The notes under the pieces: generated by a model | Told to the model about the DNA's origin: nothing | The model's database searches: none | What the model saw: the letters and a program-made list of their open reading frames with translations, nothing else | Source of the DNA: Saccostrea cucullata | Taxonomy: Eukaryota | Assembly: GCF_032062105.1 (NCBI RefSeq) | Contig: NW_026931334.1 | Coordinates: forward strand, 186,001-250,000 | Length of the DNA: 64,000 nt | Direction: 5' to 3' | In this document: positions 1 through 64,000 of the stretch, one piece after another | Layout of the letters: each line of letters begins with the position of its first letter | Numbering within the stretch: the stretch's first letter is position 1 | Program-made: the position numbers and the translations under genes

Positions 1-26306: not shown

Positions 26307-27420
26307 ATGAAATATATGGAGATAACGAACAGTTTATTCAAGCTCAAAAGTCCATAAAACAATGCAAAATTGGAGCGGAGCAGATGTTATTTTAACAAAA
26401 TGAGTTTGAAGATGACCAACGACAAGGTATGTAAATTTTCTATCTCCTTTTTTTTTTTAATTGAAGATGTAGTTGTCTTTGTTGTTATAAAGTCTTATCT
26501 TTAATTTTTCGGGAAAATGGTCATGTAAACTGTTGAAAAATTATACGTTTCAATTCTATTGATTTTGGTAAAACTGTGTGATTTCAAGTTTTCTAATAAT
26601 TCCTTTCCTTTTTTACCCACAACTGATAAACTTTACTCTTCAAATATGTTGTTGTACGGTATTCCCCGTATAATGTAAATTTATAAAATTTGTGTAACAC
26701 TTTTACTCGAATTGATGTATATATACAATACTCCTAAAGCTTCTCCACTTTGTTAATATTTCAGTAATGTGTTAAGGAATTTGATGCTTAGAACATTTAT
26801 TAGGAAGCGCTATTTTTATATATTAAGTTTTTTTTTAATGTAAAAGAATCTACTTTAGGTTTGGTAATTCAAATTTCAGTTTTTTGTTGGGAATACCTTA
26901 GATATTAATAAAAAAAAAGACATATACTTTCGAAGAATTTCCTTCTTAGAAAGGAAACATAGTATGCATTGAAATAGCACTTGTTAAATTAAATAATTTA
27001 AAAGTTCCTCTAAAATTCAATAGTTCTTTCCTCTTTTTGTCAGCTGGGACCAGTATATATTGATTTTTGTGCATGTAATCTTTACGAATTCAATTCTTTT
27101 TCATAGTACCTGTTTTACTAAAATCAGGATAGGTGGTTTTCATTTTGCCTCTATTAACTGTTTGACAAAACTTTTTAATATGCACCTTTATATCTTACAC
27201 TTTTAACCCATTCTGACAAATTGTCTAGGTGCTATTTTTCACATATGACCAATGGATAGTCTGGCTTAATCTTCTGCAGAATTTATAATAATTATCTTTC
27301 TTTAACTCAAAGATGTTGAGATGTTGGGATTACATGTATTCTCTAGATGGATTCTTTTCGAAATAAATGACCAAAGGTAATACATGTACCTCATTTTGAA
27401 CAACATTCAGGCTCTGGCTG
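26307..27420 (-). mobile_element. Old, internally deleted Penelope-like copy retaining pre-RT regions
   Basis: 3' tip at 26307-26385 fused to remnants TYNFST, VPADK (~27040) and LDNLSEWVKSVR (~27200). Confidence 0.55.
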
Positions 27421-28707
27421 AGTCATTCTAGATTAAAGATATTTCATGTTTTCTTAATTTTCTATTTCGTACTTTTTCTTATAAATTTCAAAGTGTGTTT
27501 TGTAGTGAACATTTTGGTCCATTGCATGCAGTCTTCATTACGTACCGCAGCATAATCTTGAGACAGGTTATTCAGTGTTTACACGGGAATTAGTAGATCC
27601 TCGGCTTTCTCTTTGATTCTTTATATAATCTTCCTTCTGCAAGTCATCTGTATAAGTTCGGGATGGTTTGTTATCAAAATATTTGATCATAATATGTAGG
27701 TTAAGTTAGACAGCAAATTAGGTGGCACTTTAAAATTATTGTCCTTGGCCAAACCCTATGTATATTGGAACCCCCGTATCTCCAACAAAAATAAAGTGAA
27801 GTATCATATCTTATTTGTTTGAAAACAGACCCAGTCATATAGCCCTTTACACAGGTCTACCTGTGGGTTTATCTTTCATTCATAAATACGTCGCGTAGTA
27901 AATAAATCCATATAAGGAGGTAGCTTATCACGTGATTTTTGTAATTGTATAATGACGTGGGCGGCTATATTTGCACCTGGCTAACCACGTGGGTTTATTG
28001 CATTACCACGCTACACAGATAACTGTACACGTTAGTCCAGAAGCAAACACACATTTTGCACCTACTTGTTTTTATAATAATTATGTTTGAGATATTTTTT
28101 TACGTATAGAGATGTGCAGAAATGAATATGTGTTTTTAAACTCATTCAACTCCTGTTTTCTTCAGTTATCATTGTGCACTTGCATTTGTTTTGAATCATG
28201 TAAAATATCAATATGGTTAAAATGCCAAAAAAATGAAACTTGTCCAACGAAATGAATTTTACAAACGTTTTTAGATGGGTAGGAAACCCTTAGATGAGGG
28301 CAACATTACTGTATAAACCATACTTAATTCCTTGTCGGAATCACTTTGTGCAATTTAATATTCAGGTACTTAAATACATAAAATTAAATAAACTTGATTT
28401 GTTTATATTTTTATTATCCCAACATTGAATAAAAAAATCAATTCATATATTAAAATAAGATAAAATTTTCTTTACATGTAATATATAAAGATCAGAAACC
28501 CGAAAATTGAAATCCTTTCAACCTTTTTAAACTTTATTGAGCTTGAATACTGTTCGTTGTCTCCATCTATTCCATTATAAAAGTTATATTACATATCACT
28601 GCTTTTGATCTTTTCTTATCAATACATACTGGTTCTTAAATCATCCCCTCACCCTCACATACACACTTTATCTCTGCAAAATATTTTTTAATTAATTTCA
28701 ATGAATG

Positions 28708-30200
28708 ATATGGAAGTCCATAAAACAATATAAAATAGGAGCAGAGCAAGCATGGACGTCCAAAACATGAGAGGTGGGATCAGGTGCCTTGGAGGAGAGA
28801 GCATCCCCTGCCGAGCGGTCACGCCCGCCGTGTGCTCCTTGTCTTGATCGGGAAATAACGGGAAAATCCGTCGTCAAATCAGTGTATAAATAGTTTTGAA
28901 AACGCCAGTCAGCATTTGACTCAATGATAAATTGTATTTACTGACAAGGTCATTGTATCGACCATAGAACTTAAGAAATGATGACTTTAAACGAGACTTA
29001 TGATATTCTTGTTTCATCAACTTGTTTGTCAATGATTTACCTCGTTTTAGAAATTGTTCATATATAGAGCAAGCTCTTGCGTATGGAATCAACTGAGATA
29101 TATAAACTCCGTATGCAGGTGATGAAGGTATATTGCTGCATAAGTAAGGGAAGTTGACGATAGAAAAGTTAAATCATCAATGTTATCATAGAGCTTGTCT
29201 TTTTTCAAGTAAAATATCCAAGTATGAAACAGATGTGTCATATTCTGTAGTATTTTCTCAAACTAACAAAGATATATCGAATCGACATAGGAATGGAAAT
29301 TACCATTGTTAATTGACTATACGTCGACGATATATCTAAATGACGAGTTGAAGGCCACAGCAAGTGTTTTCTTCTTTTCAGGCATTAGATTTTGCACAAA
29401 TTCTCCTTCTTATAAATACAAAAATAGGTCTGCTAATAACGGAGCGCAATTGGTATTTATGGGAATTTCAATAGATTGTTGGAAGACCTGGTATCCAAAA
29501 ACCACATAGATATTTTCAATCAGAAACTCGACAAGCATCTTTTTGATGTCAACTTCGGAGAACTTGTGTGTGCAATGATTATGTGTTTTAACAAAACAAT
29601 TTTGCAAATGACCAATGACCAGGTAAATAAATTTACGAGTTCCATTTTTATTAAAAATGCAGATGTCAATGATATTTAAAAAAAAACCTGGACTTTAATT
29701 TATTGTTGGGAACGGTTGTGTACAAAGTTGAAAAGTCGAAAGTTTTTTAGCTTTTGATTTTGGTTAAATCTTTTGATTTTAAATTGTCCAAAAGTTCTTT
29801 GGAATTTTTGAGTATCCACATTTGATTCACACCACTTTCTGAATATATATTGTTCCACAGTACTCTTGAAGTGTTCCTTCACTACTGTCAATATTTTAGT
29901 GAGGAGTAAAAAAAGAGGCTTGGTTGAACATTTACTGGAATCCGCAATGTATCTTTGTTTGCAAGGATTCTTATGAAGATTCGGAATCCAACATATCTAT
30001 GGTAGTTCAAATTCATTTTGGTTCTTCGGGACATTAAAAATATTCAAAACTGACATATGATTTTGAAGAATTTCTTCCTTAGTTAGGGAACTATGAGCAT
30101 AAGTTGGATTACCACTTGTAGAATTAAATCCAAGATCTTCTAAAATACAATTTATATAATGAACGTTACAAACGAAGACATTGTTGTTACCTATTGTATA
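28708..30200 (-). mobile_element. Penelope-like retroelement (C-terminal RT, Naiad-type), 5'-truncated and frameshifted; longest well-preserved copy
   Basis: Minus-strand fragments: GVNQMWILKNSKELL, VFQQSIEIPINTNCAPLLADLFLY, FRYIVDV (YIDD position), NFPYLCSNIPSSPAYGVYISQLIPYARACS...KFYGRYNDLVSKY. Then the shared 3' module, with no endonuclease after the RT. Confidence 0.85.
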
Positions 30201-31417
30201 ATTTTATCCTTCGATGTCTCTATATTAAGAAAAAAAGTGTTCAGTAAGCGAAAACTATATTCTTTTTTCTATAACTGTTTATCAGCCCAATAAGGACAAA
30301 ACTTTCCTGCTTATTCGGTTAAATTCTTGTTGCAATGAATGACTGCTTGAATTTCTCATTAGATGATATAATACCAGGTTCTTTAAACTGTTATCTCAAA
30401 TGTCGGTAAATGTCTTGACTTAATTTTCATACCGTGTCAACACCAGTCTTCTATGGCCTGTATCTGACAGCAATAAAGCTAATACTATTAATTATCGCAA
30501 GCCAACACCCGGATTTATTTCAAATAAAAACGCAATATACTTTATATATCTCTATTGAATTTAAACTCTAGATAATTATTTAGTTGTTTGTTGAAAACGC
30601 ACTTTAATATTTAAAACCATACAATCTTCGGCGCATATATAGCTATGTTTAGATTATTGAAATATATTGAATCAAAAGGTGTTCTGGAACGTAATTTCAA
30701 ATGATGGACATTTTTTATTTCAAATGTAGATTTGTATACATGTACTTAAACATTTATATAAATTATGAAAATGTTTGCACAAAGTCGGTGAGATCGTACA
30801 TACTAATTTTTTTACGGGGTTAATGCATTTAAGATATTTTCTAGATAAATAACACTACCAAGAGTACTTATGTTTACAACCTGAACTTTTCACATGGTTT
30901 AATTAATGTATTAATTAGTAATCCGTTTTAATATGAAAATGAATATGGCTCCTTTCATGCAAAGAGCATGCTGCAAGGGGGTGATGTTGATGAAATAGGT
31001 GTCAACTTGACATCGAGTACATTTTTTGTCTCATTTCTTCAACTTAAGTTTACTTGAACCTGCTTCTTTGATATATGTTGCTTTAACTATAAATATAATT
31101 GGTTGACTCAGTAATCATACACAAAAGATAGTTGAAAGAATGCAAATTGGAATTATAATAAATGCGTACGCTTAAATACATAAGAGATGGAATCGGGTGT
31201 CATGAAGGAGGAGGCATCCCCTATTGACTGATTACACCCGCCATGTGCATTTTTATTATCATTGGGCAAACAAAATATCGTAAATATATGTCATAACAAT
31301 TTTTATGAAAACGTCAGTCATGAAGCCCCGACAGTTGTGCCATTTCCTTGGTTTATTTTCAAAAATTCTTCGTCGACAAGAATAAACTGTGTTTCATCAT
31401 AAACAAAGAACTTTATT

Positions 31418-31965
31418 CGGTAATAACCAATATTTGCCTCCCAAATCAAACTTTGATGGAAGTATATTTAATTAAGTTCTTAAACAGGGGAGTATATGCT
31501 GACTTCAAAGCGCTGAATATTTTCAAAAGTAATGACGTCAATTGTACGTAATGACGTCAAAAACATGACGTAAATGTCTGTTTTTTATGAATTCTACAGA
31601 AAAATGTACATATTTCGTCGATATTTTGAGTAAAAGTCACCGAGCGCATGTGTGTTCAGGATCAATATTTTGATATAATGTGTAGAATGATAATATCAAT
31701 GAAATATTGTTCCTGAACAAACTTGCGCTCTATTAATTTTAAAGCTAAAATTGTTGAAATTTTGTCCATTTTGTCCTCTTTCTGAAAAAGGATATAAAAT
31801 CGGACTAGTTTGTGACGTCATAAAAACAAAAATTGTGAATAAACTGCTTTGAAACTATAATATGTTCTGATAATTTATATTTCTCATACAATTTATTGAA
31901 TTCAGCACATTTCAGGAAGTTTTCAAAATTTGACTTTTGAGGGGGCAAGTATATGCAATATACCG
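31418..31965. mobile_element. Non-autonomous DNA transposon with CGG...CCG ends, TGACGTCA repeats and an internal hairpin
   Basis: Imperfect TIRs CGGTAATAACCAATATTTGCCTCCC / GGGGGCAAGTATATGCAATATACCG; internal IR GAGCGCA...TGCGCTC. Confidence 0.6.
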
Positions 31966-32261
31966 CATATAGTTCTTTAGAATATCTCTACATTGACTTT
32001 TTAAACAACCAAACCGATGAGGTTAGTAGTGCCAATTTCTTCCATGTACGAAATGTAATTGAAATTGTGAAGTCGCGAAAACAATTAGGAAGATAGTTTA
32101 TACGTGGTTTATTATGATTGTTTTGTTACTTTTTGTTGGTCATTTGAATTTTCATGTTGTTTTGTATAATCATTTGAGGGAATAAACATTTACCATATAC
32201 AAAAAGATGAAGAAGTGAAGATGCAAATACAATATGAAATAAAGTTCAATCTTTATGTTAA

Positions 32262-32435
32262 ACCAAGGTAAGCTTTTCTGATTTTACAAGTTGTCCGTCT
32301 CTCTGTAAACTTTTCATTGTTCTGACTTCTTCATAAGAACCGCTGGGTCATTTTCAACCAAACTTGCCACAAAGTATCTTGGGTTCATGTTAAGATTAAT
32401 TTGAAGGGCTTGGTCCTCTTTCAAGGGGAGATAGA
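32262..32435 (+). mobile_element. Helentron/HINE fragment with a Cg170-like satellite unit
   Basis: AGCTTTTCTGAT...TTGTCCGTC..CTGTAAACTTTTCA...AAGAACCGCTGGG..ATTTTCAACCAAACTTG..ACAAAG...TGAAGGGC...CAAGGGGAGATA resembles the oyster HINE/Cg170 consensus as I recall it. Confidence 0.6.
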
Positions 32436-34399
32436 TAGTTCAATTTATCTCACAATAAACTTTTTATGAAGATCTGAGCTTTGAGACGATTCCTTTGCAA
32501 AGACAATTCCCAGCGGGGCCTCAATCGACGATCAAAGATTTATGTATATAAGTAAAGACTTTTAAAAAAAATTCAAGAACACACAGCAAAGTCATGATGA
32601 ATATTATTTATTTTAAATCATTCTTTGGTTGAGAACAGGTGTGTCATAGTAACTCGAGTGAGTATTATGGTCCTAATTGCTCTTCTCAGAACACCTGTAA
32701 TTTTACTTTAATCCAACCCTAATAACATTGCTGCAGAACAAATTCAATATTTATGAATCCTTAAATACGTTAGTTAGATAAAATTAAAAATAACAAATAT
32801 TTCTGATATCACTTTAATTGTAGCCTATTTAAAATAATTGTATAAAGTCAAATTAGAATTAAGAGAAAGGTTAACAGTTGCACCAAATCAAGGTTTATTT
32901 TTATCAGTGGAAACCACAAATATTCTTCAAACATCCAACAATTCATATAGTTCCTGTATTTGTATCGACGCAATTTTCCACTATGTGACCAAAAAAGATA
33001 ATTCTTACACTTTTATCAAACAATCAAACCTCTATACTTAAAGCTTTTTATTGATAAACATGAATAATAATTAACATGTATTAGCGCTTCTCTGCGAAAT
33101 GGAACATCAATTACTGAGAAGTCTTGTGACTGGTACTCGCCAATTGCTCTAGTGCAATTCCATTGTCAAAGTAATTTGAAGGCGTGAAAAGCTAATAATT
33201 AGAAGAAATTCAATAAATCTGATTTTGAGCATGATTCTTAATAAATCTAATGAGTAGATATTTTGAAGATATTAAAATAGCATAAAACATTCTAAATGCA
33301 TTTTGCCGATATTTTTTTACTGTCTGCAGTTAAATGTCAAGTTGAATTTCAAATATTTATTTTTGCTCAGACGGAGTACAATATCAGCAGTGTATCAAAT
33401 TTTAAAACTGTCCAATATTATATCAGATTTACCAAAAACAGGGGTACGCTGCACCAAATAGATCAATAAAGCAAAGATAAATGAGAAAATATCTGGTCCA
33501 CTTTAATCGTACTTTTTTATTAATTCAAGTGTAAATAATTCATTGTTTAAGTGTCTAAGATGACGTAAATTAGCATGAAAAAGGGTATGATTAAACTTAA
33601 CATATGCTCAGGTATTAAAAGTGCTGTGTAATATTTACCCTTGAAATATATAAATATCTGAAAACAGGAAACGCATTGAAAAGTTTATTGAGAGAAAATT
33701 TGAACCCTTGACTACCGTATTGTGTCATCTGTAAATAATTAGAAAATGAAACCCTTAAAATAGTTCTTCTTTAAATGTTATTCTATTCAAAACTCTATTT
33801 TTAAAGGGTATTACAGTAAACCGCAAAAAATAGGGGACAAACTGTATACTTAATGTGAATCATCTATCAATTTTTTACAAATTTATTTCTGTTCTTTAAA
33901 ATTCTCATTATAGATAAACATAAACGTGTCACGTGACACGTTTTGATATTCATCTGACACCCTTTGACAGAGACCCTTTTATCTCAGAAAAAGTACGGGT
34001 GAATTCGGCTAGTACCCTCTTTATGAAACCTTTTGTTTACTTGCGTGAGCGATTGATGGCTTATCAATAGTCCCTGGGTACGCCTTTACAAAGTATGTAC
34101 AAGTATGAACAGGCGTTTAATCAGAGGTTTTACTGAAATATCAGAAAAAAGTGAGTTTGTTCTATTTTGAGAAGCTTTCATAACTGTTGTCCGAGGAAAT
34201 TCGATATTTGGAGTGAAAATTAATTTTTTTCACAACATATATCACTCTTTTTTTACTCTTTTATACTTAGTAGACTGCCAATATGAAAAAATAATGAATG
34301 CAACACATGGACAAAACTTAAAACAGCCACTTTTCACTGTATGTTGAAAATCAGAATGAAACATATGAAAAAAAAATTCAAAAGTCCATTCAAACAATA

Positions 34400-34965
34400 C
34401 AAACTTGGACGAAAAAAATTGGTCCTTTTCAAAAATCAAAGGTACGTTGGACAGCTGCCATAGAGGAGTAAGCATCCCCTGCTGTTACATACGCCGTGTG
34501 CTCCCTGTAACAATGACAATTTAGAATATAAATAATGGCAAAGCAAATAAGTGTGAAAATCTTCAGTCAGCATTTGACTTAAAAATATATTGTGTTTGCT
34601 GCCAAGATCATTGTATTGACCATAGAACTTACAAAATGATCGCTTTGAACAAAAAATGTTGATACTCTTGTTTCATCGACTTGTTTGTCATCGTTTTAGA
34701 ATCTGTTCATACATAGAGATTTCAATTATCTATGCAGGTGCTAAGGGTATACTGCTGCATATAAGTAAATGAGTTAAACGATTGAAAAGCAAGAGTCGTA
34801 ACTTTTATCATAAAGCATTGTTGTTAGATTACCATTAACGTTTTTTTTCTAGTTAAAGATCCAAGTATGAAACAGATGTGTCGGACTCTGTGGTATCTAT
34901 TATTTCAAGCTCACTTTCATAAGTATATCGTGTCGCCATATGAAAGGGAATGTCTATTGTTAAGT
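34400..34965 (-). mobile_element. Decayed Penelope-like 3' fragment
   Basis: ELEIIDTTESDTSVSYLDL plus the 3' module. Confidence 0.75.
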
Positions 34966-35232
34966 GATAACGTGTAAACTTTAACAAAATAAACTCAAAA
35001 ACTTTATTTTCGTGGCAATTCAAATAAACATAAAACAAATGGATTTACATCAATTTTGACCTTAACTAGGCAAGTATATTTTGTAGGAATACATTCAATT
35101 CATTCGCTAACTATAAATCAAAATGGAAAAAAATATTTTGTTAGTACTAGGAATTGAACACAGCTATGTATAGTTTTAAGGTTAATAAATAGAAAACTTG
35201 CAAAATGAAACATAATTATGGAGATGACGAAC

Positions 35233-38200
35233 AGTATTCAAGATCAAAAATCTATTAAACAATGCAAATTAAGAGCACGTATTTCACTTACAGTGTATCT
35301 AAAATCTTTAATTTCTGAAATAAATCTTCTTTAGGAAAGACACATTTCAACAAAATCTCGTCTGAAACAAATTCTTCATAGAATGACAATTTTCACCTAT
35401 CTAAAATGTTTTCTTAATGTATATTTGATATACCATGTCAAGAAATACAATTTATCACTGAGTACAATGCAAAATGTCGCTTTTCATATTAATATTTAGA
35501 TCATTATTTACGCAAGCATTTGTCTACAAAGTTTTTCCCGTTTTCCAAATTATGACAGGGGATGCCTACATCTCTGTGTTCAAGACAAGGAGCGCACAAC
35601 GAGTGTAACCAGTTTACAGGGGATGCTTACTCCTCTGTGGAACCTGATCCCACCTCAGATGTTTTTAGAGTTCCGCGTCAGCTCCGCTCCAGATTTGTTT
35701 TGTTTCGGTGGACTTTGATCTTGATTTATATATGTTCTTGTCTTTATATTTCATTTGTCTAAAATCTTTCTTAAATGAGTCTATTTGAAATGCACTTTTT
35801 ATCTTTTTGTATTTGAAATCTTTGCTCTATTGGGATGCCGATGCATATATAATGTATTAACTGTTCGTTGTCTGATTGCATGAAGTTAAGATAAGATGGA
35901 ATTTGTATTCTCTGAAAAAGTAATTATAATGTTCCAACCAGAAATAAATCTATCTGCAGAGTCCTTACTACGTCTCTCAATTTCTGCCAAATCATTGGTC
36001 ATCATAATCATGATCTAGGTTACTGTTCAGCTTTAAATCCTCAAACAAATAGGTGTGGTTAACCATCTGTCTCCTCCACTGAACAGACGCAGGTTTTTAC
36101 ATGTATTAAAAATTTAAAGCCAATCATTGTAGCATTTTTTTCACTGAATTTTATAATATAAAGACTCAATTTAGAATATATCTTTTTTTCTGGTATTAGC
36201 AATTGTTAATGTTAAATGTTACTTTCACTTTACCCATTCCCTATTTTCGATGCTTCTCTAATTCTCTTATATCTCTGGTCTTGGTATTCTTTGTGGATAC
36301 AGATGTATCCGAAGTAGATTTTGTTTTTAAATTATAATATAAAATTATAGGTACGAAATATAAGTACATATTCTTTAAAAAAAATAATGATTTTGCATTT
36401 TTTTAAAATACACGTTTTACAATTTGCATAAACGGCGTCATTTTTGCATTAAGCCCTTTTCACTTCAAATTAAATCAATTAGAGCATTTGAAGTAAACCT
36501 TGAAATATTGGACATCACAAAGGATTAACGTTTTTGTTTTAAAAGAACCCTTTAATGCTACAGTATGTAATAATTTTAAAGAAAGGTAAAAACAATCAAT
36601 TTTCCCATTGGCATGCATAATACAACCCCCTCTAAACACCGAAAACTTAAGAAAATTCGACTTTAAAGTGAAAAATTTTCATTTTCTGTAACACACGGGT
36701 AATTGTGATTTTTGTTTTTATTTTCAAAATTGCTGGTAGCGTTAAACGTATTGCGTAATATACTGTTAAAGGGTAAGATAAAATGTAAGCCCCTGTCAGT
36801 ATAGATTTTATCTATGTATAAATTTTCATTTGCAGTGATATGCATTGTCTTGTTTTGTACTTTTAGTTTGACATAATAGGTGCACATTTAGATGTATTAC
36901 AGAATTAGAATTGACATGACACTTTAAATTTTTTTACATTTTTACATATTTATATAATTGATAGTTTCGAGGTAGATGTATATCAAAGATGTCTTTCAAA
37001 TAGATAAAATCCATTCATGATTATAGAGCTAATATATTAGAGTTTACCATGATATATTCTACGCAAAGAAATTCAACTTTTCATGATAGATCTTTTAACA
37101 TGAATAATGTACTGATCTTATTTTCAATTATGGAAAAATATTTAAATTAATTATAATGTCGATTTCTAGAAATCGATCATATAAATATTTTGTGAGTGAA
37201 TAGAATTTTTAAAAAATAAAATTGCAATTTTGCAAAGAATAGGTATAAAAATGTTTGAACCAAAGATGGTCTTTTAACTTTTATTTTGTGTCCAGCTGTA
37301 ATCTATCATGTCATTAAACATAATTTTGATGAATTATCAAATATTTTCTTAATCTTAATTTATATCGAAACATGAGTATATTGAATGCCTTCTTAAACAT
37401 GTGTAATCTAAGGAGAAATTAAGTGGAGACTACAATGAGAACACTAATTTTATCATCATTTCATGAAGAGGTCACTACTTATTCCTATTGTACTACAGAC
37501 TTTAAACATTAAATACAAAAGACGTCTTATGCTTCAAAAATAGTTATGAAATTAAATGCATCGATTGTGTCTTAATTTATAAATAAATTAAGTGAAAAAA
37601 TCTTTTCCATTGATCTCTGACTAAATTAAATGGTCTTGATGTGTTTCTTAGATGATTATAAGATAATGCAATTAGATAAAGTTGTTCTTCTTTGTTTGTT
37701 TCTTATGTAAAAGAAATAAACACCTGATGCATTTCAAATTAGACATTTAAAGAGTCCATGTGTTTTGTTAATGCTTACTTTAATCTACGTCTTCTATTGA
37801 TATATTAATATCTGACAACAACTGGTCCAACGTCACGGACTTAGTCCTGGATTTTACTCTGTGGCTATTTATTGAACTTTTCTTTGTTGTCTATTTTTAT
37901 GCTACAAATTAACTCGTGATAAATGTGAATTTGAAATCATTTGAAATATTCTATTCTTTGGCATGTTATCTCTCGTTAATTTGTCCCATGAAATATGATA
38001 CCCCGAGACTAAAATCAAGTGCATCTATGACAACAAAGCTAAGCAGAGATTTCTTAGTCCGCCACTGTCATAGAGTACTGCAAGCTATCTGACGTCACAA
38101 AAATAACCACAAGATTCAAGTGAGCGCTTTCAAAGATTTGAAATTTTCTTTATGGCGAAGAAAATGTATTTTAAATTGTGTGAATCACACTTGTCATTCA

Positions 38201-38964
38201 TCGATAAAGGAGAAAGTTTAAAATTGTGAGAAATCCATCGAATCTATGATATGCCTTGCTTTGCACCAGCTGTCAGGAATTGATCAGCATTAATAGATGT
38301 ATCATAGATTAAAGGAAACTAAATTTCAGACATTTACAGCTAAAAAATCTGAAATTTCAGAATATTTTGAATTTTTTAAAAAATTTTTCCAGTAAAAATA
38401 TGAACAGTTCTCCTTTTTTGGTTATGAGATGAGATAGGTTAACATAATTAACAGTAATATTAATCAATCAAAAAATCTACAAACATACAAATCTGTGAAC
38501 ATAGCACAAAATGTGGATTTCATAACACTCTAGAAATGGAATCAGGTGCCCAGGAATAATAAGCATCCCCTATTGACCTGCCACACACTTCTGGAGCCAT
38601 GTGTATTGATAATAAATGGTAAAATGCATTGAAAATACATCATAATAAATGTCAAACTAACTAAATGCAATTTTAAGATGCCATGTCTCTGATGTTAAAT
38701 ATTAGAGATGTTTAAAAACAGATGAACCATTTACTATCAGTATCTAAATATGATATGATCTGCCTACTATAGCTAACATCATACATGTAACCACACGAGC
38801 GACAGTCCAGTCAGTGGCGTGTCTGAGTGCGCCGTCCAGTCTTCGTTGTGGTAGACGTGTGGCTACCTCGAGTAGCCTCCTCGTTCACCGCGTACAGTTA
38901 ACCGTAATGTTATCCTTCCCTCAAAGACTAGCTAGAGTTTCAATGAATCAAACACATACCACCA
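35233..38964 (+). repeat. Segmental direct repeat, copy A (~3.7 kb)
   Basis: Colinear with 50385-54039 throughout, with scattered substitutions and indels; paired spurious ORFs 36663-36887 / 51723-51926. Confidence 0.93.
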
Positions 38965-39972
38965 CCTGATTCCTTGGAAATATTTTACCGCAATTTTCAC
39001 ATGTAAGATTGTAATTTTCAGTATCCACAATAGACTTTCTAAATCCAGATCCGTCGAGGAGAATTCGACACTTAGAAGCTTTGTTATTTTTTAAAGAAAT
39101 AAATCATGTAAAACTACGTCAGTCTTTCGTTATTTATGACGCCATCTTAGATTCATTTTAGACGCGCAGTCTATGTATGGTTTTTGATCAAATAAAAAAA
39201 ATCTAGAGTGGATCATGATCTATAAAGTAAATACGAATGATTTTCAAAGCAGTACGAATCTTTTCATGTAAAATTTTCTTTCATAAAACATTTGGTTACT
39301 TTAAAAATCAGGGGATGTGTATGTCATACGTTGTTGACACCCAGTGTCACTACAGTTTTCGATTTTGGTAAAAAAAAAACCATCAAGACTCGTACATGAT
39401 GTAAAAAGTAAATACGAATTGTTTTTAATCTCATGACATTCTATTTTTCTTAAAATATCAGTCAGATAAAGGTTAGATTCCAAGAATCCTTATGGATCTC
39501 ATAGTATGATTATATGAAAATCCGTGACCTCTGACCCCCATTGTTTCTATAGGTAAACCTATTTTAGCTTGATTTTTATCCTGATCATAATTCTTTTGAA
39601 ATAAAAACTATATCGGCACTCTTCCCTAGGTCCCTTCTCCCTAACCAACATGAGTTTTCCTGATCTCACCCTCTAAAAAGACTTAAAAGGCTTATTTTAT
39701 ACACTCGGGTCACTGGATTTCGCCTCGTCGCTTCGAGGTTTTTTACTCTTTTTTCCCCGACGGATGCATGTCATGTATCAATTCTAGTATGAAAAGAAGC
39801 AGGAAAATTTCCTTGTTTAGACCTGTATCATGATGGAATCCTACTATGAATACATACTCAATAATCCATGAAAATATATAAGTCCCAAAGCACAAATCAC
39901 ACACAATTTCAGTTCGCCATGATAGTTCGGCTCTCGCCATCTAGGTGCTCTCTTTAACGTCCATGCTCTGTG

Positions 39973-40009
39973 CATAAATACAGACGCTCTCCAGCAGTCG
40001 GCGTCATTC
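39973..40009 (+). promoter_or_regulatory. TATA-like box plus initiator for the RING-like ORF
   Basis: CATAAATA 39973-39980 and TCATTC 40004-40009, about 31 nt apart. Confidence 0.5.
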
Positions 40010-40027
40010 GTTAGTACCAGATTTTCT

Positions 40028-40858
40028 GTGCGTCACGATGGCTTCTGGAGATTTTCTGGATATTTCCTAGTTAACGGTGCTTATGTCGAAGCGGTTTGGA
40101 TCGTGAGGGACGTCACCACCGGGCGTGAGATAACAAGATGGCCAATAGCTACCCTGGGCCTAGCGAGAGATGAGGGGATAAGGGTACAGAGGCAGCGAAG
40201 ACCTAGGCTGAGACAGAGAAGGCGACGATCCACCCCTTATAGACGGGCAGACGATGCTGTGGCAGAGCGATATTCCAGCCCAGAGGCTTTCAGGAACCCA
40301 TCGCCCGCGCCGATCATCACTCCTAGGAGCCCGTCCCCCCCTCGTCGACCGCCTACCCCCACCTTGTCGCCCAGTCAAAGTCCCCAGGGAGCGGCCGGAG
40401 ATTGGGACTCTGATTCGGATTGGGAGCCCCCCGTGAACGACAGCTGGGCACCTAACCAGTCCCGGGAGGAAGAGCGGTTAGTACCCCCAACCAGTTCGCC
40501 AGTGCAGAGGGGCCCAATTCCAGTCTGGGGCATCCAGCTTCCCGAGGCCCGGATTGAGAGATGCACAGTATGCCTAGAGGAGGATCAGCCCTCCAACTAC
40601 GTATGCTGTGAGTGCCGGAAGAGGCCCGCCTGTTACCGGTGCTCGGAGGTGCTGGTCACCCAGAGACCACCCCTAGGCTGCTGTCCCCTCTGCAGACGAA
40701 GGGATCGGAGGCCCCCTATGTCCAGTACCGTGGCCACCCGCGGCTTCAGGGCACCCCGCGGGGTCAGATTACAACGTCCACGTCCCTTAAGACCGCCACC
40801 CCCTACCAGTGAGGACGACAACATCGGGCATTTAGTCCAGCGGCTGCCAAGGGAGTAA
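40028..40858 (+). CDS. GC-rich intronless ORF: Arg-rich basic patch, Ser/Pro-rich region and C-terminal RING-like zinc finger; possibly frameshifted at the 5' end (true ATG at 40038)
   Basis: Frame open 39926-40858 in a sharp GC island. Cys pairs CTVC..CCEC..CYRC..CPLCR. No in-frame ATG before the finger; ATG 40038 (cacgATGg) is one base out of frame. Confidence 0.6.
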   Translation: MRHDGFWRFSGYFLVNGAYVEAVWIVRDVTTGREITRWPIATLGLARDEGIRVQRQRRPRLRQRRRRSTPYRRADDAVAERYSSPEAFRNPSPAPIITPRSPSPPRRPPTPTLSPSQSPQGAAGDWDSDSDWEPPVNDSWAPNQSREEERLVPPTSSPVQRGPIPVWGIQLPEARIERCTVCLEEDQPSNYVCCECRKRPACYRCSEVLVTQRPPLGCCPLCRRRDRRPPMSSTVATRGFRAPRGVRLQRPRPLRPPPPTSEDDNIGHLVQRLPRE

Positions 40859-40966
40859 ATCTTTCCCAAAAAATTAGATTATTTTTTTTAGAAATACAGT
40901 CAAAGAAACCATTGTGTCTTAGAAAAGATTATCTTTTAAAAAATATAGTCAAAAAAGAAACGTTAT

Positions 40967-41465
40967 CCCAGCTAACACAAAAACATTTTGAAAATGTTTT
41001 ATTTTTAAAATGTTTTTAAAACATTTTCAAAATGTTGCGAAAACATTTTTAAAAATATTTTAATCACGAGATTTTGTATGGTTTTTTAAACGTTATTAAA
41101 ACATTTTTGTGAAATATTTCAGCAAAATGTTGTCAGAACATTTTCTTAAAATGTTGCAAAAACATTTTCAATAATGTTTTAATCACGTGAATTTGTATGG
41201 TTTTTTAAACGTTTTTAAAACATTTTAGTGAAATATTTCAGCAAATGTTTCCGGAATATTTTTTTAAATGTTACAAAAACATTTTTCAACAATGTTTTAA
41301 TCACGTGATTTTGTATGGTTTTTAAAAATGTTTTTAAAACATTTTACAAAATATTTCAACAAATGTTATCATAATATTGTTTTAAAATGTAACAAAAACA
41401 TTTTCAAAAATGTTTTATTCACATTTAATTTGTTTGGTTTTTAAAACGTTTTCAAAACATTCAAA
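40967..41465. repeat. CCCAGCTAACAC terminus followed by a ~119-bp tandem repeat (~3.7 units) rich in AAAACATTTT/AAAATGTTTT; CACTA/EnSpm-like subterminal region
   Basis: Unit anchors AATCACG.G...TTTGTATGGTTTT at ~41062, 41181, 41299 and a degenerate one at ~41417. The partner TIR was not found, so the superfamily is inferred. Confidence 0.6.
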
Positions 41466-43222
41466 TCGAGGTTAAAAAGGAATTTTTCCTGAAATTTTAC
41501 TTTTTCTCACTAAATAATGATATATTTATATTTTAAAAGAAATAAACACAAATTATATTTAATTTTTGAACCTTTAATATAAACCCATATTCAATATGTT
41601 AATCACATTTAAATTCCATTCTCGGTACAAGTTTTAATTTATTTTCTTTCAAGTCACCGGGTTTTTAAAGGTTGAAAACGGCGTCTTATCCATTCACTGA
41701 ATTTTAAAAGAACAGAATCACAGAAATCCTATGTTCTCTGTATAGGTCAAACAGAGCGGCGGATCTACAAGACTTAGTTAGAATCACATGAACTGAAAAG
41801 GCTGATAAGGAATCTGCCCCTCGAAAAGAATAGCACAACCTGTAAAGATAAGGAAAATTGTGTTTGTATCAGCGTTCTACATCTAATGTATCTTTAAGAT
41901 GATCAATGTCTTGCCTCATTTGCATTGAAAAAAGCAGAAAAATAATTACTATGACAATATTATTGAAGAGTAATAGTATTTACGTACACGTTTGCCTTCA
42001 CCAATGGCGGGTCTTTTGAATGTGGGAATTTGAAAATACGGATGATGTAACCAACACCATGCTGTAAAGAAATTTCATTTTTAAATCAACATATTGTTTG
42101 ATGATTAATATTTCACAAATAAAGTGAATACTTGAATCAAGGTGTAATATTATTGTAAATAATATGTTTTATGCATTCATTTATAATTTTACATTTCTGT
42201 GGTTAGAATGTAGTGTTTGTAATATATTTTTGTATATCACAGGTTTCAGGGTTAACAAAGTTAGGTAATGCATAGGCTCAGGTTTCGGGGTTTTGCGGTA
42301 ATTAGACGTTAGATATTGTCACAGATGTCACGTGATTGTCATCACTGTTGATGCATCAAGTGTTGGTACACGTTATTTTTTGTACGAAAAGCATACCCTC
42401 CACCACCCCATACAACCATCCCTTAGGTTAAGCTTTAATTTGGGATGTAAATGTATTTCATACTTTAGTTTGTTTTATGGCCTATTGTTTGTTGCCACCT
42501 TATTTTTCAGCTTAAATGTTTGATATGATAAATTTGTGTTTTTGAGTATTGTCATGATGTCATTTTAATTTTTGGGAGATCCATAACATGGTGTAGATAC
42601 TAATTGTAGAGAGTCATAGGATCTCCAAAATTTCATGTGTTTCATTTATGTCATCAATAAATGACATATCTACAACAATACTCATACTTGCTTCTTCATT
42701 CAATCTGAATAATAACAGAGCTGCGGGAAACTCAGTTTTTAATTTGCTTTATTATCATATGGAAAGCATAAATATAACTGTGTTGCCTTAAGAATGAAAT
42801 ATTCAAATCAAATACATGTATATAACCTTAAATTGCTACATACCTTTGTACAAAGTTATTGATCATGCACTGGTAGTATAAAAGTCATTTTTAAAGTCAA
42901 CGATAAAGGAATAATTCTTACCATTCAAAGTTAATAAATCCCGAGGTTATTACCGGCCGCCAGGAGGCGGTCGGTTATATGATATGAAAGTTTGAAGTCG
43001 CTGAGCGTTTCTGCGGAGTTTAAATAAAAAATATTTAAAATTAATATAATAGTATATTAAAAAGAGCGTCTAAATGTTTATCAAGAACGCACAATAAACA
43101 TAAAATTAATTTTTTTTTTTATAAAGAATGAGGGAAATATTTCATCCAATCCTGATTGAGTAACTTTGACATGTTTGAGGTGCGGTGAAAATTAGGACAT
43201 GTGTGTTGGGTATAGTCTAAAG

Positions 43223-43844
43223 TGTAACGTGTTTGCCTAACACATATAATATATGATTTTTCTCTGGGTCTAGGGCCCCCTCAGATACCTTGCTGAGGAA
43301 TTTGATTGTTGACTGAAACTTATTTACATATGCAAAATATACAGATATCGGGTGCTTCCCTAGCACGCAAATAAACGAAATAATTAATTAAACCGCCTCT
43401 TAATCAGTTGAGCTTCTATCTCTGAAGCGACTTCCAGAAGCGCCACAAAGAAACAACCAACGCGCCAGCACGTCGCTTCTCCCAGAAGCGACAGGTTACT
43501 CTTAGATTAATACAGAAAGTCCGTTTATGCAACGCTCACGTAGACTGTTACATACTACTGGGTAAAACCTGTTCTGCACATCGCATAGCAATTATGACTT
43601 ATGAACAGACTTACCGCTGTTGTCTATCTCAAACTATATAGGCCTTCCGGACTTCTTCTCTGGCACTTTATCGCATCAGTAACCGCATCAGAAACTGACT
43701 CTATCGAGTCTCGACGCCTTATATATACTATGAGTATATCACGTGACATACCCACTCGGAATGTCTGGGAACCTGGCGTTTTACGAGCTCAGAGTCCCTT
43801 CGGAACGCCCTGTCTCCTTCCTTTAATTATCTATTTCCGTTACA
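43223..43844 (-). repeat. 3' LTR of the Gypsy element
   Basis: Direct repeat of 49122-49743 with about 4 substitutions seen by eye; purine-rich GAGGCGTGGGTAA immediately upstream on the minus strand (candidate PPT). Confidence 0.96.
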
Positions 43845-43998
43845 TTACCCACGCCTCAGATTCAAGTGTCCTCGCTTGCATAGGAAAATAAAACAAAGAG
43901 ACATATTATAGACCGTTTTTCTTATTTACAATGATTCGAATGCTGTCAATTCCTTTGACAAGTAAGCTGTATATACATATACTACATCAATAACCAGT

Positions 43999-46900
43999 CT
44001 AGCAAAGATCTACTACATAATCTGATAAATAAGCAGGAGTCCGTCTGCTTCTACTAGATCTTTGGGGATTCTGATTGATCTCTGGATCATTAACACCCTC
44101 TCTATCAAAGTCCAACTCTTCTAACTGATCTTGTTGTAACGTGAGATTTTCATTCTGGTCGACATCACCAGAATCACTTAGTTCTACCTCACCAGACAGA
44201 ATCTGAGGTTTAACCAACCTCATTCTGTCTACATGTATCACCTGTGGCGACCCTTTACTACCACAAGATAATTTGTACGTGAATTCGGAACATTTTTCTA
44301 GAACTTCGAAAGGTCCTTGCCAAAAGCTTGTCAGCTTTGGCGTAGTACCCATACGTCTGCGAGGAAAGAATACGTAAACGTGGTCTCTTGGAGAGAATCT
44401 CTGCCACCGTAACTTCTTGTCATGGTAGCGTTTTTGACGCATCATTTCCCCTCTAGTATTTTCCCTCACAATACGGTGTGCTTCTTCCAGTCTCTCCTGA
44501 AGCAACCAGGCCCATCTATTCTGTGGAATTGGCTTTCGCTGTACCTCCATTTCGTATACGAGGTCTAGAGGCGTTGTCGCTTCTCTACCAAGCATAAGGT
44601 AGTTTGGGGAGAAGCCAGTGGTGTCATGCTCCGCTGATCTATATGCCATCATGACATACGGCAACTGTTCGTCCCAATCTGTACGATTTTTGTTCACGCA
44701 GGAACTTAACATGGCTTCTAGAGTTCGATTAAACCTTTCCACCATACCATCTGACTGCGGATGGTAGGGTGTAGTGCGAGTCTTTTCTATTTGCAGTAGT
44801 TCGCACACCGAACGGAACAAATCACTCTCGTATTGACGGCCTTGATCTGAGTGTATTGTATAGGGTACTCCGAATCTAGTGATGACTTGTTCAACTAGAA
44901 TCTTTGCCACAGTTTTTGATTCCATATTTGGCATTGGAAAACATTCAGTCCAGCGAGTAAAATAATCTGAAACTACCAGTATGTATCTGTTTCCAGATTC
45001 TGTCAATGGCAATTCCCCCATAATATCTGTTGCTATTCTATCCATGGGGAATCCATTCTGAACAATTTGCATCGGCGCTTTCTGGCTAGTAAATGATGGC
45101 TTTCTTCTGGCACAGATGTCACATCCATTTATATACCGACGAACATCTTTGTTAAGCCCTGGCCAATAAAATTGACTTCTTATCTTGGCGATGGTTTTGT
45201 TTATACCTAGGTGACCTGCAGTACGCTTGTCATGGTATTCCTTTAGAATATGCCTTCTCTCAGACATAGGCACTATTATCTGGAGCTTTTCCATCTTTGT
45301 CTCTTGGTTAATGGTTCTCCGATATAATAAATCGTCTTGAATGGTTAGTAAACTTAGCTGTGACCATAGAGAACGTAGAAATGCACTTTGACTAGCAACT
45401 TCTCTAAATGATGGTTTCTTTTCCTGATCCATCCAACGTTTTACAAGAACAATTTCTTTGTCTTCTCTTTGGACCCTATGGAGATAAGTCTCTTGAATAA
45501 CTGAGGCGTCTATTGTTGCAGTTCTTACTTTGGGTTCTTCTTTTTCCTTATCCCAGTCTACTTTGAATCCACATTGCTTACAAGGAAGACGACTAAGCGC
45601 GTCGGCGTTTTGGTGTAGCTTGCCTGGTCGATGTTGGATCTCTATGTCATACGTGGACAGCACTTCAAGCCAGCGAGCAAGCTGTCCCTCTGGATTTTTA
45701 AAGTTGGTCAGCCATCTCAGCGAGCTGTGGTCCGTGCGCAAAATAAACTTACGCCCGTAGAGGTAATGCTTAAAATACTTAGTAAAATATACTGCCGCCA
45801 GCAACTCTTTTCTCGTCACGCAGTATTGCCTTTCAGACTTTGTAAAAGTCTTACTGGCGTAGGCAATCACTCGTTCTTTACCATCGTGCACTTGCGACAA
45901 TACTGCTCCCATTGCAAAGTTACTTGCGTCCGTGTCCAATATGAACGGCTTACTAAAGTCAGGATGTGCAAGGATGGGGGCACTTGTCAATGTAGCTTTT
46001 AACTTTTCGAAAGCACTTTGGCAATCCTCACTCCAAACGAAAGATTTGCTTTTCTCTGTCTGTTTGTGAAGGGGTTTTGCTATACTCGCAAAGTCTTTCA
46101 CAAACTTCCTGTAGTAGCTACATATACCCAGGAATGAACGTAGCTCACTCACATTGGCTGGCACTGACATTTCCTTAATCGCCTCAATCTTCTTTGGATC
46201 CGTAGTAATACCCTTCTCGGAAATTATGTGTCCGAGATATTCTACAGACTTGCAAAACAAGGAACACTTCTTGGTCTTCAGTTTCAAGCCTGCATTTGCC
46301 AATCGGTCGAACACTTTGCTCAGGTTCTCCACCATGCCCTCAAATGTCTTACTAATGACGATGATATCGTCCAAGTAAATCAAACATATTTCCCAGTTCA
46401 ACCCTGCAAGGACTGTCTCCATCAATCTTTCAAATGTCGCTCCGGCATTGCACAAGCCGAAGGGCATCACTTTAAATTGATACAATCCTTTTCTTGTGGC
46501 AAAAGCAGTCTTTATTTTGTCACTGGTCTCCATTTCCACCTGCCAGTATCCCATAGCCAAGTCGAGAGTTGAAAACCACGAAGCACCACTTAGACTATCT
46601 AACATGTGATCAATCCTCGGAAGAGGGTAAGCATCTTTCAAAGTAACCGCATTTAATCGCCTATAATCTATACAAAATCGAGTTGATCCATCCTTCTTCT
46701 TCATTAGAACGATACCCGAGGCCCACGGACTAGACGAAGGTTCAATTACATCCCTCTCAAGCATATCGTCCACCAACCTATCTGCTTCTTCTCTCATGTG
46801 TACCGGTAACCGTCTTGGTGGCTGTTTTATTGGGCGTGCGTCTCCCGTGTCGATACAATGCTTGACAACATTTGTTCTGCCAAGTCCATCATCTGAACCA

Positions 46901-49008
46901 GCAAACAGAAAAGCATATCTGGATAACAGTTTATCTACTTCAGTCTTCTGTTTTTGGTTTAAGCACGTTTTTGACTTTTCACTTAAGACCTGCAGCTCTT
47001 TTGAAAAAGGTTTCTTATGACCGCTATCTTGATTTTCTCCTTCTAATATCTTTACCACGGGGCTAAGCTGTCCCATATTTGTTCCCTTGTAAATCGTCTG
47101 TGCATCGGTCGATAGATTCATAACTCGTATTGGAACCTTATTATGATTGCTCACCAGAGTTCTGCCAACCAAACCTTTATTTGAATCTAGCAAACAATTC
47201 CTTGGCTCTACAACACCATATCCACTTGGAAGGTTCTTGCCCTCTGGTACGCATACGTCACAGCTTGCAATCATTTCACTTCTTGGTGGTATAGTGAACG
47301 ATTCTGAAGCCACCACCCGATAACATCCTAGCATACCTTGAAGCAGTAAAGAATAATGTTCACCATTTATTGACATTACTTTCTTGGAGACGTCCAACTT
47401 GCAATTTTGTTCATTCATGAAATCCAGACCCAAGATTCCATCCACTGTTATATCAGCGACCACCACTGTTCTCACAAAGTTACTCGAACCGATTGTTAAG
47501 GTTAATGTAGCTTTGCCAAAAAGTTTTAGAGGTCTACCTTCAGCAGACATTATGTCTTGGTGCATACTATCCAAAACAAGATTTTGATGAACCTTTTGTA
47601 TTTCACTGAAGACATTCTTTGAAATGAGCGTAACGGTTGCTCCTGTATCGATCAACAATTTTGTGTCTACATCTTCTATATTAGCTGAGAGATACATTCC
47701 AGCCTCACTTGGTCTATTGTAAGCAATTGGTTGCAGCTTACGTTGTGTTCTAACTGTCTTAGCAGAACAATGACCCGGTGCTTTAGAGTTTTTGCCAAAC
47801 TTCTTCGTTGTTTCGTTTAGCTGCTTCGAAGGACAATGTTTGCTAATGTGTCCTTCTTTACGACAATTGTAGCACTTTATTGTTCTTGGGGGTTGCCGTG
47901 GCTTCTTGTCATTGCGATCCGTCCAGTTCATTGAGCTAAGTGACTTACTCTTCATTTCACGCATTTCTGTCTTAAGTTCCATAACAGAACTTTGCAAATC
48001 TCTAAGAGTTTTGGTCAGCTCGTCGGTATTTATCTGGGATTTGAACTGAACATTATCGTGATCTGTTTCTGTAACTACACGCAAGTGTGACTTGTATTCC
48101 GATCTTCTGGAGTCAGCTCTGACAAAGGCTTCTAATTCAACCGCTAGCCTTATAGCGTCGTTCAAACTCTGGGGTCTAGCTTGTTTAATTCTAAGACGCA
48201 TGTCTGCATCAACCAAAGCATCGATAAACTGTTCCTTAGATAAAGTCTCCTGAACGTCGTTTGGTGCTGTAGGATAGGCAAGATGTGTTAGCCTCCGAAT
48301 TGACTGTCCTAATTCTGGGAGCGTCTCAGTCGCTTTCTGTCTTCGTTCTCGTAGTTGAACTCTGTATAGTTCTGTCTGGTTTGCAGGGGCAAAACGATCC
48401 TCAAGCGCCTTAATCAGTTCATCATAGTTCCTTCCATCATCTCTACTCAAATTCCCAAGCACTCCCTGTGCTTGTCCCCTCAGAGAGACTGCTAAATAAA
48501 GACCCTTTTCTCTAACGCTCCAACCATTCAATGAAGAGCACGCCTCAAAGTGTGATTTATAATCAAGCCACGACCCAATCCCGTCATACGTAGCTGGTTT
48601 AATATAATTAGATGGCTTCTTTACCGTACTCTCTTCCTTTGGTTTTGCTTCGTTATTAGTATTTTCAAGGAAGCGCCGTAGTCTGACTGTTACTCCTGGT
48701 TCATCCTCTCTGGCCTTGATATTTGTGTCGCTTCTTAAAATGGGATCTTGTTCTAAATTGCCAATTCCTGGTGTCTCACGAAGAATTCCACTATGCACTC
48801 TAGCCGAAGCTTGGTTAACATCTTCTATAGGACTTTGGGTCATTATTCCTGAGTCGCTTCTACGAGCTGCAGTCGTTCTTATACTAGCTGGAGTAGACGT
48901 TCTCTGATCATGATTGTACGAGGATAATTCAGAATTCTCAAGCGTCTTCCTTCCTAAACGTGTAATTTCGGCTTCCAACCTTGCTATTTCTTCGTCTAAG
49001 CTCGACAT
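43999..49008 (-). CDS. Gag-Pol polyprotein (CCHC knuckle, aspartic protease, dUTPase-like insert, RT, RNase H, integrase)
   Basis: First ATG at 49008 (the track starts at an upstream TTG). Motifs: CYNCRKEGHISKHC, LIDTGA, MPFGL/YLDD, DTDAS, H-x6-H...CDIC, ATDIMG/HSDQG/GMVER, WQGPF. Confidence 0.96.
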   Translation of the reverse strand: MSSLDEEIARLEAEITRLGRKTLENSELSSYNHDQRTSTPASIRTTAARRSDSGIMTQSPIEDVNQASARVHSGILRETPGIGNLEQDPILRSDTNIKAREDEPGVTVRLRRFLENTNNEAKPKEESTVKKPSNYIKPATYDGIGSWLDYKSHFEACSSLNGWSVREKGLYLAVSLRGQAQGVLGNLSRDDGRNYDELIKALEDRFAPANQTELYRVQLRERRQKATETLPELGQSIRRLTHLAYPTAPNDVQETLSKEQFIDALVDADMRLRIKQARPQSLNDAIRLAVELEAFVRADSRRSEYKSHLRVVTETDHDNVQFKSQINTDELTKTLRDLQSSVMELKTEMREMKSKSLSSMNWTDRNDKKPRQPPRTIKCYNCRKEGHISKHCPSKQLNETTKKFGKNSKAPGHCSAKTVRTQRKLQPIAYNRPSEAGMYLSANIEDVDTKLLIDTGATVTLISKNVFSEIQKVHQNLVLDSMHQDIMSAEGRPLKLFGKATLTLTIGSSNFVRTVVVADITVDGILGLDFMNEQNCKLDVSKKVMSINGEHYSLLLQGMLGCYRVVASESFTIPPRSEMIASCDVCVPEGKNLPSGYGVVEPRNCLLDSNKGLVGRTLVSNHNKVPIRVMNLSTDAQTIYKGTNMGQLSPVVKILEGENQDSGHKKPFSKELQVLSEKSKTCLNQKQKTEVDKLLSRYAFLFAGSDDGLGRTNVVKHCIDTGDARPIKQPPRRLPVHMREEADRLVDDMLERDVIEPSSSPWASGIVLMKKKDGSTRFCIDYRRLNAVTLKDAYPLPRIDHMLDSLSGASWFSTLDLAMGYWQVEMETSDKIKTAFATRKGLYQFKVMPFGLCNAGATFERLMETVLAGLNWEICLIYLDDIIVISKTFEGMVENLSKVFDRLANAGLKLKTKKCSLFCKSVEYLGHIISEKGITTDPKKIEAIKEMSVPANVSELRSFLGICSYYRKFVKDFASIAKPLHKQTEKSKSFVWSEDCQSAFEKLKATLTSAPILAHPDFSKPFILDTDASNFAMGAVLSQVHDGKERVIAYASKTFTKSERQYCVTRKELLAAVYFTKYFKHYLYGRKFILRTDHSSLRWLTNFKNPEGQLARWLEVLSTYDIEIQHRPGKLHQNADALSRLPCKQCGFKVDWDKEKEEPKVRTATIDASVIQETYLHRVQREDKEIVLVKRWMDQEKKPSFREVASQSAFLRSLWSQLSLLTIQDDLLYRRTINQETKMEKLQIIVPMSERRHILKEYHDKRTAGHLGINKTIAKIRSQFYWPGLNKDVRRYINGCDICARRKPSFTSQKAPMQIVQNGFPMDRIATDIMGELPLTESGNRYILVVSDYFTRWTECFPMPNMESKTVAKILVEQVITRFGVPYTIHSDQGRQYESDLFRSVCELLQIEKTRTTPYHPQSDGMVERFNRTLEAMLSSCVNKNRTDWDEQLPYVMMAYRSAEHDTTGFSPNYLMLGREATTPLDLVYEMEVQRKPIPQNRWAWLLQERLEEAHRIVRENTRGEMMRQKRYHDKKLRWQRFSPRDHVYVFFPRRRMGTTPKLTSFWQGPFEVLEKCSEFTYKLSCGSKGSPQVIHVDRMRLVKPQILSGEVELSDSGDVDQNENLTLQQDQLEELDFDREGVNDPEINQNPQRSSRSRRTPAYLSDYVVDLC

Positions 49009-49098
49009 TTTTTTCAAAGCAACGAAACTTTACAAATAATGAAACATAAGAAATATATTTAGTTTACTATTTTTAATTCAATCAAGCAACCAAATCAA

Positions 49099-49116
49099 GC
49101 CCCACGTTGGGCGCCA
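49099..49116 (-). promoter_or_regulatory. Primer-binding site complementary to tRNA-Lys(CUU)
   Basis: Minus strand TGGCGCCCAACGTGGGGC, the classic Lys1,2 PBS, 5 nt after the 5' LTR. Confidence 0.92.
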
Positions 49117-49121
49117 TTTTC

Positions 49122-49743
49122 TGTAACGTGTTTGCCTAACACATATAATATATGATTTTTCTCTGGGTCTAGGGCCCCCTCAGATACCTTGCTGAGGAAT
49201 TTGATTGTTGACTGAAACTTATTTACATATGCAAAATATACAGATATCGGGTGCTTCCCTAGCACGCAAATAAACGAAATAATTAATTAAACCGCCTCTT
49301 AATCAGTTGAGCTTCTATCTCTGAAGCGACTTCCAGAAGCGCCACAAAGAAACAACCAAAGCGCCAGCACGTCGCTTCTCCCAGAAGCGACAGGTTACTC
49401 TTAGATTAATACAGAAAGTCCGTTTATGCAACGCTCACGTAGACTGTTACATACTACTGGGTAAAACCTGTTCTGCTTATCGCATAGCAATTATGACTTA
49501 TGAACAGACTTACCGCTGTTGTCTATCTCAAACTATATAGGCCTTCCGGACTTCTTCTCTGGCACTTTATCGCATCAGTAACTGCATCAGAAACTGACTC
49601 TATCGAGTCTCGACGCCTTATATATACTATGAGTATATCACGTGACATACCCACTCGGAATGTCTGGGAACCTGGCGTTTTACGAGCTCAGAGTCCCTTC
49701 GGAACGCCCTGTCTCCTTCCTTTAATTATCTATTTCCGTTACA
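49122..49743 (-). repeat. 5' LTR of the Gypsy element
   Basis: TG...CA ends; TATA-like TATATATAAG on the minus strand near 49617-49626; followed by the PBS. Confidence 0.96.
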
Positions 49744-50384
49744 AAAGCAAAGACCGTTATACAATTATACTTTCTCTATTTAAACAGGATTTGTTGTACA
49801 TATTTATTTTAAAATAAAGTGTACACATGTACATATATAAACATTTTCAAAAATATGGTTAAATGTTAATTCATCAAAATACCTAGCAGGCTACAGAATA
49901 TTACAAGATTTGGCCCTAGCAGACGAGGAAAATGCACGTTTTACAATGTGCTAAGAATTTTTCCGCTACAACTCAAAGAAACTGAAAGAGTTGTAGATTA
50001 CATTAAACTTTAGTTTTAAACTTTTTATGTAAATGTCTCTTAATTATACAGGCCCACGCTTTGTTGACGCGGAGGACCAGGGGTACTTTGCTTATACATG
50101 TAATACTGAACATGCATTTATAATTAAGAAAATCATGCAATGTCGTGCACAAGCGTTTAATGTCACAAGGATATATATTAACAGATAAATATAAGATATT
50201 TTAAAAACAGATCACCATTTCAGTCTTTCGTTGCTTCAGAAAAGGAACAATTAATTGGTTTGCGGCCGATTTTTGACGCTTGCGTCAATATATGTTTATT
50301 GTTATTGTGGTTTTATGGTACAAAGTCTTCTCATTCAAATCGGCACGGAATAAGCGCCATATTTTTGGGGACCGGTATACTAGA

Positions 50385-64000: not shown

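What the first reader, a model, noticed from the sequence alone, without database searches (positions are those of the whole stretch)
39926..40858. Alien GC-rich, intronless RING-finger gene with a virus-like layout
Seen: an abrupt GC-rich island in very AT-rich DNA, with a frame open for ~310 codons. It encodes a hydrophobic N-terminal segment (FSGYFLVNGAYVEAVWIVRD), a basic RQRRPRLRQRRRR patch, SP/TP repeats, an acidic DWDSDSDWE motif and an all-Cys RING-like finger (CTVC-x11-CEC...CYRC...CPLCR). Known: large DNA viruses of invertebrates (malacoherpesviruses, baculoviruses, nimaviruses) carry intronless RING E3-ligase-like early genes with disordered phospho-rich arms. Inference: a captured gene from an endogenous virus or Polinton-like element, possibly cargo of an undescribed mobile unit.
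Basis: partly seen in the sequence, partly recalled or inferred. Interest (0 to 1): 0.8.

Follow-up and report, generated by a model that had tools for sequence, protein, structure and literature searches.

The report
Broken RING gene from oyster Polinton
This GC-rich stretch is a stranded 1.9-kb piece of a Polinton (a virus-like DNA element with many copies in this genome, likely an oyster's), carrying a likely broken copy of a zinc-finger gene that in its intact relatives is predicted to act as a ubiquitin ligase against host defences.

Summary
The GC-rich open frame and its motifs are real (60% GC vs 32%; 5 of 2000 shuffles give as long a frame). It is not a standalone captured gene. It belongs to an accessory-gene family of Polinton/Maverick elements: 155 matches in this genome, with relatives inside elements that have AGTAGT ends, 6-bp target duplications, pPolB, integrase, ATPase and capsid genes. 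The window holds only a 1.9-kb relic (39056-40964, 80-82% identical to element copies) at the breakpoint of a tandem duplication. The family start codon (40038) is out of frame with the body and stops after 10 codons, so this copy is probably a pseudogene; the first 43 codons of the '310-aa ORF' are not part of the family protein. Unbroken relatives are under purifying selection (dN/dS 0.13 in the finger). They keep eight Cys and a RING-type terminal Arg and weakly match the herpesvirus ICP0 RING (E 7e-5); E3 activity is inferred. The gene is optional (6 of 16 element ends) and sits between a macrodomain-like and a GADD34/DP71L-like gene; an IAP lies elsewhere in the element. Known element class; I found no description of this gene family or cassette.

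The parts
38965..39054 (.). 90-bp piece of an unrelated dispersed repeat; left edge of the foreign DNA, directly at the end of the first copy of a tandem duplication
   Evidence: 93-96% to a repeat of 3 kb or more at other loci; the same join to Polinton DNA occurs at G000:C17657 (96% over 382 bp); duplication 35246-38964 vs 50394-54039
39056..39097 (+). Last codons (RRIRHLEALL...) of the element's GADD34/CReP/DP71L-like gene; the rest of that gene is absent
   Evidence: frame 39015-39161; whole gene in element copies matches PPP1R15B E 8.7e-5 and ASFV DP71L E 9.8e-4, Pfam PP1c_bdg E 1.7e-5, just under its cut-off
39098..39972 (.). Intergenic region of the Polinton between the GADD34-like gene and the RING gene
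   Evidence: 85-91% identical to the same region in element copies
39973..40009 (+). Promoter-like pair: CATAAATA (39973-39980) and initiator-like TCATTC (40004-40009); function inferred
   Evidence: CATAAATA in 32 of 39 and TCATTY in 37 of 39 distinct copies; places
40038..40070 (+). Family start codon; in this copy it opens only 10 codons before a stop and is out of frame with the body (the break lies in the first codons)
   Evidence: in 22 of 39 copies the matching ATG reads into the N-terminal box
40055..40159 (+). Conserved N-terminal box (YFLVNG..EAVWIVRD..TGREITRW), predicted beta-hairpin
   Evidence: R18 and E25 invariant in 22 of 22 rows; strands 11-18 and 25-34, pLDDT 85-91; dN/dS 0.20
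40160..40510 (+). Arg-rich patch, SP/TP repeats and DWDSDSDWEPP motif; predicted disordered linker, variable in length
   Evidence: dN/dS 0.31
40511..40696 (+). G-x-x-P-x-W motif and all-Cys (C4C4) RING-like finger ending CPLCR
   Evidence: 8 Cys, G153, P156, W158, N181, P191, P211, L212, R214 invariant in 22 rows; family profile hits EHV-1 ICP0 RING 1chc E 6.9e-5; Pfam zf-C3HC4_3 E 0.032, below cut-off; dN/dS 0.13
40697..40858 (+). Arg/Pro-rich tail ending in an acidic patch and IGHLVQRL, like the tail of the shorter type-B paralogues
40868..40964 (.). AT-rich repeated unit that follows RING-family genes in element copies; right end of the relic
   Evidence: 74-88% to many element loci
40965..42156 (.). 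Unrelated high-copy repeat with a 119-bp tandem array; further pieces at 42772-42952 and 50299-50357; bounds the relic on the right
   Evidence: none of the non-self matches (40 candidates scored) extends into the gene

Best explanation
The stretch is a 1.9-kb relic of a Polinton/Maverick element carrying a likely pseudogenised copy of the element's optional C4C4 RING gene, whose intact relatives are predicted to be ubiquitin E3 ligases that would mark host proteins for degradation. Shown: the gene family lies inside Polintons, in a slot between a macrodomain-like gene and a GADD34/DP71L-like gene near one end, often with a second paralogue, and it evolves under purifying selection. Shown: this copy has lost the rest of the element, and its start codon is out of frame with the body. 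Inferred: the finger binds an E2~ubiquitin, the N-terminal beta-hairpin or the acidic/phospho-rich linker recruits substrates, and the basic patch takes it to the nucleus, so that it works like herpesvirus ICP0, beside an IAP (apoptosis), a PP1 adaptor (eIF2-alpha shut-off) and a macrodomain (ADP-ribosylation). Inferred: the relic was left by deletion or copied in as filler at the breakpoint of the local tandem duplication, and other repeats inserted later.
For: 155 matches in the genome. 12 of the 19 best non-self loci have another element gene within 1.5 kb; three of the other seven lie inside TIR-bounded elements. Six elements have AGTAGT ends and 6-bp target duplications, five perfect and one 5 of 6; five of them carry RING-family genes. 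C3795 holds pPolB, ATPase, integrase, capsid, protease-like, macro-like and two RING-family genes. Pfam: DNA_pol_B_2 E 8e-52, BIR E 5e-19; rve E 3e-11, Pox_A32 E 9e-7. The capsid model matches adintovirus capsid, E 1e-7 (low-confidence model). The window piece is 80-82% identical over 1.7-1.8 kb to element copies. No other element gene was found in the window or 10 kb either side with 18 queries. dN/dS 0.13 in the finger and 0.20 in the N-box among 7 unbroken type-A copies. RING evidence. The invariant Arg after the last Cys and the CPLC loop match the E2-binding features of RING ligases (recalled).
Against: RING support is weak: Pfam is below cut-off (14.5 vs 27 bits), Foldseek has no match at E<=0.001, Atlas scores are under 0.9, the His is missing and the 4th-5th ligand gap is longer than usual. 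No test of ligase activity or substrate. The frame break was not checked in reads (depth near zero at 40015-40257), and only 8 of 39 copies read through unbroken, so assembly indels are possible. No evidence of transcription. Own-genome rows were picked with a Cys pattern, so their Cys invariance is partly circular; the three Saccostrea proteins are independent of that filter. dN/dS pairs are not independent of each other.
Confidence: 0.72

Rival explanations
1. Same Polinton origin, but the finger is not a ligase: it is a C4C4 interaction or nucleic-acid-binding module (like the TFIIH p44 finger), and the protein is a transcriptional regulator of the element.
For: All-Cys ligands; several top Foldseek rows are chains of TFIIH complexes (prob 0.38-0.44, E about 1; that these chains are p44/Ssl1 is recalled); basic patch and acidic tail would suit a transactivator.
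Against: The profile hits in the PDB are mostly E3 RINGs (ICP0, Mdm2/4, RLIM); invariant CPLCR with terminal Arg.
Confidence: 0.17
2. The window copy is intact or still used: the break is an assembly error or the body is translated another way, and the host keeps it as a domesticated gene.
For: The body is open for 267 codons, both promoter-like motifs are kept, indels are common among copies in this assembly, and Saccostrea relatives are annotated as host LOC genes.
Against: A 1676-codon Gypsy frame 3 kb away is unbroken, which suggests good local base accuracy. No in-frame Met before residue 265. The locus is a junction of repeats at a duplication breakpoint. No RNA evidence.
Confidence: 0.07
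3. The gene was captured from a large DNA virus (malacoherpesvirus, baculovirus, nimavirus) and inserted here.
For: Best solved-structure hit of the family profile is a herpesvirus ICP0 RING (E 6.9e-5); the neighbouring PP1 adaptor resembles ASFV DP71L. An older transfer from such a virus into the Polinton is not excluded.
Against: The identified neighbours are Polinton genes; no relative in 2.9 million viral contigs; the full-length named relatives are all from Saccostrea.
Confidence: 0.02
4. The gene is cargo of the adjacent satellite-bearing repeat (HINE/Helentron-like), and the two move as one unit.
For: The repeat starts directly at 40965; Helitrons capture genes (passage in PMC7492417).
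Against: None of the non-self matches reaches into the gene, and two copies inspected have unrelated left flanks.
Confidence: 0.02

Closest known systems
Polinton/Maverick elements (adintoviruses, Orthopolintovirales)
   Same: 19-26 kb, terminal inverted repeats, pPolB, RVE integrase, A32-type ATPase, protease-like and capsid genes (PMC4405056, passages); IAP accessory genes are noted in adintoviruses (PMC8502044, section 3.2); Polintons are abundant in bivalves (bioRxiv 10.1101/2025.04.19.649669, passages).
   Different: The window holds only a 1.9-kb relic. The parent carries a C4C4 RING family (0-2 or more per element), a GADD34/DP71L-like gene, a macrodomain-like gene and a degenerate Rep-like gene. 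'RING' and 'macro' have no occurrence in the main text of PMC8502044, and 'RING', 'macro' and 'GADD34' none in its held supplement, which was cut when stored.
Herpesvirus ICP0-type RING E3 ligases (EHV-1 RING, PDB 1chc)
   Same: Viral RING finger with long disordered Ser/Pro/acidic arms; best PDB hit of the family profile (E 6.9e-5).
   Different: ICP0 is C3HC4 with the finger near the N-terminus (recalled); here the finger is C4C4 and central to C-terminal, preceded by GxxPxW and a beta-hairpin box; similarity is limited to the finger.
C4C4 RINGs (CNOT4, TFIIH p44)
   Same: Eight Cys ligands, no His (recalled); weak Foldseek rows to TFIIH chains.
   Different: No significant sequence or structure match; spacing of x2 then x5 around the 4th ligand.
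Adintovirus 'Oncoid' genes
   Same: Small accessory proteins with paired CxxC and acidic CK2-like sites (PMC8502044, section 3.2).
   Different: No LxCxE motif seen in the 22 aligned proteins; Oncoids typically lie upstream of polB, whereas this gene mostly lies beyond the capsid block.

Membership tests
Polinton/Maverick (parent element) | Terminal inverted repeats and 15-20 kb size | tested here: met
   TIR-bounded elements of 18.9-26 kb; absent around the window relic
Polinton/Maverick (parent element) | AG-rich termini and 6-bp target-site duplication (feature recalled) | tested here: met
   AGTAGT ends; TSD perfect in 5 elements, 5 of 6 bases in a sixth
Polinton/Maverick (parent element) | Protein-primed PolB | tested here: met
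   PF03175 E 8.3e-52, in elements with RING-family genes
Polinton/Maverick (parent element) | RVE integrase | tested here: met
   PF00665 E 2.7e-11 plus chromodomain
Polinton/Maverick (parent element) | Packaging ATPase | tested here: met
   Pox_A32 E 9.3e-7, above cut-off
Polinton/Maverick (parent element) | Double jelly-roll major capsid protein | tested here: met
   Foldseek: adintovirus capsid E 1.1e-7, virophage capsid E 1.4e-5; model pLDDT only 32; no Pfam or PDB sequence hit
Polinton/Maverick (parent element) | Adenain-type protease and minor capsid protein | tested here: inconclusive
   Protease: best PDB hit ASFV S273R E 0.054, His/Cys motifs recognised from memory; minor capsid label is recalled only, no Pfam hit
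Autonomous Polinton (window copy itself) | Core genes and ends present at the locus | tested here: not met
   Only RING-family hits in the window and none in 10 kb either side; it is a relic
RING finger | Eight conserved metal ligands in RING-like spacing | tested here: met
   8 invariant Cys in 22 rows (19 rows pre-selected by pattern, 3 independent); PDB profile hit 1chc E 6.9e-5
C3HC4 RING | His as fourth ligand; Pfam gathering score | tested here: not met
   Cys instead of His; 14.5 bits vs cut-off 27
RING finger | Cross-brace fold | tested here: inconclusive
RING E3 ligase | E2-dependent ubiquitin transfer | not testable with these tools
   Only motif-level support: CPLCR with invariant Arg
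Adintovirus Oncoid | LxCxE Rb-binding motif | tested here: not met
   Not seen on reading alignment A1; type-A rows have YxCxE inside the finger
HINE/Helentron (adjacent repeat) | Subterminal inverted repeats, 3' palindrome, TT target | not tested
   Only the central tandem array and high copy number were seen

The most novel reading that the evidence does not exclude
Oyster Polintons are still-evolving viruses with a counter-defence cassette like that of large DNA viruses: an undescribed, expanding family of C4C4 RING ubiquitin ligases with a novel beta-hairpin substrate box, beside a GADD34/ICP34.5-type PP1 adaptor, a macrodomain and an IAP. The cassette would point to the antiviral pathways (eIF2-alpha shut-off, ADP-ribosylation, apoptosis, a degradable nuclear restriction factor) that molluscs use against them.
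Probability: 0.4. Interest if true: 0.65.

Novelty: new variant of a known kind. Interest (0 to 1): 0.4.

Why it matters
The window copy itself is debris. Its value is that it identifies a Polinton accessory family that databases list as uncharacterised or 'SRRM1-like' oyster host genes, and shows it in a cassette of likely host-shutoff countermeasures. If the predicted activities hold, animal Polintons meet and fight antiviral defence as viruses do, and the ligase's substrates would name mollusc restriction factors.

Full report
Observation. The frame 39926-40858 (+) is open for 310 codons and contains all motifs quoted. GC is 0.60 against 0.32 for the window, and 5 of 2000 shuffles of the same bases gave an open frame of at least 267 codons. 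GC is about equal at the three codon positions (0.60, 0.61, 0.62), and the gene is GC-rich even within its parent element (0.33-0.47 per kb). The only in-frame Met is residue 265.

A multi-copy family. A search of the own genome (1.17 Gb) gave 155 matches at E<=0.001, with 128 of 616 candidates scored; many have stops or are split between frames. Outside it, full-length relatives were found only in oysters: three Saccostrea echinata proteins named 'uncharacterized' or 'SRRM1-like' and a fourth weak one. A profile search of 1.84 billion representatives gave 35 hits; I looked up 10 of them, of which three clusters were named, all Saccostrea. The lower hits I read include generic RINGs. The host is therefore probably an oyster (inference). 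IMG/VR gave no relative.

The carrier is a Polinton. Twelve of the 19 best non-self loci have another element gene within 1.5 kb. Wider stretches put three more (C13131, C12922, C18642) inside TIR-bounded elements and showed element genes farther off for two; two (L006, L019) were not followed. Six elements have AGTAGT termini with 6-bp target duplications: C12503, C13131, C12922, C18642, C10951, and C3795 with one mismatch. C12503 keeps the upstream region but lacks the RING gene. C3795 (19.4 kb, itself broken in several genes) shows the order pPolB, ATPase, two or three unknown ORFs, integrase, minor capsid (label recalled), pX-like (label recalled), major capsid, protease-like, macro-like, RING-A, RING-B, GADD34-like remnant. 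Assignments: pPolB PF03175 E 8e-52 and IAP BIR E 5e-19; rve E 3e-11 and Pox_A32 E 9e-7; capsid by Foldseek to an adintovirus capsid, E 1e-7, from a poor single-sequence model; protease only E 0.054 to ASFV S273R. These are the Polinton core genes listed in PMC4405056 (passages). In 16 ends of capsid- and macro-bearing elements, chosen from the top hits and so not a random sample, 6 had a RING-family gene, each time between the macro-like and GADD34-like genes, and 10 had none. It is an optional accessory gene. In some rearranged or shortened elements it lies elsewhere.

What the window holds. Similarity to element copies runs from 39056 to 40964, at 80-82% over 1.7-1.8 kb for the best copies: the last codons of the GADD34-like gene, a 0.9-kb intergenic region, the RING gene and a short AT-rich downstream unit. 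Eighteen element proteins used as queries hit only the RING gene in the window and nothing in the 10 kb on either side. To the left lie 90 bp of an unrelated repeat, joined in the same way at C17657, and then the end of the first copy of a tandem duplication (35246-38964 vs 50394-54039). To the right begins a high-copy satellite-bearing repeat whose other copies do not extend into the gene; a young Gypsy element lies between its pieces. How the piece arrived (deletion remnant or repair filler) is inferred, not shown.

The copy is probably broken. Among 39 distinct copies of the upstream region, CATAAATA is present in 32 and TCATTY in 37, followed in most by an ATG 18-35 nt later. That ATG reads into the conserved N-terminal box in 22 of 39 and on through the finger in 8 of 39, by patterns that miss some variants. 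In the window this ATG is at 40038 and reads 10 codons to a stop, out of frame with the body. Public contigs gave almost no cover there, so an assembly error is not excluded; the unbroken 5-kb Gypsy frame nearby argues mildly against one.

The protein. Eighteen unbroken own-genome copies (7 type A, 11 type B, taken from the 23 distinct rows), three Saccostrea proteins and the window body align with invariant R18, E25, G153, P156, W158, N181, P191, eight Cys and PLCR. The tree separates long type A (window, Saccostrea) from short type B at 99/99 support, with a long-branch warning. Pooled NG86 dN/dS among the 7 type-A copies is 0.13 (finger), 0.20 (N-box) and 0.31 (linker); window against type A gives dS 0.60-0.78 and dN 0.07-0.11 in the finger; in type B synonymous sites are saturated. 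The pairs are not independent, and the copies were chosen by a Cys pattern. AlphaFold gives a confident N-terminal beta-hairpin and a folded finger in an otherwise disordered chain (pTM 0.32). The family profile's best PDB match is the EHV-1 ICP0 RING (E 6.9e-5), followed by Mdm4/Mdm2 and RLIM. Pfam is below cut-off, Foldseek finds nothing significant, and Atlas leads are mostly RING clusters with scores under 0.9.

Mechanism. Shown: Polinton accessory gene under purifying selection; relic state of this copy. From established knowledge (recalled): RING ligases bind E2 through the two Zn loops and the central helix and use an Arg after the last Cys, which is invariant here. Inferred: a nuclear viral E3 that removes host restriction factors, in a cassette with an IAP, a PP1 adaptor like GADD34/DP71L and a macrodomain-like protein. 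My odds: Polinton origin about 0.96, window copy non-functional about 0.85, E3 activity in intact relatives about 0.7-0.75. No transcription could be shown, because the RNA-labelled runs behave like DNA.

Literature. PMC8502044 (passages, section 3.2, and a search of its one held supplement, cut when stored) lists IAP, Bcl2 and Oncoid accessory genes and a Pinctada adintovirus; the terms RING and macro did not occur in its main text, and RING, macro and GADD34 did not occur in the supplement. bioRxiv 10.1101/2025.04.19.649669 (passages) reports abundant Orthopolintovirales regions in bivalves; its supplements were not seen and could annotate such genes. PMC11296320 (passages) added nothing on this gene. 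PMC7492417 (passages) describes oyster HINEs with central tandem arrays; the adjacent repeat was not tested against their features. Other papers were seen as search listings only. Eight searches found no description of this family.

Verdict. A real feature with a largely ordinary explanation at this locus: a decayed fragment of a known element class. The gene family and the counter-defence cassette around it appear undescribed and are testable. Interest 0.40; new variant of a known kind.

Noticed in passing
G000:C12503:29180-29689 (L084:7178-7690, -) and many element copies: Polinton gene with a GADD34/CReP/DP71L-like PP1-binding tail (RKSVTF...W...DRIRFRRRI); PDB hits PPP1R15B E 8.7e-5, DP71L E 9.8e-4. 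It overlaps a second conserved frame.
   Followed up: partly
L033:7877-8401 (-), L081:5650-6174 (+): Element gene resembling the nuclease domain of a CRESS-virus Rep (Pfam Viral_Rep E 0.032 in one of two copies tested, below cut-off), between protease and macrodomain-like genes; the HUH-like motif looks degenerate.
   Followed up: partly
G000:C10951:2421-21314; C18642:11175-37564; C10765; C18011; C12584: Element derivatives with large inverted arms that carry accessory genes (RING A and B, and others) on both sides; C10951 and C18642 have AGTAGT ends and perfect 6-bp target duplications, and no polB or capsid gene was seen in them.
   Followed up: partly
G000, genome-wide: A large, young Polinton family: 134 capsid matches among 132 scored candidates, many about 93% identical with long open frames; haplotype duplicates in the assembly may inflate this.
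   Followed up: partly
L034:7068-7706 (-); L038:147-671 (+); L038:6998-7888 (+): Other accessory genes: BIR+RING IAP next to pPolB; macrodomain-like gene (phrog_335 'phosphatase' E 5.8e-14; the macro label is recalled); coiled-coil protein with two CCHC knuckles next to the element end.
   Followed up: partly
window 43223-49743: Gypsy-type LTR retrotransposon with an unbroken 1676-codon gag-pol frame (-) and 622-bp LTRs 99.4% identical: very recent. It lies between pieces of the satellite-bearing repeat.
   Followed up: partly
window 35246-38964 and 50394-54039: Tandem duplication of about 3.7 kb, 83-87% identical; the Polinton relic starts at the end of the first copy.
   Followed up: partly
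window 17079-18739 (+): Two long open frames; the second encodes what looks like an ETS DNA-binding domain (recognised from memory), probably exons of a host transcription-factor gene.
   Followed up: no
G000:C17657:7976-8537 (L070): The same join of an unrelated repeat to the tail of the GADD34-like gene as in the window (96% over 382 bp), without the RING gene: the chimeric junction exists at least twice.
   Followed up: partly
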